Position numbers and translations under genes: made by a program. From a virus (lineage: Duplodnaviria; Caudoviricetes), in the IMG/VR virus record IMGVR_UViG_3300020138_000006, positions 16,880-80,879 of that record: a stretch of 64,000 nt of DNA. One strand, given 5' to 3'. This document shows positions 1 to 64,000 of this stretch, piece after piece. A model generated the notes under the pieces. It had not been told where the DNA came from. It was given only the letters and a program-made list of their open reading frames with translations, and did no database searches. Positions within the stretch are counted from its first letter, which is position 1. Each line of letters opens with the position of its first letter.

Positions 1-2
1 CT

Positions 3-359
3 CCCTCGCTCGTGTTCATGCCCCGACACGTACAACTCGACAACGACTCGCAGTTCACCCAGCTCGTGATGGCTGCCCGTCAGCAGCGCGACCTGTCTCG
101 CGAGTCGTTCCTGGAGTTCATGGGTTACGACCAGGCGGCCGAGGCGCGTCGTGTCGAGCGCGAGGCAGTGGAGTACGACGACATCTTCAAGACGGTCGTT
201 CCGTTCTCGAAGGCCGGTGACGGGGGCGACGGGGAGCCGAGTGCAGTCGCTGGCGCCCGCGGCGGCCGTCCGCAGGGCGGTGGGTCTTCGCCCAGGTCGG
301 CGCAGGGTCAGGTCAAGAAGCGCACCGCATCCGGTGCGCCGTCCGTCGGAGGTTCGTGA
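3..359 (+). CDS. Portal protein, C-terminal part (runs off left edge)
   Basis: Frame open from the window edge; lies directly before protease/scaffold/capsid; low-complexity G/S-rich tail. Positional call. Confidence 0.6.
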   Translation, partial: PSLVFMPRHVQLDNDSQFTQLVMAARQQRDLSRESFLEFMGYDQAAEARRVEREAVEYDDIFKTVVPFSKAGDGGDGEPSAVAGARGGRPQGGGSSPRSAQGQVKKRTASGAPSVGGS

Positions 360-1213
360 TGACCGAGTCCATCGCAGAGATCAGGAACCGGCTCCGTCGC
401 AGCCAGCAGTCGGTTCGGGTGGCTCCTGTCGCGCCCGTGTCGACGGCGAGCCCTGCGCCGGTCTCTGCGGTAGCGCAGGCAGAGACGCACTCCTCCGCGT
501 TCGCGATCGAGGATGCGGGCAAGACGATCATCGCGACCGCTGTCGAGATGTCGTCGGCCCAGAGCTCCGACTTCTACCTGGACTTCCGGGGTCGCCTCGT
601 CGAGGCCGAACGGGCCAACGGGAACGGTGCGTTCTGGACGCAGGGCGATCTGCAGTTCGGCCTTCCGAGTGTCGCCTATGGGCCGCTCAACTGGGGGCAC
701 GATCCGAAGGCGGTCGTCGGCACGCTCCTCGACCCGTACCTGGTCTCGGCCGAGCAGGCTGCGGCATCCGGCCTGGGCCCTCACATCCAGACCGGCGCCC
801 GGTTCTGGTCGTATCTCGACCCGAGCAAGGCGAACGCTCTCCGTTCGTTCATCGAGCAGGGCAGGGCGTGGCTCTCGATGGAGTGCATCGCGCAGGGCGT
901 GGAGTGCGTCGGGCCCAACGGCTGCGGTCGCATGAACGACTACATCGCGGCGACGAACCGCACGAAGGACGCGTGCGAGCATGTCCGCGAGCGCTCGTCG
1001 TGGCGTCGCATGTTCAACCCCGTCTTCCAGGGTGCCGCCGTGATCGTTCCGCCGCAGCGCCCGGGCTGGGCGAACGCGGAGATCACCGAGGTGGTGCAGC
1101 AGGCGGAGCGTCAGCTGGAGGCGGCTTCGGCGCCGATCGATGGCTTGTCTGACGAGGACGCGGTCGCGATGGTGACGTCGATCCTACAGTGGTCGCGCCG
1201 CTCTCAGGCGTGA
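356..1213 (+). CDS. Putative capsid maturation protease
   Basis: 285 aa between portal and scaffold; LNWGHD...VVG and WLSMEC segments resemble phage prohead proteases; positional. Confidence 0.6.
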   Translation: MMTESIAEIRNRLRRSQQSVRVAPVAPVSTASPAPVSAVAQAETHSSAFAIEDAGKTIIATAVEMSSAQSSDFYLDFRGRLVEAERANGNGAFWTQGDLQFGLPSVAYGPLNWGHDPKAVVGTLLDPYLVSAEQAAASGLGPHIQTGARFWSYLDPSKANALRSFIEQGRAWLSMECIAQGVECVGPNGCGRMNDYIAATNRTKDACEHVRERSSWRRMFNPVFQGAAVIVPPQRPGWANAEITEVVQQAERQLEAASAPIDGLSDEDAVAMVTSILQWSRRSQA

Positions 1214-1218
1214 TGCGT

Positions 1219-1238
1219 TCTCCCCGCTAGCGCAAATC
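1219..1238. promoter_or_regulatory. Palindromic operator copy (consensus TTTCCGCGCTAGCGCGGAAA)
   Basis: TCTCCCCGCTAGCGCAAATC, 14/20 to consensus, intergenic upstream of scaffold gene. Confidence 0.6.
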
Positions 1239-1331
1239 GCAACACCTTCTTGCCGGTTCTCCAGAACCCTGTCGAGTGCTCCTCGCGAAGGCCCGTGGGC
1301 CTGAACTTCCAGACACGAGGAGGAATGGCTC

Positions 1332-1883
1332 ATGGCGATGCCCGAGCTGGCCGTCCCGCGAGAGACGGCGTCTGCTGCGCCTCGGGAGGTGGCTGAGGAG
1401 CGCACCTTCAAGGAGGACGAGCTCACGGCGATCCTCGCGGATCGCGTGGCCCGAGAGACCGCATCGAAGGACGAGGAGATCTCGGCCCTGAAGGCCAAGG
1501 TCGAGTCGCTGGAGACCGAGAAGTCGGAGCTTCAGACGAAGCTCGACGTCGAGGTCGCTCGCGCCGAGAAGGCGGAGAAGGACTTCGAGGACCACAAGGC
1601 CGAGGAGGCCCGCAAGGTCGAGGTCGCCGCTCGCAAGGACGAGCGCGTCAAGAAGGTGCGTGAGGTGGCCAGCCACCTGAAGCCGGAGTTCTTCTCCGAC
1701 GAGCGTGCCGAGCGTTGGGCCGCGATGGAGACCGCCGCATTCGACGGCTACATCGCCGATCTGAAGGACGCCTCCGGCAGCAAGACCGGCGCGTCCCGTG
1801 AGACCGCCGAGCAGACCGCGATGGGCGGCGCGACGCCGGAGCCGATCTCCGGCGCCAAGTTCTACGACTTCCTGGAGGGCTGA
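1332..1883 (+). CDS. Scaffolding protein
   Basis: E/K/A-rich coiled coil, immediately upstream of decoration and capsid genes. Confidence 0.75.
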   Translation: MAMPELAVPRETASAAPREVAEERTFKEDELTAILADRVARETASKDEEISALKAKVESLETEKSELQTKLDVEVARAEKAEKDFEDHKAEEARKVEVAARKDERVKKVREVASHLKPEFFSDERAERWAAMETAAFDGYIADLKDASGSKTGASRETAEQTAMGGATPEPISGAKFYDFLEG

Positions 1884-1884
1884 C

Positions 1885-2397
1885 GTGAGCGACTACGGGC
1901 TCAACTTCGGTTTCCGCCGCGACGAGCCCTCCGTCAAGGAGGGCCGCTACCGCGTCCCGGCATCGGGCGACTTCCGCATCGGTGACCTCGTCACCGTCGA
2001 CTTCACGAACCCCGGCTTCGTCACGAAGGCGGCAGCGAACGCGCGCTTCGAGGGCGGGGTCACGGGCCTCCTGATCCAGGAGGAGGGCTGGCACCCCTCG
2101 GTGTACGCGGCCCCGATCGTCGACTCGTTCGGTCGCGGCAAGGCCATCAACGGCCAGCCCGCTGCGATCTACACGGGCGACGGCCTGAAGATCTGGCTCC
2201 GCAACACGGGCTCCCAGACCCGTCCCGACGGCCGCCAGATCAGCTCGGTCACGGTCGTCGACCTCACGAGTGTCGTCCTCGGCGACCTCCTGAAGTGGGA
2301 CGGCGCCAAGTGGGCGCGGACCACGACCGACAGCCAGGGCGCCCTTCGGGTCGTCGGGCTGGAGGACAACTACGTCGAAGCCGTCGTTCGCGGCTGA
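1885..2397 (+). CDS. Head decoration/cement protein
   Basis: GTG at 1885 (MSDYGLNFGFRR); 170-aa beta-rich protein between scaffold and capsid. Confidence 0.6.
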   Translation: MSDYGLNFGFRRDEPSVKEGRYRVPASGDFRIGDLVTVDFTNPGFVTKAAANARFEGGVTGLLIQEEGWHPSVYAAPIVDSFGRGKAINGQPAAIYTGDGLKIWLRNTGSQTRPDGRQISSVTVVDLTSVVLGDLLKWDGAKWARTTTDSQGALRVVGLEDNYVEAVVRG

Positions 2398-2411
2398 GAG
2401 AGGGGAACACG

Positions 2412-3377
2412 ATGGCTACTTCTGTGCTGTCGCGCATGGCATCGATGATGCCGCGACGGGAGTTCGCCTCGCAGCAGCTCCGCGAGCAGTACGAGGCCGC
2501 GAAGCGGGCGCTGAACGAGGAGGCCAAGGAGAACTGGGGCAACCAGACCTGGCACCGCGAGCAGGCCGCGCTCGTCGCGACGAAGATCGACCAGGGGTTC
2601 AAGAACGAGAACATCCTCTCGTCCTACATCCCCACGCAGAACGTCGGCGCGGCCGACCAGGTCTTCATCGAGGAGACCCGCGGGATGAAGGTCTTCTGGA
2701 CCGCCCGCAACGGTCAGGTCGACCAGTCGCAGATCAAGACCGAGTCCTGGGAGATGTCCCGGGAGACGCTCGGCTGGCACGTCTCCGAGTTCGAGGACAA
2801 CTGGGAGAACGACTACGCCAAGATGGTCTCGACGCTGGTCAACTTCGCCGGCCAGCGTGAGGTCGCCGAGGTGAACCGTCGGATCTTCACGGCCCTCCAG
2901 GAGGCGGTGAGCAGCGCTTCCCCGTACTACGAGGACGCGTCGTCGACCGGTCTGACGCCGGCCGTGCTCAACCCCCTGCTGTCGGAGGTGGCGGACAACC
3001 CGCCCGCGAGCAACGTGGACTTCGCTCTGCCGCTCGCGATCGTGGGTCGCGCCGCCGCGATCGACCAGATCTCGGACTTCCCGAACTTCGCCAGCGAGGC
3101 TCGGGAGGAGATCCGCCTGCGGGGCCGCCTCGGCGTCTACCGTGCCGCGAACATCGTTCGCGTCACGAACTGGACGGACGAGGAGAACCTGCCGTACATC
3201 CCCGACGACGAGGTCTTCATCCTCGGCGGTGACTACGGCCGGTTCGTGAACTACGGCGGCTCGAAGGTCCGCGTCTGGACCGAGAACGAGACCGAGCACC
3301 TTCACCACAAGTCGCGGCGCGACGTCGGCGTGGCGATCTTCCGCCCGCAGTACGTCCGCCGGATCAAGGTGGCGTGA
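2412..3377 (+). CDS. Major capsid protein (HK97-type)
   Basis: ATG 2412 after GAGAGGGG RBS; 321 aa; position, size and a strong hairpin downstream. Confidence 0.8.
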   Translation: MATSVLSRMASMMPRREFASQQLREQYEAAKRALNEEAKENWGNQTWHREQAALVATKIDQGFKNENILSSYIPTQNVGAADQVFIEETRGMKVFWTARNGQVDQSQIKTESWEMSRETLGWHVSEFEDNWENDYAKMVSTLVNFAGQREVAEVNRRIFTALQEAVSSASPYYEDASSTGLTPAVLNPLLSEVADNPPASNVDFALPLAIVGRAAAIDQISDFPNFASEAREEIRLRGRLGVYRAANIVRVTNWTDEENLPYIPDDEVFILGGDYGRFVNYGGSKVRVWTENETEHLHHKSRRDVGVAIFRPQYVRRIKVA

Positions 3378-3396
3378 TCGGCCGAGTCGGGTCGTA

Positions 3397-3434
3397 GGCA
3401 GGGCCCCTGCACCTTCGGGTGTGGGGGCCCTGCC
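3397..3434 (+). terminator. Stem-loop after capsid gene
   Basis: 17-bp stem (2 G-U) closed by a C(TTCG)G tetraloop. Confidence 0.7.
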
Positions 3435-3468
3435 GTGTCGATCGCAAGGAGCGACGAAGGGAGCCGAC

Positions 3469-3720
3469 ATGGCCAAGTACACGGTGGGCAACACGCCGGT
3501 CAACCTGGGCGAGGGCGCCCAGCTCATCCAGAACCTCGGCACGGGGACTCTCTACATCGGCGGCGCTGACGTTGCCACGACGACCGGTGTGCGCGTCAAC
3601 GCCGGTGAGGCGCTCGTCGTCGGTGCCGGTGGAGGCCTGTGCTTCGGCATCTCGGACGGTTCGGCCGACGTCAGGACGCGAGCCGGGGCGCTCGGGATGG
3701 TCGCTGTCGCGAGCGCCTGA
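3469..3720 (+). CDS. Small G/V-rich virion-associated protein
   Basis: ATG 3469 after AAGGGAG; 83 aa, beta-strand-like. Confidence 0.65.
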   Translation: MAKYTVGNTPVNLGEGAQLIQNLGTGTLYIGGADVATTTGVRVNAGEALVVGAGGGLCFGISDGSADVRTRAGALGMVAVASA

Positions 3721-3816
3721 GACTGCTCACGGATCGACCCTCCGAGTTCTGTGCCCGGGGGGTCGATCTCTGTCTGTAGCGCCACTGGCGCCGGAACTGG
3801 GATCTAGGAGGAACAG

Positions 3817-4326
3817 ATGAGCGAGACCGGGGTCGAGACGACCTACAACGCCTTCGAGGTGGAGACCTGGGAGAAGAACACGCCGGGCGGCGTGTGGATC
3901 CTGTCCCTGAACGCTCGGGGTGACGAGCGACCGAAGCGGATCAAGGGCCCTTCCGGCTACCGCTTCAAGGTGCAGACCCGTGAGCGTGAGGCCAGCGGCG
4001 CCCGCTTCGTGTACCCGGCTCAGGACCCGTTCCTGAATGGCACGTTCAAGCGGGTCGACGTCAAGCCCGAGGCGGTCGTCCAGAAGGTCGAGGGCTACGA
4101 CGTCGAGAACGCGCTCAGCGACGCGGATCTCCTGGCGCTCCTGACGTCGACGGGCAACGCCTTCCAGTCGCGGGTCAAGAAGCTCACGGAGCGCAACGTG
4201 CGGCGCCTCGCGGATCTGTTCGAGGACGACGACAGCCGCGACCTCGCCAAGCGGTCCCAGGTGGACTTCGTGAAGCAGTACATCGCGGAGAACTACGCCA
4301 AGAGCGTCGTCATCACCGAGGACTGA
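3817..4326 (+). CDS. Hypothetical head-region protein
   Basis: 169 aa, strong RBS AGGAGG, typical codon usage. Confidence 0.75.
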   Translation: MSETGVETTYNAFEVETWEKNTPGGVWILSLNARGDERPKRIKGPSGYRFKVQTREREASGARFVYPAQDPFLNGTFKRVDVKPEAVVQKVEGYDVENALSDADLLALLTSTGNAFQSRVKKLTERNVRRLADLFEDDDSRDLAKRSQVDFVKQYIAENYAKSVVITED

Positions 4327-4333
4327 CACATCT

Positions 4334-4372
4334 CCTCGGCCCCGGAGCGGGTCAGCGACTCCGGGGCCGAGG
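4334..4372 (+). terminator. Stem-loop
   Basis: CCTCGGCCCCGGAG / CTCCGGGGCCGAGG 14-bp perfect stem, intergenic. Confidence 0.6.
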
Positions 4373-4396
4373 CCCTGCAGGTCGAGTGGAGCGAAC

Positions 4397-4873
4397 ATGA
4401 CGGACTTCAACGATCTCGTGGGCTCGTTCCAGCGCGAGGTGGCCCTCCCGGGGTCGTTCGCAACGACGTTCCCCCTGATGACCGACTCTGTCATCGTCGC
4501 AACCCTGATGGACGCATTTGCCGAGGCGCAGCTCGACGGCTTCTTCCACACGATGTCGCTGGACGTGGACAACGAGTCCGTGTCCCCGGACCTGAGCATC
4601 GCTGGCGGTGCCCTTGTCGTCATCTACGCGGGCATCCGGGTCTTGCGCCAGCAGATCCTCGCGGCAGGCTCGCGGATGGTGGCCAAGGCGGGTCCGGTGG
4701 AGTACCAGACGGAGCAGAGCGCCTCTGTCGCGAAGACGATCCTCGATCAGCTGCTGGCGCGTCGCAAGGAGCTCCTCACCACCACCGCGGCTACGCCGGT
4801 CTACCAGATCGACGGATACGCGGCTCGCGGGCTCGGCGGCTTCGCTGCGTACGAGTTCCCCAGGGGGTACTGA
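4397..4873 (+). CDS. Head-to-tail adaptor
   Basis: 158 aa, helical, ends ...GPVEYQTE...; position after capsid. Confidence 0.55.
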   Translation: MTDFNDLVGSFQREVALPGSFATTFPLMTDSVIVATLMDAFAEAQLDGFFHTMSLDVDNESVSPDLSIAGGALVVIYAGIRVLRQQILAAGSRMVAKAGPVEYQTEQSASVAKTILDQLLARRKELLTTTAATPVYQIDGYAARGLGGFAAYEFPRGY

Positions 4874-5325
4874 TGGCTCTCACGCTCCCTTCGTTCCCCG
4901 CCGCGGCCGTCCGCGAGAACCTGCGCATCCCGATGCGCATGGGCCTCCCGCAAGACGAGGCCATGTGGCCGGAGTTCGTCACGCTGTCGGTTTCCGCTAG
5001 CGGGGAAACCGACAGTCACGGCGTCCCCTGGGACCCCCGGGAGTCGATCGAGTCGACGAGCACCAGCGTGCGTCCCGTCTGCGCGATGGAGTGGCGTTCT
5101 GGCGGTGCGGATACGCACAACTTCGGGGTCACCGACGCGGCGGAGATCGTCTTCACACTCCTCGACGAGGAGTGGGCGCAGGTCGAGGGGTTCACCTACG
5201 TCAACGTGCGGCCGACCCTCTCGGGGGACCCGGTGCAGTTCCACTTCGTTCGCGTCCTGCAGGCGCTGAACCTCGACTCGGTCGGCGTGTGGCAGGTGCT
5301 CTGCAGCACGGAGGACACGCAGTGA
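4873..5325 (+). CDS. Head-to-tail stopper/closure protein
   Basis: 150 aa, translationally coupled; positional. Confidence 0.5.
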   Translation: MALTLPSFPAAAVRENLRIPMRMGLPQDEAMWPEFVTLSVSASGETDSHGVPWDPRESIESTSTSVRPVCAMEWRSGGADTHNFGVTDAAEIVFTLLDEEWAQVEGFTYVNVRPTLSGDPVQFHFVRVLQALNLDSVGVWQVLCSTEDTQ

Positions 5326-5819
5326 CACGCTTCGCCAGCCGGTACATCAAGCACTCGGTGGTGCAGGCGATCGAGACGTTCCTGGATGAGTTCGGATGGA
5401 CTGGCACCACGCCGAACTTCGGCACCACGCCCGTCGCTGTCATCGATCGCGAGCCGTCGAAGGATGATCTCGTCGCGACCGCTGGCAACACCGTGTTCGT
5501 CTCGTTCGGCGTCGAGGACGACCACCAGGACCTGCAGCTCGGCAGCGGGCTGCTCGAACGAGAGACGGTCTTCTTCGTCGACGTCGTCGGTCGGGACTCT
5601 TCAACCGCCCAGCTCATCGCGGAGGACTTGCGCGATCGAGTGACCGGGATCCGGGGCGGAACCCGCTACCTGCGACCGACCGACCACCAGGGCGCAGAGC
5701 TCCCGGGCTACCTGTGCGAGTTCGTGAACGTCATCATGCACGAGCCTCGTGGCGACCGGAAGAACTGGGTCACCGTGGACGGTGACGTCAGGGTCCAGTT
5801 CCCGGGGGAGGAGTCGTGA
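5322..5819 (+). CDS. Tail terminator-like protein
   Basis: GTG 5322; ...FFVDVVGRDSSTAQLIAEDLRDRV pattern typical of tail terminators. Confidence 0.55.
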   Translation: MTRFASRYIKHSVVQAIETFLDEFGWTGTTPNFGTTPVAVIDREPSKDDLVATAGNTVFVSFGVEDDHQDLQLGSGLLERETVFFVDVVGRDSSTAQLIAEDLRDRVTGIRGGTRYLRPTDHQGAELPGYLCEFVNVIMHEPRGDRKNWVTVDGDVRVQFPGEES

Positions 5820-6076
5820 GCGACCCCTCGTCGGACCTCCTGACCCGTCAGCGCCGTCGCCTCGTTGCGAGCATCCTCGGCCATGCGGAGCGGGAGTTCT
5901 ATCCCCAGCTCACGGAGCGTCAGCGTGAAGCCTTCCGCGAGAAGGTCCTTCAGGCGGCGGCAGCTTTCGGCGACCTAGCCACCGACCTCATCCGCGTCCA
6001 GTCGTCCGGCGTGTGGGTCAACGACGACGTCCTGGAGATCCTCGCCGAGATCAGCGAGCAGAGCCGGAACCGCTGA
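5816..6076 (+). CDS. Hypothetical neck-region protein
   Basis: 86 aa, coupled on both sides. Confidence 0.7.
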   Translation: MSDPSSDLLTRQRRRLVASILGHAEREFYPQLTERQREAFREKVLQAAAAFGDLATDLIRVQSSGVWVNDDVLEILAEISEQSRNR

Positions 6077-6849
6077 TGTCTGCGCCCAAGCTTCAGATTC
6101 GCTTCCCGCTCGACGACACCGGTCTGGCGATCTCGCTGTGGGTGTCGTCGACGACGGACAGGGGCTTCTTCGCTCAGCTCCAGAAGACCGAGACGCGCTA
6201 CTCGTGGAACAGGGTCATGGCCACGATGCAGAAGTTCTACGCGCAGGCGGCGCAGGAGCTCAACGAGCTCGCGGTGGAGGAGTTCAAGAAGAGCCGCAAG
6301 CGGCCGGGCGTGTCGACGAAGCGCCTAGAGAAGGCGCTTGTGGATCCGCGCAACATGCGCATCCTCCAGGACGGGTACCGTGTCGGGTATGGCCGGTTCA
6401 TGAAGACGAGTGAGGCGCGCTACTGGCGTCAGATCGACGAGGGCACGACGGTCCATGTCGGCCGCCTGCTTCCGGCCGGACTGTGGGGGGCGTCTCTCAA
6501 CGGCCGTTGGGCGGTGAGTGAGAAGGGCAACCGCTACGCGCTGACGAAGCCGCCGTATGCCCTGCCGGGAAAGTCGACCGGTGGTAAGTTCCAGCCGCTG
6601 TCGACGGCGACCAAGTCAGGCGTCCGCAGCGCGCGAGCGGAGTGGCGCCGTGACGGGGGCGAGGGGAGGTTCCCTCCTCGGCCGAGGATTCGCCGGGAGA
6701 TCGAGGCGGAGCACTACTACCACCGTGCGTATCTGCGGTGGTCGCGCACAAACCGCCCACTGAACCTGCTCGTCGCCGTCATGCGTGCAGAGTTCCGCTG
6801 GACGCAGCCGATCCGCTCGTACGACCAGCTGATGGCGGCCCTGACCTAG
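6076..6849 (+). CDS. Basic neck/tail-completion protein (HK97 gp10-like position)
   Basis: ATG 6076; 257 aa, R/K-rich; YWRQIDEGT segment; positional. Confidence 0.5.
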   Translation: MSAPKLQIRFPLDDTGLAISLWVSSTTDRGFFAQLQKTETRYSWNRVMATMQKFYAQAAQELNELAVEEFKKSRKRPGVSTKRLEKALVDPRNMRILQDGYRVGYGRFMKTSEARYWRQIDEGTTVHVGRLLPAGLWGASLNGRWAVSEKGNRYALTKPPYALPGKSTGGKFQPLSTATKSGVRSARAEWRRDGGEGRFPPRPRIRREIEAEHYYHRAYLRWSRTNRPLNLLVAVMRAEFRWTQPIRSYDQLMAALT

Positions 6850-7373
6850 AGGTTGTGGCTGAACAGGGACTCGGGCACCTGCTGCAGTGCGTCGCGCATC
6901 GTCGCGACCCAGTCGGAGATCTTCTCGCGGCTCTGCGTGGCCAGAGCGTCGCCGATCTTCCAGTCCGCCATGTCGGGATTCGGGCGTTCGGTCCCGTCGC
7001 ACATCCACGACCATGCTTCGACGGTTGCCGCTGCGTCGTGGCGGATCTTCCCGACACCATTCAGGACCGCTGCGGGCGTCGGCTCGTTCAGGCCGTCGAA
7101 CAGGTCCGCGAGGCGCCTCATCGATGGTTCGTTGAAAAGGTCCGGCGCGGCAGGGCTCTCGGTGAGGTACTCGAACAGCGCAGCGTCTTCCACCCTGCCC
7201 TGGAGGGCTTGCGACGAGATAACCATCTGTGTCTGCTGCCGAAAGATGAAGAGGTCCGTGTACTGGACCTGGCTCACGGCCATGTCCGCCCACCGGGCGA
7301 CCTCGTGGATGCTCGCGGGGACCTCGCGCTCGTTCATGCCGACATCTTCGTGCGCGAGGGGACGGCACATCAA
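6846..7373 (-). CDS. Hypothetical protein inverted within the structural operon
   Basis: 175-aa ORF filling the gap between neck and major tail genes; start could be 7373, 7370 or 7337. Confidence 0.6.
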   Translation of the reverse strand: MMCRPLAHEDVGMNEREVPASIHEVARWADMAVSQVQYTDLFIFRQQTQMVISSQALQGRVEDAALFEYLTESPAAPDLFNEPSMRRLADLFDGLNEPTPAAVLNGVGKIRHDAAATVEAWSWMCDGTERPNPDMADWKIGDALATQSREKISDWVATMRDALQQVPESLFSHNL

Positions 7374-7383
7374 GGCGTTGCGA

Positions 7384-7403
7384 TCTCCGCGCTAGCGCAA
7401 AGC
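7384..7403. promoter_or_regulatory. Palindromic operator copy
   Basis: TCTCCGCGCTAGCGCAAAGC, 15/20; between the inverted gene and the major tail gene. Confidence 0.65.
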
Positions 7404-7492
7404 GCTTGCTGACACGGCTACCTCGATGTCGAGTGCACCGGTTGACGACATCGGGCCCGCCCTCGGGCCTAGAGAGGCTTGGAGGTTAGCCC

Positions 7493-8983
7493 GTGGCTCT
7501 GAAGGCCGGAAGCCTGGTTAGCGTCGCCAACGGCGAGGTGCTCCTGGAGCGCCTGCAGTCTGGCGGCCCCGGGACCCTGAACATCCCCAAGGAGAAGATC
7601 TACGAGCTCGGCAACTACGAGTCCGTCGCGACCGTTCGCGACACTCCCGAGCTGACCTTCTCGCTGGAGTCGTACGACGTCTCGCTCGACACCGAGCAGG
7701 CCCTCGTCGACGCCACCACCGCAGACATGCTGCAGAACGGCATCGATCTCGCGAAGTCGAAGCCGCTCAACGTCGCGCAGAACTGGAAGCCGGGCAAGAA
7801 GCTCGCCGACCCGTTCCGTGCGGTCGCTGGCGTCGGGCTGCCGTACCTGACGATCGAGTCGGCGAGCTACCGGTTCGGCGTGCGCGACAACGCGACGCAG
7901 ACGTTCTCGCTGAAGTCCGACTCGATCTACTTCTGTGGGTCGCCGGTCTACATCGACCGCTACCAGGGCTCCGGCGTCGCGGGCCAGACGTGCGTCACCA
8001 CGCACCCCGGCCTGCCCTACACGGACGCCAACGGCACGCGTCGCATCCTCGCTGTCACGGCTGGCCTGAACCGCCTCACCGAGGGCCCCGACTACACGGT
8101 CGCGTACGGGACCCTGTCGGACAACGCGGCCATCGCGACGGTGACGATCACCCAGGCGGTGCCCGCGACCGAGTCGATCCACATCACCTACCACTCGCCG
8201 GACCCGATCGACTACCCGCAGACGGTGCACACTCCCGCGACGCTGAAGCCCGCCGCCGTCAAGGGCCGCGACATCGACATCTACGTCGGCGGCTACGACC
8301 CGGACGACCCCGTGAGCTCGGCAGCGAACAAGCTCACCGGCATCCAGGACATCACGATCGAGTGGCGTGTCACGCAGGAGGAGGAGCGTGAGATGGGCAA
8401 CCCCAACGCCGTCTCGCGCGACTTCGACGTGCCGACGGTGTCGGGGACGGTCACGTTCCAGCCCCGCAACGTCAGCGACCTGATGGCCAAGCTCCGCAAG
8501 ATCACGGGTGTCGTCGACCAGGACGCCGCGATCGGCCCGGACGTGGCAGCCCTCCTGCCGCTCGACGTCGTCATCAAGGACGCCGAGTCGGGTGGCGCCA
8601 CGTTGAAGCGCTTCAGCATCCCGGATGCACGCTTCTCGGTGCCCGGCTACAACCCCCGCGTCGAGCAGAACGTCTCGCTCTCGCTGGAGTGGGAGTCGGA
8701 CACGGGGGCGATGACGATCTACCGCGACCTCGGGGGCCCGGTCGTCACCGGCCTGTCGGCTGCGACCGGCGAGGAGGACGACGAGATCACGATCTCCGGC
8801 GTCAACTTCATCGGCGTCACGGGCGTCAAGTTCGGTGCCACGGCTGCGGCGGACTTCACGGTCGACAACCACCGCCAGATCACGGTCACCGTCCCGGCGG
8901 GGACCGGCTCGGTCGACGTCGCGGTCACGACGGCGATCGGCACCAGCGAGGCGAACGACGACACGGAGTTCACGTACGCCTGA
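7493..8983 (+). CDS. Major tail protein with C-terminal IPT/TIG Ig-like domain
   Basis: 496 aa before chaperones; C-terminal PVVTGLS..G.EDDEITISG.NF.GVTGVKFG...TVTVPAG.GSVDVAVTT is an IPT/TIG signature. Confidence 0.85.
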   Translation: MALKAGSLVSVANGEVLLERLQSGGPGTLNIPKEKIYELGNYESVATVRDTPELTFSLESYDVSLDTEQALVDATTADMLQNGIDLAKSKPLNVAQNWKPGKKLADPFRAVAGVGLPYLTIESASYRFGVRDNATQTFSLKSDSIYFCGSPVYIDRYQGSGVAGQTCVTTHPGLPYTDANGTRRILAVTAGLNRLTEGPDYTVAYGTLSDNAAIATVTITQAVPATESIHITYHSPDPIDYPQTVHTPATLKPAAVKGRDIDIYVGGYDPDDPVSSAANKLTGIQDITIEWRVTQEEEREMGNPNAVSRDFDVPTVSGTVTFQPRNVSDLMAKLRKITGVVDQDAAIGPDVAALLPLDVVIKDAESGGATLKRFSIPDARFSVPGYNPRVEQNVSLSLEWESDTGAMTIYRDLGGPVVTGLSAATGEEDDEITISGVNFIGVTGVKFGATAAADFTVDNHRQITVTVPAGTGSVDVAVTTAIGTSEANDDTEFTYA

Positions 8984-8999
8984 CCTACCGGTCCGGCGT

Positions 9000-9044
9000 G
9001 AAGGCCGGTCGAGTGCCTTGCAAGACGGGCCTCGACCGGCCTTC
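9000..9044 (+). terminator. Stem-loop after major tail gene
   Basis: GAAGGCCGGTCGAG / CTCGACCGGCCTTC 14-bp perfect stem. Confidence 0.7.
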
Positions 9045-9083
9045 GTCGTAGGAACTGGGTAGTACCGGGATCAGGAGGGCCAG

Positions 9084-9926
9084 ATGGCCAGCAAGGCGCT
9101 GCAGCGCATCCAGAAGATCTTCCAGCGCGGAGAGCTCGTCATCCTGGGCGAGGGCGACGATCGCGTCTTCCTGTGGGTCGCGAAGCTGAACGCGATGGAG
9201 AAGGAAGAGGCCAACCTCGACGGCCGCTCCGCCCGTGCCATGCGCATGCTCGCGTTCGACCGCTCGGAGGAAGAGCAGGCGTCCCTGCAGATCCTCCTGG
9301 AGCGCACCGACGATCGCGAGATCATGGAGGCACTCCTCAACCGCAAGGCGCCCGAGCTCTACATGCAGGCTGAGGACGAGATCCGCTCCGAGGACGCGTG
9401 GAAGGAGCGCCTGGAGGCGATCGACCGCGCGAGTCTCCTCGCAGACCGACCCGCCTCCGAGGAGGAGAAGTCTCTGGCGGTCGACCTGCTCCTGGAGTAC
9501 CAGCGGGAGATCGAGAAGCGTCACCGCAAGGCGCTGCAGGCGGAGCGCCGGTCGTTCAACGACATGGACCGTGCCGAGCTGGAGGACGCGTACCGCAAGC
9601 AGTGGCGGGAGATGCTCGGCGCTACCGCCTTCCACGAGGCCAGGCGACAGACGGAACTCTGGCTCTCGCTGCGCGAGTGCACGGTGGACGTCGACGCGGA
9701 TGGGCCGGTCATGTCGACTCTCGTCGTGGGGGAGCGGCTTCTGGACGAGCGGGCTGACGTGCTCTCCCTCCCGGACGAGGTCATCGCCCAGGTCGTCGCC
9801 GCCTTCGAGCGCGAGATGTCGGCCCGTGACGCGGGAAACTCGGACGCACCGGCGGCTTCCTCCGTGTCGTCGGTGCAGCGAAGCGTGGAGGAGGACTCGA
9901 AGCCCTCTACCCCGACGGAGATGTGA
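9084..9926 (+). CDS. Tail assembly chaperone (G)
   Basis: 280 aa acidic helical protein between major tail and tape measure. Confidence 0.85.
   Translation: MASKALQRIQKIFQRGELVILGEGDDRVFLWVAKLNAMEKEEANLDGRSARAMRMLAFDRSEEEQASLQILLERTDDREIMEALLNRKAPELYMQAEDEIRSEDAWKERLEAIDRASLLADRPASEEEKSLAVDLLLEYQREIEKRHRKALQAERRSFNDMDRAELEDAYRKQWREMLGATAFHEARRQTELWLSLRECTVDVDADGPVMSTLVVGERLLDERADVLSLPDEVIAQVVAAFEREMSARDAGNSDAPAASSVSSVQRSVEEDSKPSTPTEM
9833..9839 (+). other. -1 programmed frameshift slippery site GGGAAAC
   Basis: G GGA AAC in the X XXY YYZ register of the chaperone; the -1 frame is open from 9839 to 10168. Confidence 0.85.
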
Positions 9927-10168
9927 CCAAGGCCGGTTGGGACCTCATGGAGGCGATCTCCGCCGCGATGGTCGTCCTCGGCTTCTTCGAGTTGCCTGCC
10001 GAGGACCAGCCGCCGGAGCACTACTGGCATTCGCGCGAGCTCGTCGATGAGTGGTTCGTCTCCGTGAAGGCGCGCTACGAGCGGAAGGCGAAGGGCCTGG
10101 AGTCGATCGAGACCTCTGTAAGCGAAGACGACTTCGTGAACGAGGAAGTGGCCGCGCTGCGCGGCTGA
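9839..10168 (+). CDS. Tail assembly chaperone extension (GT fusion via -1 frameshift)
   Basis: -1 frame reads LGRTGGFLRVVGAAKRGGGLEALYPDGDVTKAGWDLMEA... and joins ORF 9923-10168. Confidence 0.8.
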   Translation, partial: LGRTGGFLRVVGAAKRGGGLEALYPDGDVTKAGWDLMEAISAAMVVLGFFELPAEDQPPEHYWHSRELVDEWFVSVKARYERKAKGLESIETSVSEDDFVNEEVAALRG

Positions 10169-10189
10169 ACTGGAACGGGGGTCGTTGCC

Positions 10190-13100
10190 GTGGCTGAGGC
10201 CGAGGACGTCTACAAGGTCAGCGCCGAGTACGACGGCAAGGGCGCGTTCGACCGGTTCGCCGCTGACCTCGAAGGCATCTCGACCGACGTCCAGAAGGCG
10301 CTCGAAGGACTGGTCCGCGCGGGCGCCCCCAAGGGCCGCATGGCCGAGATGGGCGGCGCCGCAGGCAAGGCCTACGCCGACGCTATCCGCACGGCGGTGA
10401 CCAAGGGTCTGCAGTTCCTCGACGACTCGGTCTTCGGGAGCTCCGTCGCGAGAGGGTCCGGGCTCAGCCGGTTCGAGGGTGGTGGGCGCGCCTTCCGGCA
10501 GATGGAGCAGGCGGCCAACCGCCTGAAGAACCAGACGCTCATGGACACCTGGGGGCGCCCCAACCAGGACCTGCAGCGCTATGTCGACAGGCTGCAGGAG
10601 GCCGAGCGCCGGACTCGGCAGATCACGGCCGGGAACTACTCGCTCCTGGGCATGCAGGAGCGGCTGCAGCGGATCCCGACCTTCACCGAGCGCGAGACGC
10701 GGGCCCTGGCATCGGCCCCACTGTCGGACCGGACGCGCGAGGCCCTGGCTCAGGCATCCGCGCACACGATTGCCCCAACGGCCTACGCCGCCCCTCCGCC
10801 CAGGCCGTTCACGCCAGACCTTTCCGGTCGAAATGCACCGGCGCAACTGTTCGTCCGGGCGATCAACGACGAGTCGAACACGGCACCCGCCAAGCAGAAG
10901 TTCATGGACGCGGCCAACCAGTTCGGCTTGACTGCGTCCGAGGCCCGGAAGACGGCGGCCGACTACGCGGAGCTCGGGAAGCAGATCCGTGCGGAGGCTG
11001 CCGCGCACAAGGCGCAGCAGGAGGCGCTGCAGCAGGCGCGTCGCGCAGACCTGGACGCACGCACGACGCGCAACTCCCGGTCGGTGCAGATTCGGCCCGG
11101 CACAGACTCCTGGCGGTCTTTCGACGACCCCGAGATGCTGGCGGCGGCTGCGGCCGGGCAGAGGGCGACCTTCGGTTCGTACGAGTCGAACTCTCCGGCG
11201 GACGTACGCCGCCTGCGCGCTGCGATCCAGGAGCTCGGCAAGCTCCCTGTCACGCTGGAGAGTCTTGGCCTGAAGTCAGGGGAGTCGGTTCGCCTCGGCA
11301 GTGGCACGGCGGCGCGCCAGCGGCAGAACTACTACCTCGGCAGCTATCGGGAGAACATCGAGGCCACCCGGCTGCGAGAGCTGGAGGAGATCAGGACTCG
11401 CGGACAGCTCCCCATCACGGCGAAGTCGCTGGGGATCGAGCCGGGGGAGTCGGTTCGGCTCAACTCGACGGTCGGCGAGCGCCAGCGGCAGAACTACTAC
11501 CTCGGCAGCTATCGGGAGAACATCGAGGCCACGGCTCAGCGCGAGAAGGCCGAGCGCGCCGCCGCCGTATCCGCAGAGCGCGAGCAGCGCGCGGCCGAGA
11601 GGCGTGCCGCCCGCGAGGAGGCGGCTGCCCGAAAGGCGGAGGCTGCAGCCAACACCCCGCAGGCCAGGTCTCGTGCCGGCGGGTTCAAGGACCAGTTCCT
11701 GTACGGCTTCGGCGTCGGGGACGACGAGCGGCCTTTCGGCGAGATGGTCGGCCAGACCGCTCGCATTTCGCTGTTCTACGGTGCCGCCTACCGAGGCCTC
11801 AGCCTGCTGCAGCAGGGGCTGGAAGGGGCCGTCCAGGAGACGCTCGCGTACGAGGACGCGCTGACTAACCTCAACGTCGTCACGGGCCGCGCGCGGTCTT
11901 CCAACGAGGGCCTCGCCACTGCGCTCGGCGACATCGCGACCGCTGCCGGGTTCAACCCGTCGCAAGGTGTTGAGCTCGGCGCACGGGCCATCGGCCTGTA
12001 CGGCGTCGCCGACGCGAGCCGTGAAGACCAGGACCGGGCCCTCGATCTTGCCACCCGTGTCGCGACGCAGATGGCCCGGGTTTCGGGCGCGGACGCCACC
12101 CTCACGCAGACCCAGCTCGCAGGTGCGCTGCGCTCACTTGGGTGGGGCATCGAGCGACTGCCCGAGCTCCAGGACACCATCTCGTACATCTCGCGGCAGA
12201 CCGGCCAGGCTCCCACCGAGCTTCTCGGCGCCGTCTCGAACATCGCGACCCTCGGTACGCAGGCGGGCTTCACGCCACAGATGCTCGCGGCCCTTGTGGC
12301 TCAGGTCGGCACGACAACCGGCCAGAACCCTGAGGCGACGGCTGGACAGTTCCGCCAGCTCCTGTCGCGCAACGCGTCGGAGATCGCCCCGAAGGCGTCC
12401 GACATCGTCGGGGTCGACCTGTCGGGCATGGACCTGCAGCAGATCTTCGCCACGGTCTCGCAGCTCTCCCTGTCGACTGACCAGCTCAACCGCTTCGCCT
12501 CGCTCTTCGGCAAGGGCGGGTCGCAGCAGGTTGCCACGATCCTGACGCAGCAGTACGGGACCGTGCAGTCCCTCGGCGCCCAGGCGCAGGACGCTCGCGG
12601 TTACGGGCAGGAGGCGTTCGAGCGGACGATGGACTCCATCGGCAACCGGCTCCGAGAGCTGGGCGCCCAGGTGGTCGGGTTCGGTGTCAAGCTCGTCGAG
12701 TCGGGTGTCGTCGACTGGATCGCCGCGATGGTCGTCGCGGCGCAGAACCTGGTCAACGCGGGCACGCGTGTGCTCGACCTCTTCAACGAACTCCCGCGCC
12801 CGATCCGGTCAATCGGCCTCGCGCTGGGCGAGCTCTATGCTACGGCTCTGCTGTGGCAGCGACTGTCCACGGGCAAGGCGGCGGGTGCACTGGCGTCCCC
12901 GTTCATGGCGCGCGCTTCGCAGGCGGTCATCGGGGCGGCGAACCTCGACTTCGGCAAGGTCGACTGGAAGAACCTGCCGAAGTCGATCGGCGACTCGGTC
13001 TCCCGCGCCACACGCCTGACGGGCGGTCGGGGAGCAGTCGTCGATCCGCGCATGAGCGCCAACCCGGTCCTCGGGGGGCTGCAGCGCCGCACTGGGCTCA

Positions 13101-15526
13101 CGACCCTCGGCCTCGGAGTCGCGGCCGGGGCCGCTCTCTATGTCGCCGGGAGCGTCGGCTCGTCGTACAACACGAACCGGGAAGCCGCTCGCGCCATCGA
13201 GGAGAACCGGTCGGTCCTCGCGAGCGCTCAGGACGCGGCGAGCCTGCGCAATGCGGCGGCGCAAGCGCGGAACGCGGCTGACGAACTGCAGAAGCAGACG
13301 CTCTCTGGATTGGACGTCGGCGACTTCGGGTCCCTGCTCTCCTCGGCGTTCAACTCGATGACCCTCGGGTCCGACATCAGCGAGCTGAACAAGATCTCCG
13401 ACAAGGCCAGCCAGGCCGCGGACGAGCTCGACAAGGCGCGGCAGGGCGCCGCACTGTCTTCCGACCGCTACTTCGGCGGCGACTTCTCGGGTGAGGGTAT
13501 CGCTGCGGGCATCCAGGCGATGGCCGACTCCGGCATGACCGCCTCGCAGCAGATGGACGTCCTGCGCGGCGCTCTCGACCGAGTCGCATCGGGCGCAGAG
13601 AGCACCGCGGACGCCGTCGCGGTGCTCTCTTCTGCTCAGGTTCCCTACGCGTCGCGTCTCCTCGCGCGCGGAGTGAGCTCTGCCGTCGACGAGGCGAGCC
13701 AGTTCGCCGGGACTCGCGCTGACGCGCTCCAGGACGCGGCGAACGTGTACTTCCCCGAGAACCCGTTCGAGCACGGCGACGACAAGTTCCGTGACTCGCA
13801 GAAGCTGCTGAACCTCAGCGCGGACGCCCAGACCGCCCTGACTGACCAGCTCAACGGCGTCTTCGCCGATCTCCTCCCGACGCTCCTGAGTGACGGCGTC
13901 ATCGACGACGACGAGCTCGCTCAGATCCGGAAGGAGGCGGTGGTCGAGGCCTCGCGGAACATCCCGGACCTGGGGTCTCTCGACCCCGAGACGGCCGAAG
14001 CGTTCCGCACGATGATCTACTCGCGGATCGCCGGGGTTCTGCGCCAGTTCTCGCCCGAGGCCGTCGCGACCGACCCCGCCGCGTTCGTGCAGACGTCCCT
14101 GGCGAGCGCTGAGGCGACAGCAGGCGCCCAGGCCCTCTTCGGCGGTTCTGCCGTCGGGGTTGCGACGAACAGGCTGTCCACCCTGCGGCGAGACCGCCAG
14201 ACCCTCGTCAACCAGATCGCGACCTCCGGTACTCCGATCACCGGGGACCAGATCAACGCCCTGCGGGAGTTCGACAACGCGATCCGCGAGAGTGTGAACA
14301 ACCTCGTCGACGCACGGATCGCGCGCGTCGACCAGCTTCTTGCGGTGACGCAGTCCAGCCTCGCGACCGACGACATCACGGGTCGTCTGCAGGCTGAGCG
14401 TGACGCCATCGTCCAGAAGCTCGACATCGCGCGCGAGCAGTCGAACAAGGACGCGGCAGCGGCGGCGTCTGCCGCGATGGGGCATGCGGAGTGGACCCCG
14501 GTCGACTCGTCCGTGCAGGACGCGCAGATCGCAGCCTTCGCCAACAACGAGCGGGCGATGGCGCAGAACGCGCTCACCACCCGCCAGTCGCAGCGGCTGT
14601 CGGGCGTGTGGGGGGGCGATGCGATCGGCCAGGCCGCCGCGCAGATCGCCAACGCACAGGACGCGCTCTCGCACGCGACTTCCGGTGAGTCTGCGTGGTG
14701 GGACGCGAAGGGCGCCCTGAACCAGGCTCAGTACGCCTACACCCAGGCTGTCGTCAGCCGCCAGAACGCGGAGGCTTCGGCGGCCGTCGCCGGCAACCGC
14801 TCGGAGCTCGTGCAGGCGCAGGTCTCGATCGCGAACGCGCAGCGCACTCTGGCGGCTCAGCGGGCAGGGACTGAGCCCTACTACAACGCCCTGGCCCAGC
14901 TACGGGAGGCTCAGGCCAGCCTGGCGACGGCAGAACTCGCCCAGAGTGACCGGCTGAAGCGGCTCAACTCGGACCTGACGGACCCTGTCGAGCAGGCGCT
15001 GCTCGACGTCAAGCGGGCCCAGGCGCAGCTCCAGCAGGACAGCCGCTCGGGCCAGGGAGCGGACATCATCGCGCAGGACCGCCTCGACCTGCAGGGCGCC
15101 GAGAACCAGGCCGAGGCCGCGGCGTTCAACCAGCGGATCTCCGACCTGCAGACGAACGAGCAGCTCGGTCGCATCACGCAGACCGCCTACATGAGCTACC
15201 TGCAGTCTGAGCACGACCGCCTGTCTGCCATCGCGGACCGGACGCGCCAGCAGCAGGAGCAGCTCAACCAGGTCGACCAGCTGATGAAGGCGGCGGCTGA
15301 CCAGATCCAGGGTCAGTGGAACATCGGCAACATCGAGCTGCCGACGATTTACGAGGTCCGTCGCGCGATGCAGTCGGGTGCTCCGACGTCGGTCAACGAC
15401 TACTCGAACTCGAACAACACGGTCACCGTCAACGGCGCCGACTTCCAGGCGGTCGTGGAGTGGCTGCAGCAGGCGCTCGGCACCGGCGCTCGTGTGGTGA
15501 CACCTACCTCGACCCGGAGGGTGTAG
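10190..15526 (+). CDS. Tape measure protein
   Basis: 1778 aa, A/L/Q-rich helical; central TP901-type core (LTNLNVVTG...AGFNPSQG...); follows chaperones. Confidence 0.95.
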   Translation: MAEAEDVYKVSAEYDGKGAFDRFAADLEGISTDVQKALEGLVRAGAPKGRMAEMGGAAGKAYADAIRTAVTKGLQFLDDSVFGSSVARGSGLSRFEGGGRAFRQMEQAANRLKNQTLMDTWGRPNQDLQRYVDRLQEAERRTRQITAGNYSLLGMQERLQRIPTFTERETRALASAPLSDRTREALAQASAHTIAPTAYAAPPPRPFTPDLSGRNAPAQLFVRAINDESNTAPAKQKFMDAANQFGLTASEARKTAADYAELGKQIRAEAAAHKAQQEALQQARRADLDARTTRNSRSVQIRPGTDSWRSFDDPEMLAAAAAGQRATFGSYESNSPADVRRLRAAIQELGKLPVTLESLGLKSGESVRLGSGTAARQRQNYYLGSYRENIEATRLRELEEIRTRGQLPITAKSLGIEPGESVRLNSTVGERQRQNYYLGSYRENIEATAQREKAERAAAVSAEREQRAAERRAAREEAAARKAEAAANTPQARSRAGGFKDQFLYGFGVGDDERPFGEMVGQTARISLFYGAAYRGLSLLQQGLEGAVQETLAYEDALTNLNVVTGRARSSNEGLATALGDIATAAGFNPSQGVELGARAIGLYGVADASREDQDRALDLATRVATQMARVSGADATLTQTQLAGALRSLGWGIERLPELQDTISYISRQTGQAPTELLGAVSNIATLGTQAGFTPQMLAALVAQVGTTTGQNPEATAGQFRQLLSRNASEIAPKASDIVGVDLSGMDLQQIFATVSQLSLSTDQLNRFASLFGKGGSQQVATILTQQYGTVQSLGAQAQDARGYGQEAFERTMDSIGNRLRELGAQVVGFGVKLVESGVVDWIAAMVVAAQNLVNAGTRVLDLFNELPRPIRSIGLALGELYATALLWQRLSTGKAAGALASPFMARASQAVIGAANLDFGKVDWKNLPKSIGDSVSRATRLTGGRGAVVDPRMSANPVLGGLQRRTGLTTLGLGVAAGAALYVAGSVGSSYNTNREAARAIEENRSVLASAQDAASLRNAAAQARNAADELQKQTLSGLDVGDFGSLLSSAFNSMTLGSDISELNKISDKASQAADELDKARQGAALSSDRYFGGDFSGEGIAAGIQAMADSGMTASQQMDVLRGALDRVASGAESTADAVAVLSSAQVPYASRLLARGVSSAVDEASQFAGTRADALQDAANVYFPENPFEHGDDKFRDSQKLLNLSADAQTALTDQLNGVFADLLPTLLSDGVIDDDELAQIRKEAVVEASRNIPDLGSLDPETAEAFRTMIYSRIAGVLRQFSPEAVATDPAAFVQTSLASAEATAGAQALFGGSAVGVATNRLSTLRRDRQTLVNQIATSGTPITGDQINALREFDNAIRESVNNLVDARIARVDQLLAVTQSSLATDDITGRLQAERDAIVQKLDIAREQSNKDAAAAASAAMGHAEWTPVDSSVQDAQIAAFANNERAMAQNALTTRQSQRLSGVWGGDAIGQAAAQIANAQDALSHATSGESAWWDAKGALNQAQYAYTQAVVSRQNAEASAAVAGNRSELVQAQVSIANAQRTLAAQRAGTEPYYNALAQLREAQASLATAELAQSDRLKRLNSDLTDPVEQALLDVKRAQAQLQQDSRSGQGADIIAQDRLDLQGAENQAEAAAFNQRISDLQTNEQLGRITQTAYMSYLQSEHDRLSAIADRTRQQQEQLNQVDQLMKAAADQIQGQWNIGNIELPTIYEVRRAMQSGAPTSVNDYSNSNNTVTVNGADFQAVVEWLQQALGTGARVVTPTSTRRV
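11314..11532 (+). repeat. 54-bp exact direct repeat in tape measure gene
   Basis: 11314-11367 = 11479-11532 (RQRQNYYLGSYRENIEAT), offset 165 nt. Confidence 0.9.
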
Positions 15527-15960
15527 TGGCAGTCCTGAAGTGGAAGATCGTGGACCCGTCGGACGCGAACCCGGCGACCAACACGTACAACTTCATGTGG
15601 AACCCGAGCGAGATGTCGTCTCCGTTCCCCGAGCGGTCGGTGACCGTCTCGTCGGCCGTCGCGCCTGACGGGCAGTCGGTTCTCTGGGAGGGCGCAACTC
15701 AGCCCGTGCAGTTCACCTTCCGGGGCACGACCCCGAACGCTACGCAGTACGAGGCGCTGCGCGAGTGGGTGTACGAGCGTCGGGGGCGCATGTACCTGTA
15801 CGACCACTTCGGACGCCGGATGCTCGTGGTGTTCAAGAAGTTCGACCCGACGCCGGGGGCGAAGGCCAGGCCGGGGCGGTACTGGTACCACAGCTACACG
15901 GTCACCGCGCTCGTGCTCGCGATCACAGCGCCCACCGTCGGAGACGGGGGTTACGCCTGA
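15526..15960 (+). CDS. Minor tail protein (distal-tail/Dit position)
   Basis: GTG 15526 overlaps the TMP stop; 144 aa. Confidence 0.65.
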   Translation: MAVLKWKIVDPSDANPATNTYNFMWNPSEMSSPFPERSVTVSSAVAPDGQSVLWEGATQPVQFTFRGTTPNATQYEALREWVYERRGRMYLYDHFGRRMLVVFKKFDPTPGAKARPGRYWYHSYTVTALVLAITAPTVGDGGYA

Positions 15961-18263
15961 TGCGCCGCGTTCCTGAGCACTTCGAGAAGCTCTGGCAGGC
16001 CGGTGACTTCTCAGGGCCCAACAAGGCCACGCGTCGCGTCACGATCCAGCGACCGCTGATGCGGCTCGACTCGTTCGAGCTGATGACGACCTACCGTCGT
16101 GTGTCCGCGGTCTACGGCGCCGTGCCGTCGTCGAACCCGTACCCGTCGGGCATCGATCCCACCAAGGGCGAGCGCGTGACGCAGACGTACGCGGACTACC
16201 TGTTCACCGCCCCCGGGGCCCCGATGGAACTCCCGAACGTGTCGAGCATCTCGTGGACCCGCTCTGTCGACGTCGACACCGCTCAGGCGACCATCGAGTT
16301 CTGGAACAACCAGCCACTCCCGGTCGGCCAGCGCCCGAAGAACGGCGAGCTCGATCAGCCCGGCTACTTCTCTCCCGGTCGTGGCACTTCGCCGTTCTCG
16401 TCACGCTGGGACCACAAGCCGAACGACTGGACCGGTCTCCTCATGCCGGACAACATCCTGCGCACCTACGAGGGGTGGGGGAGCGACAACCCGGAGAGCG
16501 CCGGCATTGGCGGGGACGGCTACGTGCCGCCCGAGAAGGACTCGCGACTCGTCCTTACTGGTGTGTGGATCATCGACAGCGTCGAGATGACCGCACTCGG
16601 CAGCGTCGTCGTCACGGCGCGCGATCCGGGCAGGCTCCTGCTCGACCACTCCGCGATGATCCCTGTCATTCCTGACGACTTCTACCCGGTCACGTTCAAG
16701 GACTGGGGTGACAAGGTCACCGTTCTGTCGAAGCGCCAGGAGGACTACCGAGCCACCCAGGTCGACCGTGTGAACGCGACGCACCGGGGCTCCGGCAACG
16801 ACCTGTGGCCCGAGAGTGCCTACACAGGAGCGAAGGTTTACGGGCACTCCAGCACTCATGCCCTGGATGGGAAGCAGCAGACCTACTACCTGTCGGTCGG
16901 CAACCCGAGCCCGGGGTACCGGTCGGCCTACGAGTACGTCGACGTCAATGTCGACGCGACGATCAGCGAGGTGCGCTTCACGACCGTCAAGTCTGGGTAC
17001 AACGCGTACGTCTCGATCAAGACGCGCGACGGCTGGGTCAACGGCAAGACGATGCCTTACCGCCGGGACGGTCGCGGTCGGTACGAGGAGGGCGTCCCGT
17101 ACGTTGCGTCGAAGGGCGGCCTGAAGGGCGAGGGTACCCACACGATCAGCTTCAAGCCGGTCGAGCGGGCGACGATGGTGCGCCTGTGGCTCGGCAACCT
17201 GCCGAACTTCGGGCTCCCCGGGGCGAAGTACCGCGCCGGGATCCGGGAGATCCAGGTCTGGGGTCCGCGTGCAGTCACGCGCAAGCGTACGGTGGTCGAC
17301 TCGAACCAGGTCGGACTGACGCCGGGCCCTGCAGGATCGAACCCGGGCCGCTGTCAGGACTACACCGATATCGTCAAGCTCTTCTGCGCCTGGGCCGGTC
17401 TGTACTGGCCGCAGGGTGGCTACGAGGCCATGTCGGACGGCTCCATCCGTGCCCTGTCCCCGAAGAAGCCCGACAGGGTCCTCGGGGCGGGGGTGCAGGG
17501 TCGTGTGTGGGGCGACTTCCAGGCGACGGGGACCGCTCCGGTCGCGGAGATCGTCGCGAGCGCCTTCGACAAGAAGACACTCATGGACGGCGTCCGGTAC
17601 GTCGCAGACATCCTCGGCTTCGGGTTCTGGTTCGACGAGACGGGCGCCGCTCAGTGGCGACTGCCCAACATCTGGGGCCGTGGGAACTGGATCAACGGGA
17701 CGGCGAGCAGCCCGGGTCGTACGAACGAGGTCGTGACGATCGACGAGCGCAAGACGATCATCGGCCTGAGCGCGACGATCCAGTCGGCGAACGTGCGCGA
17801 GGGCGTGTTCGTCGCCAACCCGGTCGGCAAGTTCGCCGCGATGGTCCCCGGGTACAACCCGAACCCCACCGGGCTGCGCCGGGTCGGCGGCTGGACGGAC
17901 CAGCACTTCGAGAGCGTCGACGAGGCCCGCGTCATGGCAGACCTCGTCACGGTGCGCCAACTTTTCCGCTACCGCCAAGATCGCATCACGATCCCAGCGC
18001 ACCCGGCGATCCAGATCGACGACCAGGTGCGCATCTTCGAGCGTGTCACGTCGGAGGGGTACTACCACTACGTGCAGGGCATCTCGTCACAGAACGATGC
18101 CCAGAACGGACAGTGGACCTACACCCTGCAGACCCACTGGTTGGGTGACGACCCGAACGGGAAGTGGGCATTCGACAAGTCCGCACTGTCCTCCGTGACG
18201 ATCGCGCATGTCGATGCGCTACAGGGAGGAACCGAGTACGTCCGGGCGGGGCTGGAGGGGTGA
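15960..18263 (+). CDS. Minor tail protein (baseplate hub/Tal-like)
   Basis: ATG 15960; 767 aa; C-terminal ITIPAHPAIQIDDQVRI...YYHYVQGIS hub motif; central beta-sandwich insert. Confidence 0.75.
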   Translation: MRRVPEHFEKLWQAGDFSGPNKATRRVTIQRPLMRLDSFELMTTYRRVSAVYGAVPSSNPYPSGIDPTKGERVTQTYADYLFTAPGAPMELPNVSSISWTRSVDVDTAQATIEFWNNQPLPVGQRPKNGELDQPGYFSPGRGTSPFSSRWDHKPNDWTGLLMPDNILRTYEGWGSDNPESAGIGGDGYVPPEKDSRLVLTGVWIIDSVEMTALGSVVVTARDPGRLLLDHSAMIPVIPDDFYPVTFKDWGDKVTVLSKRQEDYRATQVDRVNATHRGSGNDLWPESAYTGAKVYGHSSTHALDGKQQTYYLSVGNPSPGYRSAYEYVDVNVDATISEVRFTTVKSGYNAYVSIKTRDGWVNGKTMPYRRDGRGRYEEGVPYVASKGGLKGEGTHTISFKPVERATMVRLWLGNLPNFGLPGAKYRAGIREIQVWGPRAVTRKRTVVDSNQVGLTPGPAGSNPGRCQDYTDIVKLFCAWAGLYWPQGGYEAMSDGSIRALSPKKPDRVLGAGVQGRVWGDFQATGTAPVAEIVASAFDKKTLMDGVRYVADILGFGFWFDETGAAQWRLPNIWGRGNWINGTASSPGRTNEVVTIDERKTIIGLSATIQSANVREGVFVANPVGKFAAMVPGYNPNPTGLRRVGGWTDQHFESVDEARVMADLVTVRQLFRYRQDRITIPAHPAIQIDDQVRIFERVTSEGYYHYVQGISSQNDAQNGQWTYTLQTHWLGDDPNGKWAFDKSALSSVTIAHVDALQGGTEYVRAGLEG

Positions 18264-18733
18264 TGGCGGCAACCTTCTTCGAGCTCATCGTCGCGGAGCA
18301 GGGGCGCAACGCGCAGCGCGAGACCTCGCGCGAGAATGCCGGTCGGCTGGCCTACTCGATCCACAAGCAGGACTCCAAGGGGGTCGGCTACTTCCAGGTG
18401 CAGAAGCCCATCCCGTTCGATGTGGCCTTCACCGAGGAGCCCGTCATGTTCACGGGTGCGGCGATCATCGATCCCGTCCCGGCTGGCTGGTACCCGCCCG
18501 CCGCAGGCGCGTCGGTCTGGCAGTGGCAGCGCAACCCGAAGGGCAACTACACGGGCGCCTGGGTGGCGTTGTGGGTCCGGATGGAGCCCGCCGACGCGGT
18601 CTCGCCGACTCCGCCGCCGATCCGGATCCAGCACCACCTCATGTTCATGGGCGACGCTTACAAGGATCTCGGTAACGAGGTCTCCACGGATGCCCAGCTG
18701 CTCAGCCCGCGCCGGGCCGGATTCGGGAGTTGA
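18263..18733 (+). CDS. Minor tail protein
   Basis: ATG 18263, coupled; 156 aa. Confidence 0.65.
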   Translation: MAATFFELIVAEQGRNAQRETSRENAGRLAYSIHKQDSKGVGYFQVQKPIPFDVAFTEEPVMFTGAAIIDPVPAGWYPPAAGASVWQWQRNPKGNYTGAWVALWVRMEPADAVSPTPPPIRIQHHLMFMGDAYKDLGNEVSTDAQLLSPRRAGFGS

Positions 18734-18734
18734 C

Positions 18735-19937
18735 ATGGCAGGACTGACCTCGCGCTTCCGGTTCAACAAGTTCGGCGGCGGTACGCCCGGGACGATCGCG
18801 GACAATGCCCAGAAGTTCACTGGCGCCGACCGCGACGCGATCGACCGCTTGCTCGCCCAGACGGAGCGCCACGACCATCATCTGCGCGCACCGAGCGCGA
18901 CGCTCGCTACGGCACCGACCGCAGAGCTCGCTTCGGACGATGGCGTCCTGGTCGGTGGGGAGACCTACTACTACCGGTTCTCTGTCGTTGGTTCCGACGG
19001 TACGGAGACGGTCGCCTCGCCGGAGGTTGCCGTCGCCACCCCGGAGCCGCTGGTCGCTCCGGGCATTCCGGAGCTCTGGGTCGACAGCGTGAGCGCCGAG
19101 GGCGATCTGGCGGGGATCTACTACTACGCCCTGACGGCACTGCGGGGGGCTGAGGAGTCGATCCTGGGCCCGCTCGGCACCATCTCGGTCGTGGCGCCGG
19201 ACGGAGCGGTGACCATCGGGCTCCCGGACTTCGGCGAGGCGGACGGTCTGCGCATCTGGCGCATGGGCATGAACGACCCGGGGTGGACTCGGGTCACCAC
19301 GATCAACGCCGACGACGGAGTGACAGAGTTCGTCGACGACGGATCCGTCCCGCCCGACCCGTGTGCGTGCGATCCGGCGAATCTGCCCCCGACGGGGTTC
19401 AACAACGGCGTCGCGGTGTACCGCATCGAGGTGACCCTCCCTGAGGATGTCGACCTCAGCACCGCGTCCGCATGGCGCCTCTACCGGTCGACGGTCTCCG
19501 GTCAGTACGCGACTGCGAGTCTCGTCCACGAGGTCGTGGAGACCCAGGACGAGTGGGACGAGGAGTCGCCCCTCATGCGGTCCTGGAGTGACGTCGGTGA
19601 CCCGCTGGTCGACGGCAGCCCCCTGGACTTCGAGGCCAACATGGCTTTCGCCCCGTACGTGTTCGACGGTGGCGCTGAGCTCCCGGACCCGAACGGCTAC
19701 CCCGAGCGGTACCCGTTCCTGCTCGGCAACGAGCTCTGCGCCCTCGTCGACGGACAGTGGGCCCTCGTGGCGGGCGGAGGCGGAGGGTCGAGCGCTGCGA
19801 TCCCGGGGCCGACCATCCTGACCAGCCCCAGTGGCGACCGGTTCGTGCTCACTGTCGACGACCTCGGCGCACTTGCCGCCACGCCGACCCTGCTTCCTGG
19901 CCCGCCGACCGCTCCGCAGAATGTGACGGTGTCCTGA
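18735..19937 (+). CDS. Minor tail protein
   Basis: ATG 18735; 400 aa with repeated YYYR/YYYA beta-sandwich segments. Confidence 0.7.
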   Translation: MAGLTSRFRFNKFGGGTPGTIADNAQKFTGADRDAIDRLLAQTERHDHHLRAPSATLATAPTAELASDDGVLVGGETYYYRFSVVGSDGTETVASPEVAVATPEPLVAPGIPELWVDSVSAEGDLAGIYYYALTALRGAEESILGPLGTISVVAPDGAVTIGLPDFGEADGLRIWRMGMNDPGWTRVTTINADDGVTEFVDDGSVPPDPCACDPANLPPTGFNNGVAVYRIEVTLPEDVDLSTASAWRLYRSTVSGQYATASLVHEVVETQDEWDEESPLMRSWSDVGDPLVDGSPLDFEANMAFAPYVFDGGAELPDPNGYPERYPFLLGNELCALVDGQWALVAGGGGGSSAAIPGPTILTSPSGDRFVLTVDDLGALAATPTLLPGPPTAPQNVTVS

Positions 19938-20749
19938 TGGCTCTGCCTGAGATCGCGTACGACGTCGACATCGCCAACATCGAGGCCGACGACGAGGACG
20001 TGCTCGCGACGTTCACCTTGGACGGGGGCGAGTGGACTGCGGCGAGCACCACGACATACCGCCTCGATGACGCCGGCCGCGCATACCTGGAGGTCGCAGA
20101 GCAGGGGCCCTTCACCTCGGTGTCTTTCGATGCGACCTACCCGGTGACGTGGGTGGTCGTCGGGACGTTCGACGTGCCGGACACCCTGTACACCTCCACC
20201 GGCCAGAACATGGCCGCCGTCTCCGGGTACATCAACGGTGTCGAGGACGGCATGGAGTGCACCTTCAACGGCGTCGCGGTGACCTCGCTCTTCGAGCGCG
20301 ACTCGAAGGCTGTTCTGATCTGGACGGCCGATGGGGACACGAACGCGGCACGCGCCTATGTCAACGGGGCGCTCGTCTCGGAGACCACCCTCAGCCCTTA
20401 CCTCGGCGCGCCGACTCCTACGGTCCTGCCGGGATACTCGAAGATCTACCGGGCCTTCGCACTGGACCACACGGTCGACCAGACGGAGGTCGACTCGCTG
20501 GTCGCCGAGCTACAGGACCTGTACTTCCTGGAGGACCGCACGGTGTCCTGGGAGGCCCCGGCCGCGACCTCCTCGCCCCTGACCGGGTACCTGGTCCGCT
20601 TCGTGGAGTCGGGTGTCGTCACCGACCACGAGGTCGCGCCGACCGAGACCGATGTGGTCGTGCGGTACGGCGGAGGGGACGCAGTGGTGGCGGTGTTCGC
20701 CAAGAGTGCGGCCGGGATCTCAGCGCCCGCAGAGACGACGCTGCCGTGA
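19937..20749 (+). CDS. Minor tail protein, LamG-like plus FN3-like domains
   Basis: AVLIWTADG...RAYVNGALV (LamG-like) and TVSWEAP...PLTGYLVRF (FN3-like). Confidence 0.65.
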   Translation: MALPEIAYDVDIANIEADDEDVLATFTLDGGEWTAASTTTYRLDDAGRAYLEVAEQGPFTSVSFDATYPVTWVVVGTFDVPDTLYTSTGQNMAAVSGYINGVEDGMECTFNGVAVTSLFERDSKAVLIWTADGDTNAARAYVNGALVSETTLSPYLGAPTPTVLPGYSKIYRAFALDHTVDQTEVDSLVAELQDLYFLEDRTVSWEAPAATSSPLTGYLVRFVESGVVTDHEVAPTETDVVVRYGGGDAVVAVFAKSAAGISAPAETTLP

Positions 20750-21963
20750 GCGTTCAGCACGTCGCCTACGGGGGAGTCCCCTGGTTCGAGCCCCCGGGTG
20801 CCGACTTCCTCCAGGTGTGGTCGCTCGTCGACTTCGGCTCCGGCTACTTCGGCGTACTTCAGGGTGTCAACGTGGGGGACGGCTCTTCGCCGCCTGCCAA
20901 ACTCACCGTCTTGCACGTCTCGGACCCTTCGACCGTGCTGGCTTCGACCGAGCTGACCGGGACCAAGCTCTTCAGCGGGGCGGCGGTCGCACTGGGCCCT
21001 GGTCGGGCCGTTCTGTGCGTTGGAAGCGGGCAGTACGAGAGCGGCCCGGGGGTCTACCTCGTCGAGTTCGACTCCCGGGCGCGGACCTTGCGGCTCTCCG
21101 AGGTCCTACAGCTCCCCGCGGTGGACAACTTCACGCCGTTCTTCGTCGAGGTGATCTTCGTGTCCGGGGCGCCTCACGTCCTCACGTGGGACGTGAGCGG
21201 TCTGCACATCGTGCGCCTCACGGTCAGCCCGACCGGGCTCCAGGCGGGGCGTTGGAACCGCGTCTCCAGCTCACTCTTCAGCGAGGGTGTCGACAACGGG
21301 GTAACCACCTTCCATGCCGTCAACCAGGAGATCCGCGCCATCTTCTATGACGGTGGAGTTTGGAGCCCGGAGGGAACCTCGCCGATCGAGGCAAGGGTTG
21401 CCCGCTTCAGGGCCGACGGCTCGGGGCTGCGCGTCTCGCGAGTCTCCACCGGTACGCAACCATCCTTCAGTGGCTTCAGGATCGGCAACCCCCACATCCA
21501 GGGCGAGACGGCACGCTTCCTGTTCGACGACTACGACGACGACGGTCTTGTCATCCGCGTCTGCGAAGTGACGAGGGATGGTGCCCGGGTCGTCGCCAGG
21601 CTCCGCGACTCCGTCCCTCGGGTGCCGGTCGAGAACCCTGGTGGCGACTACTGGCGACGCTCCAGCGCGGTGCGCGGGCACAGTGCGAACGCCGTCCCCA
21701 TGCTGCCGGTCACCTTCAGCGGTGGAGACGCCGCCCCTGATGGTTTTGAGTGCATCGGCCTCTATAGCCAGCCGGGCATGTCACGCGCGGACCACAACCT
21801 CGCCAGCCTCGGCATGGCATCGTTGAGCGGGGGGTACATCGTCGAGATCACGAACTTGCTGACGGTCGGCGACCCTGGCGACCTGATGATGCATACGTGG
21901 CGGGTCACCCCGGACTACAACCTCACGGCGGGTGAGGTGCGGACCAAGGGCTACTTCTCGTGA
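20746..21963 (+). CDS. Putative receptor-binding/tail-tip protein
   Basis: GTG 20746; 405 aa, beta-strand-rich; last large gene of the tail module. Confidence 0.55.
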   Translation: MSVQHVAYGGVPWFEPPGADFLQVWSLVDFGSGYFGVLQGVNVGDGSSPPAKLTVLHVSDPSTVLASTELTGTKLFSGAAVALGPGRAVLCVGSGQYESGPGVYLVEFDSRARTLRLSEVLQLPAVDNFTPFFVEVIFVSGAPHVLTWDVSGLHIVRLTVSPTGLQAGRWNRVSSSLFSEGVDNGVTTFHAVNQEIRAIFYDGGVWSPEGTSPIEARVARFRADGSGLRVSRVSTGTQPSFSGFRIGNPHIQGETARFLFDDYDDDGLVIRVCEVTRDGARVVARLRDSVPRVPVENPGGDYWRRSSAVRGHSANAVPMLPVTFSGGDAAPDGFECIGLYSQPGMSRADHNLASLGMASLSGGYIVEITNLLTVGDPGDLMMHTWRVTPDYNLTAGEVRTKGYFS

Positions 21964-22226
21964 TCGAGGTGCGCCCGTTCGAGGGCGGTGGCTACCTCGT
22001 CAAGACCGAGGGTGGGGTGCATCTCGTGGTGCGTCCGCTCTCGCGTCTCTTTCGGCTCGTCGAGGTGCCGGAGACCAACATGCGGGACTGCTGGCGGTAC
22101 TGGTGCTTCCCAAGCTTCGCTGCAGCGGTTCTTGCGGCTGACGTCTGGACGCCGTCCCCGGACTCTGAGCCTGTCGGGTGGAGTCGTAGTGGCGGGGCCC
22201 GTCAGGCGTACGACTTGGACGAGTAG
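21960..22226 (+). CDS. Hypothetical protein
   Basis: 88 aa, GTGA overlap; W/C-rich (RDCWRYWCF). Confidence 0.65.
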   Translation: MIEVRPFEGGGYLVKTEGGVHLVVRPLSRLFRLVEVPETNMRDCWRYWCFPSFAAAVLAADVWTPSPDSEPVGWSRSGGARQAYDLDE

Positions 22227-22462
22227 TCCATCTCGATGGGGGCCCCGCTCTTCGCGGGGATGTGAATCGTCAGCGTCCCGGCGACACCCTCTTCGGCAAG
22301 AGCGCTGACGGCGACCTGCAGGTTGAACAAGCTCGCGGGCCGTACCCGGTCCATCTGCTCCGACGACCCGAGCAGTGCGAGGTACTTGCGCGCTCGCTCA
22401 CCCGCTCGATCACCTGCCGCCTGGTTGCCGATCGTCTTGTCTCGATTCGTTGCCGAGTTCAC
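22202..22462 (-). CDS. Small leftward protein next to tandem operators (candidate regulator)
   Basis: Probable GTG 22462 with AAGGGA RBS; the ORF extends to 22528; no known domain recognised. Confidence 0.5.
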   Translation of the reverse strand: MNSATNRDKTIGNQAAGDRAGERARKYLALLGSSEQMDRVRPASLFNLQVAVSALAEEGVAGTLTIHIPAKSGAPIEMDYSSKSYA

Positions 22463-22559
22463 AACGCATCCCTTCGATCCTCTGCGCGTCCGTCCGTGGA
22501 GTCTGCCCGAGCCGGACGCGGACTCCAAGCCTGTCGGCCGAGAGGGTCGATCTGATCGT

Positions 22560-22604
22560 TTTCCGCGCTAGGGGAGATCACTGCGATTTGCGCTAGCGCG
22601 GAAA
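22560..22604. promoter_or_regulatory. Tandem pair of palindromic operators in a divergent region
   Basis: TTTCCGCGCTAGGGGAGATC (15/20) and GATTTGCGCTAGCGCGGAAA (16/20), centres 25 bp apart. Confidence 0.7.
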
Positions 22605-22865
22605 AAGTCAGGACTTGCGCCGCTGTCAGTGGTCGCGGCTAGTGTCCTCGGCACAGCGACATCACGACCCGAGAAGCGGGTCAGGCATCCGCCGGGGGAT
22701 CCGGGGAGCTCGCCACCGAAGCAACGGCTGAGGGCGGCACTGAACCAGACGTAAAGCGCGTCGGTTCGGTGCCGCCCTTGTTGCGTTTCAAGGGAGAACG
22801 ACTTGTCCGTCCACACCAGTCCTCGAACCCTCCGCCAGAAGGTCACAGACGGGGCCCGCCAGCGC

Positions 22866-23033
22866 ATGGCCACTTCCATCGCACGTGTCACCGTGCAGCG
22901 TGGTCAGGAGCTGCTCGCTCAGCTCCCGCCCGCCCAGGTCGCGGAGTACCTGCAGACCCAGGACGCACGCATCCGTCGACTCGTCGGCGAGTACGGCTTC
23001 GACGGCCGCAGCGTCACGGCGGTGTCGCGATGA
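22866..23033 (+). CDS. Small putative HTH protein (Cro/Xis-like)
   Basis: 55 aa; LPPAQVAEYLQTQDARIRRLV resembles HTH_17/MerR-type helices. Confidence 0.45.
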   Translation: MATSIARVTVQRGQELLAQLPPAQVAEYLQTQDARIRRLVGEYGFDGRSVTAVSR

Positions 23034-23632
23034 GCTGTCCCGAAAACGTCGCCTGGGTGCGCAACGAGGACCTCTCGCTGGTCGCGCTCGTCTCTGCCCT
23101 CATCACGTCGCGGGGCGACGCTCTGTCGAGCCCCACCGTCGAGCACGACAAGCACTACGCCAGGGTCAGCGTCGGCCTGGCTCACCTCATTCAGGAGTCT
23201 TACGGCGTCGCCCCTCTGATGCTCGCCTTGGGCCGCGAGGCGGCGGAGGCGCTGAAGCTGCTGGACGGCGAACTGAAGTTCAGCGATGCCGTGCTGTTCC
23301 AGGAGGAGGGTGTCTGGACCTGGCGCTACATCGGCGACGTCGACGACGAGGGCGCCGTCGGCCAGTTCCGCAAGGCCTTGCGCCTCATCGTCCAGGCGAC
23401 CACGTTCAGCGAGGTCCTGCACCTGCACCCTTCTGAGGCCCCTGCCGAGGATCGTGCACTCGTCACGGCGTGGATCAACGAGGTCTGCTCGGTCGAGTAC
23501 CCGTGCAGCCTGGCCGGCCAGATGGCGGCGATCGTCGCCGGGCTCCACGGCCACCTCTACCAGCGCATCGCGCACGCCAGCGAACTGTCCAAGGCGGCTC
23601 AGGACGCCATGGACGAAGGCGGGCAGCCGTGA
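23030..23632 (+). CDS. Hypothetical protein
   Basis: ATG 23030, 200 aa, coupled on both sides. Confidence 0.7.
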   Translation: MSCPENVAWVRNEDLSLVALVSALITSRGDALSSPTVEHDKHYARVSVGLAHLIQESYGVAPLMLALGREAAEALKLLDGELKFSDAVLFQEEGVWTWRYIGDVDDEGAVGQFRKALRLIVQATTFSEVLHLHPSEAPAEDRALVTAWINEVCSVEYPCSLAGQMAAIVAGLHGHLYQRIAHASELSKAAQDAMDEGGQP

Positions 23633-24852
23633 AGCTCTGGGGCCGCAAGGCGGCCACCCACACGACCCAGCCCATCGGCTTCGACGCGATCGACCTGTTC
23701 GCAGGCGTCGGATGGGACGCTGCCGCGCGCGAGCTCGGCATGAACGTCCTCGGTTTCGATCTCGACAAGGACGTCGTCAAGCTCCGCCGTGCAGAGTCCA
23801 TGCCGACCGTCAAGGTCAACCTCTGGGAGTTCCTCCCCAGTGACCTCGTTCTGCCGTTCCGTGGCCTCATCGCCTCGCCGTCGTGCAAGAAGTATTCGGT
23901 CGCGGGCAAGAAGGAAGCCCACCCGGAGCTCGTCCGCATCCTGGCGGCCGTCCCACTCGTCGCCGCGGGAAAGCCGGTGCAGGATGTCCTGAAGGGCATG
24001 GACCCCGAGGCGGCCCTCGTGCTCGCGCCCCTGGCATGGGCTGTCCACCATCGCCCCGAGTGGATCGCGCTGGAGCAGGTCAAGGAGGTCCTCCCCGTGT
24101 GGGAGGCCATCGCCGACGCGCTGCGCGCACGCGGCTACTCGGTCGACACCGGCTTGCTGTCCGCCGAGCAGTACGGCTCGGGTCAGCAGCGAGTGCGCGC
24201 CGTCCTGGTGGCGAACCGCACGACCGAGGTCACGCTGCCCAAGCCGACGCACTCGACCTACTACAACCGCAACCCGCAGAAGCGGGATCCGGGCGTCAAG
24301 GACTTCGTCACGATGGCAGAGGTCCTGGGATGGGACCCGCGCGACCGCGTGGGGTTCGCCCGACGTGCCGACCGAGCCGACTCCGTCGAGATCGATGGCG
24401 CCTTGTACCGCGCCCGAGACCTTCGAGAGGCGGGTCTCCCGGCACAGACGGTGACGGAGAAGGCCCGATCGTGGCAGCGGTTCGTGGCGGGTGACAACAC
24501 GGTCGAGCCGCAGGAGGCCCTGAACCCGCCGAAGGACTCGGACAACGAGCGTCCGGAGTGGCCGTACGTACGTCCGGCCACGACCGTCGTCGCCTCGTTC
24601 CGGCCTGACGTCATCGCGGCGCCGGGCTACCGCAAGCCGGGTGACGGCCCCCGCCAGAACGCACCCGGTTCGGTGCGCGTCACCGTGCAGGAGACGGCCA
24701 GGCTCCAGTCCTTCCCGGACGACATCGACTGGTCGGTCCTGTCCAAGACGGCCGCTCACAAGCTCATCGGCAACGCCGTCGACGGCTGCGTTGCGCGCGC
24801 AGTCCTGCTGTCTGCGCAGGGCATCGATCACACCCAGGAGGACCAGGCATGA
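23629..24852 (+). CDS. DNA cytosine-5 methyltransferase (orphan)
   Basis: Motif I DLFAGVG, IV SPSC, VI LEQV, VIII QQRVR, IX RLQSFPD, X IGNAV. Confidence 0.9.
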   Translation: MKLWGRKAATHTTQPIGFDAIDLFAGVGWDAAARELGMNVLGFDLDKDVVKLRRAESMPTVKVNLWEFLPSDLVLPFRGLIASPSCKKYSVAGKKEAHPELVRILAAVPLVAAGKPVQDVLKGMDPEAALVLAPLAWAVHHRPEWIALEQVKEVLPVWEAIADALRARGYSVDTGLLSAEQYGSGQQRVRAVLVANRTTEVTLPKPTHSTYYNRNPQKRDPGVKDFVTMAEVLGWDPRDRVGFARRADRADSVEIDGALYRARDLREAGLPAQTVTEKARSWQRFVAGDNTVEPQEALNPPKDSDNERPEWPYVRPATTVVASFRPDVIAAPGYRKPGDGPRQNAPGSVRVTVQETARLQSFPDDIDWSVLSKTAAHKLIGNAVDGCVARAVLLSAQGIDHTQEDQA

Positions 24853-25817
24853 ACGTGAAGTACCTCGCCCCCGCACTGGCCCTGGCCGGTGTACTCGTCG
24901 CCACCCCGGCGTTCGCCGGAGGGTCGGACGGTCCCACCCCGTACGACGTCGGCCGCTCGGGCCTCACGTTCCCGCAGCCGCTGAAGGCGCACGGCCACAT
25001 CAACGTGCGCACCGACGACGGCGTGACCCACGGCCTGCACATGGACCCGAACAACGGGCACCCTGGCGGTTCGTGGGTCGGTGAGACGTTCATCCCGTGG
25101 TCGGCGTTCGGCATCACCGAAGGCTGCATCGTGTGGGTGCAGTGGAGCGGTGCGAACGAGCACTTCGGTGAGGGTGGCCAGAAGCCGGTCTGCCTGAAGA
25201 AGTCGCACCACACCAAGAAGCCGCACCACACCAAGGAGCCCGAGCCGTGCCCCACGACGGAGCCCACGACGGAGCCCACGACGGAGCCCACGACGGAGCC
25301 CACGACGGAGCCCACGACGGAGCCGACCGAGGAGCCGACCGAGGAGCCGACCGAGGAGCCGACCGAGGAGCCGACCGAGGAGCCGACCGAGGAGCCGACG
25401 CAGAGCCCCGAGCCGGAGCCCACGGTCAGCCCGACTCCGGGGCCGACGGCCGAACCCAGCCCCGAGCCGACCGTGGCGCCCGAGCCCGAGCCGACCGTCG
25501 GGCCAACCGAGGAGCCCACCGGGGTTCCTACGCAGAGCCCGGAGCCGACCACGAAGCCGACGCCGCAGAACTCTCCCGCGCCCGCTCCCGAGCCCGATGG
25601 CGCCTCTACGGCAGCCCCAGTCCCCGCATCATCGCCATCGACGACTTCGACCCAGACGCCTTCCTCGGTGAAGCCGGTGACGAAGGCCGCGCGGGTCGGG
25701 ACGGTCGCTGAGCTCGCCGAGACCGGCAACGACACGCTCGGCAACATCCTCGTCGGGATCTTCCTGCTGGGCTCCGGGGCCTTCCTCTACCTCGCAGCGA
25801 AGGTGGGGAAGCGTTGA
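24849..25817 (+). CDS. Secreted LAXTG (sortase)-anchored surface protein with Pro/Thr/Glu stalk
   Basis: Signal peptide ending AFA; PTTE/PTEE stalk; C-terminal LAETG + hydrophobic helix + KVGKR. Confidence 0.85.
   Translation: MNVKYLAPALALAGVLVATPAFAGGSDGPTPYDVGRSGLTFPQPLKAHGHINVRTDDGVTHGLHMDPNNGHPGGSWVGETFIPWSAFGITEGCIVWVQWSGANEHFGEGGQKPVCLKKSHHTKKPHHTKEPEPCPTTEPTTEPTTEPTTEPTTEPTTEPTEEPTEEPTEEPTEEPTEEPTEEPTQSPEPEPTVSPTPGPTAEPSPEPTVAPEPEPTVGPTEEPTGVPTQSPEPTTKPTPQNSPAPAPEPDGASTAAPVPASSPSTTSTQTPSSVKPVTKAARVGTVAELAETGNDTLGNILVGIFLLGSGAFLYLAAKVGKR
25251..25394 (+). repeat. 12-bp tandem repeats (CCCACGACGGAG x6, CCGACCGAGGAG x6)
   Basis: Read directly; encode PTTE x6 then PTEE x6. Confidence 0.95.
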
Positions 25818-26116
25818 TGGCTCTGAAGATCAACGTCGCGCTGGATCGTCGGAGCGCCGAGCTCGTCGCCCTCGGTCGGGCCGTGGCCCTCATGGCCGAC
25901 GTCCACCTCCCGAAGGCCACGGCGCGTTCGGTTCTGGAGATGGCCCGCGCTACCCGGCACGCCCTGGAGGCCGGCGAGTACGACTACGCGGTAGACATCC
26001 TGGCAGAGCTTTACCGACGCCTGGAGGACGAGGACACCGCGTCGTCGAACCTCGTCAAGGCGAAGGCGTCGGCCCTCGTCGTCGACATCAACAAGTGGCA
26101 GCGGGTGTCGTCGTGA
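25817..26116 (+). CDS. Hypothetical protein
   Basis: 99 aa helical, coupled. Confidence 0.7.
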   Translation: MALKINVALDRRSAELVALGRAVALMADVHLPKATARSVLEMARATRHALEAGEYDYAVDILAELYRRLEDEDTASSNLVKAKASALVVDINKWQRVSS

Positions 26117-26442
26117 GCGGGGAGGTCTGGGACGAGTACGGCGCCCGGTGGGGCGAGGTCATCGAGACCGCCTCCGGATCGCTGATCGTGCACAAGGCGG
26201 AAAGCTGCAAGCTCTTCGACTTCGCATGCTGTGTCCACAATCCCTCTGACCACCCGCTCGCGACGGCGCAGCTCAACTGGCGCAGCGACCGTGACCTCAT
26301 GGAGCGGATCTGCTCGCACGGCATCGGGCACCCAGACCCGGATGACATCGCGTTCCGGCGGTGGGTGCTTGCCAAGCCGGCCGAGTGGGTATCGGCGCAG
26401 GCCGTGCATGGCTGTGACGGCTGCTGCAGGGGCGCGCGATGA
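26113..26442 (+). CDS. Cys/His-rich metal-binding protein
   Basis: CCVHNPSDH...ERICSHGIGHPDPD...HGCDGCC, a pattern I recall from actinobacteriophage proteins. Confidence 0.75.
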   Translation: MSGEVWDEYGARWGEVIETASGSLIVHKAESCKLFDFACCVHNPSDHPLATAQLNWRSDRDLMERICSHGIGHPDPDDIAFRRWVLAKPAEWVSAQAVHGCDGCCRGAR

Positions 26443-27362
26443 GGATCCGCCAGTCCGACCTCGCCTCGTTCCAGCGCTGCGCCCAGCAGGTCAAGCTGAA
26501 GGAGCAGGCGAAGGAGCAGGGGTGGCACGAGCCGATCCTTTCCGCGACGGCCGCCGGAACGGTCATGCACTACGCCTTCCAGACTCTGCAGAAGCTCCAT
26601 CACGAGGGCCGAGAGGACGCACTCGATGTCGCTATCGCGACTCTCCAGCGTTACTGGGACCCGAGCAACATCTCGATGATCTCCGAGGGCCCGGTCGACG
26701 TCTGGATCGCGAACGACACCTACCACGGGATGCTTCGTCGACACACGGAGAACCTGAAGGCCGCTGATGCCTGGATCCGCAGGGACAAGTCGATCCTGCT
26801 TTCGATCGAGCACACCTTCGACGTGCCGATTGTGATCGACGGCGAGGAGCACACCCTTCACGGAACTGTCGACCGTCTCTGCTTGCGCATGATCTCGGGC
26901 AGGCCGGTCCTCGGGGTCGATGACCTGAAAACCTGGCGGAAGAAGCACTACTACCTGGACTCCAACACTCAGGCGACCGTGTACTCGTACGCCTCGTTGC
27001 AGCCCGAGTTCTGGAACTCCTTCTACGAGGACGAGACCGTCCTGGAGTCGTTCCATGAGGTGGTCGAGCGGCTTTCCGCCCGGGGTCTCCAGCTCTACCA
27101 GGGCCTCAGGAAGGACCTGACGGTCATTCCCCGTAGGGCGCGGTTCCTGCGGGCGTGGGACGGCTTCGAGGTCAACGACGCGGGGTGGCGCGAAGAGCCT
27201 CACTTCGCACGGATGCGGGCACAGCTGCGCGAGTACATCGCCGCCCGTCGTGCGGGCGTCTACCCGCTGACGGTGGACGGGTCCATCTGCCGTTTCTGCC
27301 CGTTCAACCTTGGCATCTGCGGCGACGTACCCGGCCCGCAGCGCCAGGAGGGCATCGCATGA
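26439..27362 (+). CDS. Cas4/RecB-like PD-(D/E)XK exonuclease
   Basis: N-terminal SDLASFQRC, GTVMH, HGTVDRL, DDLKT, QATVY, C-terminal CRFCPF..GIC. Confidence 0.85.
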   Translation: MRIRQSDLASFQRCAQQVKLKEQAKEQGWHEPILSATAAGTVMHYAFQTLQKLHHEGREDALDVAIATLQRYWDPSNISMISEGPVDVWIANDTYHGMLRRHTENLKAADAWIRRDKSILLSIEHTFDVPIVIDGEEHTLHGTVDRLCLRMISGRPVLGVDDLKTWRKKHYYLDSNTQATVYSYASLQPEFWNSFYEDETVLESFHEVVERLSARGLQLYQGLRKDLTVIPRRARFLRAWDGFEVNDAGWREEPHFARMRAQLREYIAARRAGVYPLTVDGSICRFCPFNLGICGDVPGPQRQEGIA

Positions 27363-27631
27363 ACGACCAGATCGCGGCGCGCACCGGTGGCCTGAATGTC
27401 ACCTATGCCGAGTTCGAGGAGGCTCTGTGGCGCCGCCACTACGCCTCACGGTCCATCTCGGTCGGCGAGCGCGAGGCCCGCATCCAGGAGCTCATCGCCG
27501 CATACCTAGCCGAGGGCGAGCTCGAAGACGCTCTGCAGGCGCTCGCGGTCGAACTGGTCCTCTACCGCAACGACATGCTCACGACACCTATCGCATTCGA
27601 TCTGACCGAGAAGAACCCGGAGAAGGACTGA
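27359..27631 (+). CDS. Hypothetical protein
   Basis: ATG 27359, 90 aa, coupled. Confidence 0.7.
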   Translation: MNDQIAARTGGLNVTYAEFEEALWRRHYASRSISVGEREARIQELIAAYLAEGELEDALQALAVELVLYRNDMLTTPIAFDLTEKNPEKD

Positions 27632-28845
27632 TGGCGCTCGTTATCAAGAGTGCCGGCCTCGATGACTACCTCGACGAGGCCGGCGGCACGACCAACCTGA
27701 AGGCACTCATCCTCGGGCGGCCTGGAAGCGGCAAGACGCGTTCGAGCGCGTACTGGTCCAAGCCGCTGCTGATCGACTGTGAGCGCAGCCGTTCCGTCGT
27801 CGCCGACCTCGGGATGCCCTACGTCGAGGTCCTCAGCGAGGCCGAGGTCGACGAGTTCATCCGCGAGCTCGGCAAGTGGACGCGGGACAAGAAGTCGGGC
27901 AAGGAGGTCGCCTACGAGACCCTCGTCCTCGACACGGTCGACGGCCTGCAGGACCGGCTGGTCGCCGCGTATCTCGCCAGGACGGGCAAGCAGAAGCTCG
28001 ACGCGATGGGTGGCGACTACGACGCCATCAACGGGCCGGTCGAGCGACTCATCAACGCTCTGAAGGACTCGCCGTTCAACGTCATCGTGAACGTGCACCT
28101 GAAGGAGGTCGGCCAGTTCGTCAAGAGGGGCGAGACGGCGACGGCGGCCCTGGGCGAGGACACGATCCGCACGGCCCAGTCCTGGGGGATCGCGCTTCGG
28201 GGTGGCATCCGAGAGAAGATCCCTGGCTGGTTCGACCTCGTCGGGTGCATCGAGAACTCGTGGGGTCTGAATGGGACCGAGAAGATCGTCAACCGGCACA
28301 TCCGCTGGCAGCCCACGCCCGAACTCCCGATCCTGAAGGACCGCCTGTACGCGTTCCCTCGTAAGACGCCGGTGAACTTCGAGAGCGCCGACTACGAGCG
28401 CCTGGTCGGCTACATCAAGGCGAAGTCGGAGCGGATCAGACCGACGGCGGTCGTCGAGGAGATCGGCGAGCCGGACAAGGCGGTCGGGCCCGACATCAAG
28501 AGCGGCCCGGTCTCGCCGAACCCGTCGGGCGTGCTGCCGAAGCCGCGCCTCCCCAAGGCCGAGCCCGCCGAGAAGCCCGCCGAGAAGCCTGCCGAGGGGG
28601 CTGCTGAGCAGGCGGCCAAGGCGTCCGAGCAGGCGCCGGTCGAGAAGGCCGTCGGGCAGGTCTCCGAGTCACTCGGCGGCGAGGTCGTTGCCGTCGAGTC
28701 GAGCTGGGAGGAGCGAGTCGAGGCCGTCGAGTCGGTCGATGCGGCCCACGAGCTGTGGAACCAGGCGTACGCAGCGGGAGCACTGACCAGCGATCTGAAG
28801 GCGGCGATCATCATGCGCGTCGCCGCGCTCAACAAGAAGTCCTGA
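27631..28845 (+). CDS. AAA_24/Sak4-like ATPase (recombinase)
   Basis: Walker A GRPGSGKT, LLIDCE, Walker B LVLDTVD; sits between exonuclease and SSB-like gene. Confidence 0.8.
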   Translation: MALVIKSAGLDDYLDEAGGTTNLKALILGRPGSGKTRSSAYWSKPLLIDCERSRSVVADLGMPYVEVLSEAEVDEFIRELGKWTRDKKSGKEVAYETLVLDTVDGLQDRLVAAYLARTGKQKLDAMGGDYDAINGPVERLINALKDSPFNVIVNVHLKEVGQFVKRGETATAALGEDTIRTAQSWGIALRGGIREKIPGWFDLVGCIENSWGLNGTEKIVNRHIRWQPTPELPILKDRLYAFPRKTPVNFESADYERLVGYIKAKSERIRPTAVVEEIGEPDKAVGPDIKSGPVSPNPSGVLPKPRLPKAEPAEKPAEKPAEGAAEQAAKASEQAPVEKAVGQVSESLGGEVVAVESSWEERVEAVESVDAAHELWNQAYAAGALTSDLKAAIIMRVAALNKKS

Positions 28846-28887
28846 CCCGAAACCGGAAACAGGAAGAACGAGAGAGAGAAGAGAGAG

Positions 28888-29370
28888 ATGCCCAAGGGGA
28901 CCGCAGAGCAGGGTCGCACCTACTGGCAGGACGAGGGGACATTCCCCGCGCTGCTGAAGTCGTGCGAGGAGGAGGTCATCAAGTACCAGCTGAAGTCCAA
29001 CCACGCGAAGGTGAAGCGCGGCGAGGCGTCCGTCGGCGAGTGGGACGAGTTCTCCCGCTGGAACTGGACCTGGGAGCTGTTGGAGGGCGACCACGAGGCG
29101 ACCGAGATCGTCGTCCGCACGCGCCCCTCGATCGAGATCGAGGGCAAGTCCCTCGCTCGCGAGGCGTACGAGGCGCTGTCGGGCCAGCAGTTCGAGCTCG
29201 GCCAGGACTACGACACCGACCTCGTCGTCGGCCTGAAGGCGCGGCTCGTCCTCGCGCACAAGCCGCCGCGTGTCGACGGTGACCGCACCTTCTACGACAC
29301 CGAGGTCACGGAGGTCCTGCCCGCCCTCGACGAGGAGTCGCGCCCGCTGTACGACAAGCCGCCTTTTTAG
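28888..29370 (+). CDS. Single-stranded DNA-binding protein (DUF669-like)
   Basis: 160 aa, acidic tail ending PPF; Sak4-SSB synteny. Confidence 0.6.
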   Translation: MPKGTAEQGRTYWQDEGTFPALLKSCEEEVIKYQLKSNHAKVKRGEASVGEWDEFSRWNWTWELLEGDHEATEIVVRTRPSIEIEGKSLAREAYEALSGQQFELGQDYDTDLVVGLKARLVLAHKPPRVDGDRTFYDTEVTEVLPALDEESRPLYDKPPF

Positions 29371-29382
29371 GGCATATCGGAC

Positions 29383-29820
29383 ATGAACAGTCATCCTGCC
29401 GCTCGGGAGCCAATCCCCGACCGAGTCGCTCAGCGTGCACTCGCGAGGTTCACTGCGGACGAGTCCGGGTGTCACATCTCGACCTACTCGGTCGGGAGCC
29501 ACGGGTACGCGCAGATCGGTTGGGGCGGACGGTCGCGTGGCATGACCACCGCCCACCGAGCGGCATGGGTGGCTGTTCACGGACAGATCCCCGAGGGAAT
29601 GACTGTCGACCACATCTGCAAGGTCAGGCGGTGCGTGAACGTCCGGCACTTGCGCCTCCTCTCGAACTTCGAGAACGCGCGCCGGACGAACGGCAACGAC
29701 TGGCCCTTGGGGGAGTGCGTCAACGGACACCCCAACTCTGAGCTCCGCAAACGCGGGGCGAAGTGGGTCTGCGGTATCTGCGCGGCTGAGTGGCAGCGCA
29801 GATACCGCAGCAGAAAGTAG
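29383..29820 (+). CDS. HNH endonuclease
   Basis: AHRAAW...VDHICKVRRCVNVRHL..LSNFEN; C-terminal C..GH...C.IC. Confidence 0.9.
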   Translation: MNSHPAAREPIPDRVAQRALARFTADESGCHISTYSVGSHGYAQIGWGGRSRGMTTAHRAAWVAVHGQIPEGMTVDHICKVRRCVNVRHLRLLSNFENARRTNGNDWPLGECVNGHPNSELRKRGAKWVCGICAAEWQRRYRSRK

Positions 29821-29947
29821 AGACCAGCCGGACCGGCGTCAACGTCAGCCCCCAACCTCCCTGGACGGGTTGGTCACGGCAGCGATGGCGAAGGAGCAGG
29901 GTGCCTTTCCCTTTGCACTGATCTCGCCAGCGCCGGTCCGGCGCCTG

Positions 29948-29967
29948 TTTCCCCGCTAGCGCAAAAC
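29948..29967. promoter_or_regulatory. Palindromic operator copy
   Basis: TTTCCCCGCTAGCGCAAAAC, 16/20, 14 bp before the primase-helicase start. Confidence 0.7.
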
Positions 29968-29981
29968 GCAAGGAGAGTCCG

Positions 29982-31934
29982 TTGTCCGACCTCGATGTCC
30001 GGTCCTACCTGCGAGGTAAGGGCCTGGAGACACGCACCTCTGGCAAGGAGGTGATCGTGCCGTGCTTCTTCCTCTGCGGAGAGCCAGGGAACTCCCGCAA
30101 GAAGAAGCTCTACATCAGCTCCGAGCATGGAGCGCACTCGTGCAAGGTGTGCGGCACGGAGGGCGGATGGCGGGCGATCCTGGAGCACTTCGGGGATCAG
30201 ATCGAGGGGACTGCGGCCGCTAAGCCGTCGCGGCGCCTCGCGATCAACGAGGAGTACGTCAGGGCGTGCCAGGACGCTTTGATGCGGAACAAGGCCGCCC
30301 TGACGTACCTCTTCGATCGCGGTCTCACCTTGGAGACCATCGAGACGGCCCGGCTCGGGTACGCCCCGAAGAACGTGGCTGTCGTGGAAGGCCTGCCTTC
30401 CGCACTGAAGCCAGGGGGCTTCACCCGCCAGGAGCTGCGCGATTCCGGCCTGCTCACCGCGTCGGGCAAGGACTTCCACTCCGGCCGGCTCATCATCCCC
30501 TACCTGTCCTCAGGGCAGGTTCTGCAGGTGCGCGGCCGTGCGCTCGACCCTGCAGACAAGATCAAGTACGCGACGCCTCCAGGTGAGCCGGTCCGGCTCT
30601 ACAACTCCGACGCCTTGCGAGGCGCCGAGTCCGCCCTCATCTGCGAGGGCGAGATCGACCTGCTCGTGCTGCAGCAGACCCTCCAGTCTTCCCCGGACGT
30701 GCGCGCTCGCAACATCGGCGTCGTCGCGATCCCCGGGGCCCAGTCTCTGCCGGGCGGCAAGGAGGAGTTCGCGGACTACTTCGAGGACGTCCGCCGCGTC
30801 TACATCGGGTTCGACAACGACAACGCCGGGAAGCAAGGTGCGGTCAAGGTCAAGGACCTGATGGGGACGAAGGGCCGGATCGTCGAGCTCACCGGCGACG
30901 ACAAGGACTGGGCCGAGTACATCGTCAATGGCACCCACGGGTGGCAGGACGTCATGTCGCTCGTCGTCGAGGCCGACATGCGCGGGAAGCGGGTGTTCTC
31001 GGTCGGGGAGTCGCTGCTCTCGTTGCGCAAGCTGGAGCAGGCCGCGCCGGGCATCAAGACGGGGTTCGCAACCCTCGACGCTCTGATCGCCCCCGGCCTT
31101 CTGCCGGGGCAGGTGACGGTGCCTGTCGCCAAGTCAGGAAACGGCAAGAGCGTGTTCCTCGCGAACATCTGCTGGTACACGCGCGACATCCCGTCGATGA
31201 TGCTGACGCTGGAGCTGACGAAGGAGGAGACGGCCAAGCGCCTGCTGCGCATCGGCCGCTTCCACGACCCGGTGCTCGACGAGCGGGCGTTGGACCAGGC
31301 GTTCCCCCTGCTTGCGATCGTCGATGAGAACCGACTCGGGCCCGAGGACTTCGACGTGCTCATCGAGGAGTACGCGGAGCAGCACGGCGAGCGCCCCAGG
31401 CTGATCCACGTCGACTACCTCGGCTACTACTCGCGCGGTCAGCACGGCAAGGACCAGTACGAGAAGTCGACGAACGCCATCATGCAGCTGAAGGAGATGG
31501 CCAAGAAGCACCAGGTGCACGTCATCGTGCCGAGCCAGGTGAACCGCGGCCAGAAGCAGGGCGAGCTCATCGACATGGACTCGATGCGCGACTCCGGTGC
31601 CGTCGAGGAGACCGCTGACTTCATCTTCGGGATCTCCCGTCCGCACATGTCGGGCAACCTCGCGAAGGCCACCGGTAACGGCTCCGTCGCGGCCGAGATG
31701 AAGGTCAACCTCCCCAAGTCCCGGCACGGCAATGCGAACCGTGTGGTGAGCGTCTACATGGGCCCGCACTCGCTCGCGATCGTCGACGGGACTGACCGGA
31801 AGGCGGTCGCGGTCGTCGAGCAAGAGGTCGACTCCTACAACCGAGGCGAGACGTACCCGGAGTACCTGGCACGGCGCCAGAAGTCAGCGTGGCTTGCTCG
31901 TCAAGGCGAACTCGACACGGGGGGTGCGCGATGA
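29982..31934 (+). CDS. DNA primase-helicase (Zn finger + TOPRIM + DnaB-like)
   Basis: C..LC...CKVC; ICEGEID and FDNDNAG TOPRIM motifs; AKSGNGKS, VDYLG, SQVNR, RDSGAVEETAD helicase motifs. Confidence 0.92.
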   Translation: MSDLDVRSYLRGKGLETRTSGKEVIVPCFFLCGEPGNSRKKKLYISSEHGAHSCKVCGTEGGWRAILEHFGDQIEGTAAAKPSRRLAINEEYVRACQDALMRNKAALTYLFDRGLTLETIETARLGYAPKNVAVVEGLPSALKPGGFTRQELRDSGLLTASGKDFHSGRLIIPYLSSGQVLQVRGRALDPADKIKYATPPGEPVRLYNSDALRGAESALICEGEIDLLVLQQTLQSSPDVRARNIGVVAIPGAQSLPGGKEEFADYFEDVRRVYIGFDNDNAGKQGAVKVKDLMGTKGRIVELTGDDKDWAEYIVNGTHGWQDVMSLVVEADMRGKRVFSVGESLLSLRKLEQAAPGIKTGFATLDALIAPGLLPGQVTVPVAKSGNGKSVFLANICWYTRDIPSMMLTLELTKEETAKRLLRIGRFHDPVLDERALDQAFPLLAIVDENRLGPEDFDVLIEEYAEQHGERPRLIHVDYLGYYSRGQHGKDQYEKSTNAIMQLKEMAKKHQVHVIVPSQVNRGQKQGELIDMDSMRDSGAVEETADFIFGISRPHMSGNLAKATGNGSVAAEMKVNLPKSRHGNANRVVSVYMGPHSLAIVDGTDRKAVAVVEQEVDSYNRGETYPEYLARRQKSAWLARQGELDTGGAR

Positions 31935-32218
31935 GCGGACCAGCGCTGTACGTCCTGAAGGAGCCGGTCGAGGCGTGGTTTCTGCCCGCCTGGAGGGGAA
32001 GAGGCTTCGAGGAAGACCCGGAACTCCAAGAGATCGCGGAATGGTGCGGCGGCGAGGTGATGCGCGGGATGGGAATCCATGTGCGAGTCCGCGGCACCAA
32101 GCGGCTCGTATTGGGCGGCGTTTGGCTCGTGAAGGCGAACGGCATTCTGGACGTGATGGGAAACCCGGACTTTCAAGAAACGTACGAGAAGAAGGAGGAT
32201 TGCGATGTCGATGCGTGA
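31931..32218 (+). CDS. Hypothetical protein
   Basis: ATG 31931, 95 aa. Confidence 0.65.
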   Translation: MSGPALYVLKEPVEAWFLPAWRGRGFEEDPELQEIAEWCGGEVMRGMGIHVRVRGTKRLVLGGVWLVKANGILDVMGNPDFQETYEKKEDCDVDA

Positions 32219-32756
32219 CGACAATCTACGGCTGACCCTGATGAAGGCGGTCGCGGACACTGTCGCGAAGTTCATGGCGGAGGCTCGCGAGCAGCGCCTG
32301 CCCGACCTCCTGGACTTCTACGACGACAACGGGAGCAAGTCGCTCAGCGTTCGGCTGCCCGACGGAACGAAGGTCGCCACGATCTCGCTGCCCGAGAAGA
32401 AGGAGTTCTTCGAGGTCACCGACAAGGTGGCGTTCCTGACGTGGGCGCGCGAGCACCACCCGGAGTGGATCGAGACGGTCGTCGTCCCGCCGCAGCCGGA
32501 GATCACGTACGAGGAGGTCAGCGAGACCCAGGCGAACCGCTACCTGAAGGGCCTCGCGCACCAGGGCGACGTCGCGTTCGACGGCAAGACGGGTGAGGTC
32601 GTCGACGGCGTCACCTACCACCCCAAGGGCCGGCCGACGTCGTTCTCGGTGCTGTGGGAGGGCGAGGGCAAGGAGCGCATCATCGACGCTTGGCGCACCG
32701 GCCAGCTCGCCGAGATCGTCGGCACGGACGTGTTGCCGCAGATCGAGGGGTTGTGA
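32205..32756 (+). CDS. Hypothetical protein (weak Gam/Gp157-like similarity)
   Basis: VTDKVAFLTWAREHHPEWIE loosely resembles Gam-like proteins; the function is not secure. Confidence 0.6.
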   Translation: MSMRDDNLRLTLMKAVADTVAKFMAEAREQRLPDLLDFYDDNGSKSLSVRLPDGTKVATISLPEKKEFFEVTDKVAFLTWAREHHPEWIETVVVPPQPEITYEEVSETQANRYLKGLAHQGDVAFDGKTGEVVDGVTYHPKGRPTSFSVLWEGEGKERIIDAWRTGQLAEIVGTDVLPQIEGL

Positions 32757-32992
32757 TGGTGACGCAGTCGGAGCGGGATGCTGTCGCCCGCCGCCACCCG
32801 AACATCCCGCAGGACGGCCTGTTCGACCAGAACGAGGTGCCGACGCCCACGCCGCAGAGCGTCTACGACACCTCGAAAGGACGCTGCCGCGAAGGCATCG
32901 TCATCGCCGGCCGCTGGTTCCAGTGCTCCCTCGCGGAGGAGCACGAGGGCTGGTCGCACGGGAGTGTCGAGGCAGAGGCCATCTGGAAGTGA
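32756..32992 (+). CDS. Hypothetical protein
   Basis: 78 aa; C...C...H...H at C-terminus. Confidence 0.65.
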   Translation: MVTQSERDAVARRHPNIPQDGLFDQNEVPTPTPQSVYDTSKGRCREGIVIAGRWFQCSLAEEHEGWSHGSVEAEAIWK

Positions 32993-33417
32993 CCGCGCCG
33001 ACGGACACCACCGTCTACGACGAGCTCTACCGGCTCTTCGGTCTCGGTGACTACGTCGGCGACGGAAGCGACTGGTTCAAGTACCGCGCCGTGCAGGCCT
33101 CACGGATCAAGAGGACGCGCGAGAAGCGGGGGGTCGAACCGTTCGAGCTCATCCAGGCGGCGCGCTGGTGCAGGAGCCAGGGCATCTGGATCTACGAGCA
33201 CTGGGAGATCTACGAGCACCTGCCTGCGGCGAAGCGAGCGGCAATCGCCAAGGCGGTCGAAGCCGAGACGGCAGACATTGACGCAGCGATCGACGAGGCG
33301 CTCGAAGGGATGGACCGGGACAGCGTCTGGTTCACCCGGCTGATCCGAGCATCACCGGACATGCGAGAGGAGGTGTACCGGCAGTGGCAGGAGTCGTCAT
33401 CCCCTTCCCTCGCCTGA
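32989..33417 (+). CDS. Hypothetical protein
   Basis: GTG 32989, 142 aa. Confidence 0.7.
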   Translation: MTAPTDTTVYDELYRLFGLGDYVGDGSDWFKYRAVQASRIKRTREKRGVEPFELIQAARWCRSQGIWIYEHWEIYEHLPAAKRAAIAKAVEAETADIDAAIDEALEGMDRDSVWFTRLIRASPDMREEVYRQWQESSSPSLA

Positions 33418-33656
33418 AGGACTGCAGCAAGTGCGTCTACGCGGTCGGCCACGCCACGGGGCGTCCGTGGTGCACCCAGTACATGGAGGACATCGGTGGT
33501 GAAGAAGGCCCCTGGGCGGGCCCCTCGCTGGAGGCCGAAGCCTGCGAGTTCTACGAGCCGTCCGGCGAAGCAGGACGCGCTGGCGGGTCGTCGACACCGG
33601 CACGGCTGCACGATCTGCAGCGCCACGTACGAAGACGCGTGCGTGCGCCCGGGTGA
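33384..33656 (+). CDS. Cys-rich hypothetical protein
   Basis: DCSKCVY...WC...CEFYEP; overlaps the next ORF, so extent is uncertain. Confidence 0.5.
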   Translation: MAGVVIPFPRLKDCSKCVYAVGHATGRPWCTQYMEDIGGEEGPWAGPSLEAEACEFYEPSGEAGRAGGSSTPARLHDLQRHVRRRVRAPG

Positions 33657-33876
33657 GAACGGGCGGTGCACCGAGTGCAGGGATGTCCCGTACGGCCCTC
33701 CGGTGTGGGAGCAGAACTTGCGCCCCATCGAGTGCTGTGCGGGCGCGAGAGAAGCGACACCCGAGGAGCGGGTGACGTACCTACTCGGCGGTGAGGCCGA
33801 GTGGTGGATCTGCCCGAAGTGCTTTCGGCCCCAGATCTACAAGCCAGGTAACACGAGGAGCAAAGGATGGCAGTGA
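33496..33876 (+). CDS. Zinc-ribbon protein
   Basis: CTIC, CTEC, CPKC; true start probably downstream of 33496. Confidence 0.6.
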   Translation: MVKKAPGRAPRWRPKPASSTSRPAKQDALAGRRHRHGCTICSATYEDACVRPGENGRCTECRDVPYGPPVWEQNLRPIECCAGAREATPEERVTYLLGGEAEWWICPKCFRPQIYKPGNTRSKGWQ

Positions 33877-34292
33877 TGACGGAGGACACGGTGGACATGG
33901 TCGAGGAGCCGATCGGCGACTACGACCCGCGCCTGGACACGGGCTCGGAGGACTTCGACGAGGCTCTCGCGCAGCTCGCTGCGGGTGCGCCGACGTTCGA
34001 GCAGGAGGAGCAGGGCCAGCCCGAGAAGCGCTTCTTCGAGGGCAAGCCGGTCGAGGCGACCCAGATCAAGATCACGGGTGTCTCCGGCCTGGACGAGCGC
34101 TACAACGGCGTCGAGATCAGTCTGCACGACCGGGTCCGCCTGGTCGTCGAGGCCCGGGTCACGCGCGTCTCGCACGGGCTCGACAAGGACTCGCGCATCG
34201 TGCGTCTTCAGGAGCTGAAGGCCACGCAGGTCGACATCGTCCCGTGGAACCCGATGGACGAGACGGACGACGGGATCCTGCGCGATGTCTGA
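33867..34292 (+). CDS. Hypothetical acidic protein
   Basis: 141 aa, good codon usage. Confidence 0.7.
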   Translation: MAVMTEDTVDMVEEPIGDYDPRLDTGSEDFDEALAQLAAGAPTFEQEEQGQPEKRFFEGKPVEATQIKITGVSGLDERYNGVEISLHDRVRLVVEARVTRVSHGLDKDSRIVRLQELKATQVDIVPWNPMDETDDGILRDV

Positions 34293-34518
34293 CGGCTACG
34301 TGGACGCCGGCGGCGGGCTCGTCGTCACCCCCCGCTTCGGGCGGTGGAACGACGAGAAGCGCATGTACGACCCGGACCTGGCCTGCCGCGCCGTCAGGAC
34401 GCGGTACCTGAAGAACCGGCCGACGGTCCTGAAGGACGGCGAGATGGTCATCAAGATCGAGGCGAAGATCCCGGCCTCGGCCTTCACACCCAGGCTCAGC
34501 GCCGAGGTCACGTTCTGA
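34285..34518 (+). CDS. Hypothetical protein
   Basis: 77 aa. Confidence 0.65.
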   Translation: MSDGYVDAGGGLVVTPRFGRWNDEKRMYDPDLACRAVRTRYLKNRPTVLKDGEMVIKIEAKIPASAFTPRLSAEVTF

Positions 34519-35024
34519 TGCGTGTCCTCGCGATCGACCCTGGCAACAAGGAGAGCGGGTGGGTCGTCGTCGATGCGGCGACCCACCGCCCGCTCGCCTT
34601 CGACAAGACCGACAACGACGTGCTGCTCGGCTGGCTCTACACCACCGGGACGCTCGGCGTGAGTCGGGTTCCGGAGTTCGATCACGCGGCGATCGAGATG
34701 GTGGCGTCTTACGGCATGGCTGTTGGCGCTGAGGTCTTCGAGACCTGCGTCTGGATCGGCCGCTACTACGAAGCGTTCCGCAGGGCCCACATGTCCCCGC
34801 CGACGCTCATCAAGCGGCAGCCGGTCAAGCTCCACCACTGCCACAGCCCGAAGGCGAACGACTCCAACGTCCGTCAGGCGCTCGTCGACCGGTTCGCACC
34901 GGGCGAGAAGAACTTCGGGAAGGGCACGAAGGCCAACCCGGGGTTCTTCTACGGCTTCAGTGCCGACGTGTGGCAGGCGTACGCGCTGGCGGTCTACGCC
35001 GTCGACACGATGGAAACGTCGTGA
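34518..35024 (+). CDS. ruvC: RuvC-like Holliday junction resolvase
   Basis: VLAIDPG, AIEMV, K......KANDSNV, DVWQAYALA. Confidence 0.88.
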   Translation: MRVLAIDPGNKESGWVVVDAATHRPLAFDKTDNDVLLGWLYTTGTLGVSRVPEFDHAAIEMVASYGMAVGAEVFETCVWIGRYYEAFRRAHMSPPTLIKRQPVKLHHCHSPKANDSNVRQALVDRFAPGEKNFGKGTKANPGFFYGFSADVWQAYALAVYAVDTMETS

Positions 35025-35164
35025 GTCGCCGCAAGGCGTTGCGCGCGCCGGAGGAGGTGCAGGCGGATCGGCAGCGGGAGCAGAAGGCCCGTGCGGACCG
35101 CAACCGGGCGATGAGAGCCCGCAGGAAGGTCGCCAAGAGGCGCGCGCAGAGGAAGTGGCAGTGA
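35021..35164 (+). CDS. Small Arg-rich protein
   Basis: GTG 35021; 47 aa, highly basic. Confidence 0.55.
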   Translation: MSRRKALRAPEEVQADRQREQKARADRNRAMRARRKVAKRRAQRKWQ

Positions 35165-35176
35165 ACAGGAGGAGCG

Positions 35177-35503
35177 ATGGGCAGGTCGGTGGGTAGCGCG
35201 GCGTTCACCCCGAAGGAGTACCGCTTCATCGCACGCACCGATGGCTCCCAGATGTGCGTCAACTACCCGGAGATGTGGTTCTCCGAGAACACGGGCGAGA
35301 TGAAGGAGGCGAAGCGAGCCTGCGGCACGTGTCCCTTCATGCTGGGCTGTCGGCTGGAGGGGCTCATCAACGGCAACAACGGCGTGTGGGGCGGCTTGTC
35401 GCACGTCGACCGGAAGCGCATGGGGGCGACCGAACGCGAGCGGGAGATCAACCGCCTGCAGCGTGAGATTTCCGCTAGCGCTAAGAAGAATCAGGTGGCC
35501 TAG
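35177..35503 (+). CDS. whiB: WhiB-family Fe-S transcription factor
   Basis: Four Cys (C..YPEMWF...C..CP...GC) and GVWGG turn. Confidence 0.92.
   Translation: MGRSVGSAAFTPKEYRFIARTDGSQMCVNYPEMWFSENTGEMKEAKRACGTCPFMLGCRLEGLINGNNGVWGGLSHVDRKRMGATEREREINRLQREISASAKKNQVA
35467..35486. promoter_or_regulatory. Weak palindromic operator copy
   Basis: GATTTCCGCTAGCGCTAAGA, 12/20, in whiB 3' end upstream of the next gene. Confidence 0.4.
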
Positions 35504-35507
35504 AACG

Positions 35508-35747
35508 ATGGACAAGGAACTGATCGTCGTTAGTCTCGGCTTCCACGACGAGGGGATCGAGATCACGATCAACGATCCCGGCGAGCAGCGGGCGGGGATC
35601 GACGTGGCTCACAACTACTTCGTGGACTACGAGAGCGAGTCCTTCGGCATGAAGGCGCGCGACCTCCTGGAGGAGGTCATGAGCTTCGCGGACGACATCC
35701 ACTACGGATGGAAGCGGGCTCCCAAGCGAAAGGAGGATGGCGAGTGA
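35508..35747 (+). CDS. Hypothetical protein
   Basis: ATG 35508, 79 aa. Confidence 0.65.
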   Translation: MDKELIVVSLGFHDEGIEITINDPGEQRAGIDVAHNYFVDYESESFGMKARDLLEEVMSFADDIHYGWKRAPKRKEDGE

Positions 35748-36169
35748 AGATCTACATCTCAGGCCCGATGACGGGCATCCCTGAGTTCAACGGGCCCGCG
35801 TTCATGGAGGCCGCCCGGCTTCTGCGCGAACGTGGACACCTGGTCTTCTGTCCTGCCGAGGAGGACCTGAAGGGCGGGCTCGACTGGCACGGCATGACAG
35901 GCAAGGAGTCGCCGGAGGAGCGGGGCTTCGATCTTCGCGCCGCCCTCTTCGCCGATCTGCGGTGGATCGCCCTGGAGGCCGAGGCCATCTGCCTTCTGCC
36001 GGGGTGGCGGAACTCCCGGGGCGCCCTTGCCGAGCTGGCCCTTGGCGCGGCCCTGGACATCCCCGCGGGGAGCATCGAGGACTTCACTTCCGGCGGCGAG
36101 CTGGAGAGCGAGCTTGCCTCGGCACGCAGGTACATGCGCCTCTGGCGCGCGGCTGGTGACGCGGCGTGA
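35744..36169 (+). CDS. DUF4406 family (nucleoside deoxyribosyltransferase-like fold)
   Basis: KIYISGPMTG.PEFN..AF...GH.V..PA, LLPGWRNSRGA..E. Confidence 0.85.
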   Translation: MKIYISGPMTGIPEFNGPAFMEAARLLRERGHLVFCPAEEDLKGGLDWHGMTGKESPEERGFDLRAALFADLRWIALEAEAICLLPGWRNSRGALAELALGAALDIPAGSIEDFTSGGELESELASARRYMRLWRAAGDAA

Positions 36170-37134
36170 GCATCCTCATCGGTCTCAGTGGCAAGAAGGG
36201 CTCCGGCAAGGACACCGCTGCCGACGCGCTCGTGCACGACTTCGGCTACGAGCGGCACGCGTTCGCCAGCCGCTTGAAGGCGGCCGTCACGCGCCTCGAC
36301 CCGATCATCGACGTCGACGACGAGGGCATCTACCGGTACGCCTCAGCGGTCGTTGACCACGGGGAGGAGCGTGTCAAGGCATGGCCGGAGGCGCGGCGCC
36401 TCCTGCAGCGCATGGGTACCGAGGTCGGCAGGGACCTCTTCGGTGACAGCTTCTGGGTCGACCAGACGATGCGCGACGTGGACGCCTCCGGGACCCCCGT
36501 CGTCATCACGGACGTGCGCTTCCCGAACGAGGTCCAGGCCATCCGGGAGCGAGGAGGCATCGTCGTCCGCATCGAGCGCGACGGACTTCCAGAAGACGCT
36601 CACCCGTCCGAGCACGCCCTGGACGACTACACATTCGACGTGGTCATCCAGAACGAGGGGACCGTCGACGAGTTCAAGCGGGACGTCTCGGAGCGCTTGT
36701 CGTCCCTCATCGACTCGTACGGGGGCAAGTCCGCGCGCGCACCGCAGGACCCTGTCCATGCGAACTGCGGTCGCGCGGACCAGTCTGGTCGCGGCATGAA
36801 CTTCAACGCCTACCAGGCGGCTACTCGTTCGACGGCCATCTACCCGGAGGCCGGTTCTGGCAGCCCTCTCGCTCTCGCGTACGTCGGGCTGGGGCTGGGG
36901 GAGTCGGGTGAGGTGCAGGGCAAGATCAAGAAGATCATCCGCGACGACTACGGTGTCATCTCGAAGGAGAAGGCGCTCGCTATCGCGGCAGAGGCTGGCG
37001 ACCTGTTGTGGTACGTCGCGCGCCTGGCCGACGAGCTCGGCATCCCTCTGAGCAACATCGCCGAGGGCAACCTCGCGAAGCTCTACGACCGGAAGAACCG
37101 CAACGTGCTCGGGGGGTCCGGCGATGAGCGCTGA
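36166..37134 (+). CDS. dNMP kinase - MazG-like pyrophosphohydrolase fusion
   Basis: N-terminal GLSGKKGSGKDT, RLLQRMGTE, ITDVRFPNE; C-terminal FNAYQ...GLGESGEV..K.KK..RD...EAGDLLWY...NLAKL.DR; no stop between. Confidence 0.88.
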   Translation: MSILIGLSGKKGSGKDTAADALVHDFGYERHAFASRLKAAVTRLDPIIDVDDEGIYRYASAVVDHGEERVKAWPEARRLLQRMGTEVGRDLFGDSFWVDQTMRDVDASGTPVVITDVRFPNEVQAIRERGGIVVRIERDGLPEDAHPSEHALDDYTFDVVIQNEGTVDEFKRDVSERLSSLIDSYGGKSARAPQDPVHANCGRADQSGRGMNFNAYQAATRSTAIYPEAGSGSPLALAYVGLGLGESGEVQGKIKKIIRDDYGVISKEKALAIAAEAGDLLWYVARLADELGIPLSNIAEGNLAKLYDRKNRNVLGGSGDER

Positions 37135-37327
37135 CGCCACCTTCATCCTGGGTCTGCCGACCGCCGACTACCAGCTCAACATCAACGTCGCGTACATCGT
37201 CTCGTTTGCGGAGTACGAGACTCAGGATGGGCAGAAGCAGGTCAGGCTCGTGATGACGAACGGCACGCACGACCTGCTGATGAGTCGCGACGCCTTCATC
37301 GAGCGCTTCCGTCGGGCGATTCACTGA
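37124..37327 (+). CDS. Hypothetical protein
   Basis: 67 aa. Confidence 0.65.
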   Translation: MSADATFILGLPTADYQLNINVAYIVSFAEYETQDGQKQVRLVMTNGTHDLLMSRDAFIERFRRAIH

Positions 37328-37506
37328 TGAGGTCGCCGGTGAAGCCTGTGATCGATCCCTCGGTTGAGATCGCATACCTGCACTGGCTCGCGGAGGAGGC
37401 GGTGGTCTCAGCGCCCGGGACGATCGCCTGGCGTCTCGCGGCGCACGGTTGGTTGATGGGCCGGGCGACTCGCCTGACGAGCACGACCAAGAAGAAGGAG
37501 AAGTGA
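37327..37506 (+). CDS. Hypothetical protein
   Basis: Hand-translated 59-aa ORF (MRSPVKPVIDPS...KKKEK), TGATG-coupled. Confidence 0.55.
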   Translation: MRSPVKPVIDPSVEIAYLHWLAEEAVVSAPGTIAWRLAAHGWLMGRATRLTSTTKKKEK

Positions 37507-37507
37507 G

Positions 37508-37816
37508 ATGGACGCACTGGAGTCGCTCGCCCTCGCCCTCATGCTCGGGGGCGCCGGGGCCTGCATCGCGGCGCTGGTGATCATGGGGGTTCTCTTGATC
37601 GTTCCCGCCACGGACAGGGTGGAGAAGGAGGTCCTGAACGGGCTGGACACTGCGAACGCGTTCGTGATGTACACCTACTGCGCCTGCAGTCTCGCGCTCG
37701 CCACCATCTATGCAGGTCGAGGCTCGTGGGCCGTTGCGGCCGTCCTTGTGGGAACTGCGGTACTCGTCTGGCTGAACACCCGCAAGCACACGCGGGGCAC
37801 CAAGGAGGAGGACTGA
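37508..37816 (+). CDS. Membrane protein (about 3 TM helices)
   Basis: Three hydrophobic stretches, basic C-terminus. Confidence 0.7.
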   Translation: MDALESLALALMLGGAGACIAALVIMGVLLIVPATDRVEKEVLNGLDTANAFVMYTYCACSLALATIYAGRGSWAVAAVLVGTAVLVWLNTRKHTRGTKEED

Positions 37817-38100
37817 TGGACGACTTGCAGATCTCTCCCGCCGTGCGCGCGATGCTCGCTGGAGGGACATCCGCCACGGCGCCGCTCGTCGAGTTCGTGG
37901 AGGCGTACTCCGTGGACGACAACCTGTGGTGGAAGACCGACTGCGGCCACCACCAGAACCTGTTCGAGGAGGCGTGTGATCGCCTGGAGGTCGCACTCAG
38001 CAAGCTGGAGGCGATCCGGCGCGTCCTCGACACGGAGCCGATCGGGTGGCGAGACCTGCGCGAGCCGATCAGGGCGGTGCTTGACGGGGTGACGGCATGA
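37816..38100 (+). CDS. Hypothetical protein
   Basis: ATG 37816 after GGAGGAGG. Confidence 0.7.
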   Translation: MDDLQISPAVRAMLAGGTSATAPLVEFVEAYSVDDNLWWKTDCGHHQNLFEEACDRLEVALSKLEAIRRVLDTEPIGWRDLREPIRAVLDGVTA

Positions 38101-38624
38101 AGCGCATCGCAGGGCGGGTCCTCGTCGGGATCCGTGAGCCCCTGGGAGGGGCTCTCCGTCGCGGGTACAAGGACTTCTCCGGGAAGCACTCGCAGATCGA
38201 GTACGACGACGGGGACGACGTCCAGCCAGCAGGTCTGGCCGAGGCGAACATCTACACCTCACAGATCCGCGACGACCCCAGGGGTCGGCACATGGTGATC
38301 TTGGACCTGGACGTGCCCGTCCAGGTGTTCCACTCGGCCAACCCGGGGCACAGTCACCTCTACATCGAGAAGCCCGTCGACGCTGACGACTACTTCCACC
38401 TGATGGGTCTGCTCGTCAGGATGGGCATCGTCGAGCAGGGGTACCTGGGAGCTTCGCTCAGTCGTGGGTACGGGGTCCTGCGTGCTCCGTGGATGCCGAA
38501 GAAGAAGGTGACTCGACCCCTGGGGGGACTCCTCGCGGAGGAGGCGCGCAGGAAGGCTGAGGAAGCCCGCGAGTCCCAGTTGTTGGCAGACGCCATGGCC
38601 TACAAGGCTCTGCTGGCGGCATGA
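38097..38624 (+). CDS. Hypothetical protein with AEP-like motifs
   Basis: VILDLD and S.NPGHSHLY; ends YKALLAA. Confidence 0.65.
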   Translation: MKRIAGRVLVGIREPLGGALRRGYKDFSGKHSQIEYDDGDDVQPAGLAEANIYTSQIRDDPRGRHMVILDLDVPVQVFHSANPGHSHLYIEKPVDADDYFHLMGLLVRMGIVEQGYLGASLSRGYGVLRAPWMPKKKVTRPLGGLLAEEARRKAEEARESQLLADAMAYKALLAA

Positions 38625-38625
38625 G

Positions 38626-40311
38626 TCACGCGGCGTGATGACGCAGGTCAAGCAACTGAGACACCGTGTGGATAACGGCGAAGTCCCCCTCCGGACACGA
38701 CTTATCCACACCACCCGAGGCCAGGGCTTCCGCGAGGAGGCTCTGGCCTTCGTGGTTGTAGATGAGGCGCAGTCCGAGGCCGGCGTAGACCTCGGCCTTC
38801 CGCTCGGGGGTCGCCGTGCGCAGCAGGCCAGCCATGCCACCCACCCGCTCGATGAGCTCGGCCACCTGCTCGGCCGAGAGGGCGTCCTGGGGGCACGACG
38901 TGTCGGCGATGCGCCGCTTCAGATCAGCCACCTGCGCCTCACGCTCCGCCAGCGCCTTCGTGATGGCGTCGGAGATGGTGCCGGATTCGATGACGGACAC
39001 CAGGTTAGAGACCTTGTCCTGGGCGTCCCGGAGATGCTTGCGCAGGAGGCCGAGCCCTGCTGGTGGCTGTGCAACCTCCTGCGTGGAGGCCAGCCACTCG
39101 GGGTCAGCCAGGGTGTTGACGATCCAGTCGTCGACGACCTTCTCCAGCCGGTCGGCGCTCACCGAGACGGTCTTTGGGTGCTGAAGGTCAGCGGGAAGGG
39201 AGCGACGGCCCCGGGTGTCGCAGCGGTAGAGGACTCCCCAGGGGCGCTTCTCTGCCTGCATCCGGTGCTCGCACGCGGCGCAGTAAAGCATCCCGCGCAT
39301 CGGGTAGGTGTTGACGGTGGTGCGTGGCTTGCGGCTCCCGGGTGCGCCAGGGTGCGCGAGACGGTCTTGCACGGCGGCGATGGTCTGTTCGTCCACGAGG
39401 GCTTCGTGCGTGCGCTCAGCGGGCCGTACCCAGCCTTCCTGGCCCTTCCAGCGCATCCGCGTCTCGTACCCGGCGGCGATGTCGTCGAGGTCCAGGAGTC
39501 GCTCGAACTTCTCCTGCTTCCCCCAGACGCGGGTGCCGGAGTAGGTGGGGTTGGCGAGGATGGCCCGCACGGCGCTGTGCGACCAGCCTCGGGGGTCCCG
39601 GTGGGAGTTACGGGCCCGGTCGTGCTGGGACGGGGATGGGATGCCTTCGGCGGTCAACAGGTCGGCGATCCCACGGAAGCCTGTGCCGGCGATGTAGAGG
39701 TCGAAGATGCGCGTCACGACGGTGGACGTGACTGGGTCCGGCGCGAGCTTGTGTGCGCGCTGCCCGGAGGCGGCCTTGGCTGGGTTCGGGTGGGGCCCGG
39801 CGTCGACGAGCATGTACCCGTAGGGTGGGCGACCGCCGAGGTGCCGATCGGTTGTGGCGGCGAGGGCTTCCATCGAGGCTCGGGTGCGGATGCGGATGCG
39901 GGAACGCTCGCCCTTCGCCATCCCGCCGAACATCGTCATCATCATCTCGTGCAGGTCGGAGTCGGGTTCGACGAGGCCTCCGACGTCGGGGATGAACAGC
40001 GAGACCCCGTGGTGGGTCAGCAGGGGGAACGTCAGGGAGAACTGGTTGCCGTAGAAGGCACGCTGGGGTTCTCCGACGACGACACCGTCGAACCGACGGT
40101 CAGCACGTGCTGCTTCCGCGAGGAGCTCGGCGGCTTGGGGGCGCCTCTTCCACGGGATGGAACGCGACTGCCCGATGTCGAAGAACTCGACGCTGACGGC
40201 ATGCCCGAGGGACCGTACGCAGTCCAGGGCTCGTCGGATCTGCCATTCGCGGGAGGCTTCGGGGTCCTGTGCGTCTTCCGTCGACACGCGGCCGTAGAAG
40301 GCGAGGTCCAT
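38626..40311 (-). CDS. int: Large serine recombinase (integrase)
   Basis: YGRVSTED catalytic Ser motif, recombinase domain (GGRPPYGY), Zn ribbon CAAC...YRC, coiled coil; 561 aa. Confidence 0.95.
   Translation of the reverse strand: MDLAFYGRVSTEDAQDPEASREWQIRRALDCVRSLGHAVSVEFFDIGQSRSIPWKRRPQAAELLAEAARADRRFDGVVVGEPQRAFYGNQFSLTFPLLTHHGVSLFIPDVGGLVEPDSDLHEMMMTMFGGMAKGERSRIRIRTRASMEALAATTDRHLGGRPPYGYMLVDAGPHPNPAKAASGQRAHKLAPDPVTSTVVTRIFDLYIAGTGFRGIADLLTAEGIPSPSQHDRARNSHRDPRGWSHSAVRAILANPTYSGTRVWGKQEKFERLLDLDDIAAGYETRMRWKGQEGWVRPAERTHEALVDEQTIAAVQDRLAHPGAPGSRKPRTTVNTYPMRGMLYCAACEHRMQAEKRPWGVLYRCDTRGRRSLPADLQHPKTVSVSADRLEKVVDDWIVNTLADPEWLASTQEVAQPPAGLGLLRKHLRDAQDKVSNLVSVIESGTISDAITKALAEREAQVADLKRRIADTSCPQDALSAEQVAELIERVGGMAGLLRTATPERKAEVYAGLGLRLIYNHEGQSLLAEALASGGVDKSCPEGDFAVIHTVSQLLDLRHHAA
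38666..38711. mobile_element. Putative attP within integrase 3' end
   Basis: 10-bp inverted repeat GTGTGGATAA/TTATCCACAC around AAGTCCCCCTCCGGACAC (38681-38698), which has tRNA 3'-end architecture; symmetry centre CC at 38688-38689. Confidence 0.78.
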
Positions 40312-40463
40312 CAGTCGACCTCCTGCTGGACAGCCTCCTGCAGGAGCTTCAGCAGCGCGCGGCCTGCCTTGTCGGGTGGCGTGTACGCCACTGGGGGCAC
40401 GAACCGGACGTCACGAGAGACGGCTTCGTTCCATGTCTTGTCGTGCTTGTTCTGCTCCGCCAT
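40311..40463 (-). CDS. Small protein coupled to integrase (candidate RDF/regulator)
   Basis: ATG 40463 (MAEQNKHD...QQEVD), TGATG overlap with the int start. Confidence 0.55.
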   Translation of the reverse strand: MAEQNKHDKTWNEAVSRDVRFVPPVAYTPPDKAGRALLKLLQEAVQQEVD

Positions 40464-40509
40464 GTCCGCATGGTCGGCGACGCGACGGTGGTCTGTCACG
40501 CCGGTGAGA

Positions 40510-40531
40510 TCTCCGCTACAGCGCAAAACGC
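40510..40531. promoter_or_regulatory. Degenerate operator-like site in int divergent region
   Basis: TCTCCGCTACAGCGCAAAACGC: the operator with a 2-nt insertion, sharing the GCGCAAAACGC flank of the 29948 copy. Confidence 0.35.
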
Positions 40532-40605
40532 AGGCGCGTGACTTGTGCACCAGGCTCCTTCACCATTCAGACATGACCTGTTTCAGCACGTCGATCGCCT
40601 GCAGT

Positions 40606-40707
40606 GTGAAGCGCGCGCTGACGGTGGCCGTGATCGGCCTGGTTGCCTATGTCGCTCTTGCGGTCGCCGTGACTGGCACCGTCCTGCAGCTCGCCGAGGA
40701 GGACTGA
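40606..40707 (+). CDS. Small membrane peptide
   Basis: MKRALTVAVIGLVAYVALAVAVTGTVLQLAEED; alternative start 40573. Confidence 0.5.
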   Translation: MKRALTVAVIGLVAYVALAVAVTGTVLQLAEED

Positions 40708-40709
40708 CG

Positions 40710-41018
40710 GTGCGCAACATCCCGCCGCTCTACCACTGGTCGCCGTCGCGGAACCGGACCTCGATCCGACGCGAGGGTCTGCGACCGACGTGCCCGCACA
40801 TGGGTCGCCTGACCGTCTGTCTCGGGATTTCCCCGGCGGAGGCGTGGGCCTTGTCCGGCGCTCATCGACCCGAGGAGGGCCCGTGGGACCTGTGGCAGGT
40901 TCACGTGGCTGACACGCCCGTGTTCAAGAGTCCGCACTGGGGGCGTTACGCAGAGCTGCGCATCCCACGGCAGATCGACCCGGTCGGCTTGGTCTACGTC
41001 GGGAGCAGGGGACGGTGA
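40710..41018 (+). CDS. Putative ADP-ribosyltransferase-fold protein
   Basis: LYHWSP...SIRREGLRP, VCL, DLWQV, ELRI: Tpt1/KptA/DarT-like motif order. Confidence 0.55.
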   Translation: MRNIPPLYHWSPSRNRTSIRREGLRPTCPHMGRLTVCLGISPAEAWALSGAHRPEEGPWDLWQVHVADTPVFKSPHWGRYAELRIPRQIDPVGLVYVGSRGR

Positions 41019-41329
41019 AGGCGACCGAGATACCGCCCGCATCCAGGGAGGCCGTGCATCAGCGGGACCAGCGCTGCTGCCGGTTCTGCGGACGGGGCGA
41101 TCTGCGGCTGGAACTGCACCACATCGTGTACCGCTCCCAGGAGCGCAACAACCATGACCCGGGGAACCTGATCTCCCTGTGCTACGGGTGCCACCGCCGA
41201 GCTCACACATACCCGAATACGGTGCGGCCGGCCCTGCAGGCGGTGGTCTTGACGCCCTGGCAGACCGGTGCGGCTTGGCTCCGGCACCAGGGGATCGACC
41301 TGGCTTCGCTGTCGGGCGGGACGTTGTAG
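41015..41329 (+). CDS. HNH endonuclease
   Basis: RDQRCCRFCG...LHHIVYRSQ...NLISLCYGCHRRAH. Confidence 0.9.
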   Translation: MKATEIPPASREAVHQRDQRCCRFCGRGDLRLELHHIVYRSQERNNHDPGNLISLCYGCHRRAHTYPNTVRPALQAVVLTPWQTGAAWLRHQGIDLASLSGGTL

Positions 41330-41346
41330 GCCGGGCAGAAACACGA

Positions 41347-41387
41347 AAAGCGCCCCACCGCCGTTCGATCTGGCGGTGGGGCGCTTT
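41347..41387. terminator. Bidirectional terminator at convergence of the two arms
   Basis: 16-bp perfect stem AAAGCGCCCCACCGCC / GGCGGTGGGGCGCTTT. Confidence 0.85.
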
Positions 41388-41390
41388 CTG

Positions 41391-41807
41391 CTACTCGAAC
41401 TCTTCGGGTGTGAGGTGGACGGGGTGGTCGCGGGGGAGGCTGCACACGTCGCTGCCGCCGTCGCGCATCACCATCGCGCCGCAGAGGTCGCCGTCTGCGG
41501 CGCGGGGCGCCTCCCAGGCATGGGGCTCCTCGACGTCCGTGCTCTTGGCCTCGCTCTTGACTTCCTTGCGGTAGTCCTGCAGCGGCAGGGTCGGGATCGC
41601 TCGAACGGCCAGGATCGCCTTCTCCAGGTCGTCTCGGTCGCGACGGGCGACGGCAAGGTTCCGCTCGGCGGTTGCCAGCTGGTAGCGGGCCACGATGAGG
41701 TCGTTCTCGGCCTTGCTCACGGCGTCGCGCGCAGGCCGGCGCGCTCCTTCCAGGGACTTCAGCGCGAGGTCCTTGCCGCGCCCTCCGCCGACTGCCTCGA
41801 TCTTCAC
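41391..41807 (-). CDS. Hypothetical coiled-coil protein
   Basis: 138 aa; C-terminal C...C...H..H. Confidence 0.7.
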   Translation of the reverse strand: MKIEAVGGGRGKDLALKSLEGARRPARDAVSKAENDLIVARYQLATAERNLAVARRDRDDLEKAILAVRAIPTLPLQDYRKEVKSEAKSTDVEEPHAWEAPRAADGDLCGAMVMRDGGSDVCSLPRDHPVHLTPEEFE

Positions 41808-42004
41808 TCTGTGACCTCACCTTCGGTTTCAGGACTGACGTAGTGCTCGAAGAGGAACTCGTCCTCGGCAGTCGACGGCCCGCGACCTGTCCTCGTGACC
41901 ACCGTCTTCAGCACTCGATAGGGCATGTTCAGGGGCAGGACGACGGGGTGGCCCCTGTCGCCCTTGATGTGGAACTCGTGGCGCACTCGGGAATCCGGGA
42001 TCAC
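41804..42004 (-). CDS. Hypothetical protein
   Basis: 66 aa, coupled. Confidence 0.6.
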   Translation of the reverse strand: MIPDSRVRHEFHIKGDRGHPVVLPLNMPYRVLKTVVTRTGRGPSTAEDEFLFEHYVSPETEGEVTE

Positions 42005-42129
42005 TCTGCCACCCCCTCGTGGGGAGCTGAGGTGTTCTGCACGATCGCCAGTGTTTCGTGGAGGATGCGAAGCTGTGCTTCGGTAAACTCGACCCTCACG
42101 GTCTGACCGTGCCTTTCTCGACCTGCCAT
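42001..42129 (-). CDS. Hypothetical protein
   Basis: Hand-translated 42 aa (MAGRERHGQ...GVAE) with GAGGAGG RBS. Confidence 0.5.
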   Translation of the reverse strand: MAGRERHGQTVRVEFTEAQLRILHETLAIVQNTSAPHEGVAE

Positions 42130-42132
42130 GCC

Positions 42133-42341
42133 TCAGTCCTCCTCGGTCTCGAACCCATTCGCCGTTGCCCAGAGTTCCCAGACTTCACGCGCGAGGGAGA
42201 GCTTGTCGTGCCCGTAGAAATCACCCCACGAATGATCCAGCCGTACCCGCTGGGGAACATCTGGCCGATGCAGGCGCCGCTCTCGCGGTCGTACAGATCC
42301 CCGTTGAGCTTCAGGACGTAAGGCTTCTTTCCCCAGCTCAC
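42133..42341 (-). pseudogene. Small gene with an apparent internal frameshift
   Basis: Good codon usage switches frame near 42230 (MSWGKKPY...GWI to SWGDFYGHD...ETEED). Confidence 0.4.
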
Positions 42342-42703
42342 TCCCCCTCTTCTCCTCGGACCGCTGCGAGGACGTCGGGCGCGAGGGCGTAGCGCGCGAG
42401 GTGCTTGTCCACCGCGGGCTGCAGCCACTCGGGCAGAGCGAGACCCCTGCTGGAGATCCCGTAGTTGGTCCAGCGCTTACCCACCTCCTGGGCCCCCAGT
42501 GTTCCGTCCTTCTTCAGGTTCGACCCGCGGATCGAGACATGGGTCACCTGCGCCCCGTCGTCCACGATCACGAGGGTGTCGGGGCGGAAGGTGCGGCGAG
42601 CTCCGTAGTCGTCCTGCATCTCCGGCCCATCTTCGATCGCGTACGTGGCGGAGTTGCTGTAGTCGCTCCGGTGGAATGTCTGGTCGAACGTGGTCATTTC
42701 CAT
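42338..42703 (-). CDS. Hypothetical protein
   Basis: 121 aa. Confidence 0.7.
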   Translation of the reverse strand: MEMTTFDQTFHRSDYSNSATYAIEDGPEMQDDYGARRTFRPDTLVIVDDGAQVTHVSIRGSNLKKDGTLGAQEVGKRWTNYGISSRGLALPEWLQPAVDKHLARYALAPDVLAAVRGEEGE

Positions 42704-42921
42704 CCCTTCTCTCGGGCGAGGTTCATCACGGCCTCGACGATCGGGCCGGTATCGATGTCCGGGGCCGCGTTGTCGATCGCCTCGGCGATCTCCTCACGGA
42801 CCCTCTTGCGCCGCCGCAGCGCGGCGGTGTGCTTGAAGGTCGGGAACCTCTCCTCGACCAAGTCTTCCGTCCACTCGGTGGACGAAGGGACGATCCCCGC
42901 GTTGAACGGCTCGCGGCCCAT
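42694..42921 (-). CDS. Hypothetical protein
   Basis: 75 aa, coupled to ruvB. Confidence 0.65.
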   Translation of the reverse strand: MGREPFNAGIVPSSTEWTEDLVEERFPTFKHTAALRRRKRVREEIAEAIDNAAPDIDTGPIVEAVMNLAREKGWK

Positions 42922-43937
42922 CAGTCGGCCGCCAGTTCCATCGCGCGATCGAGACCCTCAGGGGTGAGCTCCCGGCCCTGAGCGCAGATCCGGATGTACC
43001 CCTTCTGCAGGAGCAGCTTCTCGGTGTGACGCGGGAACGTCGGCTCACCGAGCGCCTGTGCGATCGTCTTCTCGCCGGCACGTCCTGACGGGGAGATCGC
43101 CAGGACACTGAGGAACTCCTGCGCGGTGCGGTCGAGACCGTCGTGCGTCAGCTTCGACCAGGCGAACATCTTGTCCATCGGGTAGCAGTTCGTCACCCAG
43201 GAGTCGACCGGCTGCGGGTAGTCGAGGATCGAGTCCCGCAGGATCCGGACGAGCTGGGTGATGACGCGAGGGTTCTTGTTCGACGCCGAGACGATCGCCT
43301 CACGGTTGAACTCGCCAGGCGGCTGCAGCCCGACCTCGCGGAACAGCCGACGGCCCATGAGGTCGACGATCTTGTCGGCCTCCTCGTCCGTGTACGACTC
43401 CAGTACGGGCTTCACCGTGAACCTGGACAGCACCGCCTCGGGCAGCTTCTGCGCGTCGGTCGTCGCCCCGATCACCGTGACCTTCGGGACGGAGTGCACA
43501 CCGGCGGGTGTGACGATGACGCCGTCCTGGAGGAACGACAGGAGCCACTCGGACTTGGCGCGACCGCCCGAGACCATGAGGTGGATCTCGTCGAGGAAGA
43601 GGATGTCGCCGTCCTGCATGGCGCTGAGGGCGCGCAGTGCGTCGTTGACGTCGACGGCGCCCTGGAGCTCGGCCAGGCCGACGTCCAGGTCCTGTGCGAT
43701 GAGTCGCACGAGCGCGGACTTGCCGATGCCGGCCTGGCCGGAGGCGATCAGCGTGTGGTCCATGCGGGTCTTGCGGATCTTCGCGGACCGTGCTGCCGCT
43801 CGCAGGAAGGCCTTCGCCTCGGACTGTCCGACGTAGGCGTCCCAGGTGCGGGGGTAGTCGGTGCCGTCGAAGAGGGCGTCGCCACGCTTGACCGTGGACG
43901 CTGCTCGCGCCGCGAGGCGCTCTCGCATGCTCGCCAT
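42921..43937 (-). CDS. ruvB: RuvB-like Holliday junction branch-migration AAA+ ATPase
   Basis: YVGQ, DHTL, GQAGIGKS, FLDEIH, IGATT, SRF, NPR, GLD...LLQKGYI....GRELT across the full length. Confidence 0.88.
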   Translation of the reverse strand: MASMRERLAARAASTVKRGDALFDGTDYPRTWDAYVGQSEAKAFLRAAARSAKIRKTRMDHTLIASGQAGIGKSALVRLIAQDLDVGLAELQGAVDVNDALRALSAMQDGDILFLDEIHLMVSGGRAKSEWLLSFLQDGVIVTPAGVHSVPKVTVIGATTDAQKLPEAVLSRFTVKPVLESYTDEEADKIVDLMGRRLFREVGLQPPGEFNREAIVSASNKNPRVITQLVRILRDSILDYPQPVDSWVTNCYPMDKMFAWSKLTHDGLDRTAQEFLSVLAISPSGRAGEKTIAQALGEPTFPRHTEKLLLQKGYIRICAQGRELTPEGLDRAMELAAD

Positions 43938-44392
43938 CAGATCCCCTCCTCGTCGGGGAAGAGGTCCAGGCCGGCCGCCAGCACGACGGAGCTGATGTCC
44001 GCCACGTACCCACCATCGATGAACTCCGCCACGATGTACGTGTTGTTGAGCTTCTCCGCAAGGATGGACGACGGCTCATGTCGCTCCACACTCGCAGTCA
44101 GGTGCACCGTGACGGTGTCAGGGCGCGCTGCCTCCTTCAGGAGGGCGAGCGAGCGGTGGTCATCGGACGAGGTGTCCTCGACCGAACCACGAGGCAGCGT
44201 GGACCCGACCTGCAGGTCTGGGTGCATGGCGGCGAGCACCTCCAGTCGAGCGATGGCCCGGCTGGCGATGCGCAGTTCGGTGTCGAAAGTCGAGATCGGT
44301 GTGTCGGGACGGGCCCGCTCCATCTGCAGGGTGAGTGCGGCGAGCGCGTTGCGAGCGGCTTCGAGCCGGGCTTCCAGTGTCATGTGGGTCAT
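43937..44392 (-). CDS. Hypothetical protein
   Basis: 151 aa, N-terminal coiled coil. Confidence 0.7.
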   Translation of the reverse strand: MTHMTLEARLEAARNALAALTLQMERARPDTPISTFDTELRIASRAIARLEVLAAMHPDLQVGSTLPRGSVEDTSSDDHRSLALLKEAARPDTVTVHLTASVERHEPSSILAEKLNNTYIVAEFIDGGYVADISSVVLAAGLDLFPDEEGI

Positions 44393-45372
44393 GCTGCTCC
44401 CTTCTCCAGGAACTTCTTGGCCAGTTCGGCCAGCGACTTGTTGAGGACGTCGACGTTCGCACCGGTCATGGTGATCTGGTCACCGAGCAGCGACGAGTAG
44501 CGTTCGGCGCGGTCGACGAGCGCGCGATGCTGGCTGAGCAGCCGGGCGTAGAGCTTGGGTGTCGGGTTGTTGCGGGCCTTGCTGATGGCCTCGATGAGGT
44601 CGAGGATGTCGCGGTCGTTCTCTTCGCGGAACGCGAGCACGAGCCGGTCTCGCTGGTCAGCGAGGTCGACGAGCGGGACCAGGTCGATGTGACAGCCCTC
44701 CAGGGTGGAGATCGCACGGGAGAACCGATGCAGCTCGTCGGCATGAGCGATGGGCACGAAGTGCACGCTGGGCTTGAGCTGCACCGACTCCAGCGCGTTG
44801 CGGAGGTGGTCGAGGATCATGGAACGCACCTTGGCGCCGTCGAGCGCCTCGCGATACCGCGTGTAGTCGTTCTTGATCCGTGCGAGGAACGGCTTCAGCC
44901 GCTCTCGTTCGAGTTCGGAAGAGTCGGGGGCGATCTTCCAGAACGGGCCACGCGCGCTCTCCTCGTCGATGATGCCGTTGCGACGCACCGGCCTGTGCAG
45001 CTGGATCTCTCCCAGCCGCTCCCAGTCGGTCAGGCGGTGACCGCCGTCGTCGCGCTTGTGACGCATGACCTGGCGCGCGATGACCTCAGGGTTGAGCACT
45101 GAGACCTCCTCCAGGCGGATGACGGCCGTGACTTGTGCGGACAGTGGGAACTGGTACTTCTCGTTGCGACCGCCCGTGGCCTTCTTGAAGGCGTTGACGG
45201 CGCCGGTGGTGTCCGGCACCCGGACGTGCTCCAGGTCGTTCTGTCTGAACGCCTCGATCAGGGCGTCGCGGTCGTGTTCGCCGTCCGCCCCGGTGGACAG
45301 CGCGATGTAGCCGAGCAGGGCGTCCTCTGGGAGCCGGCCCGATGATGTCAGGTACTTGCTCAGCGCGCTCAT
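44389..45372 (-). CDS. DUF6744-like protein (partner of AAA/VWA pair)
   Basis: LLGYI...AVNAFKKAT...VRSMILDHL...VHFVP...L; resemblance recalled, not searched. Confidence 0.6.
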   Translation of the reverse strand: MSALSKYLTSSGRLPEDALLGYIALSTGADGEHDRDALIEAFRQNDLEHVRVPDTTGAVNAFKKATGGRNEKYQFPLSAQVTAVIRLEEVSVLNPEVIARQVMRHKRDDGGHRLTDWERLGEIQLHRPVRRNGIIDEESARGPFWKIAPDSSELERERLKPFLARIKNDYTRYREALDGAKVRSMILDHLRNALESVQLKPSVHFVPIAHADELHRFSRAISTLEGCHIDLVPLVDLADQRDRLVLAFREENDRDILDLIEAISKARNNPTPKLYARLLSQHRALVDRAERYSSLLGDQITMTGANVDVLNKSLAELAKKFLEKGAA

Positions 45373-45395
45373 GCGCCCTCCTTTCTGCAGGCACG

Positions 45396-45432
45396 ACGAA
45401 GGCCCCCGGGTTCGTGCTCCGGGGGCCTTCGT
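45396..45432 (-). terminator. Stem-loop between VWA and DUF6744-like genes
   Basis: 14-bp perfect stem ACGAAGGCCCCCGG / CCGGGGGCCTTCGT. Confidence 0.65.
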
Positions 45433-45444
45433 GAGGTGGTGTGG

Positions 45445-46905
45445 CTACGTCTGCCGCATGATGTCGCGGACCTGGGAGACGTCCGTCAGGTCCGCGACCG
45501 TCCGAACGTCGTCAGAGAGCTTCGCGAGCATGTCCGGGCGCCCGCCCCACCCGGAAGTGACGTAGACGCCGTACACGTGCACAGACAAGCGCTTGCGGGT
45601 CTCGTTCCACTCGTCGAGGAACGAGATGTTGCCGCCGTCGCCGTCGGTGATGAACACGATGTCCGGGCGGGACGTGCTCGACTCCTTGACGATGTCCAGG
45701 GCCCGCCGCAGCGGCTTGTTGAACTGCGTGCCGCCGTTGATGAAGCCCTCGGCCATGTCGAGGACATGGTCACGGACCATGCGCCCGCCCGGGAAGGAGA
45801 ACTCGCGGAGCTGGTTGTGGTCGCTGCCGAACCCGATGTAGTGGAAGTCGCGCTTCTGACGACCGGCCTGGTCGAGCAGGGCGAGAGACAGGCCCTTGGC
45901 CCACATCTCACCCGCGCCACTCATCGAGCCGGACTCGTCCGCGACGACCACGATCGGACCCTTGCCCTCCCGCTCCCTGCCGCGCAGCTCCTTGACAAGG
46001 AGCCCGCGATCGACGAAGCGACGCCAGAAGTCGTCCTCCGTCTCCGGGGTTGCGAGGTTGACCATCTCCTGTGTCGTCAGACGCATGAGGTCGTCCCCGA
46101 GCTCGACACCGACCGTCTCATCGGCGCCGTCCGTGGAGCGGCGTCGGTACTCGGCTGACGCCAGCGCACGGAAGGCGCCGATGAGAGAGGCGAACTTGCG
46201 GAGCTTGTCGCTGGACAGTCGCTTCGCGAGCGCTGCCCGGTCGGCGAAGTTCATCCGTTGCAGGTCGCCCGCGTCGACCCCGTACGAGCTTGCGGCCTGC
46301 TGCTGCTCGTCGAGCTCCTTCTCGGCGTCGTTGATGGCCCTGCGCAGCCCGCTGCGGCTCGCTGCCGACTGCGCCTGCGCCTGCTCCTGAAGATCCTCCA
46401 GGGCCTGTTGGGCCTCCTGGGCCGCCTGGTCGGCAGCCTCCTGCTCCTCCTCGGAGGTCGCGTTGTCGGCTGCCTCGCGAGCGGCCTCGACGGCCTCCTG
46501 AGCCGCCTTGGCCCGTTCGCGGAGCTCGCCAGCACGCTCCAGGGCATCCCTGAGCGCCGGCTCCAGCGCGAGGAGTCCCGCCGCCGAACCGTAGTTGTCC
46601 GAGACGGTGTACTCCCGCAGTCGCTCCAGCTCCGGCAACGAGGCGATGTCCTCGGCCACCTGTCGGTTCGGCAGGTGGGTCGCCTTCATCTCCTCGGGCG
46701 ACCGAAGGGATGGCCCCCGCTTGGCCAGGAGCTGGAAGACGTCGTGCGCGAAGTCCTCCGCGTAGTCGTACTTCGCTTGCAGGCCCTTGACCGTGTCGTT
46801 GAGCTTCTCGGACTGTTCACGGACCTCGTCCCACATCGCCCGGTCGAACCGGTCGGTGGGGACGGCGTCCGTGTGCTCCTGCTCCGGGTCGAAGAACCCC
46901 CACAC
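45445..46905 (-). CDS. VWA-domain protein (ViaA/CoxE-like)
   Basis: GTG 46905; MIDAS DESGSMSG, GGTQF, DIVFITDG; N-terminal coiled coil. Confidence 0.88.
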   Translation of the reverse strand: MWGFFDPEQEHTDAVPTDRFDRAMWDEVREQSEKLNDTVKGLQAKYDYAEDFAHDVFQLLAKRGPSLRSPEEMKATHLPNRQVAEDIASLPELERLREYTVSDNYGSAAGLLALEPALRDALERAGELRERAKAAQEAVEAAREAADNATSEEEQEAADQAAQEAQQALEDLQEQAQAQSAASRSGLRRAINDAEKELDEQQQAASSYGVDAGDLQRMNFADRAALAKRLSSDKLRKFASLIGAFRALASAEYRRRSTDGADETVGVELGDDLMRLTTQEMVNLATPETEDDFWRRFVDRGLLVKELRGREREGKGPIVVVADESGSMSGAGEMWAKGLSLALLDQAGRQKRDFHYIGFGSDHNQLREFSFPGGRMVRDHVLDMAEGFINGGTQFNKPLRRALDIVKESSTSRPDIVFITDGDGGNISFLDEWNETRKRLSVHVYGVYVTSGWGGRPDMLAKLSDDVRTVADLTDVSQVRDIMRQT

Positions 46906-46906
46906 G

Positions 46907-48058
46907 TCAGAACTCCTTGACGGAGTCGACCGGGATGCCGAGGTAGCCGAGGGCAACGGCTCGGATGTCGCGGACGACGACCTTGACCTGCTTGGCCGTC
47001 ACGGAGTCGGGGGGGAGCTTGTCAGCCTTCTGCCACAGGAGCGTGGCCTTCCCGTTGGCCTCGGTGGCAGCCCCGAGGAGCTTGTCGCTGGCCTCGCCCT
47101 TGCGGGCCTTCAGGTTGGCCAGGATCTCGTTGGCGTCGTCGAGTAGCTCCAGAGCCTCCTGCTCGACAGGAGCGGCGACCCCGAGGATCAGACGCTGGAC
47201 CTTCTTGATCTGCTCCAGGTCCTCCCAGAGCGTGTGCTGCAGGACGCCGAGGTCGTCGGCCTGCGTCTGGTTTCGGCCGGCGAGCCAGGCGTTCGCCTTG
47301 ACGACCGACAGGCTCTTGCGCAGGCGCCGGTCGGAGACCTGCATCCCAGCGTCGCGCAGCGCGTTGCGGACCGTCAGGAGTCCGTCGAGCGTGGCGGCGG
47401 ACACCGCGACCTCCTGGACCTCCTTGGTCGCGTCCTGGACCTCGGAGAAGAGCACCTTGGTGTGCCCGATGGCGCTGGGGTCCTGGTCCATCAGTGCGAT
47501 GAAGTTGGAGTCGGACGAGATGTAGTCCACCTGGACTCGCAGGAGCAGGCGGTCCCACATCGCCGCCGCGTCCTCGGACTCGCCTGCCGGGTGCTCGTTC
47601 GACGCGGCGAGGAGCGTGTGCAGCGGGATCGGCTGGGCGCTGCGGCCGTTCGCGACCTCGTGCTTGACGCGCTCGTTCGTCGCCGCGAGCAGGTCATGCC
47701 CGAGTGTGGGCGACGCCTTGCCGAGCTCGTCGAGGAACACGATGTCGGCCGTGGTGAGGAAGCCCTCGTCGCGTCGGCGGAACTCGCCCTTGTCGCGCAG
47801 GAGCGGCAGGTCCCACGGCCCGAGGACCGCCTGGTCCGGTCGGTTCTTGGACAGGAGCTGCTCGAAGTAGGTCGCTCCGACGAAGCGACCGGCGAACTCG
47901 CGGACGAGCTTGGACTTGCCGGTGCCCGGGGGGCCGATGATGAAGCCGTGCTCGCGACTGAGGACGGCGAGGAGCATGACGTCGATCGCCGACTCGCGCT
48001 CGTAGAACTGCTCGTTGAGCTCGGTGCGGATCTGGTTCAGCGTGCTGGCGGTGCTCAC
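46907..48058 (-). CDS. MoxR/RavA-like AAA+ ATPase
   Basis: FYERE, GPPGTGKS, VFLDE.GKA, AASNE, DRLLLR. Confidence 0.9.
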   Translation of the reverse strand: MSTASTLNQIRTELNEQFYERESAIDVMLLAVLSREHGFIIGPPGTGKSKLVREFAGRFVGATYFEQLLSKNRPDQAVLGPWDLPLLRDKGEFRRRDEGFLTTADIVFLDELGKASPTLGHDLLAATNERVKHEVANGRSAQPIPLHTLLAASNEHPAGESEDAAAMWDRLLLRVQVDYISSDSNFIALMDQDPSAIGHTKVLFSEVQDATKEVQEVAVSAATLDGLLTVRNALRDAGMQVSDRRLRKSLSVVKANAWLAGRNQTQADDLGVLQHTLWEDLEQIKKVQRLILGVAAPVEQEALELLDDANEILANLKARKGEASDKLLGAATEANGKATLLWQKADKLPPDSVTAKQVKVVVRDIRAVALGYLGIPVDSVKEF

Positions 48059-48276
48059 CAGGGCTCCTTTCGCTGGTTGGGGACGTAGTTCAGGGTGGGG
48101 ACGTGGTCGTTGGAGCGCTTCTCGATCTGTGCCTCGTCGTGTGCGACGTCAGGGTCGTACGGAACCTGAGACCAGAGGTCCTCGGAGAGCGCCTCTTCCT
48201 CGGCCTCGACGGCACGCAGGTAGTCATCCTCGCTCTCGCCCGGCAAGGGTTCACCGAACCTTCGCTGCGAGTCCAT
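48055..48276 (-). CDS. Small acidic protein
   Basis: 73 aa, AAGGAGG RBS. Confidence 0.65.
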   Translation of the reverse strand: MDSQRRFGEPLPGESEDDYLRAVEAEEEALSEDLWSQVPYDPDVAHDEAQIEKRSNDHVPTLNYVPNQRKEPW

Positions 48277-48284
48277 GCCCCTCC

Positions 48285-48304
48285 TTTCTCCGCTAGCGCG
48301 GAAA
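48285..48304. promoter_or_regulatory. Palindromic operator copy (best match)
   Basis: TTTCTCCGCTAGCGCGGAAA, 18/20, abutting the RBS of the operon that leads into the AAA/VWA genes. Confidence 0.75.
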
Positions 48305-48306
48305 TC

Positions 48307-48735
48307 TCATCGCCGGTTCGTGGTGATCGGGACCGTCACGTCACCGTTGGACAGGTCGTCGCGGAACTTGCGGACCTGAGCGGCGGTGCGCTCAGCCTTG
48401 AACAGAGCCTCGCGAGCGGTCCTCAGCTGGCCGTCGGCCGCCGAGACCATCTCGTCGATGTACGTCTGGACCTCCTCGGGCAGTGCCGGGAAGAGCTCCA
48501 GCGTCTTGTCCGGAGGGAAGACCTTCACCGAGGCCCCGACCGGATAGCCGCCGTACTCCAGGGCGGACAGGACGACCTTGTCGCCGTTGTTGACGATGTC
48601 GATGACGTGGCCGTAGATGAACTTGGGGTCGCCGTACGAGTTCTCCTCCAGGCGTTTGTAGACATCGCCCTGAGACAGGAGTGCGACTCGCTCCACGGTC
48701 GGGGTGCGGACGGCGTCCTTCACCGCTGTGCTCAT
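48307..48735 (-). CDS. Hypothetical protein
   Basis: 142 aa; SH3-like N-terminus plus coiled coil. Confidence 0.7.
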   Translation of the reverse strand: MSTAVKDAVRTPTVERVALLSQGDVYKRLEENSYGDPKFIYGHVIDIVNNGDKVVLSALEYGGYPVGASVKVFPPDKTLELFPALPEEVQTYIDEMVSAADGQLRTAREALFKAERTAAQVRKFRDDLSNGDVTVPITTNRR

Positions 48736-49163
48736 GCGGCACCTCGGCAGGCATCACGGTTGCCCTGGTAGGTGTTCGCCAGGACGCGGTCCGTGAGGTC
48801 GTTGATGCTTGCCGTGAACTGCCCGGCGTTGGCGAGGTACCAGTCCGCAGCGAAGTCGTACTCGGCGAACTGGTTGAAGAGCTTCTTGTCGTCGGACAGA
48901 TGCGCACCGACGAGGGTTGCGACCTCGCCGCTGATCGTGAGCAGCTCGTCTGCGTCGTTCAGTGCGTCGAGACATGCCTCGGAGACCTTCTCGACCGTGA
49001 CCTCCTTCGTGATGACGGTCGGAGTGGGGGAGGGGCTGGACTCGGCTCCGCTGTCGGATCCGGACCCGAACGCGGCGCCGAGTCCGAAGGCCGCGACGCT
49101 GGCGATGGCGGGGACGACCCAGGGGGCACGCTTGCGCGCCTGGGTCGGGGTGTCGGTACTCAC
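48732..49163 (-). CDS. Membrane-anchored extracytoplasmic protein
   Basis: N-terminal TM helix, S/P/T linker, two Cys. Confidence 0.7.
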   Translation of the reverse strand: MSTDTPTQARKRAPWVVPAIASVAAFGLGAAFGSGSDSGAESSPSPTPTVITKEVTVEKVSEACLDALNDADELLTISGEVATLVGAHLSDDKKLFNQFAEYDFAADWYLANAGQFTASINDLTDRVLANTYQGNRDACRGAA

Positions 49164-49175
49164 GTGGGACCCCTT

Positions 49176-50075
49176 TCAGTAGACGGGAAGGGCGAGGAGC
49201 TGGTCGACCGTCGCCGCTGTGAGCGGGAGGTCTGTGCGCTCGCCCTTGAAGACGGCCATGCGAAGCTTGTTGTCGAAGGTGCGGTTGAGTGCGTGGATCT
49301 CCACGGGGAACATCTCGCCGTTGTCCAGCCGGCCTCGAAGCTGGTCCTCCTGCCGGGAGTCCCAGCCGGTGCCGACGCGGCCGATGGGGACCGGCCCGTC
49401 GTAACCCATGACGGCCAACTCGATCGCGAGACCCTTGCGAGCCTCCTTCGCGTAGCCGAGTGCGATGGCGGTCAGTGACCGGACAGTCTTGAACTTGACC
49501 CAGGACTCGGCTCGCTTCCCGGGCAGGTAGATGCCGTTGCGCATCTTGCAGATGATGCCCTCGCCGCCGTCGCTGACGACCTGCTGCCAGAGGTCGAGGA
49601 TCGCTCCGGACTGCTTGATCGGTCGGATGTTGCGACGTCGTCCAATGACGTTGCGCATCAGCAGGTGCCGAGTGCGCAGCGGCTGCTCCATGAGGGAGTT
49701 GCCACCGGCCATCAGCAGGTCGAACGCCACGAAGTAGCACGGGTTGGCCTTGGCGGCCATCTTGAAGCCGCCGGTCTGCTTGTCTCGTGTGGCGACGGTC
49801 GAGAACAGCCCGTCACGCGCGACGAGCTCGCCGTCGAGGACGAGCGAGCCCGGGAGTCGGAGGTTGTGCAGCTCGGGAAACTTCTCGGTGATCTCCTTGC
49901 CGTTCCGGTTGTAGAGACGGTTCAAGCCACCCTCCGCGTAGAGGATGGCTCGGATTCCATCGAGCTTTTCTTCGGCCACCCAGTCCTTCCGGGAGGCGAG
50001 CTCGGTGAGCAGGATCGGTCTTCGGTTGCTCTGCCCGGTGCTGGGGACCGCTAGCATCGGGGGGATGGGCTTCAT
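49176..50075 (-). CDS. ATP-dependent DNA ligase (LigD/LigC ligase-domain type)
   Basis: PMLA, EEKLDG (adenylated Lys), LDGELV, FVAFDLL, EGIICK, Y.PGKR..SWVKFK, OB domain. Confidence 0.92.
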   Translation of the reverse strand: MKPIPPMLAVPSTGQSNRRPILLTELASRKDWVAEEKLDGIRAILYAEGGLNRLYNRNGKEITEKFPELHNLRLPGSLVLDGELVARDGLFSTVATRDKQTGGFKMAAKANPCYFVAFDLLMAGGNSLMEQPLRTRHLLMRNVIGRRRNIRPIKQSGAILDLWQQVVSDGGEGIICKMRNGIYLPGKRAESWVKFKTVRSLTAIALGYAKEARKGLAIELAVMGYDGPVPIGRVGTGWDSRQEDQLRGRLDNGEMFPVEIHALNRTFDNKLRMAVFKGERTDLPLTAATVDQLLALPVY

Positions 50076-50079
50076 CGGT

Positions 50080-50160
50080 TCAGTCCCGGGCCATCAGCCA
50101 GAAGCACCAGGCGGCGAGTGCGCAGTAGCCGAGGATCACGACTGCCTTGGGCCAGGTCAC
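50080..50160 (-). CDS. Small membrane peptide
   Basis: MTWPKAVVILGYCALAAWCFWLMARD, GTGA-coupled. Confidence 0.5.
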   Translation of the reverse strand: MTWPKAVVILGYCALAAWCFWLMARD

Positions 50161-50351
50161 GTCAGCACCTCCCACTTGCTCAGGAGCCGCTGCACGCGGT
50201 GCAGCTCGGTGATCGGCACCATGTAGTGCGACGGGACGAACATCGGTCGGCCCTCCTGCACGATGCCGTTGTGGACGGCGATGATGATCGGAACCGTCTC
50301 CTCCTGCGGCTCGGTGAGCTCGGAGATGTCGTCTGGAGCCTCGTCGGACAT
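50157..50351 (-). CDS. Hypothetical protein
   Basis: 64 aa, AAGGAGG RBS. Confidence 0.65.
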   Translation of the reverse strand: MSDEAPDDISELTEPQEETVPIIIAVHNGIVQEGRPMFVPSHYMVPITELHRVQRLLSKWEVLT

Positions 50352-50354
50352 GTT

Positions 50355-50513
50355 TCAGACCTCCTTCGATCGTCGCTGCCGGTCCGCGAGTCGGGACTGG
50401 CAGGCGGGTTCGTTGCAGACGTGCGCGACGATGCGCGCCTCGTTCGCGGGGATGTAGATGGCGACCTTGGTCAGCGGGCGCTGGACCGTGCCGCAGAAGT
50501 AGCACTGAGTCAT
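50355..50513 (-). CDS. Small zinc-binding protein
   Basis: ATG 50513; CYFC...HVCNEPAC. Confidence 0.6.
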   Translation of the reverse strand: MTQCYFCGTVQRPLTKVAIYIPANEARIVAHVCNEPACQSRLADRQRRSKEV

Positions 50514-50698
50514 GAGCGCTTCACCTGGATCCAGCAGTCGTAGAAGGGCGCCGACGATGAACCGTCGGTGTAGTGCCAAACGATCTTGCCGACCCGCGCA
50601 GTGGACACGTGCGACACGACCGCGATGTCCTCTCCGACGGAGACGAGGATGTCGCCCGCACGAGCCTTCGAGGCTCGGATCGTGATGAGCGGACTCAT
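50510..50698 (-). CDS. Hypothetical protein
   Basis: 62 aa, coupled. Confidence 0.6.
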   Translation of the reverse strand: MSPLITIRASKARAGDILVSVGEDIAVVSHVSTARVGKIVWHYTDGSSSAPFYDCWIQVKRS

Positions 50699-51474
50699 GC
50701 CGCCACCACCGCTCGGAGCTTCGCCAGCAGATCGTCGACGTCGGACGTCGGCAGGGCTACGTCATCGGCCCGTGCGACGACCTCGCGACCCTTCAGGCGC
50801 TCGGCCATACGGGCGTCCGTGTCGTCGAGGTAGGACGACGGGTCGTAGTCAGTGACCGAGGACGGCATCGCGAGGATCTGCTCGGCGAGCGAGACCATCT
50901 CGGGGTTCTCGGTGAGCTCCAGCTCGGGAGCCTCCCGCAGCGTCGACCCGCCGGTGCGCTCCTGGAAGACGAGGACCTGGCCGACTGCGCGCAGGCGGAA
51001 CTGCCCCAGCGCCGACCGGGGGGTCCAGCGGGCCATGAAGGCCGTCTCGGGGTGGGAGCGGACGAGCGCGAGGAGCGTCGCGTACGTCGTCTCGTGACCC
51101 TTCTCGGGGACGAGGAAGTACGTCTTCTCCCCGACGCCGGTCAGCACCTCCACCTGCTCGGCCGGGTGCGCGAGCACGTTCGCTCGCTTCTTGAACTCGG
51201 CACTGACCTCGGTGAGGACCTTCTCGTCCTCTTCGTTCAGGACGACGAGCCCGCCGTCGACCGGACGAGCCTTCTTCAGCTGCTGGTAGGGGACCTCGCC
51301 GCAGTGCGGGCACACCCTCGGCTGGCGGATCTGCACGGCCTCGTGGCCGGTGTCGCAGACGGTGACGTTCGTGGCCGACTTCGGCCGGCTCTCCACGGCG
51401 GAGAACATCGAGACGGACGCGGAGATGAGTCCGAAGTTCAGGGCGACGCCGGAGGCGACGCTACGGGGTGCCAT
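50695..51474 (-). CDS. ku: Ku-like DNA end-binding protein
   Basis: LNFGLISASV.MFSA, IRQPRVCPHCGEV.Y..L.K, TYFL.P, Y..LL, LA.QI, YDPS.Y.D, V.DLLA.L. Confidence 0.85.
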   Translation of the reverse strand: MAPRSVASGVALNFGLISASVSMFSAVESRPKSATNVTVCDTGHEAVQIRQPRVCPHCGEVPYQQLKKARPVDGGLVVLNEEDEKVLTEVSAEFKKRANVLAHPAEQVEVLTGVGEKTYFLVPEKGHETTYATLLALVRSHPETAFMARWTPRSALGQFRLRAVGQVLVFQERTGGSTLREAPELELTENPEMVSLAEQILAMPSSVTDYDPSSYLDDTDARMAERLKGREVVARADDVALPTSDVDDLLAKLRAVVAA

Positions 51475-51491
51475 GTGGTTGCTCCTTTCGG

Positions 51492-51683
51492 TCAGTCGCT
51501 CTTGATGACGATGCGGTAGATCTCGTCGAGCAGCTCGGTCGCGTAGGTCTCGTGCTCGCTGAGGACCTCGTCGAGCTTGGTGAGCTCGGCCCCGCCGGTG
51601 TAGTCGTACATGTTCGCCGTCCAGGGCTCTTCGGTTTCGGTGGCCCTGTCGTTGTCGTCCACGACGATCTCGTAGTACGTCAT
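51492..51683 (-). CDS. Small acidic protein
   Basis: ATG 51683, 63 aa. Confidence 0.65.
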   Translation of the reverse strand: MTYYEIVVDDNDRATETEEPWTANMYDYTGGAELTKLDEVLSEHETYATELLDEIYRIVIKSD

Positions 51684-52210
51684 GGCAGCACCACGTCGTG
51701 CACGTTGGTGATGTCCTTGGCGGTGTGCAGGTAGCACCCCTTCACAGCGCGGGCCGTGATGTAGTCCGGGGGTGTGTGCTCCAGTACCGTCACGATCTGG
51801 TCCGGGACACCCATCACCGTCGCCCGGAAGCGGGTGCCGGGCTCGGTCGGGATGGGCACCGGGGCAGGCTTGCGCTCCGTCAGCTCGTCCAGACGGGCGA
51901 GCATCGCGTCCAGGAGCGGACCGTCGGCGTCGTAGCACGGCGTGAACGCGGGGCGCTTGGCAACCTTGTGCCACGCGGCAATGCGTTCGTCCACCTCCGG
52001 GGCAGGCTTGTGTGCGCGGACGCGAATCCAGGAGTGGCGAAGCCCGCGGGGGGTGCGGACGGCCCACCCGGACACGTACAGGTAGCCAAGCTCGTCCGCC
52101 TTCACCTCACGCCACCCCTTGACCGGCGCCCACTCCACGTCCGGGTTCGCCCGCACGTCGATCTTCACCAGGTCGCCCAGCTTGATCTTGCTCAGATCGA
52201 TGTCGGTCAT
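51680..52210 (-). CDS. Hypothetical protein
   Basis: ATG 52210, 176 aa. Confidence 0.65.
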   Translation of the reverse strand: MTDIDLSKIKLGDLVKIDVRANPDVEWAPVKGWREVKADELGYLYVSGWAVRTPRGLRHSWIRVRAHKPAPEVDERIAAWHKVAKRPAFTPCYDADGPLLDAMLARLDELTERKPAPVPIPTEPGTRFRATVMGVPDQIVTVLEHTPPDYITARAVKGCYLHTAKDITNVHDVVLP

Positions 52211-52310
52211 CGGCAGCACCCGTCGTTCGGGACGACCGCCAGCGCGTCGTACGCGATGCAGGTCTTCTTCAAGAGCAGTCTCCTTTGTTCGGTGTGTGGG
52301 CATGGCGAAG

Positions 52311-52435
52311 TGCTCCCGCCAGGAGTCGAACCCGGGATCGCCTGGATAACCGCGGTGGGCAGGGCCCGGTGCAGGTCCAGGTGCTCTTCTCTCTGCGCGC
52401 CGTAACGCGCGAGCTATCCGTTGAGCTACGGGAGC
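52311..52435 (-). ncRNA. tRNA-Arg-derived RNA with 28-nt D-loop and 24-nt anticodon-loop insertions
   Basis: Acceptor GCTCCCG/CGGGAGC+A, D-stem GCTC/GAGC, anticodon stem CCTGG/CCAGG, variable CGATC, T-arm CCGGG-TTCGACT-CCTGG; 73+52=125 nt. Confidence 0.8.
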
Positions 52436-52680
52436 GCACGAGGCATCGGGACGCCGTCACAACATCCCTACTCGCGAGGGTGACGCCTCGCTCTCACACA
52501 GGCCGGCCGGTCAAGTGTGAATGTTCCTCGTGGAGCCGATGCGCGAAACGCCCTGAGGCGCACGTGCTGCCATGGGGTCGACTCAACTCCCCACCCCGAC
52601 CCCGGAGGGTCGGACGCTCTCGGCCTAAGGGGCTTCCCTCCGCAGAGGGGGCTGCCGAGACAGCTTGTTGTGTGCTTGGG

Positions 52681-52947
52681 CTAGACCGGCCGGGCCACCG
52701 CGAGGTTGCCCACGACGACCGACCCGGGATTGGCGTCCTTGATCGCCGACAGTGCCATCGGGTACGCCGACGTCGTCAGCTCGACCCAGTCGCACTCCCC
52801 GTAGAACAGGTCATCACGGCTCGTGGTGCTGGACATCGAGTAGGCGTTGGTCGGAAGGTTGTGCAGGTCCGGGTTCTGGATGGACCGAGGGGAGCGACCG
52901 GCGCGCTTCACCAGGTGCGCCCACTCGGGCGGGATGACAAGACTCAT
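52681..52947 (-). CDS. Hypothetical protein
   Basis: 88 aa, GAGGAGG RBS. Confidence 0.6.
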   Translation of the reverse strand: MSLVIPPEWAHLVKRAGRSPRSIQNPDLHNLPTNAYSMSSTTSRDDLFYGECDWVELTTSAYPMALSAIKDANPGSVVVGNLAVARPV

Positions 52948-52973
52948 GCGTCCACCTCCTCTCGGGGGTCAGG

Positions 52974-53273
52974 CTAGTCGGACCTGCCCGACAGGCGCAG
53001 GTAGTGCCGGATCGTCTCGGTGGCCTCAGCGATCTGGTCGAGGGCGTCATCCCTGGGGTCGGGCGGGTCGTTCGGGTTGTCGAAGAACCGGCCGGGCCGC
53101 TCGTCGGTATCGGGATCGCCGTCCCAGATCAGCGCGTCGTTCAGGCAGATGCGGACGCGCCCAGCACCACCGTCGGTGTCGATCTGGACGACCGGGACGC
53201 CGTCGTGAGCAGCGTTCCAGACACTGACGTGCTCGTCTCGCCACCCATCAGGGGCCGGCTCGCGCCTGGGCAT
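52974..53273 (-). CDS. Hypothetical protein
   Basis: VVQIDT...GRVRICLND..IWDGDP, a pattern recalled from actinophages. Confidence 0.7.
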   Translation of the reverse strand: MPRREPAPDGWRDEHVSVWNAAHDGVPVVQIDTDGGAGRVRICLNDALIWDGDPDTDERPGRFFDNPNDPPDPRDDALDQIAEATETIRHYLRLSGRSD

Positions 53274-53334
53274 GGCTCCTCCTCTCAGCCCCGGTCTGGA
53301 CGTGCGCGGTCGATGAGGCCGGCGTGATCGGCCA

Positions 53335-53529
53335 TCAGTCGACGTTCCCGCTGCGGCCCCAGGCGCGGCTCTCGCCGGACTGGAAGGCGTCGCGCCGGCC
53401 GGCGCTGCGGACCTTGGTGATGCGCTCGGCGCTGGCTGACTTGATGAGGGTGGCGTCCTCGGTGTCGCTGAGCAGGCTCACCAGGGACGGGACGGGGATC
53501 TCAGAGGGCTTGGCGAGGGACACAGACAC
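53335..53529 (-). CDS. Hypothetical protein
   Basis: 64 aa. Confidence 0.55.
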   Translation of the reverse strand: MSVSLAKPSEIPVPSLVSLLSDTEDATLIKSASAERITKVRSAGRRDAFQSGESRAWGRSGNVD

Positions 53530-53541
53530 GGAGCTCTCCTT

Positions 53542-54762
53542 TCAGGCCGCGAGCGGCACGGTGTTCTTGACGAGGATGTGGAAGTTGTTGCCCAGGCGGA
53601 CGCGCGCGTGGTCGGGGGCACGTCCGCCTGGGTCGTGGCTCAGGCAGCCGCGCGCGAGCGTCGTGCCGTCGGGAAGGACGGCGACCTCGGTCGCGACGTG
53701 GTTGGTGGCGAAGATGCCGCCGCGCTTGGCGAAGGTCGCACCGGCCTTGCGCAGCGCGCGCCGGTCGATCTCGGTCGGGATGGCGAAGATGTCGCCCTGG
53801 CGCTTGACGTCCCGGCCCAGCGCCTCGGCGAACCGGACGGTGTCGGGCTTCAGTGCGTCGTACGCCTCGGCGACGGTCGTGGCCGTGGCGCCGGCGGGGA
53901 GTTCGCAAAAGAAGTACGAGGGGCGGCGCTCGTTGTGGTCGAAGCCGGACAGGTACTTGGCCCGGCGAGCCTTGCGGATGCGGCCGTAGCACGCGGCGTC
54001 GGTGTGCCGCGAGCACGTGGCGGGGACGAGCGAGGCGTGCCAGCGGTCGGTGGCAGCCTGGCGGCGGTCTCGCCAGTCGTTGTACTCGTTGCTCTCGTAC
54101 CACTTGTTGCGCGCCGCGCGGTACTCGGCGCTCCAGTAGTCCCCGGGGAAGTCGGGCTCGGGAACGGCCTGGTCGGGGTGCGGTTCGGTGTGGTGGCTGC
54201 CGATGTAGTTGCGGCAGGTCACGGAGTAGGCGACCTCGGCCTCGATCAGCGACTCGCCGAGCCAGTGCCGGTACGTCACCCAGCGGTAGGTCTGGCCGTC
54301 GAAGGTGTAGTCCCACTCATGCTCGGGGAACCCGTCGGCCCGGGCGGCGCTCGGCTCCTGGCGGTGCTTGCGCCACCGGGCGGGAAGGTCGGCGTAGTCG
54401 CGGCTGGTCTGCTTGACCGTCTCGGTGCGGTCCGGGGTGGAATCCAGGATGCGGACCGAGTCCATCGAGATCCCTGCGGCGCTGAGCACCGAATGCGGGA
54501 TGATGACGGTCTGGTGCCCGTGCAGCACCGAGCGCACGACGGACTGGTGCTTCGACGTGGTGTTCGAGTAGCGGTCGCCGTTGAGCAGGAACGCGATGGC
54601 GTTGCCGCGGCGGTCGCGCAGGGGTCGCGCGAGCTCGAAGTGCAAGCCGTAGGAGTAGATGCGGTCGCCGTAGACGGGCATGCGTTCGTTGGTCAGCATG
54701 CGCCCGGAACCGCTCAGGACGTTGTCGCGCCAGCGGGCGGCGACCTGGTCGTATCTAGTCAT
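53542..54762 (-). CDS. Conserved phage hypothetical protein
   Basis: 406 aa; IYSYG.HF...NG..YS.TTSKHQ N-terminus and RQGDIFAIP...H...H C-terminus. Confidence 0.75.
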   Translation of the reverse strand: MTRYDQVAARWRDNVLSGSGRMLTNERMPVYGDRIYSYGLHFELARPLRDRRGNAIAFLLNGDRYSNTTSKHQSVVRSVLHGHQTVIIPHSVLSAAGISMDSVRILDSTPDRTETVKQTSRDYADLPARWRKHRQEPSAARADGFPEHEWDYTFDGQTYRWVTYRHWLGESLIEAEVAYSVTCRNYIGSHHTEPHPDQAVPEPDFPGDYWSAEYRAARNKWYESNEYNDWRDRRQAATDRWHASLVPATCSRHTDAACYGRIRKARRAKYLSGFDHNERRPSYFFCELPAGATATTVAEAYDALKPDTVRFAEALGRDVKRQGDIFAIPTEIDRRALRKAGATFAKRGGIFATNHVATEVAVLPDGTTLARGCLSHDPGGRAPDHARVRLGNNFHILVKNTVPLAA

Positions 54763-54825
54763 GACAAACTCCCTTCGATCGGGGACGAAGAGGGCGCGCG
54801 GAAGATGCGCGCGGCGATCCGTGCG

Positions 54826-54984
54826 CTAGCAGGAATCGCAGGGGGGTCGCCATCCGCGACCGGACGCCGCTTCGAGGTTGGAATGCAGAATGTGGGGGAT
54901 GAGGTCGGTCGAGTCGTCGAGCTCGGAGTCCGTCCAGACGCTGACGTGCTCCTCACGCCAGCCCTCCGGAAGATGCTCGATCAT
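54826..54984 (-). CDS. Hypothetical protein
   Basis: Hand-translated 52 aa (MIEHLPEGWREEHVSVW...); ATGA-coupled. Confidence 0.5.
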   Translation of the reverse strand: MIEHLPEGWREEHVSVWTDSELDDSTDLIPHILHSNLEAASGRGWRPPCDSC

Positions 54985-55613
54985 GCCAGCTCTCGATCCA
55001 GGGCCTCTCGGCCCTCCCGCTCGGCCTCATCCTGCCCGTAGAAGCCCCAGACGGACTCGATCACCCTCCAGTCCTCGTACATCCCGTGCGAGACGGGCTT
55101 CCCGTCGGACTTGCGCACGGTGGTGGTGGTCACCACGGTCGCTTCCTCCAGGACGTAGCCGTAGACCTCACCGTCGGCCCACAGCTCGTACTCCTCGACT
55201 TCGCCTCGCGTGGTCTCGACGCCCATCGTGGCGCCCCACCGTTCGCACAGCTCCGGGTCGGAGTACCAGAGAATGCCATCGCTGACGACGACACCGAGGT
55301 CCCATCCGTGGAAGATGCGCCCCCAGCGAGCGAAGGCGGTCGTCGCATCGAAGGGGCGAAGCGCGCGCCCGTTGTGCCAGTGTGCGTGCCTGTCGGTCGC
55401 CCCGAAGAAGTAGCGGATCGCCTCGGAGAGGGAGTTGTGGTTGTTGACGACCCCGCCCTCCCAAGTCTGGCCGGGCTCCATCTTGCGCCAGTCGTACGAG
55501 GGAAGGACGAAGTAGGACGTGCAAATGCCGTCCCGGTCGAGTCGCGGATTGACCGCGTCCTCGTCCCGCTCGATGCGCAGGCGGTAGTTCTGCGTCACCT
55601 CGATGTCAGTCAT
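54981..55613 (-). CDS. Conserved phage/MGE hypothetical protein
   Basis: EVEEYELWADGEVYGYVLE...ESVWGFYG motif. Confidence 0.75.
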   Translation of the reverse strand: MTDIEVTQNYRLRIERDEDAVNPRLDRDGICTSYFVLPSYDWRKMEPGQTWEGGVVNNHNSLSEAIRYFFGATDRHAHWHNGRALRPFDATTAFARWGRIFHGWDLGVVVSDGILWYSDPELCERWGATMGVETTRGEVEEYELWADGEVYGYVLEEATVVTTTTVRKSDGKPVSHGMYEDWRVIESVWGFYGQDEAEREGREALDRELA

Positions 55614-56497
55614 GCGCCACCCCCCTCGGTGGGCGGGTTCGCACTCCACGATGCGACCATCACGCGCCCGAGATTGCGCAGCGCCTTGTACTGGTCCGTC
55701 CACAACCGCTGCGTTGCGTCGTCCGCCCTCCACTGCTTCCGTCGGCGGTTCACCTCGGCCATGAGGGTGTCGAGAGTCCCCGTCCAGCAGCCCACGACGA
55801 GGACGTGCCCGCTCGCGTCCCCCGTGCGCGCGAGCGTCGCGGTGACACCTTCGGACCCGATAGGGCCGACCGCGATCCAATATGCCTGTGAATCCACCCG
55901 CGCCTTGCCAGACACCCGCGCGTTGCCGAACACCCACGCGTTGCCGAACACCTGCGCGTCGCCGTACACCCGCGCGTCGCCGTACACCCGCGCGTCGCCG
56001 TACACCTGCGCCTCGCCGAACACCCGCGCGTTGCCGAACACCCACGCGTTGCCGAACACCTGCGCGTCGCCGTACACCCGCGCGTCGCCGTACACCTGCG
56101 CCTCGCCGTACACCTGCGCCTCGCCGAACACCCGCGCGTTGCCGAACACCCACGCCTCGCCGAACACCCGCGCGTCGCCGTACACCCGCGCGTCGCCGTA
56201 CACCTGCGCCTCGCCGAACACCTGCGCCTCGCCGAACACCCGCGCGTTGCCGTACACCTGCGCGTTGCCGTACACCTGCGCCTCGCCGAACACCTGCGCC
56301 TCGCCGAACACCCACGCGTCGCCGTACACCTGCGCCTTGCCGTTGCGCAGGGTCAGGCTCTCGACCCAACCGCCCAGGTCGCCAGCCTTGACCCCCGCGC
56401 TCGGAATGTCCACGAGCGCACGGATCCGATGGACCGTCACACCCTGCGCGTTGACCTTCGACTCTCCGGTCAACTCGATCTTGATGTCCATGCTCAT
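55610..56497 (-). CDS. Hexapeptide-repeat (left-handed beta-helix) protein
   Basis: ATG 56497; RIRAL.D...GDLGGWVES, then 24 x A[QRW]V[YF]G[DEN]-type units; C-terminal VGCWTG. Confidence 0.85.
   Translation of the reverse strand: MSMDIKIELTGESKVNAQGVTVHRIRALVDIPSAGVKAGDLGGWVESLTLRNGKAQVYGDAWVFGEAQVFGEAQVYGNAQVYGNARVFGEAQVFGEAQVYGDARVYGDARVFGEAWVFGNARVFGEAQVYGEAQVYGDARVYGDAQVFGNAWVFGNARVFGEAQVYGDARVYGDARVYGDAQVFGNAWVFGNARVSGKARVDSQAYWIAVGPIGSEGVTATLARTGDASGHVLVVGCWTGTLDTLMAEVNRRRKQWRADDATQRLWTDQYKALRNLGRVMVASWSANPPTEGGGA
55904..56335 (-). repeat. 18-bp tandem repeat array (24 units)
   Basis: Encodes the hexapeptide repeats; read directly. Confidence 0.92.
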
Positions 56498-56751
56498 TCC
56501 CTCCAGTAGTCGGGTCGGCCGGCCTGAAGCCAGGCGTCCAGTGCGTTCTCCAGGCCGTGCACGAAGCAGATGTAGGCGTGCTCGTCGAACTCCAGATCCT
56601 CGGGCCAGGTCGAGTAGCGGGCGCCGTACTCGTTCGCGTCCACGTAGTCCTGAAGCTCCTCGAAGGAGCGCACGGAGGACGGGACCTTGGACTCTGCGAC
56701 GTCCCACTCGATCTCGGACATCGCGAGGTTGATGGCCTTGGTGAGGTTCAT
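56494..56751 (-). CDS. Hypothetical protein
   Basis: VPSSVRSFEELQDYVDANEYG motif; ATG 56751. Confidence 0.7.
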   Translation of the reverse strand: MNLTKAINLAMSEIEWDVAESKVPSSVRSFEELQDYVDANEYGARYSTWPEDLEFDEHAYICFVHGLENALDAWLQAGRPDYWRE

Positions 56752-56833
56752 GCTTCCTCCTTTCGGATCATGGCGGAGGCGTGCTCGGTCTGGTCCATCG
56801 CGAGGGCGATGGTGCCGGGAAGGTCGAAGGGGT

Positions 56834-57193
56834 TCACAGGGCCACCGCATCCGGGGAGATCCAGGGCTCCGCTCCGGTCTTACCGATGTTCGGCCGCATC
56901 CCGACGGCGTGGTTCCACTGCTCGGGACGCACCGCCCGCTCGGCCGCCTCGACGGTCCACGGGTCCTTCACGGCGTCCTCGACGAACATGGAGGAGCCGA
57001 ACTCGCGGGAGGGCTTCAGGGTGGCGTAGTGCTGCCACCCCTCGATGTAGGACTCGGAGAACGTGCCCCACATCCCGTCTCGGGAGTAGGTCAGGTACCC
57101 ATGCCCGGGTCGGACCGGCGCGTACCACACGGAGAACCCGGCGGCCTTCAGCCGACTGGCGTACTCGTGCAAGCGGTCTCGGATGTCACTCAT
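56834..57193 (-). CDS. Hypothetical protein
   Basis: 119 aa. Confidence 0.7.
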   Translation of the reverse strand: MSDIRDRLHEYASRLKAAGFSVWYAPVRPGHGYLTYSRDGMWGTFSESYIEGWQHYATLKPSREFGSSMFVEDAVKDPWTVEAAERAVRPEQWNHAVGMRPNIGKTGAEPWISPDAVAL

Positions 57194-57732
57194 GCGGTCA
57201 GCTCCTTGCCTTTGTCGAGGAGGGTGGCGATCTCGTCGACCACCTCGGGAGGGACGGCCTCGGACAGCCAGGCGCGGCCGTAGCGGTAGCCGGACTGGTC
57301 ACAGACGAGGTTGTCGAGCATCCACTCGGAGCGAGTGGGCTCGCCCGGGGCGTACCCGGGAAGGTCGTCGGGGACCGTGGACAGGTCCATGTGGGCGCAC
57401 TCCGCGCGCATCGTGTTCAGGTGCCAGCGGTCCCAGAGGGACACCAGCCGGCCCAGGTCCTCGATGGTGAGAGACCCGGCAGGCTTCGTGATCTCGGACA
57501 GTCGGTCCTGAATCTGGCCGAACTCGATGGACTCGGATCCCTTGTAGAGGACATCGCCGGTGATCGACAAGATGTCGGGACACGGGATCCACTCGTGCTG
57601 GACGGACTGCACGGTAGCGCGCAGGTTCAGGGGATCCGGTCCGTACCTCACGTGCAAGATCACGCAGCGGCCGTCGTCGGTCTTGCCGACGTTGACCGTA
57701 CGGTCAAGCCGCAGGTCGTTCTTACGCGCCAT
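57190..57732 (-). CDS. Conserved phage hypothetical protein
   Basis: WDRWHLN.MRA.C.H...C..SGYRYGRAWL.E.VP motif; ATG 57732. Confidence 0.72.
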   Translation of the reverse strand: MARKNDLRLDRTVNVGKTDDGRCVILHVRYGPDPLNLRATVQSVQHEWIPCPDILSITGDVLYKGSESIEFGQIQDRLSEITKPAGSLTIEDLGRLVSLWDRWHLNTMRAECAHMDLSTVPDDLPGYAPGEPTRSEWMLDNLVCDQSGYRYGRAWLSEAVPPEVVDEIATLLDKGKELTA

Positions 57733-57755
57733 GTGAAACCTCCCTAAGCAGCATG

Positions 57756-57780
57756 AAAGCCCGCACATCGGGCGGGCTTT
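57756..57780 (-). terminator. Stem-loop
   Basis: AAAGCCCGC / GCGGGCTTT 9-bp stem, intergenic. Confidence 0.55.
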
Positions 57781-57795
57781 GAAGGGGAGCGACGT

Positions 57796-57815
57796 TTTCC
57801 GCGCTAGCGGTAATC
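57796..57815. promoter_or_regulatory. Palindromic operator copy
   Basis: TTTCCGCGCTAGCGGTAATC, 15/20, intergenic. Confidence 0.65.
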
Positions 57816-57920
57816 GTCAGGAGGGACTAGCTCCGAGCAGCAGCACGGGCAGTCCGGTCAGGAGCACGAACAGCGCTCCGGCCACGAGCCAGAACAGTCC
57901 ACGGACGAACGAGCGCAGCG

Positions 57921-58133
57921 TCAGTTCGCACCTCCGGCGCGCGGTGAGGACAGGACGACGAGCTCGTTCGGGAACACTCCCGCACGGGCGCCGTCACGGT
58001 CGAAGCGGACGAGGTAGCCGAGACCGGCGGTTCCCACGACGGTCCCGAACTCGTTGGTCTGCACGCTGAGGCCCTCGATGAGGGTGAACCGCGCAGCCAC
58101 CACGCGGGCGCCAGGAATGACGACGTCGTACAT
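57921..58133 (-). CDS. Small SH3-like protein
   Basis: GTVVG...YLVRFD...FPNELV; GGGAGG RBS. Confidence 0.65.
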   Translation of the reverse strand: MYDVVIPGARVVAARFTLIEGLSVQTNEFGTVVGTAGLGYLVRFDRDGARAGVFPNELVVLSSPRAGGAN

Positions 58134-58213
58134 GATTCCTCCCGTGGTTGTGTGTTACTTGCCTGGTCCGGTCGCGAACCGGTGGCGCCTACGCGCGCTA
58201 GGGCTGACGACGG

Positions 58214-58342
58214 CTAGTCGTCCTCATCGTCGAACGCGCACGTGAGCGCGGTCACTCGGAGTGTCGAACACTCCGGGCAGTAGGCGTTCACGTACCCCAT
58301 GACGTACTCGTGACCACGGGAGCGGGCTTCCGGCGCGATCAC
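58214..58342 (-). CDS. Small Cys-containing protein
   Basis: GTG 58342; YCPECS. Confidence 0.5.
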   Translation of the reverse strand: MIAPEARSRGHEYVMGYVNAYCPECSTLRVTALTCAFDDEDD

Positions 58343-58680
58343 TGCGTGAGTCCGTCGTAGTAGCCGACGACGACGAGGGACCCGTAGTCGTGGCGAGAGT
58401 AGGTGCGGTCGCACTCGTCCTCGGTCGCGTACCGGACCATCACTGCCGAGGAGTAGGACTCGGACTGGAATCCGTCCCACCCCACGAAGGGGCTTTCGGT
58501 CAGGTGCGGCTGGTCGACGCGCTCGAACTCGTCGATGTCGTACCAGGACCCCCGGTACCGGAAGAACCGGTCAGCCCAACGGTCCTCGTCGTGCACGTAG
58601 TCGAAGTCGGGTCGAACGTCGTCGGGAAGGTCGTGCCACGTGACGAGCTCCCGGATGCGTCCGTTCGTCTTGACGGTCAC
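58339..58680 (-). CDS. Conserved phage hypothetical protein
   Basis: FFRYRGSWYD..EF...GWDG..S.SY.S..MVRY. Confidence 0.72.
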   Translation of the reverse strand: MTVKTNGRIRELVTWHDLPDDVRPDFDYVHDEDRWADRFFRYRGSWYDIDEFERVDQPHLTESPFVGWDGFQSESYSSAVMVRYATEDECDRTYSRHDYGSLVVVGYYDGLTQ

Positions 58681-58928
58681 TCGGCCACCTCCGTGGCGAC
58701 GTCGAACCGAAGTCTCATCGCCTGCGGCCCGTACGCACGCCATGCGGCGAGGTTGGCGAACATGCCGGAGGGGCGCGCCTCGTGGGACTCATCGAGGGCC
58801 TCGTCCGCCTCGTCGCCACGGTGCAGGTGGACGTAGGGCGCGACCCCCTCCCGGGGCGTCGCGTAGTTCGGCTCGACGAACAGGTGGCAGTCGGAGCACT
58901 TCTCGTAGAGCCCGCGACCGCCGCTCAC
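58677..58928 (-). CDS. Hypothetical protein
   Basis: 83 aa, CSDC...H.H. Confidence 0.65.
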   Translation of the reverse strand: MSGGRGLYEKCSDCHLFVEPNYATPREGVAPYVHLHRGDEADEALDESHEARPSGMFANLAAWRAYGPQAMRLRFDVATEVAE

Positions 58929-59236
58929 GGCCGGACCTCCGTCACGGAGTACGCGACTCCGAGGTCGTGGTCGCCCGTGTGGCCGGGGGTCGGACCGAAG
59001 ACCGTGCCGGTTCCGGCGAGGACATCGGCGCCGAAGTTCTCCCAGTCACCCTGGGCGAGGCACTCCAGCACGTTGACCGTGGCGGAGTAGCCACCGACGA
59101 TGTCGTCGTTGTCGTCCTCGTCCTCGCGCCGCTCCCGGGCGAGGTAGTCCCACGCCTCAGTGGCGGTGTCGAAGACGGGCGGGTCGTCGTCGGTCGGCAG
59201 GTACCCGGGCACGTTGATGGTGGCGAGGAAGGTCAT
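58925..59236 (-). CDS. Acidic hypothetical protein
   Basis: NVPGYLP.DD.P motif; 103 aa. Confidence 0.7.
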   Translation of the reverse strand: MTFLATINVPGYLPTDDDPPVFDTATEAWDYLARERREDEDDNDDIVGGYSATVNVLECLAQGDWENFGADVLAGTGTVFGPTPGHTGDHDLGVAYSVTEVRP

Positions 59237-59248
59237 GGCGTCTCCGTC

Positions 59249-59443
59249 TCAGCGGTGGAAGTCGAGCAGGGTGTCGATGTGGCCGAGCGCGTCGTGGAGC
59301 CACCCGATCTCGTCGTCGCCGGTCACCTCGCGGTAGTCCGGGTCGTCGTGGCGGTCCATGTCGTTCTCGTCGTCGAGCCGCTTGCGCACGGTCTTCAGGA
59401 ACGTCTCGGCCTCATCGAGGACGGTCTCCAGGCCGTCAGCCAT
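59249..59443 (-). CDS. Acidic hypothetical protein
   Basis: 64 aa. Confidence 0.65.
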   Translation of the reverse strand: MADGLETVLDEAETFLKTVRKRLDDENDMDRHDDPDYREVTGDDEIGWLHDALGHIDTLLDFHR

Positions 59444-59592
59444 CAGGCACGCTCGCTGTGGAAGCTGACGGGCACGCCCGCGGCGGTGGCGTTGGCCCGC
59501 AGAGCGCGCTTCAGGTTGCGCGCACGCTCACGGGTGGCGAGCTGGTACTGCCGGCTCCTCCCGGAGCCGTAGGTCACGGTCAGGTCCCACAT
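59443..59592 (-). CDS. Small basic protein
   Basis: ATG 59592 after GAGGAG. Confidence 0.6.
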   Translation of the reverse strand: MWDLTVTYGSGRSRQYQLATRERARNLKRALRANATAAGVPVSFHSERA

Positions 59593-60078
59593 TGCAGGGC
59601 TCCTCACTCTGAAGGGACAGGAAGTTGCTCTCACTCTCTTAGCCCGCTCGCTAACCGTCGAAGGCTCACAAGTCGCGCACCGGAGATGTTGAGGGCCCGA
59701 TATCCGCCACGTCGGGCAAGCGTGATCGCGCATCCGCACGCCGGCCTCGGGCCGCACGGATTCGGCAGCGCGAGTGCCGGAGGGTCAGTAATCGAACCCT
59801 CAGAAAGCCGACCGGAGTATCCCGCCGTCGGCGTGGCGGGTGCCCTGAAGCGGACAGGACTGGCACCGACGAGCTCGGTACTGGTCCAGCGCGCTCCAGA
59901 CGGAAAGGGAAGGTGACCGTCCGCCGACTCGCAGGGAGTTGGCGTTGGACGACCGGTCAGGCCAGGCCGGGCGCATGCGTTACGCACGCGACCTCTGGTC
60001 TCACGTCGTCCCGCATGGAAAGGTGCTTGGTCGACGGACGGCCACCGGGTGAGCCCCTAGGAAAGGCTCGGTGCGGAG

Positions 60079-60141
60079 CCGAGCTATAGCGCTCATTATG
60101 CTCCGCGCGGAACCGAGCTATAGCGCTCATTATGCTCCGCG
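60079..60141. repeat. 29-bp direct repeat, 34-bp period
   Basis: CCGAGCTATAGCGCTCATTATGCTCCGCG at 60079-60107 and 60113-60141. Confidence 0.92.
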
Positions 60142-60479
60142 TCGAAATCCTAGGCATGGGTGGCACTGGTCAGTTGCCCTGTTGGGAGGGCGTGCATAGT
60201 TGACCAGGACGCCGGGAGGGCTGTTGCACTACTGCCGAAAGTGCATACGGCAGTCCCTCAGGTGGCCACCACAAGTCACACCTGAAGGGTCGGTGCACGT
60301 CACACCGAAGTGCAGCCTACGGATGCGTCACGCTCACCTCCCTTGTCTAGGTCGCACGGAGGGCCCGAAGGCCACATGACAGCGCGCCCGTGCGCCGATC
60401 TGCGAGCGCACGCACGGGCAGCGGCCTCGCCCACGTGCGGCCCATCGCAGGGTCGGCACGTAGGGGTCCCGCAGGAAGA

Positions 60480-60755
60480 TCAGTTGCCGGACAGCAGCGC
60501 GAAGGTCTCGGCGCGCACCGAGCGGGAGTGTCCCCACTCCAGCTCCTGCCCGTCGTCCATCGCGTCGATCAGGTCGGCGAGGTAGTCGCGCACCGCGTCG
60601 GGCAGGAGGGCCCGGATCAGGGCGCCACGGTCGAAGGCGTCCAGGATCGACGCGTCCTCACACTCGATCGCGACCGCGACGGTACGCGAGTCGCGTTCCA
60701 CCACCTCCAGGCGCGAGAGGCCGTGGACACTCGCGACGGCCCTCACTGGGACCAC
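60480..60755 (-). CDS. Hypothetical protein
   Basis: 91 aa. Confidence 0.6.
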   Translation of the reverse strand: MVPVRAVASVHGLSRLEVVERDSRTVAVAIECEDASILDAFDRGALIRALLPDAVRDYLADLIDAMDDGQELEWGHSRSVRAETFALLSGN

Positions 60756-61066
60756 AACCAGGAGTGCATGAGGTCGTCCGCCTCAGCACGGGCACCGCAG
60801 GCCATGAGTGCGTCGTAGACCGGCACAACGTCGGTCGGCCGACCTTGCATGCGGTGGTAGGTCTCACGCTTCAGGACCGCGATGGCGTATCGGCGGTCGT
60901 TCGCTCGCAGCACGCGCAGCGCGTTGCTCACGGCGTTGACGAGCTCACCGTTCTCACCGGTGGCAGCACCGGTCCGCTCGTCGTGCTGAAGCATGTGCAC
61001 GTCCATCAGGATCGGGTCGTCGGTGTCGGCGCCGCACAGGGCGCACGTCAGAAGGTCCATCCTCAC
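60743..61066 (-). CDS. C2H2 zinc-finger-like protein
   Basis: C-x2-C-x12-H-x3-H (CALC...HMLQH). Confidence 0.65.
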   Translation of the reverse strand: MRMDLLTCALCGADTDDPILMDVHMLQHDERTGAATGENGELVNAVSNALRVLRANDRRYAIAVLKRETYHRMQGRPTDVVPVYDALMACGARAEADDLMHSWLWSQ

Positions 61067-61350
61067 TCCTCACTCCACCAGGTGTAGGCGTACCGAGTCC
61101 CGGCGAGGTGGCAGCCGCACGCGTCGCACGGCCATCGGGAGAAGTCGTGCATCTCGCAGTCCTCGGAGTGCGCGTCGCCGTCCGACGGGTCCTGAAGGTC
61201 GTGCCCGCACTCGTCGGTCCTTCGGCCGGGAGTGACGTCCAGGTCCGGCAGCAGGTTCCACGGCTCGCAGCACGGGTCCTGCGGAGGCTCACCCTCGCGG
61301 GCGAAGTAGCAGTCCACGCACACCCAGAGGGTGCCCTGTGCGGTCGCCAC
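61063..61350 (-). CDS. Cys-rich metal-binding protein
   Basis: CVDC...FSRWPCDACG. Confidence 0.7.
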   Translation of the reverse strand: MATAQGTLWVCVDCYFAREGEPPQDPCCEPWNLLPDLDVTPGRRTDECGHDLQDPSDGDAHSEDCEMHDFSRWPCDACGCHLAGTRYAYTWWSEE

Positions 61351-61351
61351 G

Positions 61352-61444
61352 TCAGGCGCCGTACTTCGCGCGGCGCACGTCCCGGCGCCGGAGCGTCTCG
61401 GCGCGGCCGGACGGCTGGGACTTGTGGGTCAGGTGCTTAGCCAT
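61352..61444 (-). CDS. Small basic peptide
   Basis: MAKHLTHKSQ...RAKYGA, AGGAG RBS. Confidence 0.5.
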   Translation of the reverse strand: MAKHLTHKSQPSGRAETLRRRDVRRAKYGA

Positions 61445-61745
61445 GATGACTCCTGAAGGTTGTCAGGAGGGCGGATGCCCTCACTCTCTAGCCCACCGGG
61501 ACGGTTGGGCCGTTGCACAGCTCGGGCACCGGAAGGGCCCTTGTGCATGGCGCCGATCTGCGAGCGCACGCCATGCGACCTGAAGGAGAGTCAGGCCGAC
61601 TCGGAAGCCGGGACGGTGCCGTAACCGAGGCACGTCGGGCAGTAGGACAGCGGGGCAGTGTCCGAGCGCGGGTAGCGCGTCAGGTGCAGGTAGCCGTTCA
61701 TGAGGGTCATCCACACACCGGGCTCCGGGCACTCCTGAAGCTCAG

Positions 61746-61928
61746 TCACGGGCGGTCCTCCACGTCATCGGCCCAGCACGTGCAGCACGCATGGACCGTG
61801 CCGCCGAGATCGTTCGTCCATGTGAAGTGCCCGGACGCGTCGATCCGGTAGCGGGAGGTCCAACTAAGGTTGGACCGGTTCACCGCGTTGATCGCGGCGC
61901 ACGTCGGGCACTCCTTGCCGGCGGCCAT
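61746..61928 (-). CDS. Small Cys-rich protein
   Basis: CPTC...HACCTC. Confidence 0.6.
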   Translation of the reverse strand: MAAGKECPTCAAINAVNRSNLSWTSRYRIDASGHFTWTNDLGGTVHACCTCWADDVEDRP

Positions 61929-61929
61929 C

Positions 61930-62070
61930 TCAGGCCACCAGGTACCCGGCGGACTGGAACTGTCCGGCCGTGAGGGTGTCGGTCGTCAGGCCGAGGATTC
62001 GACCCGAGGGCGCGTAGACGGTGTGCACCGTCGGCGCGGGCGGCAGGGACTGCGGGTACCACGTCGTCAT
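61930..62070 (-). CDS. Hypothetical protein
   Basis: Hand-translated 46 aa; GGAGG RBS. Confidence 0.55.
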   Translation of the reverse strand: MTTWYPQSLPPAPTVHTVYAPSGRILGLTTDTLTAGQFQSAGYLVA

Positions 62071-62172
62071 GTCATCCTCCAATGGGTGACGTGTTTCTTG
62101 CCTTCACCTTCTAGACCGGCTGGCCGGCTCGGAGCCGACACGGTCCGGGCACCGACAATTGCCGGTGTGCCG

Positions 62173-62382
62173 TCAAGCCCGGAACGGGGCGTGACGCGTG
62201 AGCCACGCATCGGCCGACCGTGATGTCGGCCGACGAGCGATGTCCGTTGCGAGGGCATCGGCCTCACCGAAGGTGAGGTAGCCCTCACGGACGGCACCAG
62301 CGAGGGCACCGTCCGTACTGTGGCCGAGGCCGCGCATAATCTGGAGCCGCCGAAGCAACTCGCCGTGCGGGACGTCCGACAT
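62173..62382 (-). CDS. Hypothetical protein
   Basis: 69 aa; AAGGAG RBS. Confidence 0.55.
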   Translation of the reverse strand: MSDVPHGELLRRLQIMRGLGHSTDGALAGAVREGYLTFGEADALATDIARRPTSRSADAWLTRHAPFRA

Positions 62383-62661
62383 GATTGTTCTCCTTCACGT
62401 CCTGCCAGCAGGGGCACTTTTTTTCACCGATTCGACGCCCGAAGTAGGGGTCGAAAACGTGCCCTCACCTTCTAGCCCGTTCGGCTAGCGGCATCCGAGC
62501 CCAGTACGGGCACCGGAAGTTTTTGGGGATGGAAGGCCGTAAGGGGAACCCGGCCGAATCTCGGCCGGTTCGCTGCCTTCACTGTGCCTTCACTGTCTAG
62601 GCCATCGGGCGCGCACCACTTGCGCGCACTACGCGCACCAAAGCTGCGATCCGCGGGCACG

Positions 62662-62713
62662 CGAAAGGGCCCGCACCGTCACCCGTGATGGGCGGACGGT
62701 GCGGGCCCTTTCG
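62662..62713 (-). terminator. Stem-loop after sigma-like gene
   Basis: 19-bp perfect stem CGAAAGGGCCCGCACCGTC / GACGGTGCGGGCCCTTTCG. Confidence 0.8.
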
Positions 62714-62724
62714 GCCCGCTACGT

Positions 62725-63807
62725 CTAGCGGAACATCGCATCCGCGACCGCGCGCGCGTTGGCGACCGTGACGGGCGCGTCGATCACGCGGGCCGTAGCG
62801 GCCGCGTCCGCGTTCGCGTCCGTGATCAGGCCGCGCTCACGCCACGCGTCCGCGAGCGACGGGACCGGGCGACCCATACCGGCCGCCATGGCGGCCCGGT
62901 ACTCGGCCGCTGCCCGCGCCCGGTTCGCGGGCGATTCGAGCGCGGCCCGCACGTCATCCGCGATTCGCGCGACAGTCGTGCCGGACGCGGGTCCGGCCCA
63001 CGGGTAGCCGCCGATGAGGTCGCGCGACGTGCCCATGAGGTCGCGCGCGCCCGCGCGGCCGTAGTCACGCGCGTACTCGGTGTAACGCTTCTGTGCGGCC
63101 GTCATCTCGGGCCGCTCCCGCCGCGTCACGTCCCGTACGCGTCCGATCGGCGCGCGGTCACCCTCACGGGCAATTTCGACCATCGCGGCCGCGACGCGCG
63201 ATACGAACCGGGCGCACGCGGACCGCAGTGTGTGAATCGTGTCGCGCGAGACGTAGCCGCTCGCGGACACTGCGACAGTGGCCACGCCGCTGTCACGCAT
63301 GGCGCGCGCGATGGCGGACCATGACGCGCCCGGACGCGCGTCAAGCCATGCGCGGACAATCTCCGCGTCCGCCGGGTCCAATCCGTCGCGGACGCGATTC
63401 AGTGCATCCGCGAGCACGTCAAGAATGGACGGCGACGGCGTGATTCCGGGCCGCGTGTCCTCAACGTCCCAGCCGTCGCCCGCGAGCGTGTCCCACGACA
63501 CGACGAACTGCGACCCCATCGACCGGACCGGCCGCACGCTCTCGGGTGCGACGGTGCGGGGGATTCCGCACGCGCGCTCCGCCACTGCCACGACGTGACC
63601 CGGGTGCTCGCGCTGCAAGCGCGCCCAGAGCAGCGTGCGGACGCGCGGCCGCGCCGCCATGATCGCGTCCGCGTAGCGGACCACCACTGGCGCGTCGCTC
63701 CGCGCGTCACTCATCGCGTCCGTGACGAGCGACGGCCGCGTGTCGCCATCCTCCCCGTGCCAACGGGGGACCGCGACCGTGTCGGTCGCGTTCGCGTTGC
63801 GTGTCAT
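62725..63807 (-). CDS. Putative sigma-70 region-4-like DNA-binding protein
   Basis: LNRVRDGLDPADAEIVRAWL...SWSAIARAM matches the region-4 HTH pattern; AAAGGTGAGG RBS. Confidence 0.5.
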   Translation of the reverse strand: MTRNANATDTVAVPRWHGEDGDTRPSLVTDAMSDARSDAPVVVRYADAIMAARPRVRTLLWARLQREHPGHVVAVAERACGIPRTVAPESVRPVRSMGSQFVVSWDTLAGDGWDVEDTRPGITPSPSILDVLADALNRVRDGLDPADAEIVRAWLDARPGASWSAIARAMRDSGVATVAVSASGYVSRDTIHTLRSACARFVSRVAAAMVEIAREGDRAPIGRVRDVTRRERPEMTAAQKRYTEYARDYGRAGARDLMGTSRDLIGGYPWAGPASGTTVARIADDVRAALESPANRARAAAEYRAAMAAGMGRPVPSLADAWRERGLITDANADAAATARVIDAPVTVANARAVADAMFR

Positions 63808-63906
63808 CGTGCCCTCACCTTTCTAGACCGGCGGCACCGTGCCGCACACCCCCACTATCGGCACCGCGACCCCTCACCCACTAGGCCAATATCCATTCCG
63901 TGATCC

Positions 63907-63928
63907 ATTCGTTATCAATTCGTTATCA
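63907..63928. repeat. 11-bp tandem repeat ATTCGTTATCA x2 in an AT-rich patch
   Basis: Read directly. Confidence 0.85.
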
Positions 63929-64000
63929 ACGCGCCGTCGCCCGGCACGCCCCCCGGTTATTCGAACACGTGTGCGAGCTCCTGCTCTCGGGAACGGCAGA

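What the first reader, a model, noticed from the sequence alone, without database searches (positions are those of the whole stretch)
38626..38720. attP inside the integrase gene with a tRNA-Leu-like core: integration should swap the integrase C-terminus and remove an ssrA-like tail
Seen: 38681-38698 (AAGTCCCCCTCCGGACAC) has the exact architecture of a tRNA 3' end: T-loop end AAGT, 5-nt T-stem CCCCC, 7-nt acceptor strand TCCGGAC, discriminator A. It is flanked by a 10-bp inverted repeat whose symmetry centre (CC, 38688-89) lies in that core; the 46-bp span fits a serine-integrase attP. The site is within the int reading frame (...GVDKSCPEGD-FAVIHTVSQLLDLRHHAA stop). Recalled knowledge, unverified: actinobacterial tRNA-Leu(GAG) ends ...GGGGGTTCAAGTCCCCCTCCGGACA. 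C-terminal -AA is a ClpXP/ssrA-type degron, and integration-dependent removal of such a tag is known for the mycobacteriophage BPs-type repressor (tyrosine integrase). Inference: integration regenerates the tRNA and replaces the last 18 residues with antisense-tRNA residues (...CPEGD-LNPHA...). The free phage would make an unstable integrase and the prophage a stable or functionally different one. That would be a self-editing serine-integrase switch in a phage with no obvious repressor.
Basis: partly seen in the sequence, partly recalled or inferred. Interest (0 to 1): 0.92.

Follow-up and report, generated by a model that had tools for sequence, protein, structure and literature searches.

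The report
Serine integrase gene spanning its attP
An 81-kb actinobacterial phage keeps its attachment site inside the end of its own serine-integrase gene, so inserting into a leucine tRNA gene rebuilds the tRNA and swaps the enzyme's last 18 residues; relatives show that this layout is real, but its regulatory meaning is untested.

Summary
The 18-mer at 38681-38698 is identical to the 3' end of real tRNA-Leu(GAG) genes. A perfect 10-bp inverted repeat is centred on it. Both lie inside the 3' end of a 561-aa large serine integrase gene.

The structural reading is strongly supported. 14 of 18 chromosomal homologues and 34 of 60 metagenomic ones abut tRNA-Leu on the opposite strand and read into it antisense. 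attL/attR pairs share the same core. Nine independent attP sites, found or reconstructed, have their dyad centred on the same C of the T-stem.

The degron idea is plausible but unproven:
- Four of nine verified lineages, including both free phage genomes, end in -AA.
- The background rate is 1.5-3.5%.
- Host tmRNA tags end in ALAA.
- Other lineages do not end in -AA, and some do not change their tail at all.

The layout is not unprecedented. Serine recombinases targeting tRNA-Leu were reported in Mycobacterium AICEs in 2011. Integrase genes that span attP are known from Mx8, SSV and Dehalococcoides DsiB. This scan has also noted the same design on other DNA.

Verdict: a new variant of a known kind.

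The parts
38626..40311 (-). int: 561-aa large serine integrase (free-phage form), including the stop codon
   Evidence: ORF. Pfam Resolvase 4-152, Recombinase 194-319 and Zn_ribbon_recom 338-394. R8 and S10 are invariant in the 22-sequence alignment. AF2 mean pLDDT is 84.5 and the confident fold ends near residue 530.
38664..38713 (.). Predicted attP, about 50 bp with dyad symmetry
   Evidence: Inverted repeat and centre. The same geometry appears in 8 other attPs of the family, found or reconstructed.
38666..38675 (.). P arm of the inverted repeat. It leaves with the tail-coding DNA to form attR.
   Evidence: I8. The arm is homologous to the P arm of the Antribacter element and of metagenome locus L093.
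38702..38711 (.). P' arm of the inverted repeat. It stays with int at attL.
   Evidence: A near-identical int-side arm, one base shorter in spacing, occurs in the Georgenia and Antribacter elements.
38681..38698 (+). Core identical to the 3' end of tRNA-Leu(GAG), in the sense orientation on the + strand
   Evidence: 18/18 match to the tRNA genes in L002, L007, L008, L009 and L012. The same 18-bp direct repeat bounds a 47.7-kb island in Cellulomonas sp. JH27-2.
38688..38690 (.). Predicted crossover region (the central dinucleotide lies here, give or take 1 nt)
   Evidence: Dyad centre at 38688/38689. Core polymorphisms between attL and attR in relatives place the exchange 3' of core position 3 (Antribacter), and 3' of position 8 if the T there is phage-derived (Phytoactinopolyspora lineage). 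This is inferred, not mapped.
38683..38697 (-). Codons 539-543 (CPEGD), encoded by the antisense of the tRNA-like core and retained in both forms
   Evidence: Translation. AF2 pLDDT is below 50 for residues 533-548.
38629..38682 (-). Free-form tail, residues 544-561 (18 aa, ending -HHAA), which is exchanged on integration
   Evidence: The tail is related to the reconstructed Antribacter tail, which shares the LLDL...AA end.
38097..38624 (+). Convergent neighbour gene (175 aa, phrog_10893, unknown function). Its stop lies 1 nt from the int stop, which leaves no intergenic room for attP.

Best explanation
Window 38664-38713 is the attP of the phage's large serine integrase, and it lies inside the last 60-85 bp of the int gene.

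The phage integrates into the 3' end of a host tRNA-Leu(GAG) gene, most likely in a Micrococcales-type actinobacterium. Strand exchange occurs at about the 4th/5th C of the T-stem (38688-38690). The phage side supplies the last 9-10 nt of the tRNA, so an intact tRNA is rebuilt at the int-proximal junction.

After integration, int runs antisense into the tRNA. The 18-residue tail (ending -HHAA) is replaced by about 9-13 tRNA-encoded residues, and Int goes from 561 aa to about 552 aa. The tail lies beyond the folded zinc-ribbon domain.

This much is shown by comparison with relatives. What follows is inferred, and I put it at about 0.35-0.4. The free-form tail, whose -AA end resembles the hosts' ssrA tag (ALAA), would make Int short-lived before integration. 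Losing it would leave a stable Int in the lysogen. That is harmless, because a serine integrase needs an RDF to excise.
For: - Domains and catalytic serine.
- 18/18 identity to real tRNA-Leu(GAG) 3' ends.
- 14 of 18 genomic homologues and 34 of 60 metagenomic homologues abut tRNA-Leu on the opposite strand, and their ORFs read into it.
- 101 of the 120 nearest database homologues end at the stop codon created by the antisense T-loop.
- attL/attR pairs carry the same core 17-61 kb apart.
- An empty site with the same downstream DNA exists in C. denverensis.
- Inverted-repeat runs of 8-12 bp are centred on the same C in the window and in 8 other attPs, against a null of 1%.
- Simulated integration gives the predicted C-terminus.
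- For the degron layer: -AA ends occur in 4 of 9 verified lineages and in both free phage genomes (window, L099), against 1.5-3.5% for ORFs of the same composition.
- Host tmRNA tags end in ALAA.
- The linker 533-548 has low pLDDT.
- In one lineage the tail is better conserved than the gene body, and the similarity stops at the stop codon.
- XXXAA ends are treated as ssrA-like tags on actinophage Int and Rep in PMC8092301.
Against: - No integrated copy of this phage and no close relative (above 56% identity) was found, so its own attB and crossover are inferred from relatives.
- The chromosomal relatives are islands or AICEs, not prophages, and share only int with the window.
- The spacing of the P' arm differs by 1 nt from the nearest relatives.
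- Against the degron: the mycobacterial AICE lineage, Cellulomonas, Ornithinimicrobium and others do not end in -AA.
- All three reading frames across the core are in use.
- Some P arms keep the T-loop stop, so Int is the same in both states.
- -HHAA lacks the Leu of LAA.
- The sample of free forms was assembled as it was found, not pre-defined.
Confidence: 0.85

Rival explanations
1. The architecture is the same (attP inside int, tRNA-Leu target), but the tail swap has no function. Under this view the overlap is a by-product of genome compaction at the convergence of the two transcription arms, and the tail is tolerated junk beyond the folded domain.
For: - The int stop and the convergent gene's stop are 1 nt apart.
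- Relatives use all three frames across the core.
- Tails vary in length and sequence, and many do not end in -AA.
- Some family members have the same stop in both states.
- The tail has low to moderate pLDDT.
- McMurdie et al. thought a functional antisense-encoded end unlikely for DsiB.
Against: - The enrichment of -AA ends over background.
- The window and Antribacter tails converge on the same end even though they cross the core in different frames.
- In L125 and L126 the tail is 84% identical at the nucleotide level, against 61% in the adjacent gene body, and the similarity stops at the stop codon.
Confidence: 0.35
2. The tail changes recombination activity or directionality rather than stability, as reported for Mx8 IntP versus IntX. 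For example, only the free form would be proficient for attP x attB, or the integrated form would be tuned for RDF-dependent excision.
For: [quoted passage not shown]
- The DsiB authors raised the same idea.
- Part of the tail is encoded by the P arm itself.
Against: - The tail lies beyond the confidently folded zinc-ribbon domain.
- Most family members in genomes are the short form and must still excise.
- Family members with identical ends in both states exist.
- From general knowledge, no role of the extreme C-terminus is known in the characterised serine integrases.
Confidence: 0.12
3. The site is not an attachment site. The tRNA-like 18-mer and the repeat would be chance, or the arms would serve as DnaA boxes, as another first-stage note suggests.
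For: Both arms match the classical 9-mer DnaA box consensus (note e1-5897903; sequence).
Against: - 18/18 identity to the very tRNA that homologous integrases abut.
- The dyad has the same centre in nine independent sites.
- The homologous arms in Georgenia and Antribacter differ from the DnaA consensus.
Confidence: 0.02

Closest known systems
Serine recombinases of Mycobacterium AICEs that integrate into a tRNA-Leu gene (Ghinet et al. 2011, PMC3218068)
   Same: They belong to the same protein clade (53-55% identity to mycobacterial members) and have the same target. The M. abscessus homologue sits in a Tra/RepSA module that abuts tRNA-Leu(GAG).
   Different: The carrier here is an 81-kb tailed phage, not a conjugative element. 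That paper does not mention the int/att overlap or the tail swap. The mycobacterial tails do not end in -AA.
DsiB, the ssrA-specific large serine recombinase of Dehalococcoides genomic islands (McMurdie et al. 2011, PMC3146451)
   Same: It is a large serine recombinase whose gene always overlaps attL at its 3' end and reads antisense into a tRNA-like gene. The authors speculated that it is fully functional only on the circle.
   Different: Its target is tmRNA, in a different phylum, and it is a CcrB-like enzyme paired with a second small recombinase. No degron-like end has been described.
Myxococcus phage Mx8 IntP/IntX and SSV-type integrases
   Same: attP lies inside the integrase gene, so integration rewrites or splits the enzyme. 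Mx8 also targets a tRNA gene (cited in PMC4383910).
   Different: These are tyrosine recombinases, and a much larger part of the protein is exchanged or lost.
Integration-dependent immunity of mycobacteriophages (BPs type), as described in PMC8092301
   Same: attP lies inside a regulatory gene, integration removes a C-terminal ssrA-like XXXAA tag, and Int also carries such tags.
   Different: There the edited gene is the repressor and the integrase is a tyrosine recombinase. Here the edited gene is the serine integrase itself, and no repressor link is shown.
Canonical phage serine integrases (Bxb1, phiC31)
   Same: The domain set is the same, and so is the roughly 50-bp dyad attP centred on a crossover dinucleotide.
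   Different: Those integrate inside protein genes, with 5-8-bp common cores and attP outside int (PMC8092301). Here the common core is 15-18 bp because the phage must rebuild the tRNA end.

Membership tests
Large serine recombinase / serine integrase | N-terminal resolvase catalytic domain with the nucleophilic serine | tested here: met
   Pfam PF00239 matches residues 4-152. R8 and S10 are invariant in 22 aligned members.
Large serine recombinase / serine integrase | Recombinase domain plus a zinc-ribbon domain with an inserted coiled coil | tested here: met
   PF07508 and PF13408 match. The AF2 model shows long helices at 420-471 between the zinc-ribbon strands.
Large serine recombinase / serine integrase | Short attP (about 50 bp) with dyad symmetry around a central dinucleotide | tested here: met
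   10-bp arms with the centre at 38688/89. The same centre is found in 8 related sites.
Large serine recombinase / serine integrase | Recombination of attP x attB by Int alone, with a 2-bp staggered cut | not testable with these tools
   This needs an in vitro or in vivo assay.
tRNA-Leu-targeting actinobacterial serine recombinase clade (Ghinet 2011) | Sequence membership in the clade | tested here: met
   53-56% identity over 93-94% of the length to Mycobacterium, Mycolicibacter and Cellulomonas members.
tRNA-Leu-targeting actinobacterial serine recombinase clade (Ghinet 2011) | attB in a tRNA-Leu gene | tested here: inconclusive
   This holds for the homologues, and the phage core is identical to that tRNA end. 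No integrated copy of this phage was found.
Integrase genes spanning attP (Mx8 IntP/IntX, SSV, DsiB) | attP inside the int coding sequence, so that the two states encode different C-termini | tested here: met
Integrase genes spanning attP (Mx8 IntP/IntX, SSV, DsiB) | Tyrosine recombinase chemistry (Mx8, SSV) | tested here: not met
   The domains are those of a serine recombinase. The window works like Mx8 but is not a member; DsiB is the serine analogue.
Integration-dependent immunity (BPs type) | attP inside the repressor gene, with integration yielding a stable truncated repressor | tested here: not met
   attP lies in int. No repressor was identified among the 30 ORFs scanned.
ssrA-like C-terminal degron | C-terminal -AA (LAA-like) end resembling the host tag | tested here: inconclusive
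   The window ends in -HHAA, and host tags end in ALAA. -AA is enriched among free forms but is not universal.
ssrA-like C-terminal degron | ClpXP-dependent degradation | not testable with these tools
   This needs half-life measurements with and without ClpX, and an AA-to-DD mutant.

The most novel reading that the evidence does not exclude
Placing attP inside the 3' end of int is a selected regulatory device in t(m)RNA-targeting serine integrases. The free element would encode an Int with a degradation-prone or otherwise regulatory tail, and integration would remove it. Int stability would then be hard-wired to the integration state, and would set lysogeny frequency without a dedicated regulator.
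Probability: 0.3. Interest if true: 0.8.

Novelty: new variant of a known kind. Interest (0 to 1): 0.58.

Why it matters
Serine integrases are the main tools for inserting large DNA, and textbooks describe them as using short cores inside protein-coding genes.

A well-populated actinobacterial clade behaves differently. It was found in 21 of 401 sampled genomes of the class. It targets a conserved tRNA end with a 15-18-bp core and rebuilds the gene.

This offers ready-made, non-disruptive landing sites in many Actinomycetota, Mycobacterium included.

If the tail swap controls Int stability, it would be a minimal switch that senses the integration state. It would be a serine-integrase counterpart to Mx8 IntP/IntX and to integration-dependent immunity. 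It can be tested directly with two constructs and a ClpX knock-down.

Tried and rejected
- Megablast of 38000-41000 against GenBank phages gave no match.
- The single-protein scan of IMG/VR found only 24%-identity relatives. The alignment-based scan found five relatives.
The direct junction test could therefore not be run.
- Two papers were not held: Broussard 2013 and Mageeney 2020.
- My first regular expression for the antisense core failed. I classified those loci by ARAGORN and by eye instead.
- L090 and L094, the loci that encode P0101 and P0083, have the core without a tRNA but no significant inverted repeat. I did not count them as verified attPs.
- Tandem-array junctions, such as M. 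komossense L070 and the Ornithinimicrobium and MAG arrays, can join an int to a foreign P arm, so tails read there may not be cognate.
- Host tRNA-Leu loci with several core copies made some attL/attR pairings uncertain (Nocardia, Ornithinimicrobium).
- PHROGs and Pfam scans of about 30 ORFs found no repressor, HTH protein or recognisable RDF. This is inconclusive, not evidence of absence.
- The chromosomal elements proved to be islands or AICEs that share only int with the window, so they say nothing about this phage's lifestyle.
- Genome G316 is unpublished and was not used.

Full report
**What is there.** The window is bases 16880-80879 of an 80,879-bp IMG/VR virus record rated 97% complete.
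- It is a tailed phage of about 67% G+C. It has a 1778-aa tape-measure protein, a primase/helicase and a Sak4-like annealing protein.
- Rightward genes end at 38624 and leftward genes begin at 38626.
- The first leftward gene, 38626-40311, encodes a 561-aa protein with the Resolvase, Recombinase and zinc-ribbon domains of a large serine integrase. R8 and S10 are invariant in an alignment of 22 relatives.
The dyad centre is at 38688/89.
- ARAGORN finds no tRNA gene in the window.

**Is the 18-mer a tRNA end?** Yes.
- I fetched 20 chromosomal loci that encode relatives of the integrase, at 44-59% identity over the longer matches.
- In 14 of the 18 loci scanned, a tRNA-Leu(GAG) gene lies on the opposite strand immediately after the integrase match.
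- The tRNA genes of the Cellulomonas, Georgenia, Antribacter, Ornithinimicrobium and Nocardia loci end in exactly the window's 18 bases.
- In every one of these loci the integrase ORF runs into the antisense of the tRNA.
- Two frames dominate.
  - One ends five codons into the core, at a TGA made by the antisense T-loop.
- The other is the window's frame.
- A third frame (...GGLEPPRP...) also occurs.
- Of the 120 nearest database proteins, 101 end at the T-loop stop.
- In a metagenome scan, 34 of 60 complete loci abut tRNA-Leu: 33 GAG and 1 AAG.

**Both junctions.** Searching the host genomes for the core gave attL/attR pairs.
- In Cellulomonas sp. JH27-2 the identical 18-bp repeat occurs twice, 47.7 kb apart.
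  - One copy is the tRNA end joined to int.
  - The other is joined to host DNA. In C. denverensis the same host DNA follows an unoccupied tRNA-Leu.
- I joined each attR left arm to the matching attL right arm to reconstruct the attP.
- Inverted-repeat runs of 8-12 bp appear in the window, in seven reconstructions and in metagenome locus L093. All are centred 4.0-4.5 nt after the T that precedes the T-stem C-run. At random positions a run of 8 or more occurs about 1% of the time.
- The window's arms are homologous to those of Antribacter and Georgenia, with one extra base in the P' spacing.
- Core differences between attL and attR place the exchange 3' of core position 3 in Antribacter. In the Phytoactinopolyspora lineage they place it 3' of position 8, if the T there is phage-derived.
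- With the dyad centre, this puts the window's crossover at about 38688-38690.
- Only the bases to the right of that point must match the tRNA. Relatives do vary at core positions 1-3 and 8, but not to the right.

**Consequence for the protein.**
- Simulating integration into the empty C. denverensis site rebuilds the tRNA at the int-proximal junction. The last 18 residues (ending -HHAA) change to nine tRNA-antisense residues, giving 552 aa.
- The AF2 model is confident to about residue 530, the last zinc-ribbon hairpin. It drops below pLDDT 50 for residues 533-548 and reaches about 69 for the tail.
- The exchanged segment therefore lies outside the folded enzyme.

**Is the tail a degron?**
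- tmRNA tags of four hosts that carry related elements end in ALAA.
- Among attPs verified by their dyad, four of nine lineages encode an Int ending in -AA:
  - the window;
  - the Antribacter element, whose tail shares the window's LLDL...AA end although it crosses the core in another frame;
  - the Phytoactinopolyspora element;
  - L099, a 103-kb phage contig whose attP lies in int in the opposite orientation.
- Several unverified junction forms also end in -AA. One group of three shares a conserved ...LWLPAA end. In two of them the tail is 84% identical at the nucleotide level, against 61% in the adjacent gene body, and the similarity stops at the stop codon.
- ORFs of the same composition end in -AA at 1.5-3.5%.
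- Counter-evidence:
  - The mycobacterial AICE lineage, Cellulomonas, Ornithinimicrobium and others end differently.
  - Some P arms keep the T-loop stop, so nothing changes on integration.
- I therefore rate the degron function at about 0.35-0.4. The data are statistical and the sample was not pre-defined.

**What is already known.**
- Islander (2014) stated that serine integrases were not known to target tRNA genes. It also noted that the Mx8 and SSV integrases extend across attP.
- Papers on Mycobacterium abscessus prophages describe Int-S systems as having 5-8-bp cores inside ORFs. They describe XXXAA ends on Int and Rep as ssrA-like tags.
- However, Ghinet et al. [quoted passage not shown] They did not mention any overlap with int.
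- The M. abscessus homologue I examined is such an element: FtsK-like Tra, RepSA and the integrase, abutting tRNA-Leu(GAG).
- McMurdie et al. 2011 noted that dsiB, a large serine recombinase gene, always overlaps attL at the tmRNA gene. They wondered whether it is complete only on the circle.
- Earlier notes of this scan describe the same design on other DNA, at tRNA-Ile, tRNA-Met, initiator tRNA and tRNA-Leu in other phyla. One of them also has an ssrA-like tail. I took from them the lead to the DsiB paper and did not re-test their loci.

**Limits.**
- No integrated copy and no close relative of this phage exists in the collections searched. The nearest integrase is 56% identical.
- The chromosomal relatives are islands, a relaxase-bearing element and AICEs, and they share only int with the window.
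- The claim that the phage has no repressor remains open. About 30 ORFs gave no HTH hit.

**Verdict.** The architectural reading is supported at about 0.85-0.9. The stability switch is plausible but unproven. This is a new phage-borne variant of a published but little-studied kind.

Noticed in passing
window 38666-38675 and 38702-38711: Both attP arms contain the classical 9-mer DnaA-box consensus, as another first-stage note says. The homologous arms in the Georgenia and Antribacter elements deviate from it, so I read the match as coincidence with integrase half-sites.
   Followed up: partly
G004 contig 1, 2050763-2246783 (L027, L032, L035, L037, L038); G011 contig 3 (L067-L087); G009 contig 23 (L045-L064): The tRNA-Leu(GAG) end is an integration hot spot. 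Four to six copies of the core, with related P arms, lie in tandem over 20-200 kb, which implies arrays of elements stacked at one tRNA.
   Followed up: partly
L099:4600-4761 (IMG/VR 103-kb contig); protein P0049: Some family members carry the tRNA-like core inside int in the opposite orientation and read it in the sense direction. L099 has a 12-bp inverted repeat, and its tail ends in -LDAA. Integration would then leave int at the junction that carries the tRNA fragment.
   Followed up: partly
L096, L097, L098 (IMG/VR proviruses), L068, L237: In some elements the P arm keeps the T-loop bases, so the integrase ends at the same stop codon whether free or integrated. The tail swap is therefore not obligatory in the family.
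   Followed up: partly
L196 (Mycobacteroides abscessus contig FRYX01000008.1, 95045-101691): An FtsK-like Tra, RepSA and serine integrase module abuts tRNA-Leu(GAG). The M. abscessus prophage papers I read list Int-S sites only inside ORFs, so this AICE site seems to fall outside their catalogue.
   Followed up: partly
window 38626-38638: The int stop codon and the last codons sit in a 13-nt palindrome, 1 nt from the stop of the convergent gene. No intrinsic terminator was looked for between the two arms.
   Followed up: no
window 38097-38624: The convergent neighbour (175 aa) matches phrog_10893 and, weakly, a Pfam AEP-like primase model (E 4e-4, below the cut-off). After integration it would be the gene nearest to attR.
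   Followed up: no
window 41015-41329 and 42921-43937: An HNH endonuclease lies 0.7 kb upstream of int, and an AAA+ protein (which other notes read as RuvB-like) hits PHROG clamp-loader families. Neither was examined further.
   Followed up: no

Follow-up and report, generated by a model that had tools for sequence, protein, structure and literature searches.

A Ku homologue and a LigD-type ligase encoded together in an uncultured temperate phage: a candidate pair for recircularising apparently near-blunt genome ends

Described Ku and ligase systems and the phage locus

In the published descriptions of phages Omega (cluster J) and Corndog (cluster O), the phage-encoded Ku acts with host LigD to circularise genomes that carry 4-nt overhangs (Pitcher et al. 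2006; PMC4351075, PMC12848934). The Gam protein of phage Mu, a Ku-family end binder, protects linear phage DNA (PMC1378119) and, in the account of Bhattacharyya (2018; PMC8136500), can promote end joining with host ligase. Ligase-only NHEJ enzymes, that is to say, LigC and single-domain LigD, are described in Streptomyces (Hoff et al. 2016, PMC5124664). A published description of a phage-encoded module of both Ku and ligase was not found.

Here, we analysed a 64,000-nt window from the 81-kb genome (80.9 kb searched) of an uncultured temperate phage from high-GC bacteria, which according to the sequencing-run listing originates from ant metagenomes. Coordinates are in window numbering unless marked as genome positions, and (-) denotes the minus strand. 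The locus encodes a 259-aa Ku (50695..51474, (-)) and a 299-aa ATP-dependent DNA ligase (49176..50075, (-)). The temperate lifestyle is indicated by a large serine integrase (38626..40311, (-)) and an attP internal to the genome; a circle is therefore required before integration.

Comparison with Omega and Corndog revealed that (i) the present Ku is likewise encoded in a long leftward arm and shares 27–32% identity with theirs over the full length; (ii) it has the same C-terminal DVxDL(L/V)AKL helix and CxxC; (iii) the genome apparently has defined ends with a very short overhang, to judge from contig termini; and (iv) as in Corndog, TerL is displaced from the left end by ~13–16 kb (PMC4351075). 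By contrast, a PF01068 ligase is absent altogether from the representatives of clusters O and J, which need host LigD, whereas the present lineage has its own ligase downstream of Ku. In addition, the overhang is apparently shorter (~1 nt versus 4 nt), the Ku lacks their basic C-terminal tail, and TerL and the remaining genome are unrelated to theirs at the sequence level.

The arrangement of a Ku gene beside a ligase of the LigD-ligase-domain type is that of bacterial NHEJ (M. tuberculosis Rv0937c/Rv0938; B. subtilis YkoV/YkoU), and the best matches include M. tuberculosis (Mtb) Ku (8v53, 9i91) and the Mtb LigD ligase domain (LigDom; 1vs0). Unlike the bacterial module, the present one is viral and lies in a lytic-arm operon, both proteins score well below the NCBIfam equivalog cut-offs, and neither the ligase nor the genome has a polymerase or phosphoesterase domain. 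As a stand-alone ligase without a polymerase domain (PolDom), the phage enzyme resembles the LigC and LigD of Streptomyces, high-GC actinomycetes in which these ligases cooperate with Ku or are proposed to do so; the Streptomyces ligases, however, are cellular and not in an operon adjoining ku. Mu Gam has no dedicated phage ligase, and the present Ku fits the canonical bacterial Ku models (PF02735, TIGR02772) and not the Gam model.

The locus had no megablast match among 50,697 phage records, and scans of 185,579 species genomes with the Ku alignment and with the cos motif found no prophage relatives. When viral contigs were scanned, the ligase alignment and the left-end box each returned the same relatives and nothing further. 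The comparison set comprises 5 related viral contigs (including L002, L005, and L006).

The Ku and ligase proteins

Pfam, PHROG, and the predicted fold confirm that 50695..51474 (-) encodes a true Ku. The protein passes the Pfam PF02735 cut-off of 25 (46.6 bits, E 4.8e-12) and matches PHROG 4873, “Ku-like DNA end binding”, over its full length (E 5.8e-19). Its TIGR02772 score (68.8 bits, E 4.9e-19), which is below the equivalog cut-off of 150, marks it as a divergent member of the bacterial Ku family, and a profile built from its clade matches Mtb Ku over residues 11–264 (E 7e-16). The AF2 model (pLDDT 70.5) contains the β-barrel/bridge core. In Foldseek, the best matches of this model were the Ku proteins of B. 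subtilis and M. tuberculosis (E 3e-11 to 3e-10), in the order 9vnq, 9i91, and 8v53, all bacterial Ku, followed by Ku70/80.

The Ku C-terminal helix, DVDDLLAKLRAVVAA, aligns with DVSDLLAKLEASVKA of Mtb Ku and with the Ku proteins of Catdawg and Baka; D248, L249, L253, and A255 are invariant in this alignment. The helix stretch DVDDLLAKLRAVV is close to DVSDLLAKLEASV of Mtb Ku, which contains the LigD-binding residues E246, V248, S258, and K260 (PMC13717202). The minimal C-terminal region for LigD binding is retained in the phage Ku, where the contact with the ligase is predicted. The Lys-rich C-terminal tail of the relatives’ Ku is absent from the present protein.

The ligase consists of a nucleotidyltransferase domain and an OB domain only, and is similar to the LigD ligase domain. 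It was identified by PF01068 (E 4e-31), TIGR02779, 1vs0, and its fold; the AF2 model (pLDDT 94) has the two-domain ligase fold. Its top NCBIfam model is TIGR02779 NHEJ_ligase_lig (141.9 bits, E 2.5e-41; below the cut-off of 227.75), compared with 100.7 bits for the dnl1 superfamily and 101.8 bits for PRK07636, the best of the non-LigD ligase models. It also fits the LigD-type model better than the LigC model (142 versus 80 bits). The top PDB sequence match is 1vs0, the Mtb LigD ligase domain (E 5.5e-18). The KxDG motif is K37-L-D-G40, and motifs I–VI are intact (K37, D39, G40, and R42; D81, G82, and E83; F118 and D119; E172, G173, and K177; K194 and K196; R272 and R280). Across 35 homologues, K37, D39, G40, R42, D81–E83, F118–D119, E172–G173–K177, K194, and R272 are invariant, and K196 and R280 are nearly so.

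Identity to the cellular ligases listed is at most 36%. Unlike bacterial LigD, the ligases of the phage clade share an N-terminal segment of their own, are shorter by a deletion of ~25 aa within the OB domain, and end in a conserved QLxxLPxY. This QLxxLPxY end was considered as a clamp- or Ku-binding peptide; with a pLDDT of ~88, it is not a low-confidence disordered tail.

The earlier note had described the ligase as lacking the LigD polymerase and phosphoesterase domains, and this proved correct for the gene and the genome alike: the 299 residues are ligase throughout, TIGR02778 finds no polymerase (AEP) domain in the 80.9-kb genome, and the phosphoesterase domain PF13298 has no genome-wide match at E ≤ 0.1. 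PolDom is known to take part in the recruitment of LigD by Ku (PMC5124664), and characterised LigD ligase domains favour a 3'-ribonucleotide at the nick (PMC8656161). In the absence of the polymerase domain, this phage would have no supplier of the 3'-ribonucleotide, which counts against the reading favoured below. In addition, the Mtb LigDom residues that contact Ku, D522 and K579, correspond to P and L at the aligned positions of the phage ligase. A complex prediction of two Ku copies and one ligase, made with alignments, gave ipSAE values of 0.13–0.14 (mark 0.32), a result that counts neither for nor against a contact.

Gene order and genome ends

Ku and ligase occur in this order and on the same strand in all 5 related contigs, with identities to the present proteins of 51–62% for Ku and 55–65% for the ligase; because the pairing recurs in 5 of 5, it is more than chance. 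The spacing ranges from an overlap of the Ku stop with the ligase start (L005) to 5 kb of other genes (L006), and the intervening genes vary among the relatives. In the present phage, minus-strand reading places exactly four tiny ORFs of 62, 52, 64, and 26 aa in the interval, linked by ATGA/GTGA stop–start overlaps or gaps of 4–16 nt. The first (50510..50698, (-)) has an ATGA overlap with the Ku stop, and neither a family match nor a homologue in the relatives. The second (50355..50513, (-); 52 aa from its ATG) has four cysteines (CxxC...CxxxxC) and is zinc-ribbon-like, and the third (50157..50351, (-)) has an acidic N-terminus and the ribosome-binding site GAAGGAGG; homologues of these two were found in L002 only. 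The fourth (50080..50160, (-)), which is hydrophobic and similar to a membrane peptide, has a GTGA overlap with the third, and its stop is 4 nt ahead of the ligase ATG. Directly upstream of Ku, whose ribosome-binding site is GAAAGGAG, a 63-aa ORF read from the sequence (51492..51683, (-)) has an ATG that overlaps the stop of a 207-aa gene (ATGA); it has no family match and is unconserved in the relatives.

By this gene layout, Ku through ligase is one translationally coupled leftward operon, for which no promoter of its own and no minus-strand terminator were detected. The families, the fold, and the minus-strand reading therefore bear out the earlier description of a Ku and a 299-aa KxDG ligase in one leftward run with four tiny ORFs between them. 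The accompanying suggestion that these small proteins may be accessory factors did not hold: only two have a homologue, in a single relative, and the Ku and ligase genes of L005 overlap. As the tiny ORFs are unconserved, they are not obligate accessory factors.

Past the ligase, the next conserved backbone gene encodes a MoxR-type AAA+ ATPase (PF20030; 46907..48058, (-)). The backbone further includes its conserved partner, a vWA-domain protein (45445..46956, (-); weak Pfam hits, all below the gathering score), a DUF6744 protein (PF20529; 44389..45372, (-)), and a RuvB-like AAA+ protein (RuvB_N and RuvB_C; 42921..43937, (-)). These genes are as syntenic as the Ku–ligase pair, and the linkage of Ku and ligase within one phage lineage could thus reflect general synteny. 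Elsewhere in the genome are a PD-(D/E)XK nuclease, an AAA_24 ATPase, and a C5 cytosine methylase.

The right end of the contig, ...AACGGCAGA (63992..64000), lies at the centre of a conserved cos-like motif, AACGGCAGGTC. We infer that the right-hand end of the physical genome is AACGGC(AG) and that the final 1–3 bases of the contig are probably A-tail or adapter remnants. A conserved box, CCCCCCGGTTATTCG (63949..63963), forms an imperfect inverted repeat with TTCGATTAACGGG, which is located across the junction at genome positions 35–47, outside the window. Two independent linear contigs end at one conserved motif, AACGGC/A/GGTC, which is intact in neither of them; it is intact in circular or proviral relatives and in contigs from two other samples. 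A Logan contig and a JGI contig of the 935x run both terminate at the site, and contigs from runs X2 and X3 join the right end of G000 (80848–80877) to G000 position 2. G001 and G002 carry the junction AACGGCAGGT without any change, and G003 shares 9 of the 10 bases (ACGGCAGGT); in all three, the junction lies 13–16 kb upstream of TerL. G004 terminates in ...AACGGC, and the left-end motif was not seen at its other end. At the ends, no sequence was missing and no terminal repeat exceeded 1 nt.

The contig termini shared at the motif, together with the intact motif elsewhere, suggest that the ends are site-specific and that the overhang measures ~1 nt. As for the type of genome end raised in the earlier note, the termini thus appear site-specific and nearly blunt. 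This reading draws on assemblies (the ends of two contigs and a single bridging contig) rather than on reads; because assembly can shorten or lengthen contig ends, the true overhang could exceed the apparent ~1 nt. Other end types were rejected: hairpin telomeres, since the junction is not palindromic; protein-primed ends, since inverted terminal repeats are absent; a long terminal repeat, since the ends share no repeat; and headful packaging, since the site is where the two assemblies of the 935x sample both terminate. In G001 and G003, the “direct terminal repeats” (48 and 123 bp) are at non-homologous positions; they are assembly overlaps and were not accepted as real ends. The 17-base left-end box had 37 matches in metagenome contigs, namely 36 chance matches without the core and the contig of G001 itself. 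TerL has two matches only in the phage collection, an uncultured metagenome-derived Caudovirales (35% identity) and, weakly and partially, a cultured Microcystis phage, and no informative Pfam or PDB match.

Proposed role and alternative explanations

The reading that we favour, at about even odds, is that Ku and the ligase form a self-contained, polymerase-less end-joining pair that recircularises the near-blunt phage ends. The machine would have two components, a Ku homodimer and a LigD-type ligase without polymerase and phosphoesterase domains, and its main job would be to recircularise the phage’s own DNA. The terminase would cut concatemers at AACGGC/A/GGTC, leaving defined ends with an overhang of ~1 nt, too short for annealing. 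After injection, the leftward arm would be transcribed from the right end on linear DNA, which would yield Ku and ligase. Ku would thread onto, protect, and bridge both ends and recruit the ligase, with the conserved C-terminal helix of Ku as the probable contact; the ligase would then seal both strands with no nucleotides gained or lost, and the exact cos junction would be restored. The circle could subsequently replicate or be integrated by the serine integrase. We infer the overhang length, the Ku–ligase contact, the timing, and the role itself. Given the apparent near-absence of a sticky overhang, the pair likely closes injected DNA without host ligase. The earlier interpretation is partly borne out by comparison, through the lack of polymerase and phosphoesterase domains, the conservation of the pair, and the Ku helix, and its proposal that this phage could circularise short or non-cohesive ends fits the apparent near-blunt ends, with circularisation itself a prediction. 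A stricter version, that the lineage packages essentially blunt (~1-nt) site-specific ends and needs its own Ku and polymerase-less ligase to restore an exact cos at every infection, is held tentatively and seems rather doubtful.

The two proteins might instead act independently, with Ku capping ends against host exonucleases (AdnAB/RecBCD) in the manner of Mu Gam, the ligase sealing nicks in general replication and recombination, and the two being neighbours only through the synteny of the arm. For one phage Ku homologue, protection of ends in the Gam manner is established (PMC1378119), the entire Ku–ligase–MoxR–vWA–DUF6744–RuvB backbone is syntenic and not the pair alone, 5 kb of other genes separate Ku and ligase in L006, and the PD-(D/E)XK nuclease and AAA_24 ATPase suggest that the phage has recombination functions of its own. 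We nevertheless regard this as unlikely: the ligase is nearest to the NHEJ LigD type by the scores given above, the ligase-recruiting helix is kept in Ku, Ku and ligase overlap in one relative (L005), and near-blunt ends would still require a joining activity.

Less probable still, even as a role compatible with recircularisation, is that the pair mainly mends phage DNA after double-strand cleavage by restriction, CRISPR, or other host nucleases. The location of the pair in a long leftward arm beginning at the right genome end would suit this role, the C5 cytosine methylase shows restriction pressure, and an interplay between host NHEJ and phage infection is known (PMC12848934). However, homology-free rejoining of random breaks would often be mutagenic or misjoin fragments, and the coincidence with non-cohesive termini would be left unexplained. 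Lysogenic conversion, in which the prophage would equip with NHEJ a host that has none or too little (for example, under desiccation or in stationary phase on the ant cuticle), would suit a temperate phage from ant metagenomes and has a parallel in the attP-adjacent, moron-like LigD-type ligases of cultured temperate phages of Rhizobium and Sinorhizobium, but is very improbable here, as ku and the ligase gene lie midway in a long coupled lytic-arm operon, 10–13 kb from attP, with neither promoter nor minus-strand terminator of their own detected.

If the stricter version is true, this would be the first virus with a life cycle that needs a self-encoded, faithful NHEJ machine, and the pair would be a natural minimal two-protein kit for blunt-end joining. 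Such a compact pair could be of practical use in closing linear DNA or, where bacteria lack NHEJ, in mending Cas9 cuts, and the terminus motif provides this uncultured lineage with a concrete candidate cos site. With the mutagenic polymerase and phosphoesterase domains absent, the pair suggests a form of NHEJ adapted to exact rejoining. Host NHEJ is missing from many bacteria, and the phage Ku proteins studied so far (Omega, Corndog, and Mu Gam) all borrow host ligase; a phage that brings both Ku and ligase would be free of dependence on host NHEJ. The Omega/Corndog model would thereby extend to ends with practically no cohesion.

Genome context and organization of the Ku–ligase string

The window comprises bases 16880–80879 of the 80,879-bp IMG/VR virus record (genome G000) and has a G+C content of approximately 67%. 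The rightward arm carries the terminase, tape-measure and tail genes, an endolysin, and replication genes, and a long leftward arm begins at the right genome end. A 561-residue serine integrase (window 38626–40311) indicates that the phage is temperate, and its primase is of the DnaG/DnaB type, not AEP. Also encoded are a C5 cytosine methylase (window 23470–24852) and, in the rightward arm (window 26439–28845), a PD-(D/E)XK nuclease (307 aa) followed by an AAA_24 ATPase (511 aa), which may be a phage recombination pair. A megablast search of the locus against 50,697 phage records detected no DNA-level likeness to cultured phages, and the terminase had only 2 matches in the phage collection, a metagenome-derived sequence (35% identity) and a weak partial Microcystis phage match. 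The locus was present in 3 "ant metagenome" runs of 2018. Two features were observed in related genomes: (i) the serine integrase gene of provirus G002 (L011:10921–12579, L010) reaches the extreme end of the record, in an orientation relative to its neighbours opposite to that in G000; and (ii) matches to the large terminase (TerL) in the 102,678-bp contig of G004 (C1:82797–86702) fall into 3 pieces (residues 1–71, 66–396, and 395–539) within a single 1304-aa open frame, which looks like 2 intein-type insertions.

Family matches and minus-strand reading confirmed the earlier note's description of a Ku homolog (259 aa, window 50695–51474, minus strand) and a 299-aa ATP-dependent ligase (window 49176–50075, minus strand) in the same leftward run. 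Exactly 4 tiny ORFs (62, 52, 64, and 26 aa) lie between them. These are linked through ATGA/GTGA overlaps or gaps of 4–16 nt, so that the genes from Ku to the ligase form one translationally coupled string, within which neither a sigma-70-type promoter nor a coding (minus)-strand terminator was detected. The suggestion that the tiny ORFs encode accessory factors was not supported, because the intervening genes vary among phages and only 2 of the 4 have a homologue, both in contig L002.

A search of approximately 5.8 billion proteins revealed 15 relatives of Ku (52–87% identity) and approximately 28 of the ligase (38–65% identity), all metagenomic. Ku is followed by the ligase on the same strand in all 5 related IMG/VR contigs; the Ku stop overlaps the ligase start in L005, and the two genes lie 0.3 kb apart in L004, 0.8 kb apart in L003, 1.1 kb apart in L002, and 4.8 kb apart in L006. 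The pair belongs to a conserved backbone (Ku, ligase, MoxR, vWA, DUF6744, and RuvB-like), and the linkage might be plain synteny of this backbone. L006 is the most distant relative; directly upstream of its Ku lies a 388-aa gene (6307–7473) that may encode a DNA polymerase III beta clamp, judging from its N-terminal sequence. Phage Corndog likewise has a clamp gene near Ku.

Features of Ku and the ligase

Ku exceeded the gathering threshold of PF02735, aligned with PHROG 4873 along its entire length, and matched TIGR02772 at E 5e-19 but under the equivalog cut-off. The top matches of its predicted structure (15 relatives, pLDDT 70.5) were Bacillus subtilis and Mycobacterium tuberculosis Ku, followed by eukaryotic Ku70/80. 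The Lys-rich tail of its relatives is absent from G000 Ku, which retains a C-terminal helix, DVDDLLAKLRAVV, matching DVSDLLAKLEASV of M. tuberculosis Ku, which contains the residues with demonstrated LigD-binding and ligation-stimulating activity (PMC13717202). This helix also matches that of the Ku proteins of phages Catdawg and Baka, which are partners of host LigD. In the phage Ku clade, C40, H44, C55, and C58 (residues 40–58, window 51300–51357) are invariant and form a possible zinc site; the Ku proteins of M. tuberculosis, Catdawg, and Baka share only the CxxC part.

The ligase matched PF01068 (E 4e-31); its top NCBIfam model was the NHEJ ligase domain TIGR02779 (142 bits, under the cut-off), and its top PDB sequence match was the M. 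tuberculosis LigD ligase domain. Alignment of 35 homologues revealed no variation at the catalytic K37 or at the core positions of motifs I, III, IIIa, IV, V, and VI, and almost none at K196 (motif V) and R280 (motif VI). The predicted structure (pLDDT 94) is compact, consisting of nucleotidyltransferase and OB domains. As the earlier note had stated, the ligase lacks the LigD polymerase and phosphoesterase domains, and profile searches detected neither anywhere in the 80.9-kb genome; ligase-only NHEJ ligases are known in Streptomyces (PMC5124664). Members of the phage ligase clade share a conserved N-terminal segment of their own, PSxGxSNRRP (window 49986–50045), have a deletion of approximately 25 aa in the OB domain compared with cellular LigD, and end in 8 conserved residues, QLxxLPxY (window 49176–49200).

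Among cultured phages, all matches of G000 Ku were to mycobacteriophages of clusters J and O (79 records, 27–32% identity), and those of the ligase were confined to viruses of Rhizobium, Sinorhizobium, Bacillus, and haloarchaea. The Ku-bearing representatives Catdawg and Baka have no PF01068 ligase, whereas Rhizobium phage PPF1 and Sinorhizobium phage phiLM21, temperate cultured representatives with LigD-type ligases, have no Ku. The PPF1 ligase gene (L012, 2830–3876) adjoins the annotated attP and integrase, and that of phiLM21 (L013, 2890–3882) is the final gene before the record end; both have a moron-like position, at or close to the integration end. We found no published description of a phage carrying both Ku and a ligase.

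Genome ends

The left end was examined by placing contigs from 3 runs on G000. Contigs X2 (35.9 kb) and X3 (6.1 kb) cross this end, and the 30 bases before position 2 are those of G000 80848–80877; the 2 ends are therefore joined in those samples, which probably contain lysogens or replicating DNA. In the 935x run, a Logan contig begins at position 4, just where the JGI contig begins. An internal site of G001 matches the first 100 nt of G000 at 81% identity, with the match beginning at position 2; the proteins of the 2 genomes are approximately 60% identical. Alignment of the junction with those of G001 (a circular assembly) and provirus G002 revealed that AACGGCAGGT, located exactly at the junction, is invariant. 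It is flanked by the conserved boxes CCC(G)GTTAtTCGAA and TTCGAtTAACGGG, which together make up an imperfect inverted repeat. Both G001 and G002 carry the motif intact, G003 (also a circular assembly) carries it with 3 mismatches, and in each genome it lies 13–16 kb upstream of TerL, a layout likewise reported for Corndog (PMC4351075). A conserved hairpin-forming box common to G000, G001, and G002, CGATGCC...GGCATCG, located approximately 80 nt inside the left end (genome positions 81–97, L007:81–97, outside the window), may belong to the packaging signal.

The intact junction motif is absent from both linear contigs, G000 and G004. The latter, from a different sample, ends ...TAACGGC, preceded by the same C-run and GTTAGTC box. 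That 2 independent linear contigs stop inside one conserved motif argues for site-specific physical termini, which bears on the end type that the earlier note had proposed to determine. At its extremities, G000 departs from the junction by a T on the left and by an A or AGA on the right; these bases, we infer, were left by A-tailing or adapter read-through at true DNA ends. When these are removed, the ends miss no junction bases and repeat at most 1, which would mean an overhang of approximately 1 nt (range 0–2); this is the weakest link, because it is based on contig termini, not reads.

Proposed role of the pair

The likeliest reading, to which we give about an even chance, is that the two proteins form a self-contained end-joining pair, by which near-blunt ends are recircularised. 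The two genes lie 9–13 kb downstream of the right end, and the leftward arm carrying them can be transcribed while the DNA is linear. In this reading, Ku would bridge the ends as well as capping them and would bring in the ligase, which would then join the ends with no nucleotides added or resected, restoring the exact cos sequence; the identity of the junction across divergent relatives fits such restoration. A circle is obligatory for integration via the internal attP. A caveat is that known LigD ligase domains favour a 3'-ribonucleotide (PMC8656161), and nothing in G000 would add one.

At the aligned positions, the phage ligase lacks 2 of the 3 contact residues reported for the M. tuberculosis LigD ligase domain (D522 and K579), so we only infer contact between Ku and the ligase. 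Independent functions, with Gam-like end protection by Ku and nick sealing by the ligase, are unlikely. Repair of defence-inflicted breaks by the pair is somewhat less probable still and is compatible with the end-joining reading. Lysogenic conversion is very improbable.

Phage Ku proteins, phage ligases, each singly, and bacterial Ku–LigD are already known; a conserved phage-borne pair of Ku and a ligase-only LigD, tied to apparently non-cohesive defined termini, is a new form of these. The link to the genome ends makes this Ku–ligase case testable.

Follow-up and report, generated by a model that had tools for sequence, protein, structure and literature searches.

At the locus described here a 125-nt tRNA-like element lies inside a 470-nt non-coding gap (52211–52680), between two genes encoding proteins of 88 and 176 amino acids, all on the minus strand. 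The window, by which we mean the whole 64,000-nt stretch of DNA analysed, corresponds to bases 16880–80879 of an 80,879-bp IMG/VR virus record with a completeness estimate of 97%. The virus is an uncultured, temperate actinophage of 81 kb (G+C ~67%) from ant metagenomes, with PHROG and tblastn matches that point to phages of Microbacterium, Gordonia and Mycobacterium; its genes include those for a large serine integrase, a full RuvB, a MoxR ATPase with a VWA partner, Ku and an ATP-dependent ligase of its own (38626–40311, 42921–43937, 45445–48058 and 49176–51474; minus strand). From ~38.6 kb onwards, those ORFs of the window that pass a filter for coding-type third-position GC are found mostly on this same strand. 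The region is identical, with zero differences, in contigs from three ant-metagenome sequencing runs (possibly representing the source samples), so that the tRNA-like element is not a one-off assembly error; within the element itself no variation is seen in contigs of the same samples, and a search of sequencing runs listed no RNA run containing its sequence.

Following the minus strand from 5' to 3', the upstream gene (52681–52947; third-position GC of 0.90), whose 88-aa product has no Pfam or PHROG match, gives way to a pistol-ribozyme-like element (52589–52664), with the first helix of the latter (P1) starting 16 nt past the stop codon. A 153-nt spacer (52436–52588) then separates this from the tRNA-like element (52311–52435), after which a further 100 nt (52211–52310) lead to the start codon of the downstream gene (51680–52210), a 176-aa protein of no matched family whose gene call in the protein collection begins at ATG 52210. 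The spacer contains no convincing ORF or significant fold, the 158 nt counted from the predicted ribozyme cut (52593–52436) folding with a z-score of –0.54; both it and the 5' UTR were considered as structured RNAs in their own right and set aside, as their folds are not significant.

The 100 nt on the 3' side of the element are in frame with a longer ORF, which apparently starts at ATG 52303, just 7 nt past the element. We judge the first 31 codons of this ORF to be non-coding, since the gene call begins at ATG 52210, the third-position GC of the extension is low (~47% by hand count, versus 0.81–0.95 in the minus-strand ORFs passing our filter), and contigs of kin from the same samples, which match the downstream gene, diverge at precisely its start codon (52210–52212) and do not carry the gap. 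Other small ORFs within the gap were likewise dismissed on their low third-position GC (hand count). A consensus scan of the region detects promoter-like sites on neither strand, and the minus strand also lacks any terminator-like site; the simplest assumption would be that the gap is co-transcribed with its flanking genes. We also rejected the idea of an attP site for a tRNA-targeting integrase, the phage enzyme being of the serine type and located 12 kb away.

The tRNA-like element and its two inserts

The element (52311–52435, minus strand) reads exactly as it had been transcribed in an earlier, sequence-only reading, both in its stems and in its length of 73 + 28 + 24 = 125 nt: a tRNA of normal size into which two additional segments have been built. 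Its acceptor stem (52435–52429 with 52318–52312) ends in a discriminator A (52311), with CCA not encoded, and stacks upon a T arm (CCGGG / UUCGACU / CCUGG, 52319–52335) that fits the Rfam tRNA consensus. The four stems of the cloverleaf—acceptor (7 bp), D (4 bp), anticodon (5 bp, or 6 if an A-U pair is included) and T (5 bp)—are complete, with 21/21 pairs formed, none of them non-standard and a single G-U, in the T stem; U8, A14, G18G19, A20, A21 and the UUCGACU T-loop are all kept, together with the U8-A14 and T54-A58 pairs. When constrained to a cloverleaf the RNA folds at –57.4 kcal/mol, within 0.4 kcal/mol of its minimum free energy of –57.8 kcal/mol.

With lax filters, the Rfam tRNA model (RF00005) aligns end to end (positions 1–71) at 39.7 bits, against a gathering cut-off of 29 (E = 8e-7 over the 801 nt searched), leaving two 31-nt gaps, one coinciding exactly with the D-loop and the other with the anticodon loop. 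A full-length match, with gaps at these two loops and nowhere else, tells us that the structure is real and far beyond chance. Routine annotation nevertheless passes it by, as had been anticipated: the whole window is free of tRNA and tmRNA calls by ARAGORN, and Rfam at its own default filters and gathering threshold finds nothing in the window or in the whole virus record, so that the element is hidden from both. The possibility of a tmRNA was ruled out, given a negative ARAGORN tmRNA search and no Rfam match.

The assignment of the frame to tRNA-Arg, including its identity base A20, has held up well. The same acceptor stem and start of the D arm, when sought across GTDB (one genome per prokaryotic species), fall in genes that ARAGORN calls as tRNA-Arg in 194 of 205 cases among the matches listed, these being tRNAs of normal length save for one 91-nt exception; furthermore, with both inserts taken out, the core shares up to 56/66 positions with real arginine tRNAs. 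It resembles canonical tRNA-Arg (RF00005) in its acceptor stem, D stem, GG, A20, A26, 5-nt variable loop, T arm and discriminator A, but differs in having no 7-nt anticodon loop, in its 28-nt D-loop hairpin, and at two tertiary positions. Against a 118-sequence tRNA-Arg consensus there is one difference at a well-conserved position, A46 (G in 94%), whilst the 15–48 pair is A·C, a combination without example among 120 real arginine tRNAs (G-C in 102, A-U in 14). Both changes map to the hinge region, beside the point at which the D-loop insert exits. The scaffold had earlier been described as intact; this stands for the stems, the GG and the T-loop, but not for A15·C48 and A46, and the frame is best described as arginine-type and nearly, but not fully, intact.

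The first insert (52387–52414), 28 nt placed between A21 and G22 of the D-loop, folds under the cloverleaf constraint into a GC-rich hairpin of 9 bp, in which a single A bulges out and UACG forms the tetraloop, with AGAA coming after it; the hairpin is more stable than 98.6% of shuffled sequences. A hairpin had been proposed here, and is present, but this bulged 9-bp fold is better than the 5-bp GCGCG version originally drawn. The shorter fold also exposes an ‘arginine anticodon’, ACG, in its loop: we take this to be chance, as a U plus an arginine anticodon is expected in an estimated 1 in 10 random 6-nt loops, and the better fold places ACG within the UACG tetraloop. The second insert (52346–52376) is a 31-nt segment that replaces the 7-nt anticodon loop, folding so as to prolong the anticodon stem into an irregular hairpin: 4 bp, a 3 × 3 ACC/ACC internal loop, 4 bp and a CCU triloop. 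The stability of this fold is within chance (p ~0.06), 19% of genome windows being equally stable. Neither insert is a mobile repeat or a copy of other phage DNA, each being unique in the window.

In a decoding tRNA the anticodon loop has 7 nt, among them U33 and a purine at position 37, and the core has its tertiary pairs (the 15–48 Levitt pair and G46). Here there is instead a loop of 31 nt, as the sequence-only reading had recognised, and neither the Levitt pair nor G46 is present; the element is unable to decode. It could be argued that a functional tRNA might yet emerge if the two intervening sequences were removed post-transcriptionally. Cutting one segment from the 31-nt loop, however, gives a 7-nt loop with U33 in 0/8 ways, and the intron mode of ARAGORN offers parses that exclude one another (Gly-CCC with a 44-nt intron or, after removal of insert 1, Asn-GUU with G33). 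Self-splicing group I introns are far longer than these inserts, and to our knowledge the tRNA splicing endonuclease is absent from bacteria. As no single excision restores U33 and the intron parses conflict, a spliced, decoding tRNA is unlikely, and the earlier suggestion of a tRNA with two introns is not supported; we regard it as very improbable, with the precedents in its favour considered below.

A second alternative, which we view as somewhat doubtful, is that of a recently inactivated arginine tRNA gene: one whose decoding was abolished by two insertions, whose further decay is too young to show, and that has no selected function even if host enzymes trim the remnant. The A15·C48 pair and A46 are what one might look for in such a gene, as is an insert 2 whose fold is no better than chance, and the phage has no other tRNA (by ARAGORN in the window and by Rfam in the whole record). 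Set against this, all of the stem pairs and loop invariants are untouched, the 52 added nucleotides are confined to loops, insert 1 is a strong, UNCG-capped hairpin, and neither insert has the character of a repeat or of a copy of other phage DNA. Useless DNA is lost quickly from phage genomes, which also counts against a dead gene. The preserved stems had been put forward as an argument against a decaying pseudogene; the stems are indeed preserved, but with two tertiary deviations, an insert 2 that is not demonstrably structured, no homologue, and kin without the gap, the argument was overstated.

The pistol-ribozyme-like neighbour

The core of the pistol-ribozyme-like element (52589–52664, minus strand) is a match to Rfam RF02679 at 52632–52589, scoring 34.2 bits against a cut-off of 34.5 (0.3 bits under) and covering just positions 24–68 of the model (E = 4.9e-6 for the genome, or 0.016 for the window against all Rfam families). 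It spans P2, the conserved junction, P3 and the 2-nt GU junction, with every highly conserved (upper-case) base matched. The first 23 positions of the model are unaligned; immediately upstream of the core, at 52664–52651, sits the hairpin GCUG-UCUCGG-CAGC, whose loop is, by eye, a perfect 6-nt complement of the junction sequence CCGAGA, as expected for P1 and in a pseudoknot register that agrees with that of full-length pistols in IMG/VR. As this pairing is not scored by the Rfam model, it provides independent support for the assignment. The linker between P1 and P2 is atypical: 18 nt, consisting of a C, a 5-bp hairpin capped by UGCG (52649–52636) and AAG, where the canonical linker is short and of the (A/U)UAAA type in 5/6 of the IMG/VR pistols scoring above 45 bits. 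The predicted cut falls between 52594 and 52593.

We found no pistols in 151 sampled Actinomycetes genomes, control genomes being likewise without signal. By contrast with the single copy seen here, a 32-kb phage contig (IMGVR_UViG_3300048872_000006) contains at least five full pistols (L187, 520–2051; L191, 3836–3904), four of which start at, or no more than 2 nt from, the stops of consecutive small minus-strand genes, ~450–540 nt apart.

Self-cleaving motifs in such positions have been described before: clustered hammerheads flank genes of prophages, where they have been suggested to divide long phage transcripts into messages of gene length (PMC3088659). The present locus is similar to these ribozyme-punctuated operons (Perreault et al. 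2011, PMC3088659; Harris et al. 2015, PMC4604425) in having, amid a series of small genes, a same-orientation self-cleaving motif that comes directly behind a stop codon; it differs in that the motif is a single copy, has a hairpin in its P1–P2 linker, resides in an actinophage of 67% GC, and is followed by a tRNA-like element. The presence of such a neighbour, which had escaped the sequence-only reading, shifts the weight of interpretation towards RNA processing.

Relatives and analogues

Searches for relatives of the element were uniformly negative. BLAST against the 50,697 phage records of INPHARED, using the region, its 20-kb flank or the element alone, gives no homologue and short tRNA-type matches only; the flanking proteins (88-aa, 207-aa, 406-aa and Ku), when searched in IMG/VR, lead to no kin loci; pattern scans of IMG/VR for an arginine-type D arm plus D-loop insert return chance or unrelated matches only; and the same D-arm/insert pattern has no match in 401 sampled Actinomycetes genomes. 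A pattern scan of JGI metagenomes yields 51 matches; in the majority, a 5' piece of a tRNA precedes a complete tRNA, and there are some analogues and no homologue of the element among them.

In other phages, homologues of the downstream protein adjoin other genes directly, with no gap upstream. Taken with the kin contigs, this indicates that the present phage has gained all 470 nt of the gap. A singleton, with no homologue in IMG/VR, JGI metagenomes, INPHARED or the sampled Actinomycetes genomes and residing in a gap missing from its kin, is again consistent with a dead tRNA gene. Two metagenome contigs with a homologue of the downstream gene (of 53 and 32 kb) also show CRISPR-associated, Csf1 (faint) and RAMP (weak) Pfam matches (L004, 6459–8396; L006, 2585–4522), and may represent phage-borne type IV CRISPR-Cas.

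The analogues from the JGI scan are instructive as to what loop-expanded tRNA genes can look like. Locus L144 (461–557, plus strand) is a tRNA-Arg(UCU) gene with an encoded CCA and, at the same site in the D-loop as our insert 1, a 21-nt hairpin of 7 bp; it scores 56.6 bits with the Rfam tRNA model and is missed by ARAGORN. L139 (522–624, plus strand) and L155 are an identical arginine-type frame found in two metagenomes (Rfam tRNA, 57.2 bits), in which an extended helix of ~37 nt takes the place of the anticodon loop and, by reading, leaves no usable loop there. In L158 and L147, also by reading, arginine-type genes have inserts of 30–50 nt in the anticodon loop beside a readable anticodon; that of L147 (9162–9248, plus strand) is of arginine(UCU) type, with ~31 nt inserted next to the anticodon, is not called by ARAGORN, and lies within a tRNA array, a 13-kb stretch with 31 ARAGORN tRNAs. 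All of these are analogues and not homologues of the element. They show that loop-expanded arginine-type tRNA genes recur in nature, and ARAGORN missed every one tested.

The readable anticodons of L147 and L158 are amongst the few observations that speak for a spliced tRNA; the other comes from the ‘enigmatic introns’ reported as unexplained insertions in phage tRNAs (PMC6784885). The tRNA-type genes of these Lak megaphages (Devoto et al. 2019, PMC6784885) resemble the element in bearing short inserts with no known bacterial pathway for their removal; they have, however, been assigned both a tRNA type and an anticodon, and here no anticodon can be restored.

Proposed transcript processing and possible tRNA mimicry

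The reading we favour, tentatively and with a probability of roughly 0.4, is that of a non-decoding, tRNA-derived element excised by RNase P and 3' tRNA-processing enzymes, which together with the ribozyme would punctuate the transcript. An arginine tRNA ancestor would have lost its anticodon loop and gained a hairpin in its D-loop, whilst keeping those features that the processing enzymes are expected to read: the 7-bp acceptor stem on a canonical T arm, the elbow formed by G18G19 and the T-loop, and the discriminator A. Bacterial RNase P needs just the acceptor/T-arm stack and the elbow, the anticodon arm being dispensable; as the anticodon loop of the element is not restorable, what remains to it is recognition by shape. 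In a long message that the phage would transcribe from the minus strand, the element would be cut at its 5' end by host RNase P, between 52436 and 52435, and after 52311 by RNase Z or another 3' tRNA-processing enzyme. In combination with cleavage by the pistol-type ribozyme, these cuts would yield distinct messages for the 88-aa and 176-aa genes and free a stable, tRNA-shaped RNA of 125 nt, and might thereby benefit the phage.

A close parallel comes from plant mitochondria, where tRNA-like ‘t-elements’ direct cuts by RNase P and RNase Z at the ends of mRNAs (Forner et al. 2007, PMC1920247). As in those systems, there is a non-decoding tRNA shape within what would be a longer transcript and beside coding regions, likewise a proposed substrate of RNase P and RNase Z in making mRNA ends; the fold, the acceptor/T-arm stack, the location on the coding strand and the position between cistrons all correspond. 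Our element differs in belonging to a bacterial phage, in having a complete, four-arm frame that can be assigned to an isoacceptor family, with two added arms, and in being paired with a self-cleaving ribozyme. One would also look for a t-element to come up again, whether in further gaps or at the corresponding site of relatives, and neither is seen here: kin do not have the gap, and the gaps of the window hold no other tRNA-like or mini-tRNA element beyond one terminator-like hairpin, from which it follows that punctuation of this kind is not a general habit of the phage. As for the pairing with a ribozyme, phage tRNAs are described as being adjoined by HDV-like theta ribozymes (PMC10879173).

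Several points tell against the processing reading. Punctuation calls for the top half of a tRNA only, so that the retained D arm and the two added arms go unexplained. Related contigs would appear to express the downstream gene without any of the gap. The predicted ribozyme scores just under the Rfam cut-off, and its P1–P2 linker is atypical. Lastly, the base ahead of the predicted RNase P site is a C that is itself predicted to be paired, an arrangement that may slow cutting.

Much of what is superfluous to a processing signal would find a use in a trans-acting tRNA mimic, an alternative that we hold to be unlikely. Here the processed 125-nt RNA would accumulate, possibly gain CCA, and bind a protein that recognises tRNA shape or arginine identity—candidates being a tRNA-targeting defence toxin, ArgRS or a tRNA-modifying enzyme—with the two added arms giving specificity or barring entry to the ribosome. 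The elements of the full L-shape, including the D arm and A20, are kept though a processing signal has no need of them; besides this, the anticodon loop has been closed, and the D-loop bears in its variable part a further, stable hairpin that points outwards. Metagenome analogues exist for both modifications (L144 for the D-loop hairpin at the same site, L139/L155 for the conversion of the anticodon loop to an extended helix). No partner gene is evident, however: a scan of 20 neighbouring proteins found no tRNA-related enzyme, and the genome has no TROVE/Ro60 gene. Nor does the element have homologues, and an RNA lacking the anticodon loop would go unrecognised by anticodon nucleases. More specific still, and likewise unlikely, is a scheme in which the ribozyme and RNase P free a dedicated arginine-tRNA mimic from an early transcript, its anticodon deliberately closed and an arm added to its D-loop, for action in trans on some host or phage protein that reads tRNA shape (in soaking up a tRNA-directed defence enzyme, for instance); the element would then stand for an undescribed class of expanded, anticodon-less phage tRNA derivatives. 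Both processing signal and tRNA mimic had been raised in the sequence-only reading, and both would appear to be live readings still.

Mimics of this general type do exist in bacteria, in the form of YrlA RNAs handled by tRNA enzymes (PMC4201824). YrlA and other bacterial Y RNAs (Chen et al. 2014, PMC4201824) are, like the element, non-decoding, with a tRNA-like domain (in their case recognised by tRNA enzymes), and they also occur in some actinophages. YrlA adjoins a Ro60 (TROVE) gene and bears a Ro-binding motif, however, whereas the element has neither and ends at a normal acceptor stem. The MoxR-VWA genes of the phage had prompted us to consider a Ro60/YrlA system directly; we rejected this, as there is no TROVE gene, the 503-aa VWA protein has no PDB match to Ro, and the Ro-binding motif GNCGAA(N)G is absent from the gap.

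Were the element to be cut as proposed under the favoured, processing reading, it would constitute a bacterial-virus counterpart of organellar tRNA punctuation, sharing one gap with a self-cleaving ribozyme, and phages would be seen to employ host tRNA-processing enzymes and ribozymes side by side in shaping their messages. Were it instead to act in trans, it would join the few non-decoding tRNA mimics and have a bearing on phage–host conflicts over tRNA. The weight of either implication is moderate, coming as it would from a single, unconserved example read in DNA. Since tRNA-derived genes with loop inserts escape both ARAGORN and filtered Infernal, such elements are under-counted in phage genomes.

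The one hairpin noted above among the gaps of the window (41350–41385, plus strand) lies between convergent genes. Its 14-bp GC stem is closed by a loop, UUCGAUC, that resembles a T-loop, and the hairpin is bordered by a run of A and a run of T; overall it has the appearance of a bidirectional terminator, though formally it mimics an acceptor/T-arm minihelix.
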